From positions 1 through 64,000 of IMG/VR virus record IMGVR_UViG_3300036861_000632: 64,000 nucleotides of DNA, one strand, 5' to 3'. Source of the stretch: a virus. Below the pieces are notes generated by a model, which did not search any database, was not told the DNA's origin, and saw nothing but the letters and a program-made list of their open reading frames with translations. Made by a program: the position numbers and the translations under genes. Positions 1 to 64,000 of the stretch are shown here, piece by piece. Position 1 is the first letter of the stretch. Every line of letters begins with the position of its first letter.

Positions 1-862
1 TTTGCTGCCGGCGTTGCTCGCGGTTAAAGTCGTCTGCCTTGGCCTTGGCATCGGCTTCCTGCTTGTCCCTTCCAGCAAAGACGGTTGATCCTTTCTCGGC
101 ACGAGCCTGTTCAAGCCGGGCTTTCTCGGCCGCTGCCGCTGCCGCCTGAGATTCCTCATCCGCCTTGCGTACCTTGTTCGCGGCAATGATTTTCTCGTCA
201 TAGCGGCGCATCTGGCCTGCGGCCACTTCGAGATTCTTGGATTCCTGCTCCGCCGTGATCTTGTTCTTGTGCGACTCGCTTTCAGTCAGTCCCTTGATCT
301 GGTTGGAGCGAAACTTGTAATAGTTGGCCCAAGCGTCCAGACGCTTTGCCGGGTCAGATCCGGCCAACTTCAAGTCGGCCGCCAGCAGCTTCTCGGATTC
401 CCGCATCTGTTCGTTGATGGCATTCTTGAGCGCCTTGCGTCCGACAATCTGGGATCGGATGTCGCCTTCGCCTTTCGGTCTGGTTTCAACTTCCCCTGGC
501 GCGACCTCAACCTGCCTTGAAGTTTCAAGGCCAGCCTTCTTGTTGATGAGGACGACACGCTCGGCCTCAATCGTTGGTGCCGCCGACGTGGCGGCCGAAG
601 ACGTGGCCGCTGTCTCGACCGGCGTGCGCCCCGGCTTGGCGGTTGGAACGGGGACCGATCCAAGCTCGCGCCCCTTGGACAACAGCCGGTCGTAATTTCC
701 TTGAGCCTGCCGCAGAAGATCATTGATCGTCCGCAGCCGGTTGATGGCATACGCCAGCCCGTTGTTCTCGCCCTGCAACGGCGCGAGCGGCGCATCGACG
801 AGCAGATTTACGCGCTCGACGTGCGGCGTGCTGCCACCGGACTCTGGAGTTCCTTCAGGCAT
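1..862 (-). CDS. Tape measure protein, N-terminal part (runs off the window)
   Basis: ATG at 862 overlaps the upstream stop (TAATG). Open frame MPEGTPESGG... continues to the window edge and is Ala/Lys/Glu-rich and helical. It directly follows the tail chaperone pair. Confidence 0.7.
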   Translation of the reverse strand, partial: MPEGTPESGGSTPHVERVNLLVDAPLAPLQGENNGLAYAINRLRTINDLLRQAQGNYDRLLSKGRELGSVPVPTAKPGRTPVETAATSSAATSAAPTIEAERVVLINKKAGLETSRQVEVAPGEVETRPKGEGDIRSQIVGRKALKNAINEQMRESEKLLAADLKLAGSDPAKRLDAWANYYKFRSNQIKGLTESESHKNKITAEQESKNLEVAAGQMRRYDEKIIAANKVRKADEESQAAAAAAEKARLEQARAEKGSTVFAGRDKQEADAKAKADDFNREQRRQQ

Positions 863-1149
863 TACAAATTCCGTCTCCGCATTTCCTCATACCGGGCTTC
901 GTTTTCTTCGCCCTTGATTGAACCGCTCATTTTCTCAGTGATGTATGCCTCGCGCTTGTTGTGATACAGGAAATGCGCGATGCACTTCGCTTTGTTCACC
1001 AGACTCTCCGCCTGCCACTCGCCCATCTTGTATCCCCGGAACCGCGCCGCCTCGTCTTCCATGTAACCATCCGGCGGACTGCCCAGCGGCGAGGATTTCG
1101 ACTTCCAGCTTCGGAGCTTCGGCTCCCCCCGCAAAAGCTGGGTCAGGTA
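862..1149 (-). CDS. Tail assembly chaperone GT extension (-1 frame)
   Basis: ORF 862..1134 is in the -1 frame of 1143..1613 and is open from the slippery heptamer A AAT TTT (1155-1149). Confidence 0.7.
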   Translation of the reverse strand, partial: YLTQLLRGEPKLRSWKSKSSPLGSPPDGYMEDEAARFRGYKMGEWQAESLVNKAKCIAHFLYHNKREAYITEKMSGSIKGEENEARYEEMRRRNL

Positions 1150-1613
1150 AAATTTACCAGTTCAGCAATCGTGACACCTCCTTGCCGGATGGCGTTGTAA
1201 AGGATGTTGAGAATCTGGTCGTTCAACTTCGACTGGATGAACGCCACGATCTCCTCGCGCTTTTCCAACCCCGGCTTCTCCGCGCCGAACACGGGCACGC
1301 ACCAGTAGAGCGCGAGCGCCCGCGCGATGATGGCCGCTTGATTCTTTTTCTGGATGAACTCCAGATTGGTAACGTCGGGCCGGTCGTCCTCCATCTGTTT
1401 GCCGCGGATCATCGGCGGCACGATCAGGTCAAGAATCTCCGCGAGCTTTGCGTCCTGTGCCGGAGTGAGTCGCCGCGCTTCCATCTGGAACTTCTTGCCG
1501 TCGTAATCGAATTCGATTTTGAGGTTGCGCTCGCATTCCTTTTGAAGCTGTTCGAGTGACGTGACGACGGTGAGCTTGGGGGGTGCGGCGGGCGGTTTGA
1601 CTGCTTTCGGCAT
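1143..1613 (-). CDS. Tail assembly chaperone (gpG-like)
   Basis: 156 aa, upstream of the tape measure; ends ELVNFT* over an XXXYYYZ slippery site. Confidence 0.7.
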   Translation of the reverse strand: MPKAVKPPAAPPKLTVVTSLEQLQKECERNLKIEFDYDGKKFQMEARRLTPAQDAKLAEILDLIVPPMIRGKQMEDDRPDVTNLEFIQKKNQAAIIARALALYWCVPVFGAEKPGLEKREEIVAFIQSKLNDQILNILYNAIRQGGVTIAELVNFT

Positions 1614-1672
1614 GGGCCGTGTTTATCAGCATTATAGTAGGGCGTCAACCATTGCCCACTACAGGTAGTGGC

Positions 1673-2293
1673 CTACGCGCCAACCAGCACATGCCCTGAG
1701 CCAACGACCTCCGAACCGGAGCCGACAACGATCTGCTCCGTGACCGGGAAATGGAGTTGCATCCGGCAGGACAGGCCGCGCGTCGGGTAATCGCCGCTGG
1801 TAATCCAGCGCGGGGGCCGCGGGCGGATGGCCAGTACCCCGGCGCGGTTCAATGGCATGAGCTTCGGCTTGTTGAGCAGCAGGGAGTAGAGCAGATCGGA
1901 GCCAAGCCGGCAGAGTGATTTTGAGTTCTGCCCGTCATCGCGCTTGGCCTTGACCACGGCCCGGATGATGAACTCCATCCGCAACCAGTTGCGCAGATGC
2001 CGGTGTGATTTGTCAGGCTCGGAGTCTTCCCATACCGGACGGGTCATGTCGTTGTTGGGCAGGACGACGCTGATGCCCAATCCCTCAAGGCCCGTCTTCG
2101 ATTCCATCTCCTGAAACGCGAGTGTGGCGGCGGGGAACCTCACGTCCACGTCTTCCTGCAATTCGTGTGACGAATCGCTGAACCAACCGGCGAGGAATTC
2201 CTGCCAGAGTTTCATCAACGATTCCTCGTAGCCGATGCCGCTCAAACTGAGCGTCGGCAGGATGGCGTTGGATTCAGGGGTCCACATGGTCAT
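1673..2293 (-). CDS. Putative tail completion/terminator protein
   Basis: 206 aa; called from position in the neck/tail module only. Confidence 0.4.
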   Translation of the reverse strand: MTMWTPESNAILPTLSLSGIGYEESLMKLWQEFLAGWFSDSSHELQEDVDVRFPAATLAFQEMESKTGLEGLGISVVLPNNDMTRPVWEDSEPDKSHRHLRNWLRMEFIIRAVVKAKRDDGQNSKSLCRLGSDLLYSLLLNKPKLMPLNRAGVLAIRPRPPRWITSGDYPTRGLSCRMQLHFPVTEQIVVGSGSEVVGSGHVLVGA

Positions 2294-2919
2294 TCCTTGA
2301 AAGCCTGTCTGATCTGGTAGCCGATGGCTTGCGGCATCATTTCGCGGGTGAAGTTCACCCAGGCATAAAGCACCGCCCGGAGCATACGGTCAACCTTGGC
2401 GACGGGCATGTTGACGATGCCGGCGATGTGGGCGAGGCCCGTCGGGTCGAGTGCGCCTCTGCCGGCTTCATCCGTGCGGAACCACAGTTTCGGATCGGCG
2501 GTGAAAGCGGCGATGACGCGAGAAGTGAGCATCTCATAGCCAGAGGTCGCATCGCCTTCGAGCAACTTCTTGTCCTTCGGTTTCAATTCCTTGAAGTTGC
2601 GCACCCAATTCTCCACGGCATCACGATCAATCCGGCGCGCGACCTCTCCCGGTTCAAGATCGAAATGCTCGATGGACGTGCCGCCCATTCCGAACTCCAT
2701 CCCGCCCGCCGTCCGGTTGCCGGTCATGGTCGAGAGGATGCCCGGAATGGCCGCGCGTTCCTCATCCGTATCAGCAATGGATTGCATCGTTAGTTCCGCG
2801 AGGAATCGCAACTGCTCCCGGTAGCGGTCGGGATTTGTGGCGATCTTCACCTTGGCTGGAATCTTCGCCTGCGCCTTTTGCAGCCGACCCATCACGCCGA
2901 TGACGTTGCTGCTAATCAT
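2290..2919 (-). CDS. Putative neck/tail completion protein
   Basis: ATG 2919 (MISSNVIGVMGRLQKAQ) overlaps the upstream stop; positional call. Confidence 0.4.
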   Translation of the reverse strand: MISSNVIGVMGRLQKAQAKIPAKVKIATNPDRYREQLRFLAELTMQSIADTDEERAAIPGILSTMTGNRTAGGMEFGMGGTSIEHFDLEPGEVARRIDRDAVENWVRNFKELKPKDKKLLEGDATSGYEMLTSRVIAAFTADPKLWFRTDEAGRGALDPTGLAHIAGIVNMPVAKVDRMLRAVLYAWVNFTREMMPQAIGYQIRQAFKE

Positions 2920-3479
2920 GGCGAGGGCAAACCGGGGAAGCGCCGAATCAGAATCGACCGCGCGAACTTCGTCTGGCCGAAGATCGAATCCCAGGCCCGC
3001 GCCAATTGCTCGCCGATCTTCGCCTGAACCCATTTGCGGCCGTCGATGACAAAGGCCAGTTGCTCCAGGTCTTCAAGCTCAACCGCTGACGCCGTGGCCG
3101 CCGTGTCGCCGTCCTCAAGCTCGCGATTCACCTCGTTGAACTCAAACTGGCCAAGCACATCGCCAACCTCAAGGTCGGTGTCTCCAACCGCCCTCACGCG
3201 CACGAGGCCGGAGAGGAAATCGAGGATCGCATCGCCCACCTGAATCTCGGCGTACATTCGGGCTTCCGTCCTCGTGGGTTGGGCGGAATGGAACAGTGCC
3301 TTGACGGAGCACGATTTCTGGACGGGTTCGCTGTCGTCGGTCGAAGGCGAGGCGCCCGTGGTTGGATCAACGTCCGGTTTGCCGTCCGGCCATTCGATCC
3401 ATTGCAACGTGATGGGCGTTGGCGCTCCAACCTGAATTGCGAGCGCGTGGGATTCACGGCTGATGGATGCGAGGTTCAT
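2916..3479 (-). CDS. Putative head-closure/stopper protein
   Basis: 187 aa with DPTTG and IDGRKW elements seen in head-tail joining proteins; positional support. Confidence 0.4.
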   Translation of the reverse strand: MNLASISRESHALAIQVGAPTPITLQWIEWPDGKPDVDPTTGASPSTDDSEPVQKSCSVKALFHSAQPTRTEARMYAEIQVGDAILDFLSGLVRVRAVGDTDLEVGDVLGQFEFNEVNRELEDGDTAATASAVELEDLEQLAFVIDGRKWVQAKIGEQLARAWDSIFGQTKFARSILIRRFPGLPSP

Positions 3480-3598
3480 TCCACTTGTCTTCGATGAGCA
3501 GGAGGATCAACATGGCTTCAATCGGTCAGCCACAAATTGCAACAGCCGCAGGCAGCCGGCGATGAACGCGATGAAGATAAGGCTGACCATAAGCGACG

Positions 3599-3871
3599 TC
3601 ACGATTTGTTGTCTGGTGGGCATGATTTGAACGTGATGTTGAAAGTGCGACCGCATTGCGGGCATTGATGTTCGCCGCGCACGCGGAAGATCAAACGGTT
3701 GAACGCGGCGCGATCTTTGGCCGCGCAGACTGGACACAGCGGATTCAGCATGGTGCTGGGATTTGAACAAGGCTCGTCCATAAAGGGCGCGAGCACGGCC
3801 CCCAAGGCACACGCCGCGAGACAGACGAGCGCGAGCAAGACGAGGCCGGCATGGAGGCAGAATCGTTTCAT
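3599..3871 (-). CDS. Small membrane protein with Cys motifs
   Basis: Hydrophobic N-terminus plus CPVC and CPQC. Confidence 0.4.
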   Translation of the reverse strand: MKRFCLHAGLVLLALVCLAACALGAVLAPFMDEPCSNPSTMLNPLCPVCAAKDRAAFNRLIFRVRGEHQCPQCGRTFNITFKSCPPDNKS

Positions 3872-3914
3872 ATTTGGGCATCAACCAGCCACCTTCCGAA
3901 CGCGGTGATGGTTT

Positions 3915-4643
3915 TCACCTTATACCTCTCTGGTTACTCAGAAGCCGGATTTGTTCGCTGTTCAGAGCGTTGTTGTAAATGCGAAGGTCGTCAATGATTC
4001 CCATGAAATGACGGTCTTGGGTTTGAACCCTTTCATCGCCGAGACACACCTTGTTATTGTTGGTATTGACAGCCAAGACGATGGCCTTGTTGGTGCTTGA
4101 GATACCGTTGGTGTAAAGGTAAGCCACTCCGGCATTGTAAATGAAAGCCAGATGAACCCAAGTGTTTGATGGAAGCACCAGAGAATCAACTTCATCATAC
4201 GTGCCACCCGTGTTCATTGCAAAAACAGCCTTGAGAGTTGAACCGTTTCCATCAACCCTGGCCGCCCACCCTTTTTTCCCCCCCGCATTGTCTTCGTTCC
4301 CCAAAATGCCCATCGGGTGATTGAGTGGAGACGTGGGATAAACCCAGACCGCCACACTGAAATTGGTCGAGAAGTTAAAGGCGTTTCCATTCGTCATCAA
4401 ACCGCCCTGATTGGTCCCGTTGAATTGCAGCGCCGATGCAATTTTGCCCGTTTTCCAGGTGGGGGAGTTTGTCAGATTTGCAACGTTCGTTCCTGCATAA
4501 TCTCCAGCCACCGCCCCGCTCCCCTCATTCAGTGTCCACCAGTTGATGAGGTTCGTTCCGTCAACGCGCGCGTCCATGAATCCCATCGGCGCCGCGAAGG
4601 CCGCAAGGCAGCTCAAGATCAAAATGGAAAGGGTGCGCGTCAT
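3915..4643 (-). CDS. Secreted LamG/concanavalin A-like lectin-domain protein
   Basis: Signal peptide MTRTLSILILSCLAAFA; WWTLNEGSG, ALQFNG, FSVAVWV, WVHLAFIY and GIIDDLRIYNNAL match Laminin_G_3. Confidence 0.85.
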   Translation of the reverse strand: MTRTLSILILSCLAAFAAPMGFMDARVDGTNLINWWTLNEGSGAVAGDYAGTNVANLTNSPTWKTGKIASALQFNGTNQGGLMTNGNAFNFSTNFSVAVWVYPTSPLNHPMGILGNEDNAGGKKGWAARVDGNGSTLKAVFAMNTGGTYDEVDSLVLPSNTWVHLAFIYNAGVAYLYTNGISSTNKAIVLAVNTNNNKVCLGDERVQTQDRHFMGIIDDLRIYNNALNSEQIRLLSNQRGIR

Positions 4644-5548
4644 TGGAAATTGAGGACTTCGACCACGGCAACGTTGGTGTTTCCGCGCGGGTCGGCTTTG
4701 AGCGAGAGCACGCTCCAGGCGTTCGCGTTGGTCGTGATGGTGAGTTGCTGCAAGCTGGCAAACTTCCAGAAGTTCGTGTTGTAGGTGACTGACCGTGTGC
4801 CCGTCGTGTCCTGAACGATGTCCAGCATCGCATCCCAGCCCGCCGGCACGTTCGTCGGCTGCACGAGGAAGACGTTGTTCGTGGCGAGAATATAGAACCG
4901 GTTGCCTGTTGCTCCGTTCACCAGATAGTTCGTCGCGCTGGTCGGCGCGAGCGTGGTTTGCAAGAAGTTTACGATCACCGCATTGGTCTGTGCAACCTTG
5001 GCGTCCGCGTTGTTGCTGATCGTCACCGAGTTCGCAATCATGGTCGTCAGCGCCGATACGTTCGTGTTGAACATGTCCAGCCTGACGGCGTGATCGTTGC
5101 TCGATGCGACCGGAGCCGAAAGGAAACCGGAGATCGTCAGGTTCGTTCCCGTGCCGTTGCTCTTGGGAATCTTCCCATCGGCATTGTTGCTGGTTGTTAC
5201 TCCGTTCGCGATGGCCGTCGTGAGCGCCGCCGCGTTCGTGCCAAGCTGATCCATCCGCGCCGCGTGGTCGTTGCTGCTGCCAGCGGGGATGGAATTGAAT
5301 CCAGACACCGTGAGGTTGACCGCCGTAGCATTAGTCGTGTTGAGCTTGAAGCTCGTAGCCGTGGCGAGATCGTTGCTGCCCGCCAGCGTCGTGTAATTGT
5401 TCGTCGCCACTGCACTACCACCAGCGGAAATCTTCACGTCCAGCGCATTGCTGACGCCGTTCACGTAGTCACGAGTTGCGACCACCTTTGAGTCAGCGGC
5501 GAATCCGCGCAGAGCGAGAACCAAGAACAAGATGAGGAATGTTTTCAT
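4640..5548 (-). CDS. Signal-peptide-bearing Asn/Thr-rich fibre-like protein with an internal tandem repeat
   Basis: MKTFLILFLVLALRGFAA signal. NLTVSGF...SNDHAARMD...SNNADGKI is repeated as NLTISGF...SNDHAVRLD...SNNADAKV. C-terminal QDTTGTRSV motif resembles fibre tips. Confidence 0.6.
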   Translation of the reverse strand: MKTFLILFLVLALRGFAADSKVVATRDYVNGVSNALDVKISAGGSAVATNNYTTLAGSNDLATATSFKLNTTNATAVNLTVSGFNSIPAGSSNDHAARMDQLGTNAAALTTAIANGVTTSNNADGKIPKSNGTGTNLTISGFLSAPVASSNDHAVRLDMFNTNVSALTTMIANSVTISNNADAKVAQTNAVIVNFLQTTLAPTSATNYLVNGATGNRFYILATNNVFLVQPTNVPAGWDAMLDIVQDTTGTRSVTYNTNFWKFASLQQLTITTNANAWSVLSLKADPRGNTNVAVVEVLNFQ

Positions 5549-5550
5549 AA

Positions 5551-6807
5551 TCAGGAAGCGGGAATGATGTTCACCCAGCCGGTGTTTGCGATGGTGCCGG
5601 AGCAATTCATCCACACATCGCCGGTAACGGTGTCGCGATACGTCACACCGTCCGCGCGAGTAACGACGCCTTCCGGGGAGCCGGTGCCGCTGGCCGGCAG
5701 ATAGGGCGCGATGGCGTCCGCAACCGCAGCCGCAGCACCAGCTACTTCCGCGCCGATGTCCGCCGCGGCGAGCGCGGTGCCGTTCAAGAAGTAGCCCAAA
5801 GCATCAATCCCGTTATCGCTCATTTGAACCGCTGTGGTATCATTACCTGGATTAAAACTGAGCGTGTTAGCTTGCGACACCAGTTGCCACAATCTGCCCC
5901 CGGCAGTGGCCCGATTGTCCAGCGATAGAACCGCCAGCACGCCATCCGGCGGAACGACGCTGAGTTCCTTCAGATTCGTCAGCGTCTTCCCGTTTCCGTT
6001 TACATCGAATGACCATGTTTGCACGCTGTCCGCCAGCAGCTTCTCGGTCGGGTAGTGCGTGTCGTCCGGCGTGCCTTGGAAGGCCGTGACGCGGTTGGCC
6101 ACATCCTCCGGCGTGAAGCCAAGTGCGGCCTGCTTCGAGTCGGCGTAAGTCTTGACCGCCTTTTGTGTGGCGATGAGCGTGTCACTGTTCGCCGCCAGCG
6201 TCCCGTCGGTGTCAATGTTCTTGCTCGCGGCCGTACCGGCATCGCTGATCGTCGAGAGCGCCTGCGTGCCGGTATGATTCGCGCGCTGAATGGCTGAAGC
6301 CAGCACGGCAGCATCCGCCGCGGCTTGCGCCGTGCTCACCGGCTTGCCCACGTCCGTCGTGTTGTCGCAATTACCCAGTCCCACGTCGGATTTGGTCAAT
6401 GAGAGGTCGGTCTTGAGTTGCGCCGGTGTCCGGTTCGTCCACGCGCCCGCCTTGCGCTGGATCACGTCGTCATTGGATGCTGACAGGGCGGCAATCGCCG
6501 TCAGGTCGGCGTCCACCGGCTGACTCGCCGCCTGCGCCGATGCCGCCGCGCCGGCTGCATCGAAGGCCGAAGTGTTCGCGGTAGCCGCCGTCCCCAATCC
6601 AAGATTCGTCCTCGCCGTGGCGATGTTGTCCAGATCGCTGAGATTATTGGCCGCCAGCAAATCGCCTGAGCCGCCTCCGCCACCAGCAGGAAGATTCTCG
6701 GCAAGGATGTGAGACAGCGTGCCGTTGGCTTTCTCGACCAGCAACACGTCGTCATCCGCCAGCGAGGTGACAGCAGGCGTGAATTGGCTTGGCTTTTTGA
6801 CGTTCAA
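5551..6807 (-). CDS. Tail fibre protein
   Basis: Typical fibre motifs NNLSDL..ARTNLGLG, KSDVGLGNCDNTTD..KPVSTAQ, RANHTGTQ, ATQKAVKTY and GTGSPEGVV. Confidence 0.8.
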   Translation of the reverse strand: MNVKKPSQFTPAVTSLADDDVLLVEKANGTLSHILAENLPAGGGGGSGDLLAANNLSDLDNIATARTNLGLGTAATANTSAFDAAGAAASAQAASQPVDADLTAIAALSASNDDVIQRKAGAWTNRTPAQLKTDLSLTKSDVGLGNCDNTTDVGKPVSTAQAAADAAVLASAIQRANHTGTQALSTISDAGTAASKNIDTDGTLAANSDTLIATQKAVKTYADSKQAALGFTPEDVANRVTAFQGTPDDTHYPTEKLLADSVQTWSFDVNGNGKTLTNLKELSVVPPDGVLAVLSLDNRATAGGRLWQLVSQANTLSFNPGNDTTAVQMSDNGIDALGYFLNGTALAAADIGAEVAGAAAAVADAIAPYLPASGTGSPEGVVTRADGVTYRDTVTGDVWMNCSGTIANTGWVNIIPAS

Positions 6808-7253
6808 GCGAGCGTAGCCTCCTGTATCTCGACCGCCACGAGTCCAGCTTGGCTTATGGAAATCTTGTCGAAGAAAATGAACTGGTCAGTGCCGGCGGGA
6901 ATCGCATCATCTTCAACGGCGGTAGAGACGGCGAAAATGCCATCCTGCGACAGTGCCGCCAGCAATTCGGCCACCCCGCCTTCTTCGCGCATGAATTCCA
7001 ATCGCGGTTGCGGTGCCCAAAATTCGCTCAACTGCTCAACCACGAGCACACCATCTGCATCCACCGACGCGGCCAGTTCGCCGCCGATGACGAAATTGCC
7101 ACCCATGAACGTCACGTCCAACTCCGCGGCAAAGGCCGTGGCGGTGAAGACGTGCGTATCCCGGTCGTAATCGAACACGCGCCGCCGCCCCGTCGAATCC
7201 ACGTAGTCAACGTAGAAGGTCGCCGGCAACGGTGCTGGCTTGATGCAGGTCAT
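6804..7253 (-). CDS. Virion-module hypothetical protein
   Basis: 149 aa, ATGA-coupled within the structural operon. Confidence 0.5.
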   Translation of the reverse strand: MTCIKPAPLPATFYVDYVDSTGRRRVFDYDRDTHVFTATAFAAELDVTFMGGNFVIGGELAASVDADGVLVVEQLSEFWAPQPRLEFMREEGGVAELLAALSQDGIFAVSTAVEDDAIPAGTDQFIFFDKISISQAGLVAVEIQEATLA

Positions 7254-7705
7254 TCGGGTTCCCCCCAGCCGGAGTCTTCCACCATATACTGCGCCTCGAA
7301 CGCCCGGTCGCCCAGGAACTCCATCATATCCCGGCTGTTCAGATTCAGGCTGTCATGCGTGACGCCGTGGTAGGTCCGGCGAACCCAGCGACGCGGATCG
7401 GCTTCCTCGCGGAACGTAATGACCATCGTGTAAAGCTGGTTGCGCTGGGGCACGAACGTCAGCGCCGCGCCCGTGGGCGTCTCCGGGTGCTCCACCATCC
7501 AGACCGAGCCGAGTTCGATGATGTGCGTCTCGCCGACGTGATGCGGGATGGGATAACGCGCGCCCGACGGCCGGCTCATGCGCTTCTCCAAAGCCGTTGA
7601 CATGCGGATCGTCTCGGCACAGTGATTGTGCCAGACCTCGATCTCGCCCGCGAACAGGCAGATTGTGCCTTCCTCAACGACATGGACAGTTTCAATGGTC
7701 ATCAC
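7250..7705 (-). CDS. Putative tail tube-like protein
   Basis: 151 aa, beta-rich; positional call. Confidence 0.35.
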   Translation of the reverse strand: MMTIETVHVVEEGTICLFAGEIEVWHNHCAETIRMSTALEKRMSRPSGARYPIPHHVGETHIIELGSVWMVEHPETPTGAALTFVPQRNQLYTMVITFREEADPRRWVRRTYHGVTHDSLNLNSRDMMEFLGDRAFEAQYMVEDSGWGEPE

Positions 7706-8070
7706 ACGCCTATCATTTCGCCGCTTTCGAGCCGGTAAGCCTCCGCCAGCACGTCATGGATCAAATCGCCCGGAGATCCAAAGCTGGCGGACAAAGCCCG
7801 CGTGCCGATGGATCGGCGGGTCATTGGTGTCACCAGCCGCTTCGCCGCCTGAAAGACGATCATCCCGTACTCCGCCGTGTTCGCCGCGGCGAGCGCCGGT
7901 TCGATCTCCGTCTCGTCATCGTTCAGGGCAAACCCCTCGATGCGCCCCAGCTTGAACGGCAGCCGCAAGACTTCGTTGAGCTTGTCATCGCGGAACAGCG
8001 GGATGTCGGGATCATCGTCGGCGACGATGGCCCGGAGCATTGAATGAAAAGTTGTGAGCGCGGTGCCCAT
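7702..8070 (-). CDS. Putative head-tail adaptor
   Basis: ATG 8070; LRAIVADDD...FRDDKL pattern of adaptor proteins. Confidence 0.5.
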   Translation of the reverse strand: MGTALTTFHSMLRAIVADDDPDIPLFRDDKLNEVLRLPFKLGRIEGFALNDDETEIEPALAAANTAEYGMIVFQAAKRLVTPMTRRSIGTRALSASFGSPGDLIHDVLAEAYRLESGEMIGV

Positions 8071-8071
8071 A

Positions 8072-8118
8072 CAAAAAACCGAGGCGGCCAACGCTTTGAG
8101 ACGTGGCCGCCTGTTCGG
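8072..8118 (-). terminator. Rho-independent terminator
   Basis: Stem AGGCGGCCA (8082-8090) / TGGCCGCCT (8104-8112), followed by T6 on the minus strand (8078-8073), downstream of 8151..8978. Confidence 0.65.
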
Positions 8119-8150
8119 AATTAACCGCACAAGGCGGCAAGACACGAAAG

Positions 8151-8978
8151 TTACGGCGCCGGCAACACGGCGAATTGCGAATACATGCCGGACGCGGAAG
8201 CCTTGCTCTCGCCTTCGCCTTCGGGGTGATCCTGGTCGAGCGTCGGCGTCCAGTCGATGCAGAACTCGCGGCTGCGCACCAGTTCATCCTCGGCGTTATC
8301 GACGATCATCGCCACGACGTTCTGGCCGGCGATGGAGTTCAAGCCCTCATCCGGGCCGAAGTCCAGCGATTCGACCGTCAGTTCCGGCACGACGGTTTCA
8401 CCGGGCTTGACCCACCGGGCCGTCTTGAGGCCGCAACGGATCGGCTTGGATTTGCGCGACGGCAGCTTGTTCTTCTTCGTGTTCGTGCAGCCGACGTGAT
8501 CGAAGTCCGCGAGCACGGGCATTTCCCACAGGGCAATGCGGCAACCGCGCTTGGCGTTCGTGATGGTGGCCACGCCGGTCGAAGTGGGGGCGACATACGT
8601 GCCGGTCAACTCGACGGCCCGGCCGGAACCGAAGTTCGCCCGCAACGGCGTCTTGGACCACGCGGGACGCTGGAACGTGCCGGACAAGCCGGCGAAGTTC
8701 ACCACGGCATAGGCTTCGTCATCCGCGCGAATCTTGTTGTCCACCACGGCGATGATCGGGCCGACTGGAGCACTGGTCGGCAGGGCCACGAACGTCCACT
8801 CAACGATGTCGGCGTCGGGCGTGCCCGTGGCATCCTCCATCAACGTCGTGTAACCCAGCAACCGCGCCGGGACGAGTGACGCATACACATCGCGCTCTCC
8901 GCCCAGGGCCGGCTTTTGGATGATCGGATAATCCTCCGATTCAATCGCGACCGGCGTAAGATTGGTTTCAACAGCCAT
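8151..8978 (-). CDS. Major tail/structural protein
   Basis: 275 aa directly after the capsid gene and followed by a terminator. Confidence 0.45.
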   Translation of the reverse strand: MAVETNLTPVAIESEDYPIIQKPALGGERDVYASLVPARLLGYTTLMEDATGTPDADIVEWTFVALPTSAPVGPIIAVVDNKIRADDEAYAVVNFAGLSGTFQRPAWSKTPLRANFGSGRAVELTGTYVAPTSTGVATITNAKRGCRIALWEMPVLADFDHVGCTNTKKNKLPSRKSKPIRCGLKTARWVKPGETVVPELTVESLDFGPDEGLNSIAGQNVVAMIVDNAEDELVRSREFCIDWTPTLDQDHPEGEGESKASASGMYSQFAVLPAP

Positions 8979-9002
8979 AGTTTTGTGGGTTGAGGTTCGA
9001 GA

Positions 9003-10247
9003 TTAGACGTAGGTGATCTTGAGCGCGGAGGGCCGGAACTGGCTCACGATGTAGGGAGCGCACATGCGTTGCTGCGAGCGTTCTTCCCAGTTCTCCCGCT
9101 CATTGCGCTCCACGATCTCCTTCGACCAGATCGGCTTGTTGTAGCTGCGACCGGGCTTGAGGTTGAACACCGGGTAGCAGGTGCCCTTGACGAGCGTGGC
9201 ATCGCCGATGAAACGCCAGTCCTTGCCGAGCCGGCGCAACGACGTGTAACCGTTCTCCTGCACCTGTTGCTGCAAGGAGGTCGAATTCGTGTTGTTTTCC
9301 AGCAACAGCGTCTTGGCGATGTTGATGATGTCCGACGGCGGGCAGATGATGTCGCCCGTGGCCATCAGCCGGCCGCGGCCACCGGGCAGGTAATTGCCCC
9401 AGGAATCCTGATAGTCCACGATCGCGTCGAGCACGGCCGGGCGCAGGCCCGTGGAAGCCGTCGTCTCATAATCGGTCAACTTCATCGCCGCCCGCACCGT
9501 CGAGGTCGCCGAAGCCGGCGTGCCCGTGCTGTTCAGGATGATGTTCGTGGACGGCAAATGGATCGTCTTGATGGCGGAGTGCGCGACGAAAATGCGCTGC
9601 TCAACCTTGGTCCGGGCCTGCTCGTAGCTGAAGGCACCGAAGGCACCGCCGGAAGCGAGCGCGGCGGAGAGCAGGTTGAAATGCACCTTGTCGTACTGAA
9701 TCTGGAGATCGCGCCCGATGTCGAACGTGGCCTTCGCCACGCCATCCACCCGGCCCGCGATGATGTCGAGCGTCACATAACGCACGATGTCGGACGTGAT
9801 GATCGCCAGCCCGATGTCCTGCTTGGAGTTGGGCTTCACCACGCGCACGCGGTCAGGCGTGCCATCGGGCGAGACATTGCCCACGCGCACTTCCTGCTTC
9901 GAGTCGTTGAGGATCTTGGGTTCCTCGTCGTCCTTGAGTGTGACTTGCTCGAAATAGGCGGCGCCAAACGTGGAATCCGAAGCGATGAAATTACCGACCG
10001 TCTCGACGCGCACCGCGTTAAGGGCGCGCTGCTTGTCGCCGGTTTTGTCGTTCCACGCCTCGATAATCATCTCGGACTGCTTCTTCGGGTCCGGCTCGAT
10101 GCCGGCGAGCATCCGCAGGAATTCCTTGTTGGCCTTGTCCGCATCGACTTCGACGAGGTTGCCGGTTTCATCCTTGGCCAGCGTGTAGCCGTGAAGCGTG
10201 ATGGACCGCTTCACCATTCCGTCAAGTTGCTCTTTGATCGACTTCAT
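9003..10247 (-). CDS. Major capsid protein
   Basis: 414 aa; follows the protease-scaffold-decoration genes; strong codon bias. Confidence 0.65.
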   Translation of the reverse strand: MKSIKEQLDGMVKRSITLHGYTLAKDETGNLVEVDADKANKEFLRMLAGIEPDPKKQSEMIIEAWNDKTGDKQRALNAVRVETVGNFIASDSTFGAAYFEQVTLKDDEEPKILNDSKQEVRVGNVSPDGTPDRVRVVKPNSKQDIGLAIITSDIVRYVTLDIIAGRVDGVAKATFDIGRDLQIQYDKVHFNLLSAALASGGAFGAFSYEQARTKVEQRIFVAHSAIKTIHLPSTNIILNSTGTPASATSTVRAAMKLTDYETTASTGLRPAVLDAIVDYQDSWGNYLPGGRGRLMATGDIICPPSDIINIAKTLLLENNTNSTSLQQQVQENGYTSLRRLGKDWRFIGDATLVKGTCYPVFNLKPGRSYNKPIWSKEIVERNERENWEERSQQRMCAPYIVSQFRPSALKITYV

Positions 10248-10275
10248 AGATTTTGTTTGTATTGCGGTGAATGAA

Positions 10276-10797
10276 TCAGGCAGTCAGGTCGCCCTTCAGA
10301 ATCTCGACCGAGATGCGAACCGCGCCGGACGTGTTCGGCGTGAGTTGGGCCACGAGCCGGTATTGCGCGCGTTGAGTGGACTGGACCTGGCAGAACTTGC
10401 CGGCCGTGAAACTGAGCAGCGTGTCGGCGGCTGTCCCTGCGTAAATCGCACCCGTGCCCGTGCTGACGATGTAGTCAGAGCCTTCGACTTCCAGCGCCTC
10501 GGCCATTTCGATTGAGCCGTGGAAACCGGCCCGGTACGGAATCTGGCCGCCGGAATCATCCGGGGCGAGGCCATAAAGCTGTTCGGTGTCAGTCCGGCCG
10601 ATGGCCGTGCTGTCCTCGCGGATGGCCTTCATGCAGAAGCCGTCGGCCCAGCCGTCGGCGACCACGAAAGTCTTCTCGCCCGTGTCGGCATCAATTGCCG
10701 AGATTTTCAGTGGCCGACCGATGGGATGAGTGGCGGAAGGAAGAACGCCGGAAACAGTGCCGGGACCGCCGCGAAGGATTTCAAAGTTGGACTTCAT
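10276..10797 (-). CDS. Capsid decoration/cement protein
   Basis: 173 aa, Gly-rich and beta-type, between scaffold and capsid genes. Confidence 0.5.
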   Translation of the reverse strand: MKSNFEILRGGPGTVSGVLPSATHPIGRPLKISAIDADTGEKTFVVADGWADGFCMKAIREDSTAIGRTDTEQLYGLAPDDSGGQIPYRAGFHGSIEMAEALEVEGSDYIVSTGTGAIYAGTAADTLLSFTAGKFCQVQSTQRAQYRLVAQLTPNTSGAVRISVEILKGDLTA

Positions 10798-10828
10798 GTT
10801 TTGAGTGGTGCGTTATGGTTGACGAAAT

Positions 10829-11659
10829 TCAGATGACGCCCGGATGATTGGTGGTGACTTCTTTCTTTTCATCGCCCGGCTTGGGCGTCCCACCCGCGAA
10901 CGGATGGCCGGCGGACTTGGGCTTCTGCGCGGTCATCAGGCTGATAACCTTGTCGAAGCCGGCATCGGGTTCGACCCAAGCCAGTTCAACCGTCTGCGCG
11001 GAGGCCAGCGTGAAGCCCTTGAGCTTCGGGAGCCGGTTCTTGGCGCGCGACAACAGATCGGTGAACACCTTTTCCTCGCCCGTGAGCACTTCATCGGCCG
11101 GGGCAGGGATGCCCAGTTCAGCCGCCTTCGTGCGCCGCTCGCTGAGAGTCTTAAGTTCGGCGCTGAACAGGGCGCGGGAATTCTTCTCGGCCTCTTGGAC
11201 TGCCGCCGTGTGATCCTCCTTCTTGAACAACTCGCCGGCCTTGATCTTCCCGTCGATGGCCTTGTCGATCTCGCCGCCCATGCTGGCGCGAACCGTCGCG
11301 ACCTCGCTCTTGGCGTCCTTGGCTATGCCGGCAATCCGGCCGATGGTGTCCTGCGCGGATCGGAAAGCCCAGAGCAACTGGCGGAGGGCGCTCCCGGCAT
11401 CGAGCGCGGCGGGAACCTTGTCGGTTTCGGGCAACGCGGCCAATGCTCGGTTGATGGTGTCTTTGGCCTGCTTGAACTGACCCTTGAGCGGTTCATCGAG
11501 CAGATCGTCCAGCGAATTGAGGCTCTTGGAAATATCCGTCAGACCGGCGCGCAATTCGCTCATTTCCGTCTGCGTGATTTCGCCAACCGGATCGGCGGCG
11601 TGAAAACTTCGGGCGATGTGGCCTTCGGCGGAATCCGGTGCGAGCAAAATGTTTTTCAT
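10829..11659 (-). CDS. Capsid scaffolding protein
   Basis: ATG 11659; helical and charged; lies upstream of decoration/capsid genes. Confidence 0.5.
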   Translation of the reverse strand: MKNILLAPDSAEGHIARSFHAADPVGEITQTEMSELRAGLTDISKSLNSLDDLLDEPLKGQFKQAKDTINRALAALPETDKVPAALDAGSALRQLLWAFRSAQDTIGRIAGIAKDAKSEVATVRASMGGEIDKAIDGKIKAGELFKKEDHTAAVQEAEKNSRALFSAELKTLSERRTKAAELGIPAPADEVLTGEEKVFTDLLSRAKNRLPKLKGFTLASAQTVELAWVEPDAGFDKVISLMTAQKPKSAGHPFAGGTPKPGDEKKEVTTNHPGVI

Positions 11660-11685
11660 AGCATCATTGTGTCTCAGTTGTCGGC

Positions 11686-11713
11686 GGTATAGATATTCTC
11701 CCGGCCATGTCAA
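11686..11713 (-). promoter_or_regulatory. Putative promoter TTGACA-N16-TATACC
   Basis: Same motif and spacing recur at 12579-12606 and 31415-31442. Confidence 0.5.
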
Positions 11714-11722
11714 CAGCGAAGA

Positions 11723-12571
11723 TCACTTTTTGAGAAATAGTTTTTCCATCGTTTCCGCCACAATTTGAACGTTGGCGACAAACTTGGCCACATGATCGCC
11801 GCTGGCCGTGAGCCGTTGAATCTTCGCCGTTGGTTCCGCGCCATACTTCACGAGGCCGAGTCCGCAGTAGTGAACCGAGCCATCAAGTCCGCCCATGAGC
11901 ATCGTGACCTCCTGTCCTTTGTAGCCCGCGACCACGCGATCAACCTTCGTCGAGAACGTCGCCTGCAAATCAGCGGGTGCGCTTGCCCACGGCCAGTACT
12001 CGAATCCCGCCGCGCGAATGTCGTCGGGCGTGAATTCGCTTTTCAGTTTGCCGTTCGGATTGGCGACCGCGAGGCCGGACTTGGACACGGGATATTCGAC
12101 TTCCATCGAGACGGTGTACTTGTGGCGGCCGGTGGAATGATCGCCGACGATCTTCGCCATGCCCTGAGAGCGTTTGGCGTAACTCGCCACGCCATCAATC
12201 GCCGGCATGGAATCCTTGCTGATCTTCCAGCCGCCAATCGGGGCGTCGGGGAATTTAGTCGCAACCACCATGCCGATGATCCGGTCATTCATCGTGCTGG
12301 CTTCGCCGGGCTTCTTGTAATACTCGGCGACGTGATGTTCCCAGTTGAGATTCTGGTGAAGCAGCGAATTGAAGGATTTGCCAGCCACGATGGGATGAAT
12401 GCCGGTGCCCCAATGCGTGCGTACCGGGAAGGCGTGCGACATGGAGAAATGGAAGTACCCCTTGCTGTCGTCCGGCGTGAATTTCTGCCCGAAGAAATCG
12501 AGCACGTTGTCCGCGTGCAGCGTCATGGCCTTGTCCGAAACAATCGGACTGACGGCGAAATCTTTGCTCAT
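11723..12571 (-). CDS. Putative prohead protease
   Basis: ATG 12571 (MSKDFAVSP); NWEH, RIIG and VSMEV elements; first gene of the head block. Confidence 0.45.
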   Translation of the reverse strand: MSKDFAVSPIVSDKAMTLHADNVLDFFGQKFTPDDSKGYFHFSMSHAFPVRTHWGTGIHPIVAGKSFNSLLHQNLNWEHHVAEYYKKPGEASTMNDRIIGMVVATKFPDAPIGGWKISKDSMPAIDGVASYAKRSQGMAKIVGDHSTGRHKYTVSMEVEYPVSKSGLAVANPNGKLKSEFTPDDIRAAGFEYWPWASAPADLQATFSTKVDRVVAGYKGQEVTMLMGGLDGSVHYCGLGLVKYGAEPTAKIQRLTASGDHVAKFVANVQIVAETMEKLFLKK

Positions 12572-12578
12572 GGGGCGG

Positions 12579-12606
12579 GGTATAGCGAGCCAAGTAGCGG
12601 AGTCAA
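12579..12606 (-). promoter_or_regulatory. Putative promoter TTGACT-N16-TATACC (probably leaderless transcript)
   Basis: ATG 12571 lies 7 nt after the -10 box. Confidence 0.5.
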
Positions 12607-12643
12607 CGCTGCAATCAGCCCATTCACTCAGCGAAGAATCCTC

Positions 12644-12672
12644 TTGCACTCCTCGCGGTTTATGATTATGAG
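12644..12672 (+). promoter_or_regulatory. Candidate promoter of the plus-strand island (TTGCAC-N17-TATGAG)
   Basis: Lies in the short divergent intergenic gap, upstream of the leader ORF. Confidence 0.3.
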
Positions 12673-12683
12673 GATTGGCAGCA

Positions 12684-12728
12684 ATGAATATCGAGTTTCC
12701 GAACGACGAACTGAAGCACGGCGGGTAA
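12684..12728 (+). CDS. 14-aa leader peptide MNIEFPNDELKHGG reading into attC-1
   Basis: ATG 12684 is in frame with CCG AAC of attC-1; TAA 12726-12728 lies in the attC loop. Confidence 0.45.
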   Translation: MNIEFPNDELKHGG

Positions 12729-12823
12729 AACCAACGACTCAAGATATGAAAACAGCGACCGAACAACCACCGACTCCGCCAACTGCAACGGCTCTAGCCG
12801 TTGCTTCCAGTGATGGGTTCTCT
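12698..12823 (-). mobile_element. attC-like site 1 (126 bp)
   Basis: Plus strand: AAC-gacga-ACTGAAGCACGGC ... GCCGtTGCTTcCAGT-gatgg-GTT. Two one-sided extrahelical bases (T, C) and 5-nt spacers. Confidence 0.8.
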
Positions 12824-13186
12824 GGCGTCGAACTCATCGCCCGCGAACGCGCTCGACAAATCAGCGTGGAAGGATGGACGCCCGAACACGATGACAGCCA
12901 CGACAAAGGCGAACTGCTCGAAGCCTCCTACGCCTACGCGAAAGCCGCCATCAAATGTATCAAGCATGAATACTACCGCATCATCAACGACCCGCCTCCT
13001 GAATGGCCGTGGGAAAGTGAATGGTGGAAGCCGAGTCCCGATGCCATCCGAAATCTGGAAAAGGCCGGTGCGCTGCTCGCCGCTGAAATAGACCGGCTAA
13101 AACGCGCTCAAGGCAAGCCGGACGAAAAGATGAGCCACTGCGAGCCGGAAGCGGCGCATGGCTCGCACGAGAAAGGTTCAAAATGA
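12746..13186 (+). CDS. Cassette 1 gene: conserved phage hypothetical protein (IARERARQI..EGWTPEHDD...WPW..WWKP family)
   Basis: ATG lies inside the attC-1 loop; the C-terminus is encoded by attC-2. Confidence 0.75.
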   Translation: MKTATEQPPTPPTATALAVASSDGFSGVELIARERARQISVEGWTPEHDDSHDKGELLEASYAYAKAAIKCIKHEYYRIINDPPPEWPWESEWWKPSPDAIRNLEKAGALLAAEIDRLKRAQGKPDEKMSHCEPEAAHGSHEKGSK

Positions 13187-13247
13187 AATCAAAACTCAAA
13201 TCGAAAACCCGCGCTGCTCGCAGTTGCGCTCCATCGCCTGGTTCGGC
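13117..13247 (-). mobile_element. attC-like site 2 (131 bp; crossover triplet GAC instead of AAC)
   Basis: GCCGGAC-gaaaa-GATGAGCCACTGCGAGC ... GCTCGCAGTtGcGCTCcATC-gcctg-GTTCGGC; three extrahelical bases. Confidence 0.8.
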
Positions 13248-13446
13248 GCACGTTGACGCGCTCTACAAAGCGGTCGCGAATTACGTGAAAGCCAACGGCG
13301 GGAAGTTGGTGGTGGTTGGTGGTGTGAGAATCGAAGAATGGCCGGGCGAGCCTGACCTCGTGTTTCACGTCGCCATCAAGTGCATGGGGCGGAAGCCGGT
13401 CTTCGTTGCGCCGAACGATGAAGTCAGCGAAGTGGCGGGTCGCTGA
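13183..13446 (+). CDS. Cassette 2 gene: hypothetical protein
   Basis: ATGA overlap in the attC-2 loop; ends PNDEVSEVAGR* inside attC-3; cassette ends are complementary over 10 bp (13241-13250 vs 13407-13416). Confidence 0.7.
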   Translation: MKSKLKSKTRAARSCAPSPGSAHVDALYKAVANYVKANGGKLVVVGGVRIEEWPGEPDLVFHVAIKCMGRKPVFVAPNDEVSEVAGR

Positions 13447-13504
13447 CGTTGAAATTAACCCGTGGCGTTCGCCCCGCCACTTTCGCTGAACTGAATTGTT
13501 ATGT
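13410..13504 (-). mobile_element. attC-like site 3 (95 bp), abutting the integrase remnant
   Basis: GCCGAAC-gatga-AGTCAGCGAAGTGGCGGG ... CCCGCCACTtTCGCTGaACT-gaatt-GTTATGT. Confidence 0.85.
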
Positions 13505-13820
13505 CCTGGCAACTACAAACCAAACACATCGGCTCGGTGCTCACCATCCAAGAATGGAATGAGCGCATGAAAGAGGAACTGCGGGCGGCGGAAACCTGCT
13601 CACCGCATATCGTAGAGCAAATCAAGCAGGTGGACGCTCTAGTGCGCAATGAAGTGCGCCGCACCACCTTCGCCATGCGTATGCCACGCACTGTCTGAAT
13701 GCTGGCCAAAATCCTCGCGCCATTCAGCAGGCGATGGGGCATAGCCAGCTTGAAACCACAATGGGGTATATGCACGCAGAGGCATTGAACGTAAAAAGCC
13801 CACTGGAATTTCAAGCATGA
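13501..13820 (+). pseudogene. intI: Integron-type tyrosine recombinase remnant (internally deleted, frameshifted)
   Basis: Start-less frame 13653-13820 gives PHHLRHAYATHCLNAGQNPRAIQQAMGHSQLETTMGYMHAEALNVKSPLE: HxxRH, GH, the catalytic Tyr and the IntI-like V.SPL(D/E) tail. It is out of frame with ORF 13501..13698. Confidence 0.8.
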
Positions 13821-13954
13821 AAGAACACCGACTCATCTGTCAGCGTCGCTGTCTCCCAGGTGGTGGCTTCTACAAATGGACGCCCCGTAAGCCGCATCCC
13901 GTCGAATGCCCGAATTGCAAATCCCGAAACTGGAACCGCAAGAAAGCCGCCTGA
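13817..13954 (+). CDS. Small zinc-ribbon protein (45 aa)
   Basis: MKEHRLICQRRC...WTPRKPHPVECPNCKSRNW; ATGA-coupled to the integrase remnant; not in the ORF track. Confidence 0.6.
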   Translation: MKEHRLICQRRCLPGGGFYKWTPRKPHPVECPNCKSRNWNRKKAA

Positions 13955-13956
13955 CT

Positions 13957-16317
13957 ATGTTCAAGAACCTCCTCGCGCTGACCCATTCGCCCACGATTGA
14001 AACCGGCATCGGGCGCGTCACGCAGAACCTCTTTTCGCGCTTCAAACCGCACTTCGAGTCCATCGACATTTTCGCCATCAACTACAACGGGATGCCGCAC
14101 GCGATGCAAAAGGAATACACCCTCTATCCTCCGCCCCGTGGTGACGAGTGGGCGAGCCGGGATGGGCTGGGAGCGTTCTGCGACCGGATCAGGGTGGCCT
14201 TCGAGAATGGGCGCGGCTATTCGCACGTCTGGATGTGCGAGGAACCGCGCAGTCTTTCGCAGTGGAACTTTCCACAGACCATCAATCGCGCGGGCAGCCA
14301 TTTCGGATTCGTGACGGCGGGTTACTTCCCCGTGTGCTCGCAGATGGACGACAAGTGGCTGGACATCATCCGGGCGGTCGATTGCCCGGTGGCGTACACG
14401 AACTACGGTCTGACCGAGATGTTGCGCGGCAAGCGGGAACTGCTGTTCAAGGGACGCTCCAAGCCGGCGATCATCCCGCACGGCGTCAACCCGGAGATTT
14501 ATCACCCGGTCAAGCCGGAAGCGAGAATCGCCATGCGCTCGCGTCTCCAACTCGCCGAAAAGGATTTCGTCCTGCTTAACGTCAACCAGAATCAGCGCCG
14601 CAAAGGGCTGGTGAACTCGTTTCAAATCCTCGCCCTGCTCCGTTCAATGAACGTGCCGGCCGTGCTCATCATGCACATGCCGGATGGCAACGAGATTGAG
14701 GGCACGTCCATCAGCGCGATGGCGGATCAGCTTGGCGTCTTGCCGGCATGGTGGCGTTCGTCGGATGATCTTTTCCTCAACGGCCACGCGCGCATGGCGG
14801 AGACTTCGTTGAACCTCGTTTACAACTGCGCCGATCTCGTGCTGTCCACGACCTACGGTGAAGGCTTCGGCCTGAGTTTGATCGAGGGAGTGGCGGCGGG
14901 CTGCTGTGCCGCCATGCCGGACCACACGGCCTGCGCCGAGATTGCCGACGCCATCAACGCTTCACAGCCGGGCCGTGTCCTCAAGCTGCCGGTGTCTGAC
15001 ATCGCCATCGTCAACATGCGGGACGATTCGCGCGTGCGTTATCCGGTGGATGTGAAGGCGTCTGCCTTTGCCATTGCCGACCTGTACGGCAAAGAGAAGT
15101 GGCGCATCCGCGAACCGCTCTCACCCGCCATCCGCAACTGGCTTGATTGGGACCGCATCGCAAAGCAGTGGCTCAAATTTATGGACATTGAGAAGCCCGC
15201 GGTGCCGGAGTCCTACACCATCGAATCGTCGAGGCGGGTGATGATTCCGCACAGCGAATGCGTGGCGCCAACTCCGAGCTTTCAGAGGCAGACACCGTGG
15301 CCGAGTGGATTGGTCCCGCTGCCTGTCACTAAGGACATGGCTTACTTCAATTCGGGGCTGGTGCGCGGGCCGGATGCTCAACTGTGGCTGGTTTCACGGA
15401 AGGCGGTGCGGGTGAACCATCCGAAGCTGCTAGACCATAGTAATCTGGCGGCGATTGCCTTAAACGAGAACATGGAGCCGCGCCACGGATATTCGCTTGC
15501 ACAGCTACTCGCCGGGGACACGCAAGCGGATAGAGTGGATCGGGCAATCGAAAAAATGCTCGACCTTCCAAACCGCGAAACCGAACAGCACGAAGACCCG
15601 CGCGTCGTTTTTCACGCCGGCATGTTCTATGTCGCCTACGCCTCGTGGTCGCGAGAGACATGCATCCCGAACAGCAAGCAGCGCATGGCGGCGTTCAAGG
15701 ATTGGAACAGTCAGCCGATCGTTGGCCGCGAAATATTCTACGGCAACAACGACTCCGCCAATCCGGGCACGGAAAAGAACTGGCTGCCGTTCTTCCATGA
15801 TGGCGTCCTGCATCTGGTCTATCGGTTCGCGCCGCACATCGTCATCGCGCCCTACGCGCAAAACGGCGTCGCGCTGGTCGAATACCGGACGGCCACGAAT
15901 GACACCTGGAAATGGGGCGAGATTCGCGGCGGCACTCCGCCTGTCCGCGTGGGCGACGAATACATTTCGTTCTTCCATTCCTCAACGCCGTGGCGCGGGC
16001 CGTTCCGCCGCTATTACATGGGCGCGTATGCGTTCGCTGCCAAGCCGCCGTTCAACGTCACGCGCATCAGTCCGAAGCCGATCCTCGCCGGGAGCGATGA
16101 GGACTCGCGGTTGTGGGGCAAGAACAAGCCGGCGGTGATCTTCCCGTCCGGGGCGTTGCTTGAGAAGGAGGAGTGGCTGGTGACGGGCGGCTGCAATGAT
16201 GAGGCGACTTTCTGGATTCGGATTCCGCACAAGGAATTGGAGATGCGGGAGTGCTCCACGAACGATGAAGTCAGCCACACGGCTGGCCGAAAACCAGAAA
16301 GTGAAGGAATGAAATGA
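13957..16317 (+). CDS. GT4 glycosyltransferase fused to a GH130-like beta-propeller glycosidase/phosphorylase domain
   Basis: N-terminal TGIGRV, PHGV, NQRRKG and EGFGLSLIE (E-x7-E). C-terminal EDPRV, EKNWLPF, RGGTP, FFHS and VIFPSG. Confidence 0.8.
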   Translation: MFKNLLALTHSPTIETGIGRVTQNLFSRFKPHFESIDIFAINYNGMPHAMQKEYTLYPPPRGDEWASRDGLGAFCDRIRVAFENGRGYSHVWMCEEPRSLSQWNFPQTINRAGSHFGFVTAGYFPVCSQMDDKWLDIIRAVDCPVAYTNYGLTEMLRGKRELLFKGRSKPAIIPHGVNPEIYHPVKPEARIAMRSRLQLAEKDFVLLNVNQNQRRKGLVNSFQILALLRSMNVPAVLIMHMPDGNEIEGTSISAMADQLGVLPAWWRSSDDLFLNGHARMAETSLNLVYNCADLVLSTTYGEGFGLSLIEGVAAGCCAAMPDHTACAEIADAINASQPGRVLKLPVSDIAIVNMRDDSRVRYPVDVKASAFAIADLYGKEKWRIREPLSPAIRNWLDWDRIAKQWLKFMDIEKPAVPESYTIESSRRVMIPHSECVAPTPSFQRQTPWPSGLVPLPVTKDMAYFNSGLVRGPDAQLWLVSRKAVRVNHPKLLDHSNLAAIALNENMEPRHGYSLAQLLAGDTQADRVDRAIEKMLDLPNRETEQHEDPRVVFHAGMFYVAYASWSRETCIPNSKQRMAAFKDWNSQPIVGREIFYGNNDSANPGTEKNWLPFFHDGVLHLVYRFAPHIVIAPYAQNGVALVEYRTATNDTWKWGEIRGGTPPVRVGDEYISFFHSSTPWRGPFRRYYMGAYAFAAKPPFNVTRISPKPILAGSDEDSRLWGKNKPAVIFPSGALLEKEEWLVTGGCNDEATFWIRIPHKELEMRECSTNDEVSHTAGRKPESEGMK

Positions 16318-16391
16318 GCGCAACCGATAACCAGAAACCGTCCGCCGAAGCCCAACGCGAAGCCGTGTTGTGCTGCACTGATTTGTTAGGC
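16257..16391 (-). mobile_element. attC-like site 4 (135 bp)
   Basis: CACGAAC-gatga-AGTCAGCCACACGGCT ... AGCCGTGTtGtGCTGcACT-gattt-GTTAGGC. R'' = GCCTAAC fits RYYYAAC. Shares 17 identical nt with attC-3. Confidence 0.85.
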
Positions 16392-16845
16392 TGCCCGAAT
16401 TGCAAAAGCACAAACATCATAAAACTCTGGCGGGCCGAGATCGTCCTGCCCGGTGACAACTCAGACAACTCAACCAAAGGATACCGATATGGATGCCATG
16501 ACTGCGACTCAATCTTCTACGCCCGTTAAGTGGCGCCCCGAACACGGCGGCGCATACCGCTGCCTGCGTGCCAACGAAGAGCATGGCACGAAGAAGGGTA
16601 AAATCTACATCTACGAAACGACCTTCTACCCTCAAGGCGAAATCTGCCACTACAACTCGCGCTGGCAAACGCGACTGCTCGGCGGATGCAACTCGCTTCG
16701 ACAACCCGGCGCGTTCGAGACGGTGACAATCTGCCCGTTCTGCGGCGCGACCATGTATAAACCGGAAGCCGATGCCAGCGGCTTCTTCCCGCTCGCCCAC
16801 GATGCTGCTGAGTGCGCGAAGAAAACCGGAGACTCGTCAGCCTAA
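16314..16845 (+). CDS. Cassette 4 cargo: Cys-rich hypothetical protein(s), ORFs 16314..16529 and 16453..16845 (possibly one frameshifted gene)
   Basis: ATGA overlap in the attC-4 loop; CPNC, CHDC and CPFC motifs; cassette ends complementary over 9 bp (16385-16393 vs 16838-16846). Confidence 0.55.
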
Positions 16846-16991
16846 CGCAAAGTTAGGGCATTGCCACCGGACGGAAGCGAACTCGATGACCCACAACCAC
16901 AACACCACGAAGACTAAATATGCACTACAAAGCGACTTAGAAGCGATTTCCTTCGCGCAATTGATGAATGTTGCGCTAAACGAAAACATCC

Positions 16992-17975
16992 ATGTTGACC
17001 ATCTGCCTGACAACCTGCCGGCCCGAACCGAAGTTTGATTACTTCTTCGACTCATTGCATCGGGAACTGTGCGGCGATTACAGGGGCGTCACTATTGTCA
17101 TCGTGGATGCGCTCCTGAATCAGCGCCCTCCGAACCTTGCAATCCAGCGGTCGGTTGCTGGCAGTGCGACACTTCACTGTGCAGACCCGAAACCGACGCT
17201 TCACTGGATAGAGCCGAAGCCGAACTTGTGGCAGGGCGTCCATCGCCTCACGAGCCAAGACTACTGGGCGAAGTGCAACGCGCTCAACACGGCGCTCTGC
17301 TACGCTCCCGATGGTTGGTTCACCGTCATGGACGATCTTGGTGTGCTAATTCCCGGCTGGGGCAAGGCGCTCAAACGCGCGATGGTAGATGACAAGATCA
17401 TCACCCTGGGCGCTTACAAGAAGGTGAAGGAATTGGAGATTGAGGACGGGGCGGTGATTTCATTCAAGCCCCACTTGAACGACAGGGGCGAAGATGTTGG
17501 CCGGGATTCCCGCTGGTCGCGCGGAAGTTTTGAAGGTCCAGTACCTGCCGTGGGCGACATGATGTTCGGCCACGTCACCGCGCCAGTTGAAGCCTTCCTC
17601 AAGATCAATGGCTACCCGGAACTCCTGTGCGATTCGCTTGGATTCGAGGATGTCATCACCGGCATCACGCTCGAAAAGGCGGGCTACAAGTTTGTGTACG
17701 ATCGGACGATGCTCGTGTTTGAGAGCGAGGAACTGCATCATCTGGTGCAAGCGGGGAACGTCAAGATGACGACGGTGAAGCGGATCGACAAAGGTTGTAG
17801 CCCCAAGGACAAATCGAACGAGGTTCTTCGCCGCGCTCGCGCTGGCGACTACTCCATCTGGAACAATTACGATTTGCGGGAGTTGAGGCAGGGCATTCTC
17901 AACGGGGGAGAATTTCCTGTGCCGCTTTCCCCTGTCGTAGATTGGTACGACGGGATGGCCTTGAATCAGATGTGA
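16992..17975 (+). CDS. GT-A fold (GT2-like) glycosyltransferase
   Basis: TICLTTCR, IVIVD, CNALNTAL, MDD, INGY and GFED motifs. Confidence 0.7.
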   Translation: MLTICLTTCRPEPKFDYFFDSLHRELCGDYRGVTIVIVDALLNQRPPNLAIQRSVAGSATLHCADPKPTLHWIEPKPNLWQGVHRLTSQDYWAKCNALNTALCYAPDGWFTVMDDLGVLIPGWGKALKRAMVDDKIITLGAYKKVKELEIEDGAVISFKPHLNDRGEDVGRDSRWSRGSFEGPVPAVGDMMFGHVTAPVEAFLKINGYPELLCDSLGFEDVITGITLEKAGYKFVYDRTMLVFESEELHHLVQAGNVKMTTVKRIDKGCSPKDKSNEVLRRARAGDYSIWNNYDLRELRQGILNGGEFPVPLSPVVDWYDGMALNQM

Positions 17976-18700
17976 TGCCCGTCGTAACCGTCAGCCTGCT
18001 TGGTCGTCTGGGGAACAATTTATTTTCCTACGCCTACGCCCGCGCCTACGCCGAACGTCACGGCTTTGAGTTTCAGTGTGACCCGTGGATCGGGCAGAAG
18101 ATTTTCCAGATCAACGATACTCCCGTCCACGAGAAGAATCGGGCTATGGCGCGAAGAACCGAATTGGATGTCCGCGATGGCGAAAGCAACATCGAGTTCC
18201 GCACTTACGCGCAGAGTCAGGCGGCGATGATTTACACGCGGACGCAAGCGCGAGCATGGTTCAGGTTTCGCGAGGAACATCAGTATTTGATGCCACCTCC
18301 AGATGATCTGCTGGCACACCATCGCGTCGGCGACATGCAAGGCTATGGGTACCCACAAATCCGTCGCGCATCATACCTGACCGCCTGCGAGAAGTTCGGT
18401 TTCGACCCCAAGCTTCTTCGGTTTGTAACCGAGGAACATCCAACCGATGTGCCGGGCCTGACGAAGATGGGCCTTGGGTTCCTGCCCGACTTCTACCGGC
18501 TTGCAAACGCCCGAATTCTGTTTCGCGCAAATTCATCGTTCAGCTTTTGGGCATCCATCATCGGGAAGGCTGAGAGAGTGTTCAGCCCGGTCATCCGGGG
18601 ACTCGAAGGCGGACGTGAACATGATGTGAATTTCATTGAAGGATTATGGCCGCGCTTGGCCGATCTCGATGGAGTGACCGACTTACACCTACCAACATGA
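17975..18700 (+). CDS. GT11 family (alpha-1,2-fucosyltransferase-like) glycosyltransferase
   Basis: GRLGNNLFSYA, HHRVGD (HxRxGD) and NSSFSFWA. Confidence 0.85.
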   Translation: MPVVTVSLLGRLGNNLFSYAYARAYAERHGFEFQCDPWIGQKIFQINDTPVHEKNRAMARRTELDVRDGESNIEFRTYAQSQAAMIYTRTQARAWFRFREEHQYLMPPPDDLLAHHRVGDMQGYGYPQIRRASYLTACEKFGFDPKLLRFVTEEHPTDVPGLTKMGLGFLPDFYRLANARILFRANSSFSFWASIIGKAERVFSPVIRGLEGGREHDVNFIEGLWPRLADLDGVTDLHLPT

Positions 18701-19281
18701 AACCTTTCGAGGAGCGAATGCGCTACGAGTATAACCTGACGCCCGACAGCGTGGTCATCGACGCGGGCGGGTATGAGGGGAACTTCGCCAAGATGATTGC
18801 TGACAAATACGGATGCAAGGTGTTCGTGTTTGAGCCGGTGTCCCGGTTCGCTGAAATCATCGAGAAGAAGCTGTCCCACTACCAGAATATCGACGTATTC
18901 CGATTTGGCATCGGTGCCGTAACAGGCCCGAAGAAATTTCATGTCCAGAACGATTCGACGGGCGAATTCGCCGGGAGCACTGACACCGAGATCGTCCAGC
19001 TTTTCAGCATAGATGAAATTGATGATGCACTTGGGTTCCCGCTGTTCGAGGATGACGTTTCACTTTTCAAGTTAAACGTGGAAGGGAACGAGTTTTGCAT
19101 TTTGGAGCGCGCCCTAGAAACAGGACTGGTCACTCACTGGCGCAACATCCAAGTCCAATTTCATCCAATCGTCCCTGACTACGAAGCCCGCTATCAACGC
19201 ATCCGCGAAGGCTTGCTCAAGACGCACGAGTTTACGTTTGACGAACCTTGGATCTGGCAGAATTTTGAATTACGCAAATGA
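18697..19281 (+). CDS. FkbM-family methyltransferase
   Basis: VIDAGGYEG, FEPV, KLNVEGNE and IQVQFH. Confidence 0.85.
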   Translation: MKPFEERMRYEYNLTPDSVVIDAGGYEGNFAKMIADKYGCKVFVFEPVSRFAEIIEKKLSHYQNIDVFRFGIGAVTGPKKFHVQNDSTGEFAGSTDTEIVQLFSIDEIDDALGFPLFEDDVSLFKLNVEGNEFCILERALETGLVTHWRNIQVQFHPIVPDYEARYQRIREGLLKTHEFTFDEPWIWQNFELRK

Positions 19282-19627
19282 AGACGTTGCTCACCAAGCT
19301 CAAAGCAAAACTGCGCGACTGGCTTTTTGCGGATTACAAATGGGTGACGCGCGCACAAGTGCAGCGTGAAATCTGTGCGGCACGGTGGGAATACCGAAAC
19401 TATCCACTCGTGCAGCGCGTTCTCTCGGAACTTCAAGAAACGATAAAATGAATACCTCACACGAACCACATTCCGGCATGTTCCTGATCGTGCCGTCCAG
19501 TCTGCGGGCCTTCACCGGCATGGATTGCTACTGGGTTTTGCCGCTGACTCTTTCCGGCAATCCGGCGTTCAGCCACATCAATTACCTGACCGCTGAAGAA
19601 GTCGGGCAGGAGTTCGGAGGAAACTGA
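19278..19627 (+). CDS. Two small coupled hypothetical ORFs (19278..19451, 19448..19627)
   Basis: ATGA overlaps chain them between the FkbM and GT25 genes. Confidence 0.45.
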
Positions 19628-19628
19628 C

Positions 19629-20312
19629 ATGCACATCGGAAAATACTTCGACCAAATCATTTGCATCAACCGCGTTTCCCGTACTGACAGAAGGCGGCAC
19701 GCCGCGGCTCAGGCGATCCGTTGTGAACTGTTCGACCATGACAACTTTCAGTTCTTCACAGCCCATGATGGCCACATGCTCGACGGCACGTTCAATGGCA
19801 ACTTTGGATGCACCGCCTCTCACCGCGGCGTCCTTGAACTCATCGCGCATCACGGCTGGGAACGGACACTTGTGCTCGAAGACGACTTTGACGTGGTTGA
19901 ACCTGGCCGTTACGCCGACCACGCGAAGAACCGCCTGCCGTTCAACGAGCAATGGGCGAAGATGATCGGCGAAGTGCCGGACGATTGGGAGATGCTCTAT
20001 CTCGGCGGGCATTACGCGGAGGCACCGATTGCGCGGGTGTCCGAGCACGTCATCCGCATTGGCCGGATGCTGACCACGAGCAGCTACGGCATCACCGCGA
20101 AGTTCGCCCGCAAGATTGCGCCTCATATTTCCGGCATCGGCCCCATCGACGTGCTCTACGGCGGGTTCCACCGCGAGAACCGCTGCTACTGCTTCACGCC
20201 GCGCTTGATGGTACAGTATGAAAATCTAAGCGACCTCCAGCATCGCAAAATGGATAACTCTCAATGTATGCTGGACCCGAACCACGAGGCGATGGTGCCG
20301 TTCAGCGACTAA
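19629..20312 (+). CDS. GT25 family glycosyltransferase
   Basis: INRVSRTDRR, GCTASHR, LVLEDD, WEMLYLG and PIDV. Confidence 0.85.
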   Translation: MHIGKYFDQIICINRVSRTDRRRHAAAQAIRCELFDHDNFQFFTAHDGHMLDGTFNGNFGCTASHRGVLELIAHHGWERTLVLEDDFDVVEPGRYADHAKNRLPFNEQWAKMIGEVPDDWEMLYLGGHYAEAPIARVSEHVIRIGRMLTTSSYGITAKFARKIAPHISGIGPIDVLYGGFHRENRCYCFTPRLMVQYENLSDLQHRKMDNSQCMLDPNHEAMVPFSD

Positions 20313-20883
20313 AGCCTGCATCGTTTGTATTCATGCGCCCTGTCGCGCCATCCAGTTGCTCCTTCTTTGCGAAGATTTGCAACTTGGGCGTCGGCACCGT
20401 GTAGAGCGACCGCGCTTGCAGGCGAAAGTAACCATCAGGCAGGTTGGTCACATAGACGGGGATCGTGATGATGCCGTTCGTCATGCTGTCCTCCCACTCG
20501 CAGCGGCCAGAACGAGAACCCAAATCATCGGTTGGCGGATAATAAGTGGCGTGCATGTTTGACCGGCCTACTGCGGTTCCGATTATACGGTTGGTCATCT
20601 CCGTTCCCGGCGCGTAGAACAAATCGCCCCGCCATATTTCCGTGTAAGGCTTCCGCAAGTCGGTCGTGAATCCGATGGTGTAAAAGGTGTTTGTCACAGC
20701 ATACCACGAGAGCGTCAGCTTGTTCGTAGCGACCACAGTGACGACCAGTTCGCCCGGCACCATCCGCTTGCCGGCGCGCGAACCAGCCTTGATGGACTCG
20801 ATGACCTTCGGCAGTTGCGGCGTCGCAACGCAGCCGACCAGAATGCCGACGAAGGCGGCGACCAGCCAGTTGCCCACCGCCAT
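20302..20883 (-). CDS. Lipoprotein, paralogue of 23291..23785
   Basis: Lipobox LVGC; shares GKR..PG, SW, Y...FT.DL..PYTE.WRG, GR.N, YPPT and TNG with its paralogue. Confidence 0.65.
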   Translation of the reverse strand: MAVGNWLVAAFVGILVGCVATPQLPKVIESIKAGSRAGKRMVPGELVVTVVATNKLTLSWYAVTNTFYTIGFTTDLRKPYTEIWRGDLFYAPGTEMTNRIIGTAVGRSNMHATYYPPTDDLGSRSGRCEWEDSMTNGIITIPVYVTNLPDGYFRLQARSLYTVPTPKLQIFAKKEQLDGATGRMNTNDAGFSR

Positions 20884-20942
20884 TTTGGCGGGAATTTGGA
20901 TTTCAGGTTTGCGGTCGGGCCAAGTAGTTGATGGTGGGCGTT

Positions 20943-23294
20943 TCATGGTGTGTTGGTGATGATGACTGGAAAAGGGGTGGACATCTCCACGTTCGTCCCC
21001 CGGAACACTTTTGCGAAAATCGTCTGAGACCCGCTGGCATTCGTGCCGGGGTTGAACCGGATGGCATAGGGCGGATTCGAGGCGATACCCAGCAGTGTCG
21101 CATTGCCCAGCCAGAATTCGACGCGCGGCACGGGCGGCAGGGCACTCAGGAATACCAGCGATGCGTCACTCGTGCGCTCTTGGTCGTCGAACACCACGAC
21201 CTCAAAGGCGCTGGTGCCGGGCGTTTCCAGCACGATATTCCTACGGCCTTCCAACATGTCGCTGACGCGCCCTTGGTGAAGCCACGGCTGCACGGCGTAC
21301 GACGTGGGCCGGTTGCTGGGATTCGAGGCCGTCAGATCAAAGGTGACGGTGTGTGGAGCCGGCCCGCGATTCGTGCTCATGGAGAACGCGAGTCGAGGCA
21401 CGTAGGTCGATGGATTGATGCGGATGACCGCCGTGGTCGAGACCCCAAAGTTGCCGGAGCGGTCGAACACGAACGCGCGGCCCGTCGTGGCGTTCGTCAC
21501 CGCCAGCACCGAAACGAAGTAGGGATTCGTGCGGCCGTCCGGCACCTGGTTGAATGTCCACCACGAGTTCGGCCCCACGTCCATCTGGAAAACATACGAG
21601 CACGTCTGCGGGTCGAGCCGGTTGGTATCCACCGAGAGCGTATGTTCAAACCAGCCGGCGGCATTCGTCTGAAAAGTCCAGTGGGTGATGAACTGCGAGA
21701 GGTTGGTCCGGGCTTTCTCATCCCGATACACGAACGCCGTGCGCGCCACCGACGAAATGCCGGCGTGACTGTCGAGCGCGTGGAAGGTGAACCAAGCTTG
21801 GTCATCGTAAGCCCACGGCGCGGCGGTCAGCGTGAAATCGTTGCTGGCGGTGCCCGCGGCGAAGCGATGGCTGCCAAACAGGGCGGAGACGCCCTCTCCA
21901 AAACCTGAAAGATCGAAGCCGCTTTGGAGCCGGTAGGTGATCGCGTCGCCATCCGGGTCGGTGGCGTTCGCGCGCCAGCGCACGGATTGCCCTGCGTTCA
22001 ACACCGCATTCGCACCGTTGACGGTGAGCGTGGGCGGATGGTTCGCGAACGGATGGAGCACTTCGGGATTGTTGACGAGCTTGTTGAGATTCAGCCGGCC
22101 ACCGCTGAAGCACGGCAGGTTGCGCGCATCAAGGCTGGCCTGCGAGAGCAACAACTGCTTCACCTGAAGTGGAGCGAGTGCCGGGTTGAGCGCGAATAGC
22201 AACGCGGCGGCGCCAGTGACGTGTGGCGCAGCCATCGAGGTTCCACTCAGGAACTTGTAGCCGGACGGATCGCACAATGAGCCTGAGCCGGTGCACACGG
22301 TGGAGTAAATCGAAACGCCCGGCGCGGCAAGGTCGGTGCCAAACCAACCGTAATTGCTGAACGTCGCCCGCGCGTCCTGATCGTCGGTCGCCATGACCGA
22401 AATGATCTGGTCCACCGGGATGCTCGCCGGCCAGAATTGGTAAATGTCCAGATCGCCACCGTTGTTGCCCGCCGCGCAGACGATCAACAGGCCGGCGTCC
22501 CCGGCGGCTTGCATCGCGTCGGCCAGCGCCTGATCTGGTCCACCCCCGCCCCACGAACAGTTGATGGCGCGGATGTTCACGCCGGCTTGTTTCAGATCAA
22601 CGGCCTTTTCGATCATCAACATCCCGTCGCTGATCTGCCCGCTGCCCGTTTCGTTGAGGAACTTGAGGTCGATGATCCTGAGTCCACTCCAAGCGAGGCC
22701 GGCCACGCCGACGCCGTTGTTGCCGACCGCGCCGATGATCCCGGAGCAGTGCGAGCCGTGCCCATGCTGGTCGCCGGTCGTGGTTCGGATGAGACCGAAC
22801 TGGGCTTGGTAGCCGTGCTCGCCATTTGTGCCCGTCCACGCAACGGGCGCGAGGTCAGGATGAGTAAAGTCCACGCCGGTATCGCATACGGCGATGATGA
22901 CGTTCGTGGCGTGCGTGAGGCGGTCCCATGCGAGCGGCGCTTCGATCTTCACCGGCCCCCACTGCTGGTTGAACAGCGGATCGTTTGGCACCGCCTGAGT
23001 CGTCACGATGCGGTCCTCTTGAACCGCGTCGAAGAGCGGCGAGTTTAGATAAGCGGCGAGAGCGCGCTTGGCGGCGGCATCATTCGATGGCAGCCGGACG
23101 ACATGCCAGCGGACGTACTTGAACTGGTGAACCTTTTGCGCGCCGTGCTGGCCGTGGAATTTATCCGCGTCGATTTCCGACCCCTTCTTGACCCGCACTA
23201 GGATCGTCGCCCCAGCGGGATTTACGAAGCGTTGATACGGTGCCGCGCCCAGTGACAGCGTGACCGCCAGAAGAATGAGCGCGACCAGATTCAC
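20943..23294 (-). CDS. Secreted subtilisin-like S8 serine protease with Ig/PKD-like C-terminal domains
   Basis: Signal peptide; triad CDTG, HGHGSHCSG, SGTSMAAPHV; oxyanion AAGN. Confidence 0.95.
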   Translation of the reverse strand: MNLVALILLAVTLSLGAAPYQRFVNPAGATILVRVKKGSEIDADKFHGQHGAQKVHQFKYVRWHVVRLPSNDAAAKRALAAYLNSPLFDAVQEDRIVTTQAVPNDPLFNQQWGPVKIEAPLAWDRLTHATNVIIAVCDTGVDFTHPDLAPVAWTGTNGEHGYQAQFGLIRTTTGDQHGHGSHCSGIIGAVGNNGVGVAGLAWSGLRIIDLKFLNETGSGQISDGMLMIEKAVDLKQAGVNIRAINCSWGGGGPDQALADAMQAAGDAGLLIVCAAGNNGGDLDIYQFWPASIPVDQIISVMATDDQDARATFSNYGWFGTDLAAPGVSIYSTVCTGSGSLCDPSGYKFLSGTSMAAPHVTGAAALLFALNPALAPLQVKQLLLSQASLDARNLPCFSGGRLNLNKLVNNPEVLHPFANHPPTLTVNGANAVLNAGQSVRWRANATDPDGDAITYRLQSGFDLSGFGEGVSALFGSHRFAAGTASNDFTLTAAPWAYDDQAWFTFHALDSHAGISSVARTAFVYRDEKARTNLSQFITHWTFQTNAAGWFEHTLSVDTNRLDPQTCSYVFQMDVGPNSWWTFNQVPDGRTNPYFVSVLAVTNATTGRAFVFDRSGNFGVSTTAVIRINPSTYVPRLAFSMSTNRGPAPHTVTFDLTASNPSNRPTSYAVQPWLHQGRVSDMLEGRRNIVLETPGTSAFEVVVFDDQERTSDASLVFLSALPPVPRVEFWLGNATLLGIASNPPYAIRFNPGTNASGSQTIFAKVFRGTNVEMSTPFPVIITNTP

Positions 23295-23785
23295 CGTCTG
23301 ATCTCCACCGTTGGCTTTGCTCCATTGCTCCCGACGCGCCAGAATCCCATCACTCCGCTATCCGTCACTCTCACACGGACGGTCCCGTTCGTGATGCCCG
23401 GCCACGACGCGCCAATGGCCCACGCCGATCCGGCATCACTCGTCGGCGGGTAAAGCGCCAGCGTAACGTTCGTGCGCCCCGTGGCCATGCCCAGCGACGG
23501 CGGCGGGCTGCCCGGTGGATTCGCCAGACTCCCGCGCCAGACTTCGGTGTAGGGCGCGAGCAAGTCTGGCGTGAAGGCCAGGGAGTAAAAGTCGTTGCTC
23601 GACGCCGGCCATGAGATTGTAAATACGTCTGGTGCGGCTGCGGTGATTTGCACGCCCGGCGCAACGCGCTTCCCGACGCGGGCGCTCGGCGTTGGCTCCG
23701 GTGAGTAGCGCATACGGGGTAGCTGATTCTGGATCGTGCAACCAGCAACAGCGCACAGCGCGAGTGAGAGCAGGATGTTTTTCAT
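23291..23785 (-). CDS. Lipoprotein, paralogue of 20302..20883
   Basis: MKNILLSLALCAVAGC lipobox. Confidence 0.7.
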   Translation of the reverse strand: MKNILLSLALCAVAGCTIQNQLPRMRYSPEPTPSARVGKRVAPGVQITAAAPDVFTISWPASSNDFYSLAFTPDLLAPYTEVWRGSLANPPGSPPPSLGMATGRTNVTLALYPPTSDAGSAWAIGASWPGITNGTVRVRVTDSGVMGFWRVGSNGAKPTVEIRR

Positions 23786-24006
23786 AAGTTGGGACGCCAC
23801 ATTTTCGGCACGTCCATCGGAAGGTTGCAGTCGGTCTCAGTGCCGTCAGTTGCCCATCCAGCGGGGAATACTCCACACCTGGAGCCGAGCATACACACGG
23901 GACGGTCTGACCACATGATTGCAGCTTCATCGCCGTCGTCATACAGTCCGATGATGCTTGAGCCATCGCGCGGTGCCTTTTCCATCGGTAGCCATGCTGG
24001 TTTCAT
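23782..24006 (-). CDS. Phage hypothetical protein (DUF551-like W.P...APRDG)
   Basis: WLPMEKAPRDGS...PKMWRP. Confidence 0.55.
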   Translation of the reverse strand: MKPAWLPMEKAPRDGSSIIGLYDDGDEAAIMWSDRPVCMLGSRCGVFPAGWATDGTETDCNLPMDVPKMWRPNL

Positions 24007-24009
24007 ACA

Positions 24010-24465
24010 TCAACCCCAACGCATGTGGTAAATCGACGCAGCCTCGCGTGGACTCAATGTGATGATCTGCTCCATCTGAGGTTCGTAGAAAAAGACGACG
24101 GGCACAATCTCTGCGCCCTCCGGCTTTGTGTCACAGAACGCATTCGCTCCATGATCCAGCCCGTCATCACGAAAATACCAGAACTCGGCCACGGCTGCCG
24201 CACTGTCACCGTCGTAAGATAACTCGCCTGCATGTTCACGCGCTACGAAACAAGCAAACTCGCGCTCCATATCATCACAATCAGATTTGCCACGCTTGTA
24301 AACGATCTTGTTACGCTTCTTGTATTCAACCCATCTGTCAGACAGCGTGCCGGACACGAACGCAGCCGGAATCGGAAGGTAGCTTTCGTCTGCCGGAAGA
24401 ATCTTTTCTTCTGGACAAGTGATGCCAGCGGCACGGCAGGCGGAAAGAATTTGGTCAAAGGTCAT
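24010..24465 (-). CDS. Papain/transglutaminase-like cysteine peptidase (agglutinin C-terminal type)
   Basis: DCDD, HGAN and EPQ give a candidate Cys-His-Glu triad. Confidence 0.55.
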   Translation of the reverse strand: MTFDQILSACRAAGITCPEEKILPADESYLPIPAAFVSGTLSDRWVEYKKRNKIVYKRGKSDCDDMEREFACFVAREHAGELSYDGDSAAAVAEFWYFRDDGLDHGANAFCDTKPEGAEIVPVVFFYEPQMEQIITLSPREAASIYHMRWG

Positions 24466-25042
24466 TTCGTAGCCCTCAACGTTCGCTGCCTTAGCTTCAT
24501 CGCTTCACGGATCAGGTATTGCGTGTCGGCGTATTGTTGCGCATCCGAACGGCGGTCATCGGTTCGTGCTTCGATACGGAGCTTTTGAAGTGTCGCGTGG
24601 GCGGCCTCCAATTCGGTCAACACAGCGGCTGGCATTGCCAGTCGGATTGATTCACGCTTGGAAGCCATGTTGGATTCAGACAAATTCAGCACGCTTCAAA
24701 CCTTCACGAGCGATTTCGCGCATGGTCGTCGCCGCTCCAGCCGGATCGGTTGCAATCGGATAATCCCTGATGCGCTGCAACGTGGCTTTGTAATTCAACT
24801 CCCGTGCTGTTTCCGCCGTCACCACTTGCGAGAGTTCCAAAAACAGTTTGTTCGTGATTTCGAGATTCATAAAATCATGTCGAGGCGATGATGGTCAGTG
24901 GATTTTGCCCGGTCTTCTGCTGATAGCAGACGCACAGCGCCGCCGCCTGCTTCGCCAGCGTTCGTTTCCGCCGGAGCGTCATGGCCGCGTCCTTTTGCGC
25001 CCACTTTGTTTTGATACGTTGAAGTAGCGTGCAGCTTTTCAT
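24462..25042 (-). CDS. Three small hypothetical ORFs
   Basis: Closely packed ORFs at about 24462..24669, 24676..24870 and 24875..25042. Confidence 0.4.
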
Positions 25043-25072
25043 CGCGTCCTCGCTTCCTTCAACTGCGTCTGC

Positions 25073-25384
25073 TTATTTGACAACTTTTCCAAGGATTGAG
25101 TCGATGGCCTGAAGCGCCTGCACGGCATTCGTCGTGCTGGATTCCTGACCCAGTGAGCCGATGCCTACGCCCTGCGTCTTGTCCGTCTGTGTGGTCTTGA
25201 ATTTTGCCAGTTCGTTGTGGGCGTCGAACACGGTGAACACATGCGTCTTGGTGGTGACGCGCTCCGTGAATTTTCCAGTGGCATCAACCTTCTCGTTGAC
25301 TTGCATGGTCGAAAGACTGCCACACCCACAGAGCAGCGCGACAGTGACCGGGGCAATGGTGAAGTAACGGCGGATGGTGTTCAT
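25073..25384 (-). CDS. Small lipoprotein (possible spanin component)
   Basis: MNTIRRYFTIAPVTVALLCGC lipobox; close to the holins. Confidence 0.55.
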   Translation of the reverse strand: MNTIRRYFTIAPVTVALLCGCGSLSTMQVNEKVDATGKFTERVTTKTHVFTVFDAHNELAKFKTTQTDKTQGVGIGSLGQESSTTNAVQALQAIDSILGKVVK

Positions 25385-25614
25385 GCGGATTTCTTCCTTC
25401 GGGTTCTGGTTTTGGGACGGTTGGTGAAAAAGAAGTTGCCGGTGCGGATGCTCTGGATGAAGCAATCCAGACTTCGCATAAATGCTCCGGGGCGTTCGTG
25501 CCCCTCGCTGTGGAAATAAATATTCCCGGCGCGCACTACGCGGCAAAAGATGTCACCGCGCCCATCCTTGAGGATTACGAATTCGGTGGGGACTTTCTGG
25601 CCGCGTCGAGGCAT
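25381..25614 (-). CDS. Hypothetical protein
   Basis: 77 aa, coupled to the lipoprotein gene. Confidence 0.45.
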   Translation of the reverse strand: MPRRGQKVPTEFVILKDGRGDIFCRVVRAGNIYFHSEGHERPGAFMRSLDCFIQSIRTGNFFFTNRPKTRTRRKKSA

Positions 25615-25685
25615 GGGCCACTATCAACACTTTGCACCACCAGAGTCAATGACGGATTTCTGTGGTGGTGCAATCAGTGCGCGAT

Positions 25686-25864
25686 TCAAGCGGCAGGCTT
25701 GTGGCTGTAGTGGCTCCAGATGAGTCCGGCGATGAGCACGATGGCCCCCTCACATCCTCGCCGTTGAGGACGTTGGCGGCAGTGGTTGCCCCGTGGGTAA
25801 TCAAAGCCGTGCCGATGACTTTGAGGGCGGTGCGGACGAGCGAGGTGAGTTGGTCTTGGTTCAT
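25686..25864 (-). pseudogene. Two-TM holin-like gene split by a 1-nt frameshift
   Basis: MNQDQLTSLVRTALKVIGTALITHG...EDV continues as GAIVLIAGLIWSHYSHK in another frame across a G5 run (25745-25749). Confidence 0.6.
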
Positions 25865-26262
25865 GGTGTTTTGGGAGGTTCGATGTTTGTTGCTGGAGAT
25901 GAAGCATCATCCGCCTTGAAAAGTTTCTGGTCAAGCACCCGCTTGAGAACCTTTGCGTGCAATGCCCATGTCCCGCACGCAAGCAGGAAGCCCTGCATGT
26001 AAACCTGAAGATACATGGCCACTTCCGGGCAGCAGAGCTTCGGATCGAAATCCGCGATGCACGGCCAGCCGAGGAAGAACGGGCCGAGGATCGTGCCCGC
26101 CGGAACCGTCACGAGCGGGATGAACTTGTTCGGGAAGAAACGTTGAGGCACAATCTTCAGACCGTAGCCAACTGCCAGCAATGTCACGATGAGCAGCTTC
26201 GGGCCGGTGAGCGTGATGATGGAAACGATGAGTTGGTCGATTACTTCCAACGGTGAATTCAT
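25861..26262 (-). CDS. Holin
   Basis: Several TM segments with the GYGLK...PNKFIPLV signature. Confidence 0.7.
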   Translation of the reverse strand: MNSPLEVIDQLIVSIITLTGPKLLIVTLLAVGYGLKIVPQRFFPNKFIPLVTVPAGTILGPFFLGWPCIADFDPKLCCPEVAMYLQVYMQGFLLACGTWALHAKVLKRVLDQKLFKADDASSPATNIEPPKTP

Positions 26263-26265
26263 AGG

Positions 26266-26493
26266 TCAGTGTTTCGTCAGGTGTGTGCCAAGGTCATAAA
26301 GCAGCTTCAAGAAATCCAGCACGGCGATGAGTCCGATCCACTTGACCAGCCCGATGATCGCCTTGGCCCCAAGCCACCAGTCGCGCATCTCCTTGTGCTC
26401 GACAACCAGATCGTGCAGGACCTCATCCTGCAAGCAGCGGCGTTCGTTGAGCAACTTTTCCAGATCATCCCGGTCGCGTTTCGGTGGCGGCAT
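26266..26493 (-). CDS. Small C-terminal-TM protein (lysis-module type)
   Basis: Charged N-terminus followed by one TM helix. Confidence 0.5.
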   Translation of the reverse strand: MPPPKRDRDDLEKLLNERRCLQDEVLHDLVVEHKEMRDWWLGAKAIIGLVKWIGLIAVLDFLKLLYDLGTHLTKH

Positions 26494-26911
26494 AAGCGGA
26501 AATGGCGGCGGTGAGCGATCTCAATTTGGTGAGCTTTTCTTCCAGCGGAACATTTGGCCGGGTTACGCGCGCGAGCCGCCGCACGAAATCCGGCCCCTTG
26601 TTGAGCAGCCCGAGCGAGCCGGAAACCATGTCCTTCGCGCCCCCGATGCCCGTGATGACCACGATGGGGGTTCCGCGCGCCGTCGCCACAATCTCGAACA
26701 TTTTCCCGAGCGTTTCCGCGCTGGTCGAATCCTCCAGGGTCAGATCGAGCAGGATGAGGTCGAAATGTTTCTGGCTCAGGACGGCCAGCGCGTCCTTGAG
26801 CCGGGCGCAGTCCGTGAACTGCACATGGTCAGTGCCGTATGCCTGCTCAAACTCGTGATGGATGAGCAGCACGTCCTGCGGATTGTCTTCGATGAGCAGC
26901 AGAATCAACAT
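26465..26911 (-). CDS. Stand-alone response-regulator receiver (CheY-like) protein
   Basis: LLIEDN, DLILLDLTL (phospho-Asp), PIVVITG (Thr) and LNK (Lys). Confidence 0.85.
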   Translation of the reverse strand: MLILLLIEDNPQDVLLIHHEFEQAYGTDHVQFTDCARLKDALAVLSQKHFDLILLDLTLEDSTSAETLGKMFEIVATARGTPIVVITGIGGAKDMVSGSLGLLNKGPDFVRRLARVTRPNVPLEEKLTKLRSLTAAISAYAATETRPG

Positions 26912-26977
26912 GGCCGGTTGGTCTTTCTTTTAGTTCGTTTACGTACAGTTCACAATGTTTTCTCGTAGCCGTTCATA

Positions 26978-29899
26978 TCATGGAACAAGCGTTACCGCGG
27001 TAATCAGTCCGTTCAACACGGTGATGGTGGCGACATCGCCAGATCCGCCACCGCCAAAGCTATAGGTGCCATCGGCTGTGGGGTCTGGCGCAAGGTAATC
27101 CGTGCCGGCCGCCGCTGCCGAAATTGCCCCGGCTCCGTCCGCCTTCACGATACCATTGACGGCACCAACAACCGGGTCCAGTTCGGTATCGACGTAATCC
27201 GTCCCCGGCGTGGCGGCGGAAATTGCCCCGGCTCCGTCGGCTTTCACAAGGCCGGTGATTGCACCGACAATCGGATCGGTTTCCGCAGTGACAACGCCTG
27301 TCAGCCCCGAACCATCACCGTCGGGTGCCAGATAATCGGTTCCGGCAGCAGCCGCCGAAATTGCGCCCGCGCCGTCTGCTTTCACGAGGCCAGTGACCGC
27401 GCCAACGATGGGGTCGGTTTCGGTGGCCACATAGTCGGTTCCGGCAACCGCCGCCGAGATGTTCCCCGCGCCGTCCGCCATGACAATCCCCGTGATGGCA
27501 CCAACCACCGGATCGGTTTCCGACCCTGCGGTTGCCGACAAGGCTCCGGCGGAAAACGTAAGCCCGGCGCCAACCGTGATTTCCTCGATGGCCCCCGTGC
27601 TCGCCGTGGTCCGGCCAAGCAACCGCGCCGTGCTCATGGTCAGGCCGGATGAACCCACCGCGCCGGAACCGGCCGCCGCCAGATTCGTGCGCGCATTCGC
27701 CGCCGTGCTCGCGCCTGTGCCGCCGTCCGCGACTGCGAGATCGGTGATGCCCGCGACGGTTCCGCCCGTGATGGCGACCGCACTGGCGGCTTGCGTGGCC
27801 ATCGTGCCGAGGCCGAGATTGGTTCGCGCGCCCGTCGCATCGCTCGCCCCGGTCCCGCCATCCGCAAGGGCGAGGTCGGTGATGCCAGTGATGGTTCCGC
27901 CGGTAATCGCCACGGCACTGGCCGCCTGCGTCGCCAGTGTATCCAATCCGAGCGTGGTTCGCGCCGCCGCCGCGTTGGCGTCATCCACCAGCGTCAGAAT
28001 GAACGCCGAGACAGTGACGCCGCCAATCTTGTTCACCGTGGCGGCGGAGGCCGTGCCCGACAGATCGCCGCCGAGAGTGGGGTCGTCGTCGCCCGGTTCG
28101 CCTTTGTATTCAAACCACAAGCCGGTGAAATCGCCGGCCGACGGACTGGCAATCACCGTCGTCGAATTCTTGAACGCGATGAAATTCTTCTCGACGCTCG
28201 TGCTGAACCCGGTGCCGATGTCGTCATCCGCCCACGCGATGTAGAGGTAGGCATTCGCGCCATTGGTGCCGTTGGTTCCGGCTTGGGCGAGCTTCCACCA
28301 GTAGGTCGTATTCGAGACGGCCTGATTGGAATGCTCCACCTTGGCCATGTAGAGCGAACCGGAGTCCGTGACCATGTGGCCGGGCAGGTAGGTGTCCGAC
28401 GTGTTGTGCGCGCCCTTGACCTGGGTGGCCAGCAGCTTGAACAGGTTCTCACAAGTGATCTGTTTCAGGGCCGGAGTCGTCTCCGGGTTCTGAAGCAGCA
28501 TCAGCATGTCGCTCGCGGCAATGGACGTGGTTTCGGCCAGTGCCTCCACGGTTGTCTGCAAGTCCTCCGCCTCGGATTCCTCGATTGCGTCAATGCGCGC
28601 CTCGTGATCCTCCAGCATCGTGATCTGCGCCGCCGAAGCGAATCCCGCCGTGGAATTGGTCGCGTTGGAATGCGTGTGGCCGATGACCGAAACAACACTC
28701 GTGTCGATCTTGACGCCGTTGCTGTCGGAGGTCAGGCCGTTGCCCAGCCGCACATTGCCGCTGAATTCCGAGCCGGTGAGAATCAGGTCCAGCGTGTCCG
28801 TGTCGGCAACGGTCGGGCTGGCGAGCGCGGCAAGCTTGGTGAAATCCGCAATCGACATGAAACCGGCAGCCGACCCGGATGCTTCATCGTGCGTGTGGTC
28901 GATGGCCGGCACGACCGCCGGATCAACCTTGAGGCCGTCGGCATCGGAGGTTACTCCCCCGCCTGTTTTGAGCCGGACATCCGCGGTGATCTGGCCGGCG
29001 GTGATCGTCAGATCGACCGTCGCCGTGTCCGCCACGGTGACATCCTCCAGGGTATTGAGCTTCGTCTTGTCGGCGGCCGACATGAAGCCGGCAACCGATT
29101 CCGTCGCGTCGTCATGCGTGTGGTCAATCGCTGGAACCACCGCCGTATCAATTTTCAGCCCATCGGAATCCGAAGTGACGCCACCGCCCGACTTGACCCG
29201 CGCGCTCGCGGTCAATTGCTGATTCGCCTGCACGGCCAGGGTGACGGTCGTTGACGACAACGCTGAAAGCGCCGGGTGATCGTTCGTGTGATGATGGTCG
29301 CCGGCCGCCGCGGTGTCCCGCGTCGTGCCGATCTTGGCCGCCAATCCGTCCACCGTGCTTTCCAGTGCCGGGCCGGAATTGATCTGCGCGCAGTTGTAAG
29401 TCGCATAGACTTCCTGCGCGCCGCTGGCGGTGATGAGATTCGAGCCGGTAAGGATGTGGACGATGCCCAGCCGCCCATCGAGGTAATAGTCCGTGCCGGC
29501 AACCCCTGTTGCAATCGTCGTGCCGCCGCCCGCCGGCCGGCGAATAAGAACAACCGAGGAAACTATTTCCCGCTCAAGATCGAGACTGCCTCCGGCTGCC
29601 ACCGGATGATCGAACACCATCGTCAACCCGGTGCCTGCCGCTTGAACCTCAACGTCGTCGGGAATGATGACTTCGCCGGTCAACGCCTGTTCATCGAGCG
29701 CCAGCGCGAGCGTTTGGTTCGTGGCGGGCACAGTCACGGGTCCGTGAGTCTCGGCCGTAATCAACGCCTCGACTTCGGCTGTCGTTGGCCGTGTGGCAAT
29801 ATCCGCGTCATGCTCGCCTTTGCGAATGCAGTCCTCATCCGCCGTCGCCGGGCCGGACGAGGTGAACTTCGGAGCGGTTGTGGCTTTCAGGTCGGCCAT
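26978..29899 (-). CDS. Tail fibre / repeat-rich virion protein
   Basis: DLA.ADGGTGAS..ARTNL motifs, three HTH..AT...AGFMSAAD repeats and four E(T/L)DP.VGA..G.V.ADGAG.ISAA repeats. Confidence 0.75.
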   Translation of the reverse strand: MADLKATTAPKFTSSGPATADEDCIRKGEHDADIATRPTTAEVEALITAETHGPVTVPATNQTLALALDEQALTGEVIIPDDVEVQAAGTGLTMVFDHPVAAGGSLDLEREIVSSVVLIRRPAGGGTTIATGVAGTDYYLDGRLGIVHILTGSNLITASGAQEVYATYNCAQINSGPALESTVDGLAAKIGTTRDTAAAGDHHHTNDHPALSALSSTTVTLAVQANQQLTASARVKSGGGVTSDSDGLKIDTAVVPAIDHTHDDATESVAGFMSAADKTKLNTLEDVTVADTATVDLTITAGQITADVRLKTGGGVTSDADGLKVDPAVVPAIDHTHDEASGSAAGFMSIADFTKLAALASPTVADTDTLDLILTGSEFSGNVRLGNGLTSDSNGVKIDTSVVSVIGHTHSNATNSTAGFASAAQITMLEDHEARIDAIEESEAEDLQTTVEALAETTSIAASDMLMLLQNPETTPALKQITCENLFKLLATQVKGAHNTSDTYLPGHMVTDSGSLYMAKVEHSNQAVSNTTYWWKLAQAGTNGTNGANAYLYIAWADDDIGTGFSTSVEKNFIAFKNSTTVIASPSAGDFTGLWFEYKGEPGDDDPTLGGDLSGTASAATVNKIGGVTVSAFILTLVDDANAAAARTTLGLDTLATQAASAVAITGGTITGITDLALADGGTGASDATGARTNLGLGTMATQAASAVAITGGTVAGITDLAVADGGTGASTAANARTNLAAAGSGAVGSSGLTMSTARLLGRTTASTGAIEEITVGAGLTFSAGALSATAGSETDPVVGAITGIVMADGAGNISAAVAGTDYVATETDPIVGAVTGLVKADGAGAISAAAAGTDYLAPDGDGSGLTGVVTAETDPIVGAITGLVKADGAGAISAATPGTDYVDTELDPVVGAVNGIVKADGAGAISAAAAGTDYLAPDPTADGTYSFGGGGSGDVATITVLNGLITAVTLVP

Positions 29900-29902
29900 G
29901 CG

Positions 29903-31402
29903 TCAGGAATTATGCTGGCCTCCGGCGGGTGTGCCCGGACTGCCTGATGGAGCCTTGACACCGGCCTGTTTCTGGAACGTTGATTCGCCAAGGGCCGGGT
30001 GCATTCCCTGCGCGACGGCGTAAAGTGGGCTGAATTTCTTGACCGCATCAGGATCATCGGCTTCTTCCACCTTCCGGTCGCCCTCCTGATCGTCCAAACC
30101 AAATTCCTTGTTCGTCGTGGCGACGCTGCTCAATCCATTCTGATAGGCGAATTTCAGCATCTCCATCATCAACCGGGCCTCGTTGAAGATCAGGTTGGAC
30201 CAGACCACGTTGACCTCTACCGGCGGATGCCATGCCGCATTGATGATGAACGTCAGGTAGGAACCCATCTCGTTTCGGGCATCGAACGCCTCGCCCTTTA
30301 CCATGCTCGTGAGATAGGGTGCCACGCCCTTCGCTTGGAGCATCTTCGCGATGCTGCCGCCCCAATCGTTGAGCCGCTTATCCGTACCGCGCCACGCGAG
30401 ATCGTCGAAGCGTTTGAGATCGGGCCACGGAAAATCAATGGCATGGTCGAAGTTCGCGGTGACATCGTTGACGCCCTCGACATTCAGGAACTTGTCCTTC
30501 ACACCCTTGTCGCGCGTCGGGTTCCACATATAGGTGGACTTGCCTGCATGGACGCCGCTTTTGATCTCATGGCCAAGCTGGTGAAACCGCGTGACATTGC
30601 GGAGCAGGAACGATTCGCGCGCGAATCCGATCTCCTTGTCCTCCACTTCGCCAAGGAGGCGAAAAATGCTGAACAGCCTCGGCACGCCCAGTCCGTCACC
30701 AACGGCCGCCTGCTTCAACACCTTGAAGTGTTCGCCCTCTTTTGGGTTGAGGAATATTTCCGCCCGCGCGAAACGCTGCGCTTGTTCCGGCAACAATTGG
30801 GCGATCTCTGCCTGCGTCAGTCCGTGCTGGTACTTCAGCGTCTCGACGGCGAACTTGTCCGAGTACGTGCAGACATCCGGGGCGAGCGTCAGGGCGATGT
30901 CGCGGTCGTCCAGCCACATCGAGATCACACTGTCGTACAGAAGGAACCGGCTCCAAGCGTCCTTGGCGAACTTTGCCAGTTGCTCGCCGAACTTCGCATT
31001 GCTCTCGATTTCGATTTCCTCCTGCGTTTGCGGATCGGTGATGGTTTTTACGAGCGGGTCCGCCTGTTTGGCCAGCCACTCGTCGAGCTTCTTGAGCGCG
31101 TTCTTCTTGCTGGCATCCTTGCCGGCGGGAACGACGTGAAACTCGTAATTGAGGATCGAAAGCTTGAGCGGCAGGAAAGAGGACAGGAACGATGATTCCT
31201 GCGCGTAGTAGCGGCACTTGGCGAAGACGCTGGAAAGGTCGCTGACGCCCGGTTTCTTCGTGCGCTCCGACTGGACCCATTCGAGCTTTTGGAGTTGGGC
31301 GAGATTGCCCGCGTGCTTCGTCATCGCGACGTACATCGCGTTGGCTGAACGGGTCAAGGCCCGGTTCTCGGAAGCTGTTGCCCGGCGGGTTGCATTCTTC
31401 AT
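29903..31402 (-). CDS. Portal protein
   Basis: 499 aa directly after the terminase; GLGVPRL element. Confidence 0.7.
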   Translation of the reverse strand: MKNATRRATASENRALTRSANAMYVAMTKHAGNLAQLQKLEWVQSERTKKPGVSDLSSVFAKCRYYAQESSFLSSFLPLKLSILNYEFHVVPAGKDASKKNALKKLDEWLAKQADPLVKTITDPQTQEEIEIESNAKFGEQLAKFAKDAWSRFLLYDSVISMWLDDRDIALTLAPDVCTYSDKFAVETLKYQHGLTQAEIAQLLPEQAQRFARAEIFLNPKEGEHFKVLKQAAVGDGLGVPRLFSIFRLLGEVEDKEIGFARESFLLRNVTRFHQLGHEIKSGVHAGKSTYMWNPTRDKGVKDKFLNVEGVNDVTANFDHAIDFPWPDLKRFDDLAWRGTDKRLNDWGGSIAKMLQAKGVAPYLTSMVKGEAFDARNEMGSYLTFIINAAWHPPVEVNVVWSNLIFNEARLMMEMLKFAYQNGLSSVATTNKEFGLDDQEGDRKVEEADDPDAVKKFSPLYAVAQGMHPALGESTFQKQAGVKAPSGSPGTPAGGQHNS

Positions 31403-31414
31403 CGCTTCCGCCGG

Positions 31415-31442
31415 GGTATAACCGCCCTTGACGCCGTGGCAA
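31415..31442 (-). promoter_or_regulatory. Putative promoter TTGCCA-N16-TATACC
   Basis: Third copy of the motif, in the terminase-portal gap. Confidence 0.5.
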
Positions 31443-31451
31443 GGCTAAAGC

Positions 31452-33281
31452 CTACCCGCACATCGCCGCGCTCTCCTCCGGCACATCGTTCCCGCCCTCG
31501 GACATCTGCTCCTTCAACCACTCCCGAAACGCCACATACGCATACATGCCCGCGTAGGCGAAGTCCTTGTTGCCGCGCGCCGAGTAGAGCCGTGCCCCGT
31601 GCGCCGACGTGAACGTGGTCCCGTTCTCGTTCGTCTTCACGAAGACGCGCGTCAACTGGATCGCCATTTTTTGCAGCAGCCGGTTGGCGTGTTTGCGTTC
31701 CTCGGTCCATTCGGCGGTTTGTTGCTGCGGCCGGTCATTCAACCGCTCCGGCAGTCCGATGAGCCTGTTGGAGATGGCCTCGTGGAACTCCGAGTGCGCC
31801 AGATCGTACAGGTTGTCATCGTGCCGGCGCGGGCATTCGCTCCACAACTCGCTGATCCGGGTGTCCTGCCACGAGAACATGGAGAGGATGAATTCCGAGT
31901 TCATCGGCAGCTTTTCCTCGTCCTCGATGCAGGCGATGGGGCGCACACGCACGTTCTCTCCTGGCACTTCACGGCGGGCCTTGGCCAGTTCGGGACGAAT
32001 CCACTGACCGCCGCCGTTCGGGTCCATCACAATCCGCGAGAATCCGAAGTGGAGATGCTTGCGTTGCAGAATCGCCGCCCATTGTTCGCCGTCCGCTCCG
32101 CGCACCTGATAGGCCCAGATGAAGTCCAGTTCCATGTCCCGCAGATCGAGGATGGATTCGCCGACCTGTCGCGCCCGCAGCACGACCACGGCGCCGTCAT
32201 CGGATTTGCGCGAGTCGGACTTGGCCGGGTCAATGCCGCAGAAATAGAACGTGGGCCTTGCGCCGATCAAGTTCGTCGGTGATCGGTGCCCCGTGATGGG
32301 CAGGACGTTCCGTTCCTTGCCGAGATTGTAGGCGGCCTTGATGAGTTCCGGCGTGTACAGCCCGCGGCCATTGTCAGACCAGATGCCCAGCAATTCCTCG
32401 CGCACCTTGGCCCGGCCTTTGCGGCGCATGTCGGCAATGTTGTCGTCATCGCGCAACTTTTCGCGGAACGACTTGCCATCGCGATACTGGAAATGGCTCC
32501 AGTCCTTGTACGAGTATTGCAGGATGGCGAAGTTCGGATCACCCGCGGCAACGCGGCGCTTGAAGTAAAGCCACCGATCGTACCCCGGATGGACGGCATC
32601 CTCGGCGGTGCCCAGGAACATCTGGTGGTTGGTCCAGAACGGGTGTTCCTTGTTGAAATTCTCGCGGTTCGTCCGGCCAATGAGTTGATCGTCGATGCCG
32701 GTTGATCCGGTCGCGTCGATCTTCGGCCATTCGTCGATGCCAAGAAAGTTGAAGCGCAGACCGGCTTGGTTTTTAGAGTCCTGCAAGAACGAACCGGCCG
32801 GCATGAGGATTTTCGATTGGTTGAGGAAATCGACCGCGTAACACGACGGGTTCTTGCTCGCCCCCTTGCTCACGTCCTCCTCAACGCCATCGAGGCCGAC
32901 CACGCGCGGTTTGCCCACCTGTGCGCGGAAGAAATCCGACTGCGCGGCGTAGCGCGAGAAGTAGGGGTAGAACGCCTGCTGCATGGTCGGGAACGACTGA
33001 AAGTAGATGGCGGCGACGTGATCGGGGATGACGATGCAGCGGAGGACGGATACCCAAAACAGGTTGACCGTCTTGGCGGAATTGTAGCCCGACGAATCCA
33101 TGACGCGCGGCACCCACCAACTGATTTTGAACCGGCTCTTTTGGAACTCGTCCATCTTGATCTTGAAGGTGAACTCGGCGAGGCGCGTCACGTCGTCCGT
33201 CATCGCGTCCTCGATCATCGTCTGAGTGATCTTCAGATGCTTGGGGACGGAGGGGATGAGGATTTGCGGGCCGTCGGTCAT
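31452..33281 (-). CDS. terL: Terminase large subunit
   Basis: Deviant Walker A SGYNSAKT, Walker B FLGIDE, motif LGTA, nuclease GIDPA...SDD and KDFAYA. Confidence 0.8.
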   Translation of the reverse strand: MTDGPQILIPSVPKHLKITQTMIEDAMTDDVTRLAEFTFKIKMDEFQKSRFKISWWVPRVMDSSGYNSAKTVNLFWVSVLRCIVIPDHVAAIYFQSFPTMQQAFYPYFSRYAAQSDFFRAQVGKPRVVGLDGVEEDVSKGASKNPSCYAVDFLNQSKILMPAGSFLQDSKNQAGLRFNFLGIDEWPKIDATGSTGIDDQLIGRTNRENFNKEHPFWTNHQMFLGTAEDAVHPGYDRWLYFKRRVAAGDPNFAILQYSYKDWSHFQYRDGKSFREKLRDDDNIADMRRKGRAKVREELLGIWSDNGRGLYTPELIKAAYNLGKERNVLPITGHRSPTNLIGARPTFYFCGIDPAKSDSRKSDDGAVVVLRARQVGESILDLRDMELDFIWAYQVRGADGEQWAAILQRKHLHFGFSRIVMDPNGGGQWIRPELAKARREVPGENVRVRPIACIEDEEKLPMNSEFILSMFSWQDTRISELWSECPRRHDDNLYDLAHSEFHEAISNRLIGLPERLNDRPQQQTAEWTEERKHANRLLQKMAIQLTRVFVKTNENGTTFTSAHGARLYSARGNKDFAYAGMYAYVAFREWLKEQMSEGGNDVPEESAAMCG

Positions 33282-33937
33282 GTGGCTACCAAGGTGTGTT
33301 GCTTCACGCCGGGCATTATGGCACGACCGATGTATTCCGTGTAGGCTGGCGGTATTGCTTCCTTGAGTCCGTCACTGGACATCCATCCAATGCCATAGGC
33401 TTGCGGCGCGTTCTTCACGGACTTCGGCTGGATGCCGAGGGCGTGGCGTTTGGCGCGGCTTGCTTTGCTGGCGGTCGTCACCAGCAGCGGAAGATTTGAG
33501 TGGTCGCACTTGCACGGAGCGGCGACTTGGATATTCGTCTCGAAGTAGCGATGCCGTTGCGTCCGCAGCCCGAACATTGAGCCGCAGAGCATCACCGGGT
33601 TTTCCAGTTCGTGCCGTGCGCCCGCCACATTCTCGATGACGTAGGGCTTGTCGAGACGCTTAACCAGTTCACGCACGGCGGGTATCAGCTTCGCGTGGTC
33701 GCCGCGATTCTTGGCGGGCGTCAGGTGCGAATAGCCTTGGCATGGCGGAGAGGCGTGTATCAGGTCGTATTCGTGGCCGTGCGCTTCGAGGTATTCGAGA
33801 GCATCACCGAGCACGAACGAGAACGGGTAGCGCGGACGCGGCATGATGTCCACGCCCGTCACTTCGTAGCCCGCGAGCGCGTAGCCCATGCCTGCGCCAC
33901 CTTCGCAGCAGAACAAATCCAAAAGGCGGATGCTCAT
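33278..33937 (-). CDS. C5-cytosine DNA methyltransferase (short phage type)
   Basis: LDLFCCEGG, SPPCQ, IENV and RHR. Confidence 0.85.
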   Translation of the reverse strand: MSIRLLDLFCCEGGAGMGYALAGYEVTGVDIMPRPRYPFSFVLGDALEYLEAHGHEYDLIHASPPCQGYSHLTPAKNRGDHAKLIPAVRELVKRLDKPYVIENVAGARHELENPVMLCGSMFGLRTQRHRYFETNIQVAAPCKCDHSNLPLLVTTASKASRAKRHALGIQPKSVKNAPQAYGIGWMSSDGLKEAIPPAYTEYIGRAIMPGVKQHTLVAT

Positions 33938-33938
33938 A

Positions 33939-35135
33939 TCAAGTCGCTCTTACCGGATTGTTGTCTATCGACACACACGCTTCCGGCGCGGCGATGTCTT
34001 CCTCCTCGTCCGGCACAAACAACGGCGGGAACTCGCCTTCCGGCCCGGCCGCCTCAAGGTCAATCACGATGCCATGTCGCTCGCGCAATTTCGCCTGCGC
34101 CTCGCGGAAGCCTTCATCCATCGCGCGCAGATGCGACACCGGCAGCTTGGACTTGAACGCCGGATCGAACAGTCCCGCCTTCGCCTCAAGAATGGCCGCT
34201 ACCAATCCAGGCCGGTAACGCACGGGCAGTTGCTCGCTTTCCCGCAACTCGACTTGGATCTCGAATGCGGAGAAGAACCCGTCGATGAGCGGGTCTTTCT
34301 TCGTCAGCCGGCCAAGGGCGGCATTACGCACGATTTCCACCAGTTGCGAAAAACAGCCGGTGACATTGACCTTGTTGCGCGCGGCCTTGAGGTAGGGGCA
34401 GCTTTCCTCCAGTTGCTCCCACTGCTTCTGATACATGGATTCGATGGTGTTCTGCGTCTTTTGAATCCGCTCGAAGTCCTTCGACAAAACCGGCGTCGAG
34501 CACGATTCGTTGTCGAGCCGCCGCATCTGGAGTTCGTTGATGATGATGCGCCGGGCATTGCCGCTGGCATTGGTCTGGTGCAATGCCTGCCCGATTTCTC
34601 CAAGCCGCTTGGCGAACCACCGGATTTCATCCGTGCGTTCAAGGTCGTCCTTCCGCTCCACATCGAACATCTTCATCGTGAAGCCGTGATCGGTGATGAT
34701 CTTGGACAGCTTCTCGTATTCTTCCGGCCCGATCTCCGGCGTGAGTGGCGCGGGCACGACGGCTTCAGCGACGGCCAGTTCGTTGTCCGCCGGCCGGTCC
34801 CGCGTGTATTCGTTCCATTTGAACGCGAGGAAGTCGAGTTGATCCTCGATGACGGCGACCTCGACATTGCTGATTTTGGCGATTTCCTCGACCTCGAAGC
34901 ACTTGAGGAATTCGACATCGGAATCCGCCTTGGGCACGAGCGGGTTGATGCCATACATCATTCGGCACATGCGCCACTGGGTCGGATGGCCCTGCGCCAT
35001 CGTGTGCAGTTGCGCGAGGTCTTTGGGGAACAGTTTGCCAAAGCGATCCTGCATAGGGCCGAAACGGTCGATGCGCCAGATGCGGTCTTCCTCGATGGTG
35101 CGGTATTCTTCGATGTCGTTTTTTTTGCGGGCCAT
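33939..35135 (-). CDS. Hypothetical protein, possible terminase small subunit/packaging factor
   Basis: 398 aa, helical, upstream of terL; positional call only. Confidence 0.35.
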   Translation of the reverse strand: MARKKNDIEEYRTIEEDRIWRIDRFGPMQDRFGKLFPKDLAQLHTMAQGHPTQWRMCRMMYGINPLVPKADSDVEFLKCFEVEEIAKISNVEVAVIEDQLDFLAFKWNEYTRDRPADNELAVAEAVVPAPLTPEIGPEEYEKLSKIITDHGFTMKMFDVERKDDLERTDEIRWFAKRLGEIGQALHQTNASGNARRIIINELQMRRLDNESCSTPVLSKDFERIQKTQNTIESMYQKQWEQLEESCPYLKAARNKVNVTGCFSQLVEIVRNAALGRLTKKDPLIDGFFSAFEIQVELRESEQLPVRYRPGLVAAILEAKAGLFDPAFKSKLPVSHLRAMDEGFREAQAKLRERHGIVIDLEAAGPEGEFPPLFVPDEEEDIAAPEACVSIDNNPVRAT

Positions 35136-35374
35136 AGGTCAATGGATTCTGGAAAGCTGGGCACGCCAAGCGTTCGCCATATCCAACAAGGCGTTCACGT
35201 CTTCATCGGAACCCGTGCGTGCCTGCGCCATGTGATAGCCGTGGCGACGTTGGAATTCGGCTCCGGCGATGAGGAGGTTGTGGCGCAGCACCTCGGCCGG
35301 CATCTCGTCAATGGATGCGTAGTGGTTCCCGGTGCGGCAGCATTTCAGCGGGTGAAGATTACATCTGACGTTTT

Positions 35375-36124
35375 TCACAGCTTCAGGTATTCGGCATTCA
35401 CGTCATTGAGCCACGCCCGTCGTCCGTTGGCGATGGCTTCACGCCCGGTTGTACCACTGCCCGCGAACGGGTCAGCCACAAGGTCGCCGGGATTCGACCA
35501 CGAAAGTATCAGGTCACGCGCCAGCCATTTCGGCATCATCGCCGGATGCTTCAATTCGACGCACATTTCCTCCTGTCCGCGAGTGTTGCCAAGCCAGACG
35601 TTGTGGCGCATTCCGAACTCAGCGTTGATCTTCTTTGCGCGAACCGATTTGCTGCCATTCCGCTCCGTGAACGTGTTGACTCCAAGGTTGCCGACGCATC
35701 CCGCCGTGAGGTTCTTGCGATCTTTTATGGGGTTGAAAACCCGCGGGGCACCTTTTGACAGGATGAACACATACTCAAAGACTTGGTGATACCGCGTGCG
35801 CTCCGGGTGACTGAAATTCCGCTTCTGATAGATCATCGTGTCATGCACGCGAAAGCCGCATACGTCAGCGAAATAGATTTTCTGGCGGCATGAGGTCAGC
35901 GTTTCTGAACCTTTCACCACCGCGTCGTTCACGTTCCAACAAACTATCCCGCCTTTGCATAGCACACGGTAAAGCTCGCGCGCTGTTCCCTCAAAGTCCC
36001 ATTCGCATCCTGTGTAATCCCGTAAATTGTCGTAGGGAGGAGAAGTACAGACCAGTTGCACGCTGCCTTGCTCAAGCGTTTTCAGGGCCGCCACGGAGTC
36101 TTTGTTCTCAATGATCTTTGTCAC
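35375..36124 (-). CDS. N4-cytosine/N6-adenine DNA methyltransferase (beta class)
   Basis: TSPPY precedes HPA and DPFAGSGTT. Confidence 0.9.
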   Translation of the reverse strand: MTKIIENKDSVAALKTLEQGSVQLVCTSPPYDNLRDYTGCEWDFEGTARELYRVLCKGGIVCWNVNDAVVKGSETLTSCRQKIYFADVCGFRVHDTMIYQKRNFSHPERTRYHQVFEYVFILSKGAPRVFNPIKDRKNLTAGCVGNLGVNTFTERNGSKSVRAKKINAEFGMRHNVWLGNTRGQEEMCVELKHPAMMPKWLARDLILSWSNPGDLVADPFAGSGTTGREAIANGRRAWLNDVNAEYLKL

Positions 36125-36870
36125 AGCTTCAAAATCCCTTCCATCGGACAAACCTGCGCGGCCACATCACCAAACTGTTTGAGCAGCATCTCGGTCTGTG
36201 ATGGAATCACGGTATCGGGCATGTGTCGCCCGCGAGTCTTACCATAGAGTCGCATGGCCAGACCACACAGAATTATCTCCAGCTTGGCATCGGTCAGTTC
36301 CGAAGTGACCCGGTGGGCATCGGCGATCAACCCCGTCTCATACTGGTCAATGTCGCGCGGTTCCGGCCGCTTGAGGATTTGGTCCACGGTGCGAATAAGC
36401 ACGACGGCGCGGTTCATCTCGCTGGGCGTCATGCGGCTGCCATCGCCCTTTTCCCAGATGGCCGGCGGAAGCTCCTCCACGAGCCGCGCCGTGCCCAGGA
36501 TGATCTTCTTTGGGTTCACCAGCGAGTAGAATTGCTTGCGGTAATCGCCGCGCTCGCGATGGTTGGCGTCGAGTTCAAGGTTCTCCTGCCGGAACCATTT
36601 GCAGAGCCAATAGTCGGGGTCGGGATCGTCCACGAGCAGGCGCGCGGATTGGAGCGCCGTGATTGGAAGATCGGTGTCGGCCTTGAGCCAGCGCGAGAAG
36701 TTCGCCGCCTGATCTTTGAGGAAGCCACCCGCGCGCCCGTGCAACTCGGCCTGATAATCGAGTTGGACCCACAAGCCGATGAAGATGTGCGTGGCCATCG
36801 GCTCATTGCCGATCCGGGCGACGAGGTTTTGGAACGACGGATGGGATTGGAAATCACGAGGGAGATTCAT
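36121..36870 (-). CDS. Hypothetical protein with an initiator-like N-terminal domain
   Basis: PRDFQSHP...GLW...L pattern recalls phage replication-initiator wHTH domains. Confidence 0.4.
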   Translation of the reverse strand: MNLPRDFQSHPSFQNLVARIGNEPMATHIFIGLWVQLDYQAELHGRAGGFLKDQAANFSRWLKADTDLPITALQSARLLVDDPDPDYWLCKWFRQENLELDANHRERGDYRKQFYSLVNPKKIILGTARLVEELPPAIWEKGDGSRMTPSEMNRAVVLIRTVDQILKRPEPRDIDQYETGLIADAHRVTSELTDAKLEIILCGLAMRLYGKTRGRHMPDTVIPSQTEMLLKQFGDVAAQVCPMEGILKL

Positions 36871-37383
36871 CTCTGAGGTTCCTTGCTTCTGACGTGTCGT
36901 GGCCTTCCTGCCGAAATATCTCGACGAGTTCCATCCCGCAATAGATGGCGTGCTCGAATAGAATCTGGATGCCGCCAAGCTGAAGCGAGTCGAGGCGGTG
37001 CGCCTTGCCGATTTCAAACGCCTTCTTGCGGGCGTGATCCTCCGCCCATTGCCGGAATTTCTCCTTTGGAACCTTGAATTTTTCTTGCGATGCCTTCATG
37101 TCAAAATTTTATGGGTTAGTAGTTCGCTAGTAATTGGAGCGCGTTTCCTCCGCTGATAGAACACGGCCACGTCGGATACTCCAAGCTGCCGGGCAATCGC
37201 CATGTTCGTCTTGCGCCAATCCACGGCGGCCCACAGCGCGCGGCGGGTCAGCTTGGCTCCGGTGAGTCCATATTTAACAAGGTGAACCAAGCAGTAAACA
37301 CCGCCCGCGTAAGCCTCGTTCGGGCAAAGGACGCACAGCCCGGCGGCCCGGTGTCTCAACTGGTAGTCCTGCTGGCGGCTCAC
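36854..37383 (-). CDS. Two small ORFs (36854..37099; 37096..37383 with CxxC plus HTH)
   Basis: DWRKTNMAIARQLGVS HTH and GLCVLC. Confidence 0.5.
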
Positions 37384-40300
37384 AACTCAACTCCGTGGTT
37401 CATTACCAGCCAGAATCGCTCATCGGTATCCGCTGAGAGCACGGTGATGTCCTGCGCCACGACAATCTGCGGGTCGGTCTTCTCGACGTGAATGGTTTCG
37501 CCGACGTTGCCGTTGCCATCGAGCGGGCCTTCCGTGCCGCCCGTGCCGGCGGAGACAGCGCCGACCTTGCGTTCATAGCTGGAAGTCCAGTCATCCGTGA
37601 GCCGCGTCCAGAACGGGCGCGGAAACAGGAAGCATTGCTGCTCGCCGCGTGAGATGACGGCGAGGTTTAGCACTTCGCTCAAGGCCCATTGGTGCCACGT
37701 TTCATCGTCGGGGCCATCGGTGAAGGTGAGCACGGCGGAGGCCCACTGGCCGGCTGGTGAAGTTGTGACTGGGTTTCCAGATGTGAACGCATTGCTGGTG
37801 AGGTCTTGTATTCCTGCCCAATTCGGAACGAAGTTCACCGTCCTGAGATCGTAATTTCCAAACCCGGCTTGAAATGCAACGTAGCCGAACCCACCGGCAC
37901 CAGAAACAATTTGGTGTGGGCCGTGATAGTCAGAGTTGTCAATTGCCAGATATGCGGCGGCCATCAAATGCTCGCGCGGAAAGTCCAGCCGGTCAGTGAT
38001 GTTCCAAATTTCCGGGCGCGAGTTGACAAGATTGGACCCACGCACTTTCCACATGGCTGAATCTGAATCGGCAGCGACCGCGAAAACGAGCAGCTTGGTG
38101 AAACGGGTCAGCGATATTTCATCATCAAACAGGAGGATGGCTCGCGCTGGATAGGCTTCATGCCCGTAAGTCTCGCCGGCTGGCGGTGATGTGATCGTGA
38201 TGGCGGGCCGTGTCACTTCGTCGTAATCGCCGCCCTTGGTGGATGGCAGGCTGACCATGCGGCCATTGCTGCCGCTGAACTTGAAGGTGAATCCAGCGGT
38301 CAATGTTTGGATGCCATCGTTGGCGGTAACAGCCGTGCCGGTGTAGCCCCATCCGCCATCGGTGACAATGAACCTGCCGCGGTGTGTGCCCGGCCACGCG
38401 CCATTCCTGCCCACCCGGCCGGCGCGAAACAGAGAGCCATTAAGAGAGTCCAGCACGCGCTCCACGGCATCGGTTCGCAGCGCCCCGACTTCATCGTAGT
38501 AGTCGGTCGGCAGTGACCCGCTGACCGATACAGCTTGGTTGAAGTTGAATGGTTCAACTTCCACATCCGCAGCCTTCTCCAAGTATGCGAGTGATAGCGG
38601 ACGGCAGACTTCCGTGTAATCGAATTCAACCGCGAGGTCCAAGTCGTCAAGGAACTGCTCCATTGCCGTTCCTACATCCTCGATTGTCACCCATCGGATG
38701 TTTCCGTAAACGGCGCGCAAATCAACCTCAACGCAACCTCCGGGCAGGTTGAGCGTCGAAAAGAAATCAGCGCCGCGATCCCGGTTGTAGCTGTTCTGTG
38801 GAGCCTTGAAGTGGGCGATACCCTTCCGCCCGTGCTCGAAGCGGTCCAATTCGGAGAAGTCAACCGAACAGGCCGCATTCCCGCTGAAGGTCAAATCCCA
38901 ATGCGCAGAGATTGTGCCGGGTGGAATCAACGTCTGACTCGTCACGCTCAGACCGCCAACCGCCCCCATCTTCGCCACGATGACTTGGATTTCATTCTTC
39001 AAGTCAAACTTCGCCAGTTCATCCGGGTCGAAATCGTCCATCGTCTTGATCGGGATGCCCAGCAGTTCGCAGAGCAGTTCCATGTTCGACCCGGACTCGA
39101 ACACGGCGAAGGCGTTCATGGGGATCGGGACTTCCGTGCCGCCGTTGGCGACGCCGTGAAAGCCGGTCGCATCCGCCGTCACGCCCCACTTGGAACTGGT
39201 GTCGAGCGAGACGTAGGTGAAGTTGTCCGGCGTGGGTTCGATGAGGAACTTGATGAACCGCCAGTCGAGCACCTGACCCGTCTTGCGCGCGTTGATCTCA
39301 CGGGCGATGGCGTTGTAGTGCTCGGCACAGAGCGCCATTGATTCGGGCGCGGGTGAATAATTGGTGGGCAGTTCTGTGGCCGCAAAGCCGACACGGTAAA
39401 GATTGTAGAACAGGATGTTCTCGGTCGCGCCGATGTAGGGTGCCAGCAGTGTGAACACATCGTTGTGATGCACCATGATCGAATCGTTGAACTTGGTGAG
39501 TTCTTCGCCGCGAATGCGTTTGAGGATTTGGTACGGGCTACGGCTCAACCGCAGCGGGTTTGCTTTGAAGTCGAGTGAGAAGTCCCTGCCGTCCCATTGC
39601 TCGACGTAACCGCGACAGGGATGCCGGTGATATTTCGGCAGATGGAACGCGGCGCGTCCGGCGTCGGTTTGCAATTCCCCCCAACCGTGGCCGCGGAAGG
39701 TGATCTTGCCTTTGCGCGTGAAGAACTCGCCGTTGATTCCGTCAAGGTTGACCGGGTGAAGGGTGCCTTGCTCAAACACCGCTCCCGTCACGGGCCGGTG
39801 GGCGTAAAGCTTGAACGCGCCGGTTGAGCCGTCTTGGTTCCAGGCGGAGAAAAGGAAGCCGTAACCGTTTACCGTGGTGTCGATTTCAAACGCATCGGCC
39901 AGCACGCTTTCCGTGTAGCGCAACACGAGGCCGGATGGGGTCATGCGGAGCGATTTGTCAGTGTATCCGCTGTACGCTGAGTTCTGTGGACCGCCACGGA
40001 CGCCGAAGTGTTCCAAAGTCGCCAGCAAGGTCGCAACCGTTGTCGATTGCGGCGTGGTGATCGGCAGTGCTCCGCCATTCGTGCCCGTGTAGTAAGTGCG
40101 GGCGACGCCACGAAGTTCGTAAACGTCCGCCGATACTGGAACTGCCGTGTCGCCGGGAATCAGATGGTAGGTGCGATTCTGCGTCGTGGTCGCCCGCACG
40201 ATTGGCCCGCCGATGAAGCGGCGCGAGGAATTGGAGAGAGCATAATCGGCTGTCGTCGTGAGTCGCCAGTAATCGGGGTTTTGCAATGGCGGTTTGTTCA

Positions 40301-41834
40301 GGCTCGCCTGCATGGCTTCCCAGTAAAGTTCGTGGTCGAAAACGACTGCGCCGAGGCCGTAATTGATGACCGAACTCCAATCTTCCACGGCGACCGGATT
40401 GCCCTCGAATATAGCCGACTCCAGCAAATAGGGTGAAGTGATGTCCAGCACGACCGCAGGAACGTCATTGCCGCGCTTGAGCAGGTTGGTGGACAGCGAA
40501 ATCAAATCGACGTGCGAGTAGAGCGCGTCCGGCGGGTAGCTCAACTTGAGCGGCCCGCTCGCATCCGCAACCACGGTGATGCCCTTGGCCGCGAAGTCGG
40601 CCACGATAGTTTCGTAGCCGTTGAACGTCACCTTCTCGAAGATCGTGCGCTTCGTGCCCGTCGGATAACCTTCCACGTCGGCCGCGAGCACCTTGGCCAG
40701 AAGCAGGTCGCCCTTGTGATGAATCAGGTCGCCAATCAACGTCGCCGGATTGTCCGCCGCGCCGAATTGCGGGTTGGCCGGGCCGCAATCGGTTTGCTCG
40801 TGTTCATCCTCGAAGAAATACGCCCGCTTGATCGTGTTGTCGGGCGGTTGATTCTGGCCGGTGTTGGTGAAGTGCTTGCACCATTGGCCGAGGATTTGCG
40901 GGTTGGCCAGATTGTTCGCCCACGAGGAACCACTGACTGAGTTAGGGCCGGGCCACCAGAACGAACGCGGATCGCCCGGCTCGAACAACCAGAAGTAGGG
41001 CAACTGCAACCGGGCGTTCTGGCCGTCGGGATCGCGCCGCACGCACATGCAGCGGAGCGGCGGCAGGTCGAACACGAGCGCGCCGAATTGCACCGTCAGC
41101 TTGAACAGCGACAGGTTGTGGACCCGGAAGAAGTTGTACTTGGTCCACGCGGAATCGCATTCCCAAGTGCCGTCTTCTTCAAGGCCGTCCACGATGATCT
41201 CGGCCACGGCGAAGTTGTGGCGGCGTTCCGCCTGGCCATAAACTTTGACCGGCCAATCGGATACAGGTTCGCCCGCGAACTGCTGCCGGAAATAATAGGG
41301 CACCGGCTCGTCATCGGCCTCGCCCTGGAACTCGACGTAGTGCGCCTCCAGTGAATCATCGAACGTCAGGGTGGTATCCGTGATGGCGAGATGCCGGTCT
41401 TCGTCGTGTTCGATGACGTTGGCCGCGGCGGCGAGGGCCGTGAAGGGAGCGTGATCGTAACTGCGACCGAGATAGGGCGGCACGTAGGGAACGGCGTCCT
41501 GATTGTCAACATCGGTGCGGTCCACTCCGCCCCAGTTGACCGGCACGGTGTTGAGCACGGCATAGCCCGGAAAGGCCGTCGCGTAAAGGGTTGGCTTTCC
41601 GTTCAGGAAGAAGAAGTTCTTGCCGAGCAAATCAGCCGGCAATCGAGCGCAACGAAGCTTGTCCGAGCTTGTGGCGAACCCGCCGCTGATGGCATCGAAG
41701 TAGGTGGTGGGTTGAGCAACAGCCGGCGACAGCCCAAACAGCAGCTTGGCCAGCTTGTCGTTCAACTCGCGCACGAGCAGGTTCATCCGCACGTAGTCGG
41801 GGCGTTCTCCGCCGGTGAGGTAGGCGATGCTCAC
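37380..41834 (-). CDS. Large virion protein (putative tail tip/central fibre), 1484 aa
   Basis: Acidic and beta-rich; contains a CBM5/12-like Y..G.VV....YW.A....P.....YW motif; coupled to the 827-aa ORF. Confidence 0.55.
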   Translation of the reverse strand: MSIAYLTGGERPDYVRMNLLVRELNDKLAKLLFGLSPAVAQPTTYFDAISGGFATSSDKLRCARLPADLLGKNFFFLNGKPTLYATAFPGYAVLNTVPVNWGGVDRTDVDNQDAVPYVPPYLGRSYDHAPFTALAAAANVIEHDEDRHLAITDTTLTFDDSLEAHYVEFQGEADDEPVPYYFRQQFAGEPVSDWPVKVYGQAERRHNFAVAEIIVDGLEEDGTWECDSAWTKYNFFRVHNLSLFKLTVQFGALVFDLPPLRCMCVRRDPDGQNARLQLPYFWLFEPGDPRSFWWPGPNSVSGSSWANNLANPQILGQWCKHFTNTGQNQPPDNTIKRAYFFEDEHEQTDCGPANPQFGAADNPATLIGDLIHHKGDLLLAKVLAADVEGYPTGTKRTIFEKVTFNGYETIVADFAAKGITVVADASGPLKLSYPPDALYSHVDLISLSTNLLKRGNDVPAVVLDITSPYLLESAIFEGNPVAVEDWSSVINYGLGAVVFDHELYWEAMQASLNKPPLQNPDYWRLTTTADYALSNSSRRFIGGPIVRATTTQNRTYHLIPGDTAVPVSADVYELRGVARTYYTGTNGGALPITTPQSTTVATLLATLEHFGVRGGPQNSAYSGYTDKSLRMTPSGLVLRYTESVLADAFEIDTTVNGYGFLFSAWNQDGSTGAFKLYAHRPVTGAVFEQGTLHPVNLDGINGEFFTRKGKITFRGHGWGELQTDAGRAAFHLPKYHRHPCRGYVEQWDGRDFSLDFKANPLRLSRSPYQILKRIRGEELTKFNDSIMVHHNDVFTLLAPYIGATENILFYNLYRVGFAATELPTNYSPAPESMALCAEHYNAIAREINARKTGQVLDWRFIKFLIEPTPDNFTYVSLDTSSKWGVTADATGFHGVANGGTEVPIPMNAFAVFESGSNMELLCELLGIPIKTMDDFDPDELAKFDLKNEIQVIVAKMGAVGGLSVTSQTLIPPGTISAHWDLTFSGNAACSVDFSELDRFEHGRKGIAHFKAPQNSYNRDRGADFFSTLNLPGGCVEVDLRAVYGNIRWVTIEDVGTAMEQFLDDLDLAVEFDYTEVCRPLSLAYLEKAADVEVEPFNFNQAVSVSGSLPTDYYDEVGALRTDAVERVLDSLNGSLFRAGRVGRNGAWPGTHRGRFIVTDGGWGYTGTAVTANDGIQTLTAGFTFKFSGSNGRMVSLPSTKGGDYDEVTRPAITITSPPAGETYGHEAYPARAILLFDDEISLTRFTKLLVFAVAADSDSAMWKVRGSNLVNSRPEIWNITDRLDFPREHLMAAAYLAIDNSDYHGPHQIVSGAGGFGYVAFQAGFGNYDLRTVNFVPNWAGIQDLTSNAFTSGNPVTTSPAGQWASAVLTFTDGPDDETWHQWALSEVLNLAVISRGEQQCFLFPRPFWTRLTDDWTSSYERKVGAVSAGTGGTEGPLDGNGNVGETIHVEKTDPQIVVAQDITVLSADTDERFWLVMNHGVEL

Positions 41835-44314
41835 GGCAACCAGATGGGTTCTTGTTCCACCGCCGCCGATGCCCCCAGCCGCACGAGAATCAGCTTGATC
41901 GCATCGTCCTCGATCTCTTGCAGGGCCGTGCCCACGCTGGGCGTGCCGTCCGCCGCGAGATAGCCGGTGCCATCCGGCCCGCGTCCAATCGGATCGTTCG
42001 CCTCAATCGGGCCTTGGACTTGGGCCAACGCTTCGCCGTGGTCAATCGTCGGAATCGTCGCATCGGACGGCTCCTGATGCCGCGTCGTGACGCCCGCGAA
42101 GATCGTGTGATCCGGCGTCGTGTTGGCCGGAAGCACGGGGCGGCTTTCGCGGTCAGTTTCTTCCTCCTCCGGCAGCTTGCGCTTTTTCCATAGTGGTACA
42201 CCGACCAGCAACTTCGTATCCGCATCCCCATCCTTGAGCGTGACGTGCTTTGTCGGCGTCTGCGTCAGGCCGATGAACCCACGGAAGGCATTCGTCAGCG
42301 TCTTGCGCGCCTTCGAGTCCTGATTCAACGCCGCCGCCGTCAGCTTGTGAATGTTGGCCGTCGCGCGAAGTTGCTCCTGTCCGGGCAACAGCGTGTTCAA
42401 CCGCGAGGTCCGGTCAAGATGTCGTTCCGGCACGTAGGTAGCACGCGGTTTCTCGGATGTGAACTGAACCGTCTCCTGCCCGCCATCCGGGGACACTTGC
42501 ACGACGATCCGGTCCATCTGCGTCGTCAACGCCGTGCCCGCCGGATAATTGCCGCTCTCATCCGGCGTCGGGTAGTTGACGTGCCGGCCACAGCGATACA
42601 CGAACTGGCCGTTGAGCAGCGCGTTGGCGATGTCTTGGGCCTTCGCGCTGGCCAGATCACCGTCCGCATAGGGAATCTCCGCCGGGATGAAGCCAACGGC
42701 CCCGGCGAACTCCGCGCACAACCCGGAGACATTCTCACAGCCATCGCGCGTGCCCACGCCCACGACGTAGCTGAATATTTCCGCCTCGAAGACGAGCGCC
42801 GCGCGCACATTGGGAATGCCAATCGTGGGTCGCGCCTTGAACACCGCGTAGCCATCAATGAGATCCACCAAATCCTCTGACCTGATGATCGGCTCGGCAA
42901 ACAGCAGGTAGCCCACCTCGCCATCGCCGCTGTCGTCGATTTGGAACTCGTGATGTTCCCACACGTCCTGAGTGTTCTTCCAGTCGGCGATCTTGAACCG
43001 TTCGGGCCGGATGGTGGCGAACAAATCCTTGCCCACCTGATAGCCCCGCACGATGGCGTAACCGTTCCCCGCGGGCGGGTCCGCGGGAAACCACGACATG
43101 AGGCCGGTGGACGGATCGTGAGTGACGGAGGCCACCATCCGGTCAGAGATCGACAGGGACTGTTGCGGGATCAGCCGGCCGTAGCCGTTGAGCAGGTTGT
43201 AATTGGACGGCACGCGGAAGGCGCGAAAGAGGATGGCGTTGATGTAGAGAGCGGCCGGCATGTCGAGCCGCGACTTGCCGGCGAATCGCCGGTAGTCATC
43301 CCAAGTGTTGTGGTTGCCGCGCAATTCCGCGTATTCCCAGACGGTAATCTCCGCCGCCCGCGCCGCCGCAAGTTGCTGCGTAATGAGCCGGTCGGGATCG
43401 TCGTCATCGCTGACGGCCGTAAAGAGCGTGCCGGCGGCATAGTTCGTTGAACCGATCGTCATGCCAGAGGTCAACTTCCCGCGAGCATAGATGTCATCCT
43501 GAAACACGTAGAAGTCATAGAAGGCTTCCCAAGCGCCGTTCCAATCCGGCACCAGATTGAGGTTGTGAACCTGGTAGCGGTTGCGTTCGCCCAGCACCCG
43601 GATGCGCGTCGGGTTGGTGGACATCGCCCCGCCATCCTCGCGATGGTCGCTCGTGGCCGGAAACGTGATCGCTGTGCCTTCGCCTTTACGGCCCCAAGTG
43701 AGATGGAAATAATCCGAGAGCGTGAACGTCAATCCCTGCTTGTCGCTCACTTCCTGCAAGGCTTGGCGCAAGGACGGCCCGCCGAGGAAGTCCAGATTGT
43801 AAACCGGCTGGTTTTGGTCGGCATGATAGGACGTGATCCAGAGGTCTTCGGTCGTCGGCGCCGAGAGCAGGAAGTTGATGATCTGCGAGGCGGTATAGGG
43901 GTCGGTCGTGAAGGTCTTGGTTAGCGTGTTGAAGTTGACCGGCAGGACGTGCCAGTAGCGGCGCGTCAGGACGCCATTAACCAGTTTGATTTCTTCCTTG
44001 TTGAACGCGCAGTAGGCACGGTCCCATTCGAGGTAGTCGCGCAGATCAACGAAGCTCAGGGTTTTGTCCTTGCCCTGCGAACTGTTCACATCCTTCACTT
44101 GCCGGCATGAACCCCAAAACGTGTGGCCGAGCAATTCGATCTTGAGGATGCTCGCTTCCGGCACGGCATCGCCCACATAGACGATCTCCGCCGTGCCCGG
44201 CTCGCTGCCCCACGCCTTCACGAACGTCGCCGACTGCGCGTAATAGACCGTGCTGACTCCGCCGCCGCCACGGTGGCCGAGGATGGGCAGGACGTTGATC
44301 TTGGCGCGGGGCAT
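41831..44314 (-). CDS. Putative tail hub/baseplate protein, 827 aa
   Basis: FWG...D.RD.L and SLRQALQEV...G patterns of hub/Tal proteins. Confidence 0.5.
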   Translation of the reverse strand: MPRAKINVLPILGHRGGGGVSTVYYAQSATFVKAWGSEPGTAEIVYVGDAVPEASILKIELLGHTFWGSCRQVKDVNSSQGKDKTLSFVDLRDYLEWDRAYCAFNKEEIKLVNGVLTRRYWHVLPVNFNTLTKTFTTDPYTASQIINFLLSAPTTEDLWITSYHADQNQPVYNLDFLGGPSLRQALQEVSDKQGLTFTLSDYFHLTWGRKGEGTAITFPATSDHREDGGAMSTNPTRIRVLGERNRYQVHNLNLVPDWNGAWEAFYDFYVFQDDIYARGKLTSGMTIGSTNYAAGTLFTAVSDDDDPDRLITQQLAAARAAEITVWEYAELRGNHNTWDDYRRFAGKSRLDMPAALYINAILFRAFRVPSNYNLLNGYGRLIPQQSLSISDRMVASVTHDPSTGLMSWFPADPPAGNGYAIVRGYQVGKDLFATIRPERFKIADWKNTQDVWEHHEFQIDDSGDGEVGYLLFAEPIIRSEDLVDLIDGYAVFKARPTIGIPNVRAALVFEAEIFSYVVGVGTRDGCENVSGLCAEFAGAVGFIPAEIPYADGDLASAKAQDIANALLNGQFVYRCGRHVNYPTPDESGNYPAGTALTTQMDRIVVQVSPDGGQETVQFTSEKPRATYVPERHLDRTSRLNTLLPGQEQLRATANIHKLTAAALNQDSKARKTLTNAFRGFIGLTQTPTKHVTLKDGDADTKLLVGVPLWKKRKLPEEEETDRESRPVLPANTTPDHTIFAGVTTRHQEPSDATIPTIDHGEALAQVQGPIEANDPIGRGPDGTGYLAADGTPSVGTALQEIEDDAIKLILVRLGASAAVEQEPIWLP

Positions 44315-44316
44315 GG

Positions 44317-44631
44317 TCAGGCCGTTTTAGGCAATCGCTGAACCCAGCCCGGATGGGCGTTGTGGCCACGGAACCGCGTGGCGATGAAGTTGTGCGAATT
44401 CCGAAAGTGATTCGGAGTATATGCGCCTTTCTTTTTTGCCTTCATCATTCTGGTCAGCTTGTTCGCGTATTCCGCCTTCGCCGCCTTCACCTTGAGAATC
44501 GCCTCGCGCCGGTTTGGCTCAGGTATCCTGCTGCAATCAATCACCACGCCGTAGTAATCCTCCAGCCGCCACGCCCACTTGCCAGTACTAAGCTGGCGGA
44601 CGATACCGCGAACTTCAGTTGGTTCACTCAT
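44317..44631 (-). CDS. Hypothetical protein
   Basis: 104-aa ORF in operon context. Confidence 0.45.
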   Translation of the reverse strand: MSEPTEVRGIVRQLSTGKWAWRLEDYYGVVIDCSRIPEPNRREAILKVKAAKAEYANKLTRMMKAKKKGAYTPNHFRNSHNFIATRFRGHNAHPGWVQRLPKTA

Positions 44632-44691
44632 TCAATGGGCGGTTGCATTTCTATCGAATACCCGTTCTTTAGGCCGCTTGCAATCTCGGCG

Positions 44692-45069
44692 TCAAGTTGC
44701 TCCAACAAAGTCAAGGAACTCTTGGAACGAGTAAACCACGCGATGCTTATGCTCTAAGGCCAGCAGAACGTGCCGCGTGATGGCTTGGTCTTTTGTAAGC
44801 TTGGCACCGCGCCGCTTCACCTCAACCCAATAGACAACACCACCGGGAGCCGCACAGATAAAATCGCAGACCCCGCTTTGGGTCGTCGTCGCCTGATCCA
44901 TGCGCGAATGCACGGCATACCAGCGGCGTCTCTGCAACTCGGCCGCGATTTGCTCATGCAGCTTGGATTCTCGCTCGCAGCCCTCTTTCGCGGCAACCGG
45001 CTGTCCACGATTTGTCTTGGCCAGTTGCCGGGCTTGCATGGCCTCGAATTGGGCGGGGGAGATTCCCAT
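44692..45069 (-). CDS. VRR-NUC domain nuclease
   Basis: ESKLH, GVCDF, WVEVK and LT..Q. Confidence 0.8.
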   Translation of the reverse strand: MGISPAQFEAMQARQLAKTNRGQPVAAKEGCERESKLHEQIAAELQRRRWYAVHSRMDQATTTQSGVCDFICAAPGGVVYWVEVKRRGAKLTKDQAITRHVLLALEHKHRVVYSFQEFLDFVGAT

Positions 45070-45072
45070 TTA

Positions 45073-45567
45073 TTATTTAGAGCTTAGATGCCACTGGCTA
45101 CAGTAGTAACACAGGTAAACCCTGAATGCTCTGACGCTACAGTCAGGCTCAGAGAGAATCCGCGCAGCCCGGACGTTGGCCGCTTCAGCGGTCTTGAAGC
45201 AGACCTTTTTGGTTGGTCCACATCTAAGAAACTGCGCGCTTTTTTGCTCGTTCTTCCATTTTACGTTACCGCGCATGGCAATGCCTTGTCATTGGCAGGC
45301 CCGGTCACGCTTTGTGTATTTTCTAGGTTCTTCGTATTCGCTCGCATGAGTCCACGACCACCAGACCTTGCCGGTGCGGTCGGTATATTTGAGCAGCGCA
45401 CACCGTCCGCGACGGTAGAGCTTTTCGATTTCTACCACCGTGCCGGATTTGATGACGACACCCGGCTTGAACAGGTCGTCATCCTCATTGCCGCGCCGAA
45501 GATAAAACATCGAGTCTTTCTCGACCTGCCACCGCCCGATGCGCTTGGCGTCTCTCAGGTCTTGCAT
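45073..45567 (-). CDS. Two small hypothetical ORFs (45073..45276 with YLCYYCSQWHL; 45289..45567)
   Basis: ORF track and packing. Confidence 0.45.
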
Positions 45568-45581
45568 TGTTATCTTTGTTC

Positions 45582-46607
45582 TCACACTTTGATTTCCACC
45601 CTTTCCTCTTTTTCTTCCTCCGGCTCCGGCTCGTGAAACACAGCCATCTGATCCACGGTTCCAAGGATCATCCATGGTTCCGGCGCGCACAGTGTCCAGC
45701 CGTTGATGCCATTCGTGGAATCATCGTAGCCCGGCCAGCGGTCCTCCGCCAGACAGCGCGCGTACAGCTTGAGGGCGAGGCGATAGTTCGCGCGCCCGAT
45801 CTGCACGTATTCATCCGTGGCCAGTTCCCGTCCCGGCTCGAAGGGCCGTTTGTTTTCCTGAATGGCCCATGCCCAGTCAATCCGGTTCTCGCCCGTCGCC
45901 TTGTTGTAAACGTCCAGATAGAGCGCCGCCTGCGTATGGTAGTGGTAATCGAACACGGAACGTTTCCAGCGCCGGGGATTGACGCTCTTGGCCGTCTTGT
46001 AATCCGCCAGCCGCCGCCCGAATTCGGGATGCTTCACGTCCGGCTTGAGGTCGATCAATGTCTTGATGGGGATGGTCAGCCCGGTGGCCTTGTCCACGTA
46101 TTCCGCCGTGCAATAGACCTGACGCTCGGAACAGTCGATCAACTCTTTGATCTTCGCGTCGTTCAACAGTGCGGTGCGGGCGTCGAGCGCGTCCTTCTTG
46201 AGCTTCGTGTTGACGACCGTGCGCCCGGCTTCCTTCTGTTCGGCTTTCCACGCCTTGCAGACGTTCGCGTTGCCGGACCAGTCCTTGATCTCGCCTTTGT
46301 CGTTCCGGTACGTCAGCGGCGTCTCGACGAACTTCTTGACGAACTGTTCCGGGGTGATGATGAGGCAGTCGAGGCAGTTGCCAAACACCAGCGAGGGCGA
46401 TTCCTTTTCGTCCTCGTCTTCCTCCACTTCACCAACCCGCCAGCGATGCGGGCATTCGAGGAAGTCCATCAACTCGCCGCGCGACATGACGAACTCTTTG
46501 TCGCCGCGTCGGGCGGTCTGCTTGTGGTAAACCGCCGGGTCGAAGTTCGCGCCGACGACCTTGGCGGTGACGAACGGGCTGGGGAGTTCGGTGGGTGGGG
46601 CGCTCAC
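45582..46607 (-). CDS. RecE-like PD-(D/E)XK exonuclease (DUF3799 type)
   Basis: KTLID, DYKT and YHTQAALY. Confidence 0.85.
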   Translation of the reverse strand: MSAPPTELPSPFVTAKVVGANFDPAVYHKQTARRGDKEFVMSRGELMDFLECPHRWRVGEVEEDEDEKESPSLVFGNCLDCLIITPEQFVKKFVETPLTYRNDKGEIKDWSGNANVCKAWKAEQKEAGRTVVNTKLKKDALDARTALLNDAKIKELIDCSERQVYCTAEYVDKATGLTIPIKTLIDLKPDVKHPEFGRRLADYKTAKSVNPRRWKRSVFDYHYHTQAALYLDVYNKATGENRIDWAWAIQENKRPFEPGRELATDEYVQIGRANYRLALKLYARCLAEDRWPGYDDSTNGINGWTLCAPEPWMILGTVDQMAVFHEPEPEEEKEERVEIKV

Positions 46608-47806
46608 AGCAACCCCGCTCTCTTTTCGACCCATGCGGCAAACGCTTCCACCTTCGCCGTGATCTCCGCCATTGCGGCCAGTCCCTTCTCGGTTTCGAGC
46701 GTCGGCAGTTGGATCATGCGGATGGCCACGGCCAGCACCATGAGCTTGTCCTTTTCCGGTGCCATCTTCGCCGCCTCGGCGGCAGCGCGGGCTTTTTTCT
46801 TCGCCTCGTCCTCGGCCCGTTTACGCTCGGCGAGTTCCGCCTCGGCCTTCTCGCGGGCTTCCCGCTCCGCTTTGTTCTTCGCCTCAATCGCCTCGCGTTC
46901 TTTGACAGCAAGTTCCATCGCAGCGTCGCGTTCAGCTTTCACCTTTTTCTCGGCGGCTTCCATTGCGGCCCTCGCCTTCGCCAGTTCCCGTTGCAACAGC
47001 GCGGCGGCTTCGGCCTCGGCGGCGGCACGCTCCTTGTCGGCCTTCTCTTTCGCTTCGCGCGCGGCTTTGGCATCGGCTTCACGTTGCGCCTTCGCTGCCG
47101 CCTCAATCGCCTCGCGTTCGACACGGGCCTTCTCGGCGGCGATGGCGGCGGCTTCTTCGGCGGCCTTGCGGTCGGCGGCAGCCTTTTCCAATTCCGCCTT
47201 CAACCGTTCGTTCTCGATGCGCTGGGCTTCGATGCGGTCGGCTTCCGCCTTGGCCGCCGCCTCGGCATCCTGCTTTTCCTTCAACTCTCGTGCCAGCCGG
47301 ACAGACTGGGCATCCTTCGCGTCCTGCAACACTTTGGCGTATTCCGCGTCGGGCATCTTGCCGAGATCAATCAGGATCGGCCCGCTCAACAGCGGCGTGA
47401 TCTCCGCCGTTCGGGCCACGCGCTTTTCTTCCTCGATGCGCGCCTGTTCGCGTTCCTCGAATTGTTCCTGCTCCAACAGCCGCGTCTCCAGAGGCTCGAT
47501 GGCTTCCTTGAGCTTCTTGGCCGCGCCATCAATCCGCTGCTTCTCGCGCAGGGCGGCTTCGCCAAGCTCCCGGCGCCGGTTCTCGATCTCGACCCGGAGG
47601 TCTTTGAGCGCGAGCCGGGTCTGCCGGGCGAGCTTCATCTCGGCCTTCTGCGTTACGTCCGTGACGGTCAACGTCTCGGCGGTGAGTTTGAATTTCGCGA
47701 CCTTCTGCTCGAAGGATTGCCAGATGTCCGGCAGATCGGCGCGTTTGGTGGGGAGTTCGGCGTCCTTGGGGACGAGTTCAACGGGGGCTTGTTCGGTTGC
47801 GGTCAT
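46604..47806 (-). CDS. Long coiled-coil protein
   Basis: 400 aa of E/A/K/R-rich heptads. Confidence 0.75.
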   Translation of the reverse strand: MTATEQAPVELVPKDAELPTKRADLPDIWQSFEQKVAKFKLTAETLTVTDVTQKAEMKLARQTRLALKDLRVEIENRRRELGEAALREKQRIDGAAKKLKEAIEPLETRLLEQEQFEEREQARIEEEKRVARTAEITPLLSGPILIDLGKMPDAEYAKVLQDAKDAQSVRLARELKEKQDAEAAAKAEADRIEAQRIENERLKAELEKAAADRKAAEEAAAIAAEKARVEREAIEAAAKAQREADAKAAREAKEKADKERAAAEAEAAALLQRELAKARAAMEAAEKKVKAERDAAMELAVKEREAIEAKNKAEREAREKAEAELAERKRAEDEAKKKARAAAEAAKMAPEKDKLMVLAVAIRMIQLPTLETEKGLAAMAEITAKVEAFAAWVEKRAGLL

Positions 47807-47809
47807 AGG

Positions 47810-48826
47810 TCATGTGTGTTTTTCGATTTGGGAAATCAACTCCAACAGGGCGGGTCTGCTGGTCGGAACCTTAGAGAGCGCCCAAGCTTCCAAGGGCTGA
47901 TCCGGCATTATGAATCCCTTGTCGATCGCGTATTGGAACGCCCGATCCTTAAAGGGTTGCAGTTGCGCGATGAACCATGTGCGGGTTGCTTCCGTGGCTT
48001 CTTTGGGCGGGGCGGGCGTTGATGCGGCGGGTTGTGCGGTGGGCGCGGAGGTTGGTGGTTTGCCAGCGTTATTGCACCAAGCGGCGATGGCCGCGCCGTG
48101 AGCTTGCGACATTCTCTCTGTTTCCGGCTTTGGCAGAATCGCACCCAGACTCGGATGGGAAATCTTGGCGTGCGGGTAGGGCATCCGAATCAATCCGCCC
48201 CTGCCTTCTTCCTGATAAGTCTCGAAGGCAATTAAGGCTTCAAAGATCAGCTTTTTGTCGAAAATCGGAAGCGTCGTTTTGCTCGTGACGATCTGCGACT
48301 TGCCCTTGTCGTCTTTGATGAGTTGTGATTTTTCCTCGCCGCGAAAGCAGCCGATGATCGGTATTTTTGCGCGCATCAGCTTGTCTTTGAAAACTTGCAG
48401 TCGCGCCTTGGGTTCTTTCCACGCGCGCCAGCTTGCCGCCTCGCGCTTGGCCCAATCGTTGCCAACCATGCGGTCAAGAATCTCCTCGTGCATCTCAAGG
48501 ACTCCATCGGGGCCGGACCAGAGATGGCTGAGAGAGTCTATGACACCAACGTCGGCGTTGTTCTCCATCGTTTCAATCAGTTCGCAATACCGTTCCGGTG
48601 TGAACGGCGGCTGGAAATCAATGTGGCTGAATCCGCCATCGACCTGATCGGCGCAAAGCAAAGCCCTTCCGTTTTCCGTGTCGCCACAAACAACCCGGCC
48701 CTTGGGTCCGGCCATTCCGCGGGCCATCAAGAGTGCGCTCAGGCTTTTGCCGCCGCCTGTGCCGCCCCAAATGAAGATGAGCGGGATGATCCCCTTGCGA
48801 GCGGCGGGTGTTATTGTGAATGGCAT
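47810..48826 (-). CDS. AAA_24 / Sak4-like ATPase (recombination)
   Basis: GGTGGGKS, DTE, PPFTP and IDSLSHLW. Confidence 0.85.
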   Translation of the reverse strand: MPFTITPAARKGIIPLIFIWGGTGGGKSLSALLMARGMAGPKGRVVCGDTENGRALLCADQVDGGFSHIDFQPPFTPERYCELIETMENNADVGVIDSLSHLWSGPDGVLEMHEEILDRMVGNDWAKREAASWRAWKEPKARLQVFKDKLMRAKIPIIGCFRGEEKSQLIKDDKGKSQIVTSKTTLPIFDKKLIFEALIAFETYQEEGRGGLIRMPYPHAKISHPSLGAILPKPETERMSQAHGAAIAAWCNNAGKPPTSAPTAQPAASTPAPPKEATEATRTWFIAQLQPFKDRAFQYAIDKGFIMPDQPLEAWALSKVPTSRPALLELISQIEKHT

Positions 48827-49494
48827 GAATTTATTGGGGTTGTGAGTGTCCGGGTGTCAGCCCAGCCACGGTAGCTGCGCGCCAGAATCGTCCCGGCTCC
48901 AATTCCTGTTTTGCGCCCCCACTCCGCCGCGGAAAGGGTAACTCCATTCAGCGTGAACAAGTGGTTCGACCGACGGTTGTTGGCTTGAGCCGTGCGGGTG
49001 GCCCATTCGCAATTATCAGGGTTGTATCCGTCATTGTTGTTCTTACGCTCGATGGTGTGTTTTGGGGTTGGCCTCGTTCCCATGTCGGCGAGAAAAGCGG
49101 CGAATGATTTCTGCCATCGGTCGCAAACCGTAATGCCCCTGCCTCCGTAGCGATGATAAACCGGGTTTCTTTTGTCCTGACACCTTTGCCGCATTGATGA
49201 CCAAACCTTCCATTCCGCAGACTTGCCGTTTCTCCTTGAGCAGCAACCGTGAATCAGCTTTCGACTTGACGAGAGTTCGCTCTGGAGGCATCCGCAACTT
49301 GCGATCCTGCCAGATTTTATGTGATCCACGCGGATGAATTTTTCGGTGCCGCAATCGCATCGGCATTTGACCTTTTTCCGCCATGCGGCATCCTTTGTGA
49401 ATTCCCGCAAGATCGTAAGGCGTCCAAATTTACCCTCAATCAACGGTTTAACCCCCGCGCGAGTGGCCGGCTTGATGGTGAATGATTCGCTCAT
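48811..49494 (-). CDS. HNH homing endonuclease
   Basis: FGRLT, CRCDCG, SCGC, YGGRGITVCDRW and TIERKNN.DGY.P.NC.WAT. Confidence 0.9.
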   Translation of the reverse strand: MSESFTIKPATRAGVKPLIEGKFGRLTILREFTKDAAWRKKVKCRCDCGTEKFIRVDHIKSGRIASCGCLQSELSSSRKLIHGCCSRRNGKSAEWKVWSSMRQRCQDKRNPVYHRYGGRGITVCDRWQKSFAAFLADMGTRPTPKHTIERKNNNDGYNPDNCEWATRTAQANNRRSNHLFTLNGVTLSAAEWGRKTGIGAGTILARSYRGWADTRTLTTPINSCHSQ

Positions 49495-50166
49495 CGCCTG
49501 GCTCCTTTCTTCCGTTTCTCCTGCAACTCGACGACGCGCTTGGTCAGCTTTTCGACCTTCTCGCATTCGTGATTCAGCCGTGCCCGAAACACGGCGTTCT
49601 CGGCAATCAGTTCGTCGGCGCGGTTGCGGTTCAGCGCGATTTCATGCCGGAGCGTTTCCACGATGTCGCTGTGCCGCCGTTGGAAGAACGGCAGCGTTTC
49701 GTGGAGCAGCAGGAACCGGCGCGCGAATTCGGTGCGCAAGTGTTCCGAGACGGCATCAATCTGTTTCAGGTCGGCTGCCGATGTCTGGTCGCGGGATTCA
49801 TCGGCGAGGTAGGCGTAGAGTTCTTCGGAGGTGATGAAGGGTTGCATTTGCGGCTTTGACAGTTGCGTGGTTGCGTAGCACTCGTCTGGATTCATGGCTG
49901 CTTTGGGTTTTGGTTCAAAAAGCGTTTGGTCGTTCCAGATTCCGATGTATTTCACTGGTGGGGTTCGCATGTCAGGTTGCTGACTGTAATACGGACGACC
50001 CGTTCCTGGCTACTTCTTTCGCAAACAAAACGGCAGGCTTGAGGCGATTTGCATTCTTCACCACGTCGCCAGCCGTATCAACCACGCAATAACGGCCAGA
50101 TCGCCTGGGTTTCACGTTCTCGCGCAGGCAGATGTTGAGCTTGCCGATGGTGCGGATGATTTTCAT
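49491..50166 (-). CDS. Two hypothetical ORFs (49491..49970; 49972..50166)
   Basis: ORF track and packing. Confidence 0.45.
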
Positions 50167-50612
50167 GTGGCTGGTTCGCCCACCGACCAGTCCGGGTCGC
50201 CATTGGCGTCCGTCTTGATGCCTGGACGGCCGGGGTAATCCGCAAAGGCCGCCCGGCTGTTTTCGGAGAGCGTAAGGCACTCGATGTTGTCCAGCGTGTA
50301 GCCCTTGGTACTATCCTTGCGGTTGATGGAAAAACAGTGGGCCTTCTTGCCGGACATGATCCGGTAGCCCGTGTCGTGCGCGAACTTCTCGAATTGCTCG
50401 CGGGTCAGCTTGAAGTCGTGCCCGCGTTCCTTCGCGCGATTGCGCAGCTTGGCGAAGGCATAGGAGAGCGGATGATTCTCGCGCCACTGACGCGCGCGAC
50501 ATTTGCCGCATTTGGGCGACTTCTCGGACAACTGCACGATGTTCCGGCAGTACTTCGTGCAACACTTCTTGGGGAAGGTTGAGCGGGGGAGATGGATCAG
50601 GGGGCGGGTCAT
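50163..50612 (-). CDS. HNH-like nuclease-fold protein
   Basis: RAKERG..F.LT and SINRKDSTKGYTLDNI..LT..EN. Confidence 0.6.
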   Translation of the reverse strand: MTRPLIHLPRSTFPKKCCTKYCRNIVQLSEKSPKCGKCRARQWRENHPLSYAFAKLRNRAKERGHDFKLTREQFEKFAHDTGYRIMSGKKAHCFSINRKDSTKGYTLDNIECLTLSENSRAAFADYPGRPGIKTDANGDPDWSVGEPAT

Positions 50613-50807
50613 GCGGCTTCTTTCGATCTCGCCAGAATGCGTTGAATGTCCAGATCGTTCGCGCAGGCCGCGAGCATCACCCCATCCGCCTCCGTCAAGT
50701 CGCCGTGCGGTGCTTCGAGCAGTTCAAAATAAAGTCGCGCCTTTGCCAGCACGATTTTTTCTCGCGGGGTCATCTCGGCCATTTGTTTGCGGAAAAAGTC
50801 GGGCATG

Positions 50808-52238
50808 TCAGATGTCACTAGGCACATCGTCGCTGGAGACTTTGGAGGCTGTCTCGAAGCGGGTGAAACTTTTGAGGAAGGTGAAATGCAGGTCGCCACA
50901 GCAGCCATTTCTTTGCTTCGCTATCAGAAGGTTCACCTGCTCGGTGTCACTGTAAATGTCGCCTTCCTCTGCGTTTGGCCGGTACAGCAACCCTACCAAA
51001 TCAGCATCCGCTTCAATCTGGCCAGATTGACGCAAATCGCTGAGTTTCGGCTTTGCGCCCGCCTCTCGTTTTTCGATCTCCCGGTTTAGCTGGCAGAGAA
51101 CCACCACTGGAATATTGAGTTCCTTGGCGAGTCCCTTGATCCCGCGGGAGATGTCGGCGGTTTCCTGCTCCTTGTTCTCGGCACGCCGGTCTGTCGAGTG
51201 CAACAGTTGCAGGTAGTCAACGACGAGCAGCTTGATTCCGTGCTGCTGCTGCATTCTGCGGGCCTTGGCGCGAAGTTGCAGGATGGAAAGCCCGCTGGAG
51301 TCGTCGATGTAGATGGGTGATTCGCCGATCTTTCCGGCGGCGTTGGTGATCCGAGGAAAATCCCGCTCCGCGAGGAATCCTTCGCGCACGTTGCGCACGT
51401 TCACCCGGCCGCAGGAACAGATCATCCGCAGGACAAGTGAATCCGCGGTCATTTCGAGGCTGAAAATTCCGACGGGGAGCTTGAGTTCAAGGGCGACGTG
51501 CTCGGCGATATTCATTGCCATCGAAGTTTTTCCAAGACCGGGCCTCGCCGCTATCACAATCATGTCCCCCGGATGCAGTCCCGTCGTGATCTTGTCGAAA
51601 TCGCTGAACCCGGTGGACAACCCCGTGACGGCGCCTTGGTTCTGGTGATACTTCTCAATCGTATCGACGGCCTTGTGGACGAGTAGTTTGATGGGCAGGG
51701 TGCCGGTGCCGCGATCGCGCTCCTGACTCAGCTTGAGCACATCGGTTTCAAATTCGTCCAGCACTTCGTCCGTCTCGCCCTGATACTCGTAAGCCCGGCC
51801 CACGAACTCCGTGCATACGCGGATGGATTTTCGCAGGACGTACTTGTCCCATACGATGTCGAGATAGTATTCAATGGATGATGCCGACGGCACGGCGTCG
51901 GGCAGGGCGGCGAGATACGAGAGGCCGCCGACGGATTCGAGTTGGTTCTTGTCCTTGAGGCGCTGCGAGAGGGTGACGAGATCAATGGTGATCCGGGCGT
52001 CGAACATGGCGACCAGTTCATCGAAAACGGTTTGGTGTCGAAGGTCGTATAGCTGGTCGCTGTTCTTGATACGCTCGATGGCGATGGGCAGGGAGACGGC
52101 GGGGTCGAGCAAGAGGCAGCCGATCACGGCTTGTTCCGCCTCGGTTGACGATGGGGGAAGTCTTTCAAGGCGCGAGAGATCAATCGGATGATCCCCGCGT
52201 CGGCGCGAGGCTCTAAGGTCTGTGGGTTCGTCGCTCAT
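50808..52238 (-). CDS. dnaB: Replicative DNA helicase
   Basis: AARPGLGKT, FSLEM, VDYLQL, SDLRQSGQIEADAD and IAKQRNG. Confidence 0.97.
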   Translation of the reverse strand: MSDEPTDLRASRRRGDHPIDLSRLERLPPSSTEAEQAVIGCLLLDPAVSLPIAIERIKNSDQLYDLRHQTVFDELVAMFDARITIDLVTLSQRLKDKNQLESVGGLSYLAALPDAVPSASSIEYYLDIVWDKYVLRKSIRVCTEFVGRAYEYQGETDEVLDEFETDVLKLSQERDRGTGTLPIKLLVHKAVDTIEKYHQNQGAVTGLSTGFSDFDKITTGLHPGDMIVIAARPGLGKTSMAMNIAEHVALELKLPVGIFSLEMTADSLVLRMICSCGRVNVRNVREGFLAERDFPRITNAAGKIGESPIYIDDSSGLSILQLRAKARRMQQQHGIKLLVVDYLQLLHSTDRRAENKEQETADISRGIKGLAKELNIPVVVLCQLNREIEKREAGAKPKLSDLRQSGQIEADADLVGLLYRPNAEEGDIYSDTEQVNLLIAKQRNGCCGDLHFTFLKSFTRFETASKVSSDDVPSDI

Positions 52239-53621
52239 TGCTCTTTCCAATTCCTGATGGACAGGAGCCGCCCGGCACCGTCCATCGTGACCACCTTGGT
52301 CAAGCGCAGGGGTACATGCTGAAACGTCGGCAGGTTTTTGTTTCGTGGTCGTGGCACGTCGAAGGAGAACGTGACGTACCAGCGCCGCCGGGCGGTGTAA
52401 ATTTCTTCCAAGAGCAGGCGGACGCCGGGGAATACATGCCGGCAGTGATGGCGGGCGAGACGAATGAACTTTTTGGATTCAGGGATGGTCATGGGTTTGT
52501 TTTGGCATTCAGTTTCCGTCGGTCGCTTTTTGCCGCTTCCGAATACCAGTAGGCCGGGGTGTTTCCAGCCCCAGGCCACCAAGGACGGTAGCCTTCCGGC
52601 GCTCTCTGGATTTCCGGCTTAGGTTTGGTGGCGCAGCTTTTCTCCATTCTGCCAAAGCAGTTGAAATCAATGTCCCGCACGTTGGTCGGTCTGAGCAGAT
52701 CCAGGATCGTCGATTTCAAGGCGCGGTCGCACTTTCGTTTGAATGGATTGCCGCGCACTTGCAGTTCCGCCCGGTTCATCTTTGGAAGCACATGGCCGAG
52801 TTTATTGGTTCTGAACTGACGCATCCACCACAGCAGGCCACGGCTCAAGTTGTCGCCACTGTCCTTGTGCTCCGGCCTGCGTTTGTAAAGCCCGAAGATT
52901 CTTCCCTTTTTGTCCGGCCCATAGGCGTACACCAGCGTTTCATCTGGATCATCCTTTTTCGTTGTTCCCAGCGTATAGAGTTTGCCTCCCTCTTGTCGCC
53001 ACCAGCGCAATGTCCCGGCATCCAATCTGCGGATAAATCGCGCCCGGCCAATGTCGCATTCCAGCTTGACGCCAACCGCCTTGGTAAAGCGCACACCAAA
53101 GCTCAGTTCAATCTGATGCGCGGTGCGGCGCTCCGGCCAGCCGCCCAGGTAGGGAGTGACGCCAAGATACAGCCCTTTGATCGGCGTGGTCAGGCACCAC
53201 GACATGAGGTTCTTGTAATCGTCACTGCCCTGGTTCGGCCAGCCAAAGCGGCGCAGCATGTAACAGGCGAGCCACGGGCCGGGCATTTCTTCGCCGAAGA
53301 CTTCCAAGGCCAGCTTCCCGGCGTCTCCCGCGTGGCCGCTGTCCCACCTTGGTTTATCCGGCGCCGAAGTGATGAAGGATGTTTTTTTGTTCATTGGAAT
53401 TTGCGGTTTAAGGACGCGCCAGTTGAACTTGCCCCCTCAATCAGCCGCACGACCCGCCGCAGGCACCAGACGCAATCGCATTCGCTGAGTTGGCCGAGGT
53501 CTTCCTGCCAGTGCTTGCCGCGCTTGAGCCGTCCGCCGCCGCACAGGGGCAGCCCCGCCTTGGCGATGTGCCGGCGGGCGCGCGGAGAGTTGATACGGCT
53601 GATGAGGTTTAGTCCTGGCAT
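52235..53621 (-). CDS. Three hypothetical ORFs (52235..52492; 52489..53394; 53391..53621)
   Basis: ATGA-coupled ORFs. Confidence 0.5.
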
Positions 53622-53622
53622 A

Positions 53623-54525
53623 CTACTTTCCTTTTTTGATGATCTTCTGCCTGAGTTCTTCGATCTGCTTGGATAGCTGTTTGATTTCAGCCGCCGCTTC
53701 CGGTTTTATCATGTCGTGAAAGGTGCCCGCCGGCCGGAATGTCTTTTTTTCCTCAATGGCGATTTGTTCTTTGATGCGCGCGATCTGCGCCTCCATGTCC
53801 CGCACTGTGGTTTCGTATAATCGTGGTGATTGCGCAGACAGTTGTTTCTTTTCGTAATTGATCGTCCACTTGGTCAGCGCGGAGGAAAGTTTGATGTAGT
53901 AACCGCCCACCCGCCAGCCGTGCATGTCGTAGTGCGCGAAGAACAACTTGAGTTCCTGATCCGGCAAATCCTTCGCCTCCGGCATGGCCCTTACCTCGTC
54001 CAGCGTGGGAATGGTGAACGGGTTTACGGTCGCATCCGGCGGAACGTATTTCACATCGTCGAGCACGCCGGGGTAAAGTTCCCTGAAGGTATCCACCAGC
54101 CCGTGCTTGTGGAGCAGGCCGATGACGGGACGGTGCGTGGAACAGGTTTGCGTGAGCTTGCCGACGTTCTTCTCCGCTTCCTGATTCTCGACCTTCCAGG
54201 TCAGCCACACGAAGGGGATGAACTTGATGAGCCACCATTTGTTGCCGCGAATTATCATCACCTGCTTGCGCGCCTCGCATTTCTCCCCGATCAGATGTTC
54301 CGGGGGCGCGTTGAGTTCTTCGAGGAACGCCTTCCAGTCGATCTTGCGGGGCGGGTCCGTGCGGTGGAAGCCACAGCGGAACTCGGCCAGCTTGTAGTTC
54401 GGTTCCCACACGCCCGCGGCGTCGCAGGTGCCGCGGATGTACTTGAGGAGCAACTTGGAGTCCGGCATCAAACCCATGAACCATTCGTCTTCCCACTCCT
54501 CGGTGGCGGTCGGGCGCTTTGGCAT
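53623..54525 (-). CDS. Phage replication initiator / replisome organiser
   Basis: N-terminal KR.T.T..W.D.WF..L...CD.AGVW; C-terminal PTLDEV...FF.HY...GW.VG; upstream of dnaB. Confidence 0.7.
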   Translation of the reverse strand: MPKRPTATEEWEDEWFMGLMPDSKLLLKYIRGTCDAAGVWEPNYKLAEFRCGFHRTDPPRKIDWKAFLEELNAPPEHLIGEKCEARKQVMIIRGNKWWLIKFIPFVWLTWKVENQEAEKNVGKLTQTCSTHRPVIGLLHKHGLVDTFRELYPGVLDDVKYVPPDATVNPFTIPTLDEVRAMPEAKDLPDQELKLFFAHYDMHGWRVGGYYIKLSSALTKWTINYEKKQLSAQSPRLYETTVRDMEAQIARIKEQIAIEEKKTFRPAGTFHDMIKPEAAAEIKQLSKQIEELRQKIIKKGK

Positions 54526-54570
54526 ACGCTATACGCATTGCCGATTTTGGTTGTGTGCGGACATGGCAGC

Positions 54571-54822
54571 TTACGTTGTGATGGCCTTCTTGAAGACCGG
54601 CATGAGTCCGCGCCGGAGATACTTTTCGAGCACGTATTTTTGCGTGACTTTCGGATCGTTGGCGGTCCCGCCCGCCTCGATGTTCTCGTGCTTGAAGGCC
54701 GCGAGCAGCATTTCGCGCACGGGTTCGCTCGCCTCATAGCAGAAGATGAACCGGCCGTCGGGCGTCTTGGAGAACGGCTTTTTGTCGTTGTTGCGGGAAG
54801 ATTTCTCCGAATCGGTTGGCAT
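54571..54822 (-). CDS. Small putative DNA-binding protein
   Basis: 83 aa, preceded by an AT-rich gap containing a palindrome. Confidence 0.4.
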   Translation of the reverse strand: MPTDSEKSSRNNDKKPFSKTPDGRFIFCYEASEPVREMLLAAFKHENIEAGGTANDPKVTQKYVLEKYLRRGLMPVFKKAITT

Positions 54823-54870
54823 GGGTTTGTTAATACAGTTTTGTATTACCAGCAGGCAATCAAATTGTGC

Positions 54871-57033
54871 TCATGCCGGCGGAATTCTCCACGGACCTTC
54901 CGCGCCGCACTGCTCGCAGCGGAAATTATCGTCCGATTGCTTGTGATCGCAGTTCCAGCAGTGGCAGAAGCCGGGGTTGCGGTTGGATGTCCACCTTCCG
55001 GGTGCATCGTCGGATACGAACTCGATGTTCAGCCCTGTCCGCCTTGGAGCGTTCCAGCCCAGCCAGCTTTTCAAGCGATTCAGGAATTCTAGGATCACGG
55101 TTTCGCTCCTGTGTTCAGATGGCTTTCGATGACCACCGGCACGATGTCCGCACCGCGATACTTCCCGTCCGCAATCCGGCTGGCCATCGTGCGGTCGTCG
55201 CGCACGTCGGAAGCTTTGATTGCCTCCGCGGCACCAGTGAACTCCGCCAGTTCCTTCGTGCCGAGATATAGAACGGCAGGCCAGCGTCCGGTGTCGCCGA
55301 AATGGCGGAGTATCCGCTTGTCCACCCGCGAGAAGAATTTTCGGGCTTCGTCGATGGTCATGGGATGAATTGGCTGATGTGGTGCATCGTTACGGGTTCG
55401 TCGTGCGGGTATTCGTGGGCTTTCGCTTCGGCAAAGGTATAGCGGCCCGCCTCATCAATGCGGTCGGTGTAGCCATTGGCGTTTGGGCGATAGAATAGCC
55501 CGCGCTTTCTGACGACGTAGCACCTCCGGCCCCATATTGTAAGTCGCACTCCAAGCATCGGAATCGGGAAGATGTAGAGGGCGCGCTTCTTTGAGTCCCA
55601 GAACAGGCCAACCCAAAAATCGTACCAGCAAAACAGGGGTTTAATCTTCACAGCAATTCCTTCTGTTCCATCCTCACCCCCGACCGCTCCAGGCATTTCG
55701 GGTGGAAGCGGGCTTCGAGTCTGCCCTTGGTGAAGCGGACTGGCAGGACATCTGCCGCGATGAGTTTGTGACACCACGAACACCAGCAGCCGTGTCCGCC
55801 CGCTTTGGGGCTGTCGATATACCAGTGAATCTTTTCCTCCTCGATGCACTTCGGGCAGATGGCCCAGTTCGGGCCGCGGACAACGATGAGGACTCCGGTT
55901 TCACGGTTGCATTTTGGACAAGTCATTTTCGCCGGCAGCAGAATTTGAACTTCTTTCCGCTGCCGCAACCGCACGGCGCATACAGGCGAATTTGCATGTT
56001 GGCTTCTTCGCGTTTGGTGAGGTCGCGTTTTACCGGGATGTATTTTGCGCGCTCGGCTGGCGGCATTCGCTCCAGCTTTGAGGCGTTCACGAGTTCTCCT
56101 GTTTCGATGTTCATTTGATATGCTTCATCCATTCTTCCTCGCCGCTGGCTTTGATGAGCCATTCCTTGAGGACGTTGATTGCATCGGCACGGTTCATTGA
56201 CGAGATGTAGGTGAGCCGGTTATTGTCGCCTTCGCCGTATGGCGCGACGAGCAATATGAAGCCGTGGTTATCCGGCAGCTTTGCGTTGACCGCCTTTGCT
56301 GCTTCCTTGAGATATTCCCTGTCCATTATTTCCCCTCCGATGCGGGCGTCTCGGAGGTGATGTTTTCGGCCGCCCACTTTCGCATCCGCACCCAACGCTC
56401 TCCGGGGGTTTCGATCTGGCGGCAGGCTTCATCATTCATGTAGGCAATCTCCGCCGCCATACAGCGGGCGACTCCGATCTTTCGCGCTACTGAATCCTGG
56501 TCTTCGTAATCGACACGGCTCACGTCGATGGCGCGGGCCTTGCAGACTGCTCCAATGGCACAGCATCCGCCCCGCTCATCAATGAGTTCTTGAGCAATCA
56601 ACGCCTTTTCCGGCATGGCGTCCAGCGTCGCGACCAGTTCGCGCAAGAACGCCTGTCCGCGTTGGCCACGCAATGCGCGACTCACGCTGGCGCGATACAG
56701 TTCAACGTTTTCGCAGTCGTCAGAGTATCCACTTCGGCTCATAATTTTGGTCTGGTTTGGGGTTTATGCAGGATGCGTTGCCTCGTGAAAACTCATCGCT
56801 GGAAAATGCGGGGGCAGTCCGCCGATGAAGGACAGGAAGATTGGCTGGCCGGCGGCGATCTGAAGTATCTCCTGCGGGGATGGCTGCCACGCGACCACGA
56901 CGATCTCTTTGCCGTCAACACAACCGCCGCGCACTTGTCCGACATAGGCATGGAGCCTTGAGCACTGCGATTCATCGAGGTCGGCCGGCGGGCCGAAGAC
57001 GGTGTTGGATTCGGGAAATTCGGCGGGGTGCAT
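54871..57033 (-). CDS. Run of small early genes (54871..55098, 55095..55361, 55358..55651, 55648..55926, 55923..56114 SEC-C, 56111..56326, 56326..56742, 56764..57033)
   Basis: Mostly coupled starts and stops; SEC-C motif PCGCGSGKKFKFCC; several zinc-finger motifs. Confidence 0.6.
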
Positions 57034-58820
57034 CAGAATTGGAACAGCCATTCCGCCGCGCGAACGTGGTCCGGCTGCGGATACGTGATGAGTTCCTTCG
57101 AGCGCAGTGCGCCGCGGGGGTTCGTGTAGCCGGTGGACGAATGGCTGTAGCCGGCCAGTGTCGCCGCTTCTTCGTTGGTCATCGTGTTGGGATGTCCGCT
57201 GGCAATGGCGGCAAGAATCCTCCGCTCCGGGCCGCCAAGCTGGCTCAGGACGAAATCAAGGAGCGAACCGTTGAGTTGGAGCGCCGTGTAATTGCCAAGT
57301 CCTTCCTCGGTCAATTGAACCATGTCGGGTTGCGGGTAGTTCACCAAGCCGAGCGACTTGAGGGCACCGCGCGGGTTGGTGTACCCCGTCGAGGTTGGGC
57401 TGTAGCCCGCCAGCCATGCGACCTGACAGTTCGATGGCGCCGGATGCCCCATCGCGCCCCAGGTGGCGAGTGAATTGAGGATGCGTTGGCCGGGGCCGGT
57501 TATCTCCAAGCCTGTTCCATTGTTACCCTCACGCGGGGGAGCCGGCGGCGCGTCGGCCAAGGGCCGCTCTGCACGCACGGTCCCGGCTCCCCTGATTGCT
57601 GGCGTGTATTTGTTCGCCGCAAGATTCGGAAGCTTGGAGAATTTTCCTTCCAACACGGATTTGATCGCAGTCACTTCCGGTTTCAACTCGTTCGTGATGC
57701 GCGAAAGCGTTTCAAGCTTGGAATAGTGGCCTTCCGCAGCGGCGTAAAGATTCTCAAAAGCAGCAACCAGCTTGGTCAGCCGCTTGCGCTCGGAAGCCGT
57801 GAGCACGGGTTCTTTTACGGTCAGTGTCTTCGTCACCACCTTCTCGCCGCCGGCCGCCTTCTCCAGCTTTGACTTTTCGTGCTTGAGCCGCGCGATCTCC
57901 GCCTTCAACTCGCGCGGGTCGTTCGCCTTCGCTTCTTCAATGACCGTGGCCAGCTTTTTACGCACCTCATCGAGATCGACCGCAGACCAACCACTGTCGC
58001 TGACTTTGCGCTGAAGTTGTGGCGGAGCGAACGAATCGAACGTGGTGAACATCGGAAAAATCAACCGCTTCGGCCCGAATCCGATTTCCGGGGACCAGAC
58101 GTAAGCCTCGCCACGCGCCATGCCCGCAAGCGAATTCAAGACTTCTTTGCCCTTGCTGATGTCGCCGCACCCCTCGATCCAGTCCTGAACGGCATCACGA
58201 TCCGCCTTGTGGATCACGCGCATCGCCACAAGTGTTTCACATTGCGTCAAGACATCATTGTGAAGTTTCTGCGGGCGTTGTGTTGCCAGCAAACAGATCA
58301 ACCCAAGCCCGCGCCCCTCGCCAAGCAGGGTGTTCGACCAATGCAGGCACATGCCAGCTTCCGGGCTTAGAATTTTCCCCTTGGGCGCGAAATTGTGAAA
58401 CTCGTCTCCGACAAGATACAATTCGCCGAGCGTTTTGGCGGCGTAAATCCCCTGTGCAAAATCAATCCAGAACCGCGTGCGGTTGCCGACCGTCCAGCCA
58501 CGGAAACCGATTATGCAGGGCCGGTTGCCGGTCACGATCAGTTCCGCAACGAGCTTGCCGGATTGCGCGTTGATGGGAATGTCCGTCGCCTTTGATTCCT
58601 TGAAGTCACCAAAGGCAATCACGTCGAACCCGACCGATTTGCCATCAGCGGATTTTTTCAAACCCCACCAGTCGCCCTTGGGATCTATGATGCAGACGCG
58701 CTTCTTATGGCTCAACAGGTGTTCGACGATGTGGCGCAACGCGGAGGATTTCCCGGCGCCGGTTTTCCCAAGCACGGCGACGTGCTGCTTTAGGGTTTCT
58801 TCGGGGATGCAGAGGGGCAT
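57033..58820 (-). CDS. HerA/FtsK-family (DUF87) ATPase with tandem C-terminal wHTH-like repeats
   Basis: GKTGAGKS, IIDPKGDW, DEFH and ATQRP; two LAGYS..STGYTNPRGAL.S..L..YPQPD repeats. Confidence 0.85.
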   Translation of the reverse strand: MPLCIPEETLKQHVAVLGKTGAGKSSALRHIVEHLLSHKKRVCIIDPKGDWWGLKKSADGKSVGFDVIAFGDFKESKATDIPINAQSGKLVAELIVTGNRPCIIGFRGWTVGNRTRFWIDFAQGIYAAKTLGELYLVGDEFHNFAPKGKILSPEAGMCLHWSNTLLGEGRGLGLICLLATQRPQKLHNDVLTQCETLVAMRVIHKADRDAVQDWIEGCGDISKGKEVLNSLAGMARGEAYVWSPEIGFGPKRLIFPMFTTFDSFAPPQLQRKVSDSGWSAVDLDEVRKKLATVIEEAKANDPRELKAEIARLKHEKSKLEKAAGGEKVVTKTLTVKEPVLTASERKRLTKLVAAFENLYAAAEGHYSKLETLSRITNELKPEVTAIKSVLEGKFSKLPNLAANKYTPAIRGAGTVRAERPLADAPPAPPREGNNGTGLEITGPGQRILNSLATWGAMGHPAPSNCQVAWLAGYSPTSTGYTNPRGALKSLGLVNYPQPDMVQLTEEGLGNYTALQLNGSLLDFVLSQLGGPERRILAAIASGHPNTMTNEEAATLAGYSHSSTGYTNPRGALRSKELITYPQPDHVRAAEWLFQF

Positions 58821-58821
58821 A

Positions 58822-59406
58822 TTACTTGGCGGCGACAGGGGCGGCTGGCCCTGTCACGGGCGCGGCGGATGCAGGCGCGGGTCTGGCCGGCACGATCACC
58901 GGCGCGGGCCGTGCGACTGCTGGTTTCGGGCCAGGTTTTGCGCCTGCGGCCGTCCGCGTTTTCGGAATGGGCGGGCGGGTGTCAAGCGTTTCAAACCCGG
59001 AGACGACGAGGAAACCTTCGCCGGCTTCTTCGATCTTGAGCGGGCCATGTCCTTTGACGGTTTGAGCGACCGGGTTGTCGCCGGAAAACCGGAGGCGCAG
59101 GCTCTCGCCGGTTGTTTTATACAGCCGGCAGCCCGGCGCGTTGGCTTCCGCCTTTTGGAACAGGATCATATTTGCCGCCCTGTCGATCCAAGTGGAGATG
59201 ATTTGATCGGACGCGAATTCGGTCTTGCTGATGGCAGTGCCGCGAAACGTAAACGCGATCTTATCGTCCGATCTGCTCACGGATACGGGGATGGAACTGA
59301 TAGCCGGGTTTTCAACCAGTTCAAAGGATGGGCGTTTGGGGTGTGGGGTCATAATTTTACAGTGGGTTGGCGGACATTGATCGTGGTCGCAGGGCGGAAG
59401 GTTCAT
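58822..59406 (-). CDS. Hypothetical protein with Pro/Ala-rich tail
   Basis: ORF coupled to the PolX gene. Confidence 0.5.
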   Translation of the reverse strand: MNLPPCDHDQCPPTHCKIMTPHPKRPSFELVENPAISSIPVSVSRSDDKIAFTFRGTAISKTEFASDQIISTWIDRAANMILFQKAEANAPGCRLYKTTGESLRLRFSGDNPVAQTVKGHGPLKIEEAGEGFLVVSGFETLDTRPPIPKTRTAAGAKPGPKPAVARPAPVIVPARPAPASAAPVTGPAAPVAAK

Positions 59407-60032
59407 CTGTCTTCGGGTTCGAGATAGGGAATGCCGACGAGTTCAAAAACATGCCGCTCGGAAACGCTCCGTATCTTCGTCTGCTGGTCTTTGGGCAGTT
59501 CCACGAGGCAGCCGTCGGCTTGGACGGTGTGCGTTACGGTCACACCATCCCCGTTCGCATTCAGCGAGCGCCCGATTTTGTTCGCCGAGATCGCGAGCTT
59601 GCGGTTCATCTCGGCGCTGCCCGTGCGGATGACGAGGGCGTTGAACTTTTTGTCGGCGGTCGTGGCGAACAGGTCCACGGGCATTCCGGTCGGGACATGG
59701 ATGGCCAGTTTGTTTTCCGGTCCCCAAGTGAACACGCCGATCTTGCTGGGGCGTTTGGCCAGCGTGCCACCGTCGAGCAATTCCTGAATCCGCCGTTCGG
59801 CCAGATCATCGAATTCGATCTGCTCGAAGGTGCCGAACAATCCGGCCTGCTCTTTCACCTTCTCGGCCAGCTTCGGAATAAAAACGATTTCGGCGTCCCC
59901 AACCTCCTGCTTGCCGCGACGCAACGAGCCGGCGACGATCAGCCATTCCGTGACTGGCTTGAGCGCGTTGCAGATTTCCTCCGCGACCGCCAGCGCGGTT
60001 GCCCGAGGCCATTTTTGTTTGGTCTTGTGCAT
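59403..60032 (-). CDS. polX: Minimal family X DNA polymerase-like protein
   Basis: AGSLRRGK..VGDAE, PVDLF, IRTGSAEMN and SERHVFELVGIPYLEPEDR. Confidence 0.85.
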   Translation of the reverse strand: MHKTKQKWPRATALAVAEEICNALKPVTEWLIVAGSLRRGKQEVGDAEIVFIPKLAEKVKEQAGLFGTFEQIEFDDLAERRIQELLDGGTLAKRPSKIGVFTWGPENKLAIHVPTGMPVDLFATTADKKFNALVIRTGSAEMNRKLAISANKIGRSLNANGDGVTVTHTVQADGCLVELPKDQQTKIRSVSERHVFELVGIPYLEPEDR

Positions 60033-61049
60033 TACGAGAGCGCCTTCGATATTTGGGGCGTGAAGCCTCCGAAATGGCCGAACAGTCGCGCTTTGAATAC
60101 CTCGGCGAACGGCAGCATGGAGTCGAAGTAAGGATGCCCGGCGGGTGCGAATCGCCAGAGCGAGCACATATCGAAGTGAGACATCTCGTTGATGCGATTG
60201 ATGGTTTGTTGCTGCTCCGCCGTGATTGTTTGGGACGTGCTCATGTTTTTCCTTGCCGCCAGTTCGCCCATCGTCGGGCCGTTCTTCTCGGCGTACAGTC
60301 GCGGTGCCCCCGCGCAGAAATTGTAGTGGTCAGGACTCTCAGTGATTGGCATTGTGGTTCCTCAATTCGTCCCGAACATCCGCTTCAATCCATCGGCCCG
60401 CCGGTCAGCGCACCGCCATGCGATGCTCCAGCCAATCGCGGTCAGGATGTAGAACACCGCCGCCCAGTCGTACTGGCACGCGCGGATGACGAGGCACGGA
60501 AGCAAGAGCAGGATGGTGATGGCAACGGCGAGGGTTTTCATTCCTTGCCTCCGGCCGGAAAGTGCGCTGGCTTGCTGGCAGTAGATTCGTCCGGCGCCTT
60601 TAATTTGAACTGGTAGCACCAGTCCGTTTTCTTTTTGCCGACCTCGATGGGGTTCAGGCGGCACGCGCCCCGTCCGGTTTTCTTCGTGAGCGGGCCGGCT
60701 TTGAAGCATTGGCAGAGTTCGCAGCGTTCGTTCATGTGGGTTTCGTTTGTCAATCCGCAACATGGAAGGAATGGCCGCCGTAGTAGCCCGAACCGCTCAG
60801 GGTATAATCCTTTCCCCCGTGTTGGAATTGCTGCCACCAGTCCCACTGCCAGCCATTCGTCTCGAAGCCTTCACCATTGCCCTCGTCCGTTTTCTTCTTT
60901 TCCGTGCCCTTGATGGTCAGCACGGCGTCGATGATCGCCCCGGCCGGATGATGCAGCGTCTTGTCTTCCCACGGCACGCCCGTTTCAAGAACGCGATTGA
61001 TGTTGGACAGCAGCGCGGCCAATTCTTCCTGATTGAGTTCTAATTTCAT
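60032..61049 (-). CDS. Four small hypothetical ORFs (60032..60352, 60362..60541, 60538..60735, 60750..61049)
   Basis: ORF track and packing. Confidence 0.5.
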
Positions 61050-61831
61050 ATTGTGTTGAGTTCGGAGACTTTGATCGGCACGCGGCGGATTTCGCAATTC
61101 ATGCCTTGAGCGAATTCTTCGACATGGCAGAGCACCAAGGTTCCGCCCTTGATGTTGAGGCTGATGTAGTCGCTCATCAGGAGGGTTTCCGGTCCAAGCA
61201 AACACCATTCCTGCCCGATCACTCTCACAGTTTCGGACGAGACGGACGAGACGGTTGCCCCACATGGAAGCACCGGGCTGCCGAAGTCATGCGCTTGAAT
61301 CTGTCCACCAGATGATTCAAGCACCGCCCGTTCCTTCGCCAGATCGCGCGTATGCGCGAGGGCGGCGTCGAATTTTTCTGGGTATCTTGCGCGGAGCTTG
61401 TTGATGTTGCGCTCCATCTCGGCCGGGAACGTCGTGCCCAGCGCGTCGAACAGCACGGCGAGATACCAGAGCAGATCGCCGGCTTCTTCCTTGAGGTTGG
61501 TTTCGTCGTGGGGTTCAGCGTTGGATGTCACGGGCCAGTCGGCCATCAACGCCTCGCCAAACTCGCCCGCCTCGGTGATGATGCCTAGCAGTGCGTGAAG
61601 GATGCGGACATCGCGGCCGGCGATGTAGAGTGGGTATATTTCCGCGTCGCCGGTAAACAGAAGTGGCTTGCCGTAAAACAGGTGCTTCTTGATTTGGTCC
61701 AGTTTTTTACCGGCGGCGACAAACTCGCCGATCGCCATGAACGCGGCATGGTTTTGTTTTCCATTCAGCCGCACACACTCCGGCCGGCTCTCCGTCCGCA
61801 GGGCGAGGGGTTGGTATTCTTCAGGCGTCAT
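61046..61831 (-). CDS. MazG-like nucleotide pyrophosphohydrolase
   Basis: YQ..ALRT, LGIITEAGE, EEAGDLLWY and NINKLRARYP. Confidence 0.85.
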   Translation of the reverse strand: MTPEEYQPLALRTESRPECVRLNGKQNHAAFMAIGEFVAAGKKLDQIKKHLFYGKPLLFTGDAEIYPLYIAGRDVRILHALLGIITEAGEFGEALMADWPVTSNAEPHDETNLKEEAGDLLWYLAVLFDALGTTFPAEMERNINKLRARYPEKFDAALAHTRDLAKERAVLESSGGQIQAHDFGSPVLPCGATVSSVSSETVRVIGQEWCLLGPETLLMSDYISLNIKGGTLVLCHVEEFAQGMNCEIRRVPIKVSELNTI

Positions 61832-62405
61832 GGTGCGTCTCTTTCTCCAGCGCCTCATGCGCGGCCAGCACCGCCGCGCGAGCGTCCTCGGCGTCTTCGA
61901 GTGACCAATAGCGCCCGCCCGCATCCTTGCCGCCGTGTGCGATGGATTTTTTCCTGACGATCTCTGCCAGGGCTTCGGCATCTGCGCGCCAGAGGGCGCG
62001 CTCTTTGCGTTTGGCGGCGCGTTGCTCCAGCCGTTCCAGATTATCGACCCGCCGGCCCTCGGTCATCAGCAGCAGTTCGTATTTCAATCGCACGATCTCA
62101 GCCGCGCGGTCGTCCGCGAGTTTGTGCCAGTCGTCGCGGTCGTGGATTATTCCGTCCTTGGCGGTCAATGAATCAGCGAGCGCACCGTCGCGCTGCCCGG
62201 TCATTTCAGCCAACTCGCGCTCCAGCCGATCGCGTTCCTTCGCCGCACGCTCGATAACCAGCTTCGCTTCGGCGATCCATTCGTTCGCCTGTTCGAGAGT
62301 GCTGGTCGCCGCAATCAGTTCGCACTCAAGCGTGCGGGCCAGATCGGCAACCTCCTGCCATGTGCATTCAGGATTTAACGCATCCGTGCGCGGCGTATCT
62401 CTCAC
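61821..62405 (-). CDS. Coiled-coil hypothetical protein (DTPRTDA type)
   Basis: GTG start coupled to the exonuclease stop; ARTLE.EL repeats. Confidence 0.6.
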   Translation of the reverse strand: MRDTPRTDALNPECTWQEVADLARTLECELIAATSTLEQANEWIAEAKLVIERAAKERDRLERELAEMTGQRDGALADSLTAKDGIIHDRDDWHKLADDRAAEIVRLKYELLLMTEGRRVDNLERLEQRAAKRKERALWRADAEALAEIVRKKSIAHGGKDAGGRYWSLEDAEDARAAVLAAHEALEKETHHDA

Positions 62406-63196
62406 AAAAACGCCTCCTGTTTCGGAATCCGCAAAATCTTCTCCAGCGCGTGCTTTGTGTTCGCCGGGAAGAACCCCTTGTCCAGCATCCAATGTGCGTA
62501 GCCCGGATCGCGCACGACGGGCACGCCGCGGTTGCGCTTGGTGTTGAACACCGGCACGCCTTCTTCATTGAGCACGATGATCCCCGCCAGATCGACGCGG
62601 CCGTGATGCCGGTCGTCGCCGATGCTGAACGCCGCGAGGGCATCAAACGTCATCCCGTCCAGTTCCGGGTAGCGCGCCAGTTGCGCCGCCGCCACGTCAA
62701 TCGTCGCCGTGACATCCGCCGCCGAGCCGTGCGCGCCCGTGTGTTCGCGGGCGCAGTAAAACTTGAGCGCCGCCGACAGATCGCGGCGTTCCATCTTTTT
62801 GAAGATCGACCCGACATCGAGCAGGCGCACGCCCGTCATATCCCAGCGCAGGCCGGCGCGGTGGAATTCCTCGTACAGCAGGGGCACGTCGTAATTGCTG
62901 TGATTGTACCCGGCAAGGTCGCATCCGCGCAGGTTCGCCATGATCTCGGCGGCCAGTTCCTTGAACGCCGGTTTGCCCGCCACGTCCACCTCACTGATGC
63001 CGTGAATGGCGGTGCGGCGCAGGGGCGCTCCGGGGTTGAACCACAGCGTTTCGACAATCGGGATTTCCACCGGCGGCGGCGGCAGTTCGTCCACCTTGCG
63101 GATGGACAGCGTGACGATCCGGTCGGTGGTGACATCCGGTTCGTCGGCGCCATCCGTCTCCAGGTCGAGGAAGGCGAGGGGTTTCGCGAGGGTCAT
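62402..63196 (-). CDS. DEDDh 3'-5' exonuclease (DnaQ/epsilon-like)
   Basis: FLDLETDG, GYNHSNYD and HGSAADV. Confidence 0.9.
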   Translation of the reverse strand: MTLAKPLAFLDLETDGADEPDVTTDRIVTLSIRKVDELPPPPVEIPIVETLWFNPGAPLRRTAIHGISEVDVAGKPAFKELAAEIMANLRGCDLAGYNHSNYDVPLLYEEFHRAGLRWDMTGVRLLDVGSIFKKMERRDLSAALKFYCAREHTGAHGSAADVTATIDVAAAQLARYPELDGMTFDALAAFSIGDDRHHGRVDLAGIIVLNEEGVPVFNTKRNRGVPVVRDPGYAHWMLDKGFFPANTKHALEKILRIPKQEAFL

Positions 63197-63755
63197 AATT
63201 TTTGTTCCCCCCACCGCAGAAACCTTCCGCGCAGGGCGTTGCGGTTCCAAATATCCGGCTCGTTATCCAGCGCGCACTCGGCCCGCGCGCAATCCCACGC
63301 GACCCGCCGGGTGGACGAAACGAGCGTGTGCCACTTCTTCACCGGGGCGTTGCAGAAAAAAAACAGCGGGTAGCGCAGCGCGTGAGAGAAATAGTGCCGC
63401 CAGAAATTCCAGCCGCGCGTCTGCACGACGGCCAGTTCGGGAAAATGGTTGGGAATCATCACTCAATCCTCCAGATGCGGCATTCGGTTTCCGAGATCGC
63501 GCGCACTGTGATCTTCATGCCACAACACCGGGCGGTCGAAGACCATGAATGTTGTTTCTCGCTCGGTATCACGGTTGAATCTCCAATGCTCATGCCTGCC
63601 AGTATTACGGCAGCCGCGCTCTTTTTTCCGCCCTTCGCCGGAATTGGTATTCCTGATTCTATAAGATGGCCAAGGATTTCAACCCGTCCATCTGTTGCCT
63701 GTGGTTCGCCACCCTTACCGTTTTCGTTTTCCCCTTCGTTTCTTTCAATTGACAT
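63193..63755 (-). CDS. Two small ORFs (63193..63462; 63459..63755 with IESGIPIP...GDS...RIWR)
   Basis: Coupled ORFs; the second has a motif common in small phage DNA-binding proteins. Confidence 0.5.
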
Positions 63756-64000
63756 AAGCGATGCCGCTGTCTGTAATACGGAACCCTCCAAGTCGTCAAC
63801 TTTTATTTTTGCAATGGCGAGAAGAGCCGCCGCCTGGATCGGGCCTCCGACCTCCAGCGCGCGTCCGGTTCCATTGAGGAACTGCGCGAAGAGACGCAGG
63901 TTAATATTTCCTCTCCGATTTCGGGTCTGGTTAAACCGCGCCCATCTTAACCAGATCAGAAAACCGGGGGTGTTCTTTAACCGACGGCGCCGGCCACCCA

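What the first reader, a model, noticed from the sequence alone, without database searches (positions are those of the whole stretch)
12684..16391. attC sites are translated: in-frame crossover codon, with stop and next start carried in the loop
Seen: at all four sites the upstream ORF enters with the crossover triplet as an in-frame codon (P-N-DELKHGG*, P-D-EKMSHC..*, P-N-DEVSEVAGR*, T-N-DEVSHT..*) and stops inside the loop. In sites 1, 2 and 4 the next gene's ATG is also in the loop; in sites 2 and 4 it is an ATGA overlap preceded by GAAAGG or GAAGGA. In site 3 the ATG follows GTT directly. A 14-aa leader (12684-12728) feeds the first site. Inference: each cassette carries its own start and donates a C-terminal tail and stop to whichever gene lies upstream. 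Any insertion, excision or reordering would therefore keep frame and translational coupling. Classical cassettes place the ORF before a largely untranslated attC.
Basis: partly seen in the sequence, partly recalled or inferred. Interest (0 to 1): 0.88.

Follow-up and report, generated by a model that had tools for sequence, protein, structure and literature searches.

The report
Translated attC sites in phage integron
This phage carries a decaying row of integron gene cassettes whose folded recombination sites lie inside the genes and are read in one fixed frame, so each site supplies the end of the gene before it and usually the start of the gene after it, a layout not described for bacterial integrons.

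Summary
I built a covariance model only from attC-like sites next to IntI-type integrase genes in other viral contigs. A 53-codon integron-integrase remnant lies just downstream of S3.

The sites have the canonical boxes (GCCGAAC or GCCTAAC, and GTTCGGC or GTTAGGC). Both bulged bases sit on the 3' arm. The gene strand is therefore the attC bottom strand, and the genes run backwards compared with classical cassettes.

In 145 related sites:
- The incoming ORF reads AAC as a codon in 74 of 110 unrelated gene families. In 31 it stops on the TAA of TAAC, and 5 use the third phase (p 4e-15).
- 99% of sites carry a stop in that frame, about 36 nt after AAC.
- The next start lies inside the site in 60 of 102 cases.
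- The boxes of neighbouring sites are complementary in 57% of pairs, against 4% for random pairs. This is the signature of real cassettes.

In this phage the system looks dead: there is no intact integrase, S2 has GAC in place of AAC, and two of four junctions are broken. Recombination and translational coupling are inferred, not shown. This scan has reported the same layout before on other phage DNA.

The parts
12684..12728 (+). 14-codon leader ORF that crosses the AAC of S1 in frame. A GAGGA lies 9 nt upstream of its ATG (12670-12674).
   Evidence: Sequence. The role in translational entry is inferred, by analogy with ORF-11 of attI1.
12698..12823 (+). attC site S1. The 5' box is TCCGAAC (AAC 12702-04) and the 3' box is GTTCTCT (GTT 12817-19). 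The loop holds the stop of the leader ORF and the ATG of g1.
   Evidence: Model R1: 26.5 bits, E 2.4e-5 in 64 kb.
12746..13186 (+). g1, 146 aa, from a large phage protein family of unknown function. Codons 17-25 are the 3' arm of S1 and the last 22 residues are the 5' arm and loop of S2.
   Evidence: PHROG hits at 4e-32 covering residues 29-131. 1498 homologues, most about 100 aa and without the tail.
13117..13247 (+). attC site S2. The 5' box is GCCGGAC, with GAC in place of AAC (13121-23), and the 3' box is GTTCGGC (13241-47). The loop holds the ATGA junction of g1 and g2.
   Evidence: R1: 18.2 bits, E 0.0068. The minimum-energy fold recovers the box pairing and the stem.
13183..13446 (+). 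g2, 87 aa, function unknown. From the C of the S2 triplet to the GCCGAA of S3 it forms an intact cassette unit. The S2 3' box GTTCGGC is complementary to the S3 5' box GCCGAAC.
   Evidence: and the sequence.
13410..13504 (+). attC site S3. The 5' box is GCCGAAC (AAC 13414-16), followed by a 16-bp stem with two bulged bases on the 3' arm and the 3' box GTTATGT (GTT 13498-500).
   Evidence: R1: 67 bits, E 2.4e-17. Fold z-score -4.7. nhmmer hits to 12 sites in other contigs.
13659..13820 (+). C-terminal remnant of an integron-type tyrosine recombinase (53 codons). Weaker similarity runs back to about 13596 through an in-frame TGA.
   Evidence: PF00589 at 2e-11. TIGR02249 at 1.7e-12. 83% identical to a full-length IntI that passes the TIGR02249 cut-off. 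tblastx.
13957..16317 (+). g5, 786 aa, a glycosyltransferase (GT1) fused to a GH130-like domain. Its last 19 residues are the 5' arm and loop of S4.
   Evidence: Pfam and PHROG hits. Homologues end at ...LCSI without the tail.
16257..16391 (+). attC site S4. The 5' box is CACGAAC (AAC 16261-63) and the 3' box is GTTAGGC (16385-91). The loop holds the ATGA junction of g5 and g6.
   Evidence: R1: 19.6 bits, E 0.0027.
16314..16845 (+). g6 (16314-16529) and g7 (16489-16845), two small zinc-ribbon-like proteins. Together with S4 they form one cassette unit that ends at CAGCCTAA|C.
   Evidence: ORFs. CAGCCTAAC (16838-46) is the exact complement of GTTAGGCTG (16385-93), read.
16838..16860 (+). Box pair without a stem (GCCTAAC, 5 nt, GTTAGGG). 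The TAA stop of g7 lies in the box. It is probably a collapsed attC that marks the end of the array.
   Evidence: R1: 10.4 bits, E 0.095 in 4.4 kb. This is weak.

Best explanation
The stretch 12.68-16.86 kb is a decaying, phage-borne integron cassette array: four attC sites, one collapsed site and the last 53 codons of an IntI-type integrase. It belongs to a family found upstream of intact IntI genes in well over a hundred viral contigs.

The platform geometry is the classical one. The array lies upstream of intI, and the attC bottom strand is the intI coding strand. But the cassette genes are coded on the bottom strand, so every attC lies inside coding sequence.

- The upstream ORF crosses the 5'-AAC-3' triplet, where IntI is known to cut, as an in-frame Asn codon.
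- It reads the 5' arm as a short tail of the type N-[ADV]-[EK]-[VL]-[SRC]-[ED]... and stops near the loop.
- The next ORF starts in the loop or just after GTT, and often overlaps that stop (ATGA).

An exchange at AA|C therefore swaps 'tail + stop + next start + next gene' as one unit and leaves the upstream gene in frame. Its ribosome would then open the hairpin in front of the next start.

Shown here: the sites, their structure and covariation, the boxes, the phase bias, the stop in that frame, the start positions, the cassette-type box complementarity, and homology breaks at AAC.

Inferred: that IntI still moves, or once moved, these cassettes by cutting at this AAC; that the hairpin forms in the mRNA and coupling matters; and that the phase lock is kept by selection.

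In this phage the system is probably inactive on its own. It has no integrase, S2 has GAC, and the S1-S2 and S3-S4 box pairs do not match.
For: - An independent model finds the four sites and nothing else in the window.
- 12 of 19 model pairs show compensatory changes.
- There are 186 hits in 86 IntI loci, nearly all co-oriented with intI and upstream of it, in arrays of up to 9.
- The boxes are GCCGAAC or GCCTAAC and GTTCGGC or GTTAGGC.
- Both bulges lie on the 3' arm of the + strand. By PMC5027507 this is the bottom-strand configuration.
- Codon-usage scoring puts the genes on the + strand in 70 of 83 intervals.
- Phase is 74:31:5 over unrelated ORFs, p 4e-15, and this is robust to sub-sampling.
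- A stop in the AAC frame is present in 99% of sites. 16 of 78 junctions are 4-nt overlaps and 50 of 78 lie within 20 nt.
- Adjacent-site box complementarity is 57%, against 10% within a site and 4% for random pairs.
- Homologues of g1, g2 and g5 lose or change the tail at the box.
- DNA homology breaks at AAC.
- The integrase remnant is IntI-type.
Against: - No recombination or expression data exist for any member.
- The MFE folds of S1, S2 and S4 are not better than shuffles.
- E-values of the home-made model are rough, and the model's seeds were found through S3, so the set may be biased towards S3-like sites. The phase bias does hold in the lowest-scoring third and in non-seed loci.
- In two pairs the site interior travels with neither flank, so the unit 'site + gene behind' is not the whole story.
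- Calling the + strand the bottom strand rests on the bulge position and the geometry. It was not checked by aligning to a reference attC or with the standard attC model.
- Some of the IMG/VR contigs may be bacterial rather than viral.
Confidence: 0.75

Rival explanations
1. The sites are real attC cassettes, but the fixed phase is a by-product of how such cassettes arise (for example a common template, or an arm that began as coding sequence). It would then not be a feature kept because it makes shuffling safe for translation.
For: All sites belong to one sequence family with a conserved 5' arm, so common descent of the arm is plausible. No expression data exist.
Against: The upstream ORFs are unrelated (110 clusters for 113 sites), so each had to be joined in register. 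A stop in the AAC frame is kept in 99% of sites, against 79% and 59% in the other frames. The minority class ends exactly on the TAA of the box.
Confidence: 0.15
2. The recurrent C-terminal tail (P-N-D-E-V-S...) is a functional peptide signal, such as a degron or a sorting or packaging tag. The DNA palindrome would be secondary.
For: The tails share a loose consensus across unrelated proteins. Between S3 and S4 the A-G-R codons differ only at third positions.
Against: The consensus is what the conserved arm encodes. Tail length runs from 1 to about 30 residues, and ten sites stop two codons after AAC. The 3' half of the S1 element is non-coding yet still resembles the coding part of S4. Close homologues work without the tail. 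Stem pairs covary at the nucleotide level.
Confidence: 0.06
3. S3 and S4 are the attL and attR of one integrative element that carried the integrase, or the ends of a Campbell-type insertion by short homology. S1 and S2 would be older scars.
For: An exact 17-nt direct repeat flanks a 2.85-kb segment that holds the integrase remnant. Duplicated gene starts flank other genes of this genome.
Against: The 17-mer is simply the near-consensus 5' arm of the attC family. All four sites are complete palindromes with boxes. Relatives have arrays of up to nine such sites upstream of intI. Exact 17-18-mers occur by chance several times in this genome.
Confidence: 0.02
4. The hairpins are RNA-level or transcription elements (terminators, processing sites, REP-like repeats) and not recombination sites.
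For: They lie at gene junctions of an operon, and attC sites are thought to act as weak terminators (PMC9892861).
Against: There is no T-run and no Rfam match. The core boxes are canonical and the sites are tightly linked to IntI genes. The 3' box of one site is complementary to the 5' box of the next, which has no RNA-level rationale.
Confidence: 0.02

Closest known systems
Integrons and attC clusters without integrase (CALINs) in phage genomes (Qi, Rajabal, Ghaly, Tetu, Gillings 2023, PMC9892861)
   Same: These are attC arrays in temperate and virulent phages, sometimes with integrase genes or fragments. Phage attC sites were recombined by IntI1 at G|TT.
   Different: That paper reports 21 phages and describes same-direction arrays as typical of bacterial ones. 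It does not describe genes on the bottom strand, translation through the sites, or a fixed phase (section 3.4 and the abstract were read, not the whole paper). Here the family covers at least 147 viral contigs with their own IntI clade.
Classical bacterial integron cassettes (bottom-strand recombination at 5'-AAC-3'; Nivina et al. 2016, PMC5027507)
   Same: They share the RYYYAAC and GTTRRRY boxes, the unpaired spacer, the bulged bases on one arm, the variable loop, an array upstream of intI, and cassette-type box complementarity.
   Different: Classical cassettes carry the gene on the top strand, followed by a largely untranslated attC, and are expressed from Pc away from intI. Here the genes lie on the bottom strand, read towards intI, and overlap the site on both sides.
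ORF-11 and ORF-18 of attI1 (as reviewed in PMC8876359)
   Same: A short ORF spans the recombination crossover, and the inserted cassette supplies the in-phase stop. Termination next to the cassette start gives translational coupling. The 14-codon leader at S1 looks like the same device.
   Different: Those are single leader peptides at attI of class 1 integrons. Here the full-length cassette genes themselves cross every attC, and the phase rule holds across about 95% of cassettes.
Short ORFs within attC that relieve the hairpin block to translation (Jacquier et al. 2009, as reviewed in PMC8876359)
   Same: The idea that a ribosome reading into attC melts the stem and allows expression of the next cassette.
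   Different: That concerns occasional small ORFs on the top strand. It is not a systematic overlap of the neighbouring genes.
Promoter-stem-loop (PeSL) mobile regulatory cassettes of T4-type phages (Arbiol et al. 2010; from my own knowledge, not read here)
   Same: Repeated junction elements flank small early genes of phages and mediate gene shuffling.
   Different: PeSLs recombine by homology and carry promoters. They have no integrase, no AAC/GTT core and no coding overlap.

Membership tests
integron attC recombination site | Terminal inverse boxes RYYYAAC ... GTTRRRY that pair | tested here: met
   S1 has TCCGAAC/GTTCTCT, S3 has GCCGAAC/GTTATGT and S4 has CACGAAC/GTTAGGC. S2 has GCCGGAC/GTTCGGC, where the triplet is GAC, so it fails for that one site. 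The family consensus is GCCGAAC or GCCTAAC and GTTCGGC or GTTAGGC.
integron attC recombination site | Imperfect palindrome with an unpaired central spacer, extrahelical bases on one arm and a variable terminal loop, 57-141 nt long | tested here: met
   The consensus has 3 box pairs, a 5-nt spacer on each side, a 16-bp stem with two bulges on the 3' arm, and a variable loop. 12 of 19 pairs show compensatory changes. All four window sites align to it at 87-135 nt.
integron attC recombination site | Cassette signature: the box halves that meet in the circular cassette are complementary (3' box of site i with 5' box of site i+1) | tested here: met
   In the family, 57% of pairs match 4 of 4 positions, against 10% within a site and 4% for random pairs. 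In the window it is met for S2-S3 and for S4-16838, but not for S1-S2 or S3-S4.
integron attC recombination site | Recombined by an integron integrase as a folded bottom strand, cut in AAC | not testable with these tools
   Only indirect evidence exists: homology breaks right after AAC in several contig pairs.
integron attC recombination site | Detected by the community attC models (IntegronFinder covariance model, HattCI) | not tested
   These models are not available here and Rfam holds no attC family. A home-made model was used instead.
complete integron | Functional intI with the IntI-specific extra domain, plus attI and a cassette promoter | tested here: not met
   Only the last 53-75 codons remain, with an in-frame TGA. 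There is no other integrase in the 93.6-kb genome. attI and Pc were not identified. Relatives have intact IntI (TIGR02249 at 274.8 bits, cut-off 265).
CALIN (cluster of attC sites lacking an integron integrase) | At least two attC sites with no functional intI nearby | tested here: met
   Four sites lie within 3.7 kb and the integrase is a remnant.
classical cassette layout | The gene is on the attC top strand and ends before or at the start of a largely untranslated attC | tested here: not met
   The genes are on the strand with AAC at the 5' end and the bulges on the 3' arm, which is the bottom strand by PMC5027507. The ORFs overlap the sites on both sides.

The most novel reading that the evidence does not exclude
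Phages carry their own class of integron in which cassettes are coded backwards and the recombination triplet is a fixed-phase codon. Any cassette order then leaves every gene intact and translationally coupled to the next. This is a prokaryotic counterpart of phase-compatible exon shuffling, maintained by selection and driven by phage-encoded IntI.
Probability: 0.5. Interest if true: 0.85.

Novelty: new variant of a known kind. Interest (0 to 1): 0.8.

Why it matters
Integrons are textbook gene-capture machines, and their sites are treated as untranslated spacers behind each gene. Here the sites are part of the genes, and a simple frame rule makes the cassettes interchangeable inside a tightly packed phage operon.

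If the rule is functional, it would explain how phages can trade small accessory genes without breaking operon translation. It would also give a testable link between attC hairpins and translational coupling. And it would point to a large, unexplored pool of phage integrases of the IntI type with their cassette arrays.

Tried and rejected
- Short-window folds suggested that only S3 was a hairpin. This was an artefact of windows that left out the distal arms.
- The 17-mer searched in IMG/VR gave only chance hits.
- nhmmer and Smith-Waterman scans within the genome showed S1, S3 and S4 as weak reciprocal best hits, with S2 unrelated at the sequence level.
- I considered an attL/attR or short-homology insertion model, prompted by duplicated gene starts elsewhere in the genome, and rejected it.
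- My own AAC...GTT hairpin finder was too unspecific to use.
- The pattern CWGCGAA...TTCGCWG was not enriched in the MAG genomes.
- Related loci sought with single proteins found nothing.
- The g1-family loci from IMG/VR and JGI lacked the KP[DE]N tails.
- Rfam and the promoter and terminator scans gave nothing.
I therefore could not fetch the DNA of the closest g1 and g2 homologues or look for population variants.
- A claimed similarity between the N-termini of g1 and g6 is not detectable by BLASTP. It is explained by both being translations of attC 3' arms.

Full report
CONTEXT

The window is the first 64 kb of a complete 93,586-bp virus record with direct terminal repeats. Minus-strand structural genes end at about 12.57 kb. 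A plus-strand operon begins at 12.68 kb.

Genes on the + strand:
- a 14-codon mini-ORF (12684-12728);
- g1 (12746-13186), from a very large phage family of unknown function (PHROG E 4e-32);
- g2 (13183-13446);
- g3 (13501-13698);
- a tyrosine-recombinase remnant (13659-13820);
- g4 (13817-13954);
- g5 (13957-16317), a GT1 plus GH130-like protein;
- g6 (16314-16529);
- g7 (16489-16845).

THE OBSERVATION

At S1, S3 and S4 the upstream frame reads AAC as Asn, and at S2 it reads GAC as Asp. It then stops 24, 63, 30 and 54 nt after the triplet at S1, S2, S3 and S4. The ATGs of g1, g2 and g6 lie before the distal GTT of S1, S2 and S4. The g1/g2 and g5/g6 junctions are ATGA overlaps behind purine-rich tracts. 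At S3 the ATG follows GTT directly.

I first doubted that the sites were palindromes. Windows of 90-110 nt gave a significant fold only for S3, and sequence scans linked S1, S3 and S4 only weakly and S2 not at all. That was my error of window size, because the distal arms lie inside the next gene.

WHAT THE SITES ARE

The 53-codon remnant matches PF00589 (2e-11) and the integron-integrase model TIGR02249. Its nearest full-length relatives are 58-83% identical and lie in Verrucomicrobiota-type MAG contigs. They carry the IntI-specific region, and the best one passes the TIGR02249 cut-off at 274.8 bits against 265. One of these contigs also shares phage genes with this phage.

An alignment of these integrases recovered at least 147 viral contigs encoding the same clade. 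Several of them share the DnaB helicase or the Pol-beta-like gene of this phage. nhmmer with S3 hit full-length look-alikes in ten of the 80 loci kept from that scan.

Eleven of those look-alikes, with no window sequence, gave a consensus with these features:
- AAC pairs with GTT;
- 5 unpaired nt on each side;
- a 16-bp stem with two bulged bases on the 3' arm;
- a variable loop;
- 12 of 19 pairs show compensatory changes.

The model built from them (R1) finds S3 (67 bits, E 2.4e-17), S1 (2.4e-5), S4 (0.0027) and S2 (0.0068) in the window. All are on the + strand and nothing else scores below E 1. Across 86 integrase loci it finds 186 sites. Nearly all are on the integrase strand and upstream of the integrase, in rows of up to nine, 300-700 nt apart. 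Their boxes are GCCGAAC or GCCTAAC and GTTCGGC or GTTAGGC, the canonical integron cores.

THE SITES ARE REAL CASSETTE BOUNDARIES

In a circular cassette, the half-box at its end meets the site at its beginning. The 3' box of one site should therefore complement the 5' box of the next site rather than its own.

This holds. 57% of 92 neighbouring pairs match at all four variable positions. The figures are 10% within a site, 8% in the reversed control and 4% for random pairs.

In the window the rule holds for S2-S3 (GTTCGGC with GCCGAAC). It also holds for S4 with a stemless box pair at 16838-16860 (GTTAGGCTG with CAGCCTAAC, nine of nine). It fails for S1-S2 and S3-S4.

WHICH STRAND

On the + strand the AAC is at the 5' end and both bulges are on the 3' arm. 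According to Nivina et al. (PMC5027507), the bottom strand has AAC in R' at its 5' end and the extrahelical bases near L''. It is also the strand cut by IntI in AAC. The array lies upstream of intI on the intI coding strand, which is the classical geometry.

The platform is therefore classical, but the genes are on the bottom strand. Codon-usage scoring trained on the integrase genes favours the + strand ORF in 70 of 83 inter-site intervals. In the window the + strand genes have clear homologues.

THE FRAME RULE IN A LARGER SET

For 145 non-redundant sites I took the longest upstream open frame (at least 50 codons and 1.5 times the runner-up).

- AAC is a codon in 79 sites. It is shifted by one in 32, of which 26 stop on the TAA of TAAC, and by two in 6.
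- The upstream peptides fall into 110 unrelated clusters, which gives 74:31:5 and a chi-square p of 4e-15.
- The ratio is the same in each score tertile, in loci that gave no seed sequence (55:27:4) and under stricter ORF criteria (65:24:1).
- Whatever the upstream ORF, 99% of sites have a stop in the AAC frame, with a median 36 nt after AAC. The other frames have one in 79% and 59% of sites.
- The next ORF starts inside the site in 60 of 102 clear cases. 16 of 78 junctions are 4-nt overlaps and 50 lie within 20 nt.
- The tails read like those of the window: P-N-A-E-V-S-E-A-A-D..., P-N-D-K-L-S-E-S-G-G....

WHO OWNS THE TAIL

- Two homologues of g2 keep the core, and one of them (P0002) keeps it to ...FVAPN, after which the tails differ. 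The N-terminus of g2, encoded by the S2 loop and 3' arm, is conserved in P0002.
- Nine close g1 homologues share ...KP and then [DEG]-[NE], followed by unrelated tails. One such tail (..DKVSH..) resembles those of g2 and g5.
- g5 homologues stop at ...LCSI, 19 residues before the end of g5.
- At the DNA level one gene end (..TGG CAG AAC) is followed by three different site interiors in three contigs. Seven other alignments between contigs end 3-16 nt after AAC, and none carries a site along with its upstream gene.

This fits a crossover at AA|C.

The other side is less clean. In L242/L238 the stem travels with the downstream gene. In L303/L302 and L251/L260 strong identity starts only at GTT, and the stems differ by compensatory changes. 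Some exchange therefore also happens at or near GTT, perhaps by top-strand events. This is unexplained.

STATE OF THE ARRAY IN THIS PHAGE

- There is no intact integrase in the genome.
- The remnant carries an in-frame TGA.
- S2 has GAC in place of AAC.
- The S3-S4 interval (remnant, g4, the 2.4-kb g5) is not a cassette by the box test.
- g3 begins like a cassette gene of L253 and then runs into the remnant, so a deletion probably removed the rest of the array, attI and about 240-265 codons of intI.

A host IntI acting in trans cannot be excluded.

MECHANISM

I propose that the operon is transcribed through the array towards intI. The attC hairpins would also form in the mRNA, and a ribosome finishing the upstream gene inside the 5' arm would open the stem in front of the next start. 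The frame rule, together with a stop in that frame in every site, keeps this true after any exchange at AA|C. The TAA-in-box class is self-contained and equally safe.

The closest precedent is ORF-11 or ORF-18 of attI1, where a leader ORF spans the crossover and the cassette supplies the stop (PMC8876359). The mini-ORF at S1, with GAGGA 9 nt upstream, looks like such a leader. All of this is inference, and no expression or recombination data exist.

PRIOR WORK

Phage-borne integrons and CALINs were published in 2023 (PMC9892861). Four full-text searches found no description of reverse-coded cassettes, translated attC sites or a phase rule.

Earlier follow-ups of this scan reached the same reading on other phage genomes. 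Those are unchecked AI notes and were not used as evidence.

VERDICT

The feature is real and more than chance. It is a new variant of a known kind.

Noticed in passing
window 13596-13820: Integron-type integrase reduced to its last 53-75 codons, with an in-frame TGA at about 13653. The ORF g3 (13501-13698) overlaps it in another frame and begins like a cassette gene of contig L253. A deletion of about 1.4 kb or more seems to have removed attI and most of intI.
   Followed up: partly
loci L225-L304 (IMG/VR), e.g. L243:371-5792 and L225:1162-5830: At least 147 viral contigs encode an IntI-type integrase. Many have rows of up to nine attC sites directly upstream on the same strand, which makes this a large phage-associated integron family.
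   Followed up: partly
L303:700-860, L302:4830-5300, L301:2300-2460; L251:3780-3960 and L260:3410-3590: The attC interior (stem and loop) can differ between contigs while both flanking genes stay 87-98% identical, with breaks at AAC and at about GTT. Exchange at both ends of a site is not expected from bottom-strand recombination alone.
   Followed up: partly
window 16838-16860: A box pair without a stem (GCCTAAC, 5 nt, GTTAGGG) carries the stop codon of g7. Its 5' box complements the 3' box of S4 over nine bases. It looks like a collapsed attC that closes the last cassette.
   Followed up: partly
window 13907-13930 and 16392-16415: g4 and g6 share a 15-nt exact repeat that encodes the zinc-ribbon motif C-P-N-C-K. 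They may be two related small zinc-ribbon proteins on either side of g5.
   Followed up: no
genome beyond the window: 66015/66107, 73544/74216, 81397/81693, 85592/85801: Neighbouring genes repeat the same first 8-12 codons, one pair as an exact 35-nt repeat. This looks like gene insertion at translation starts, a different kind of junction repeat from the attC sites.
   Followed up: partly
window 13957-16317: g5 fuses a GT1-type glycosyltransferase to a GH130-like (mannoside phosphorylase fold) domain. Homologues of 550-800 aa are common in metagenomes.
   Followed up: no
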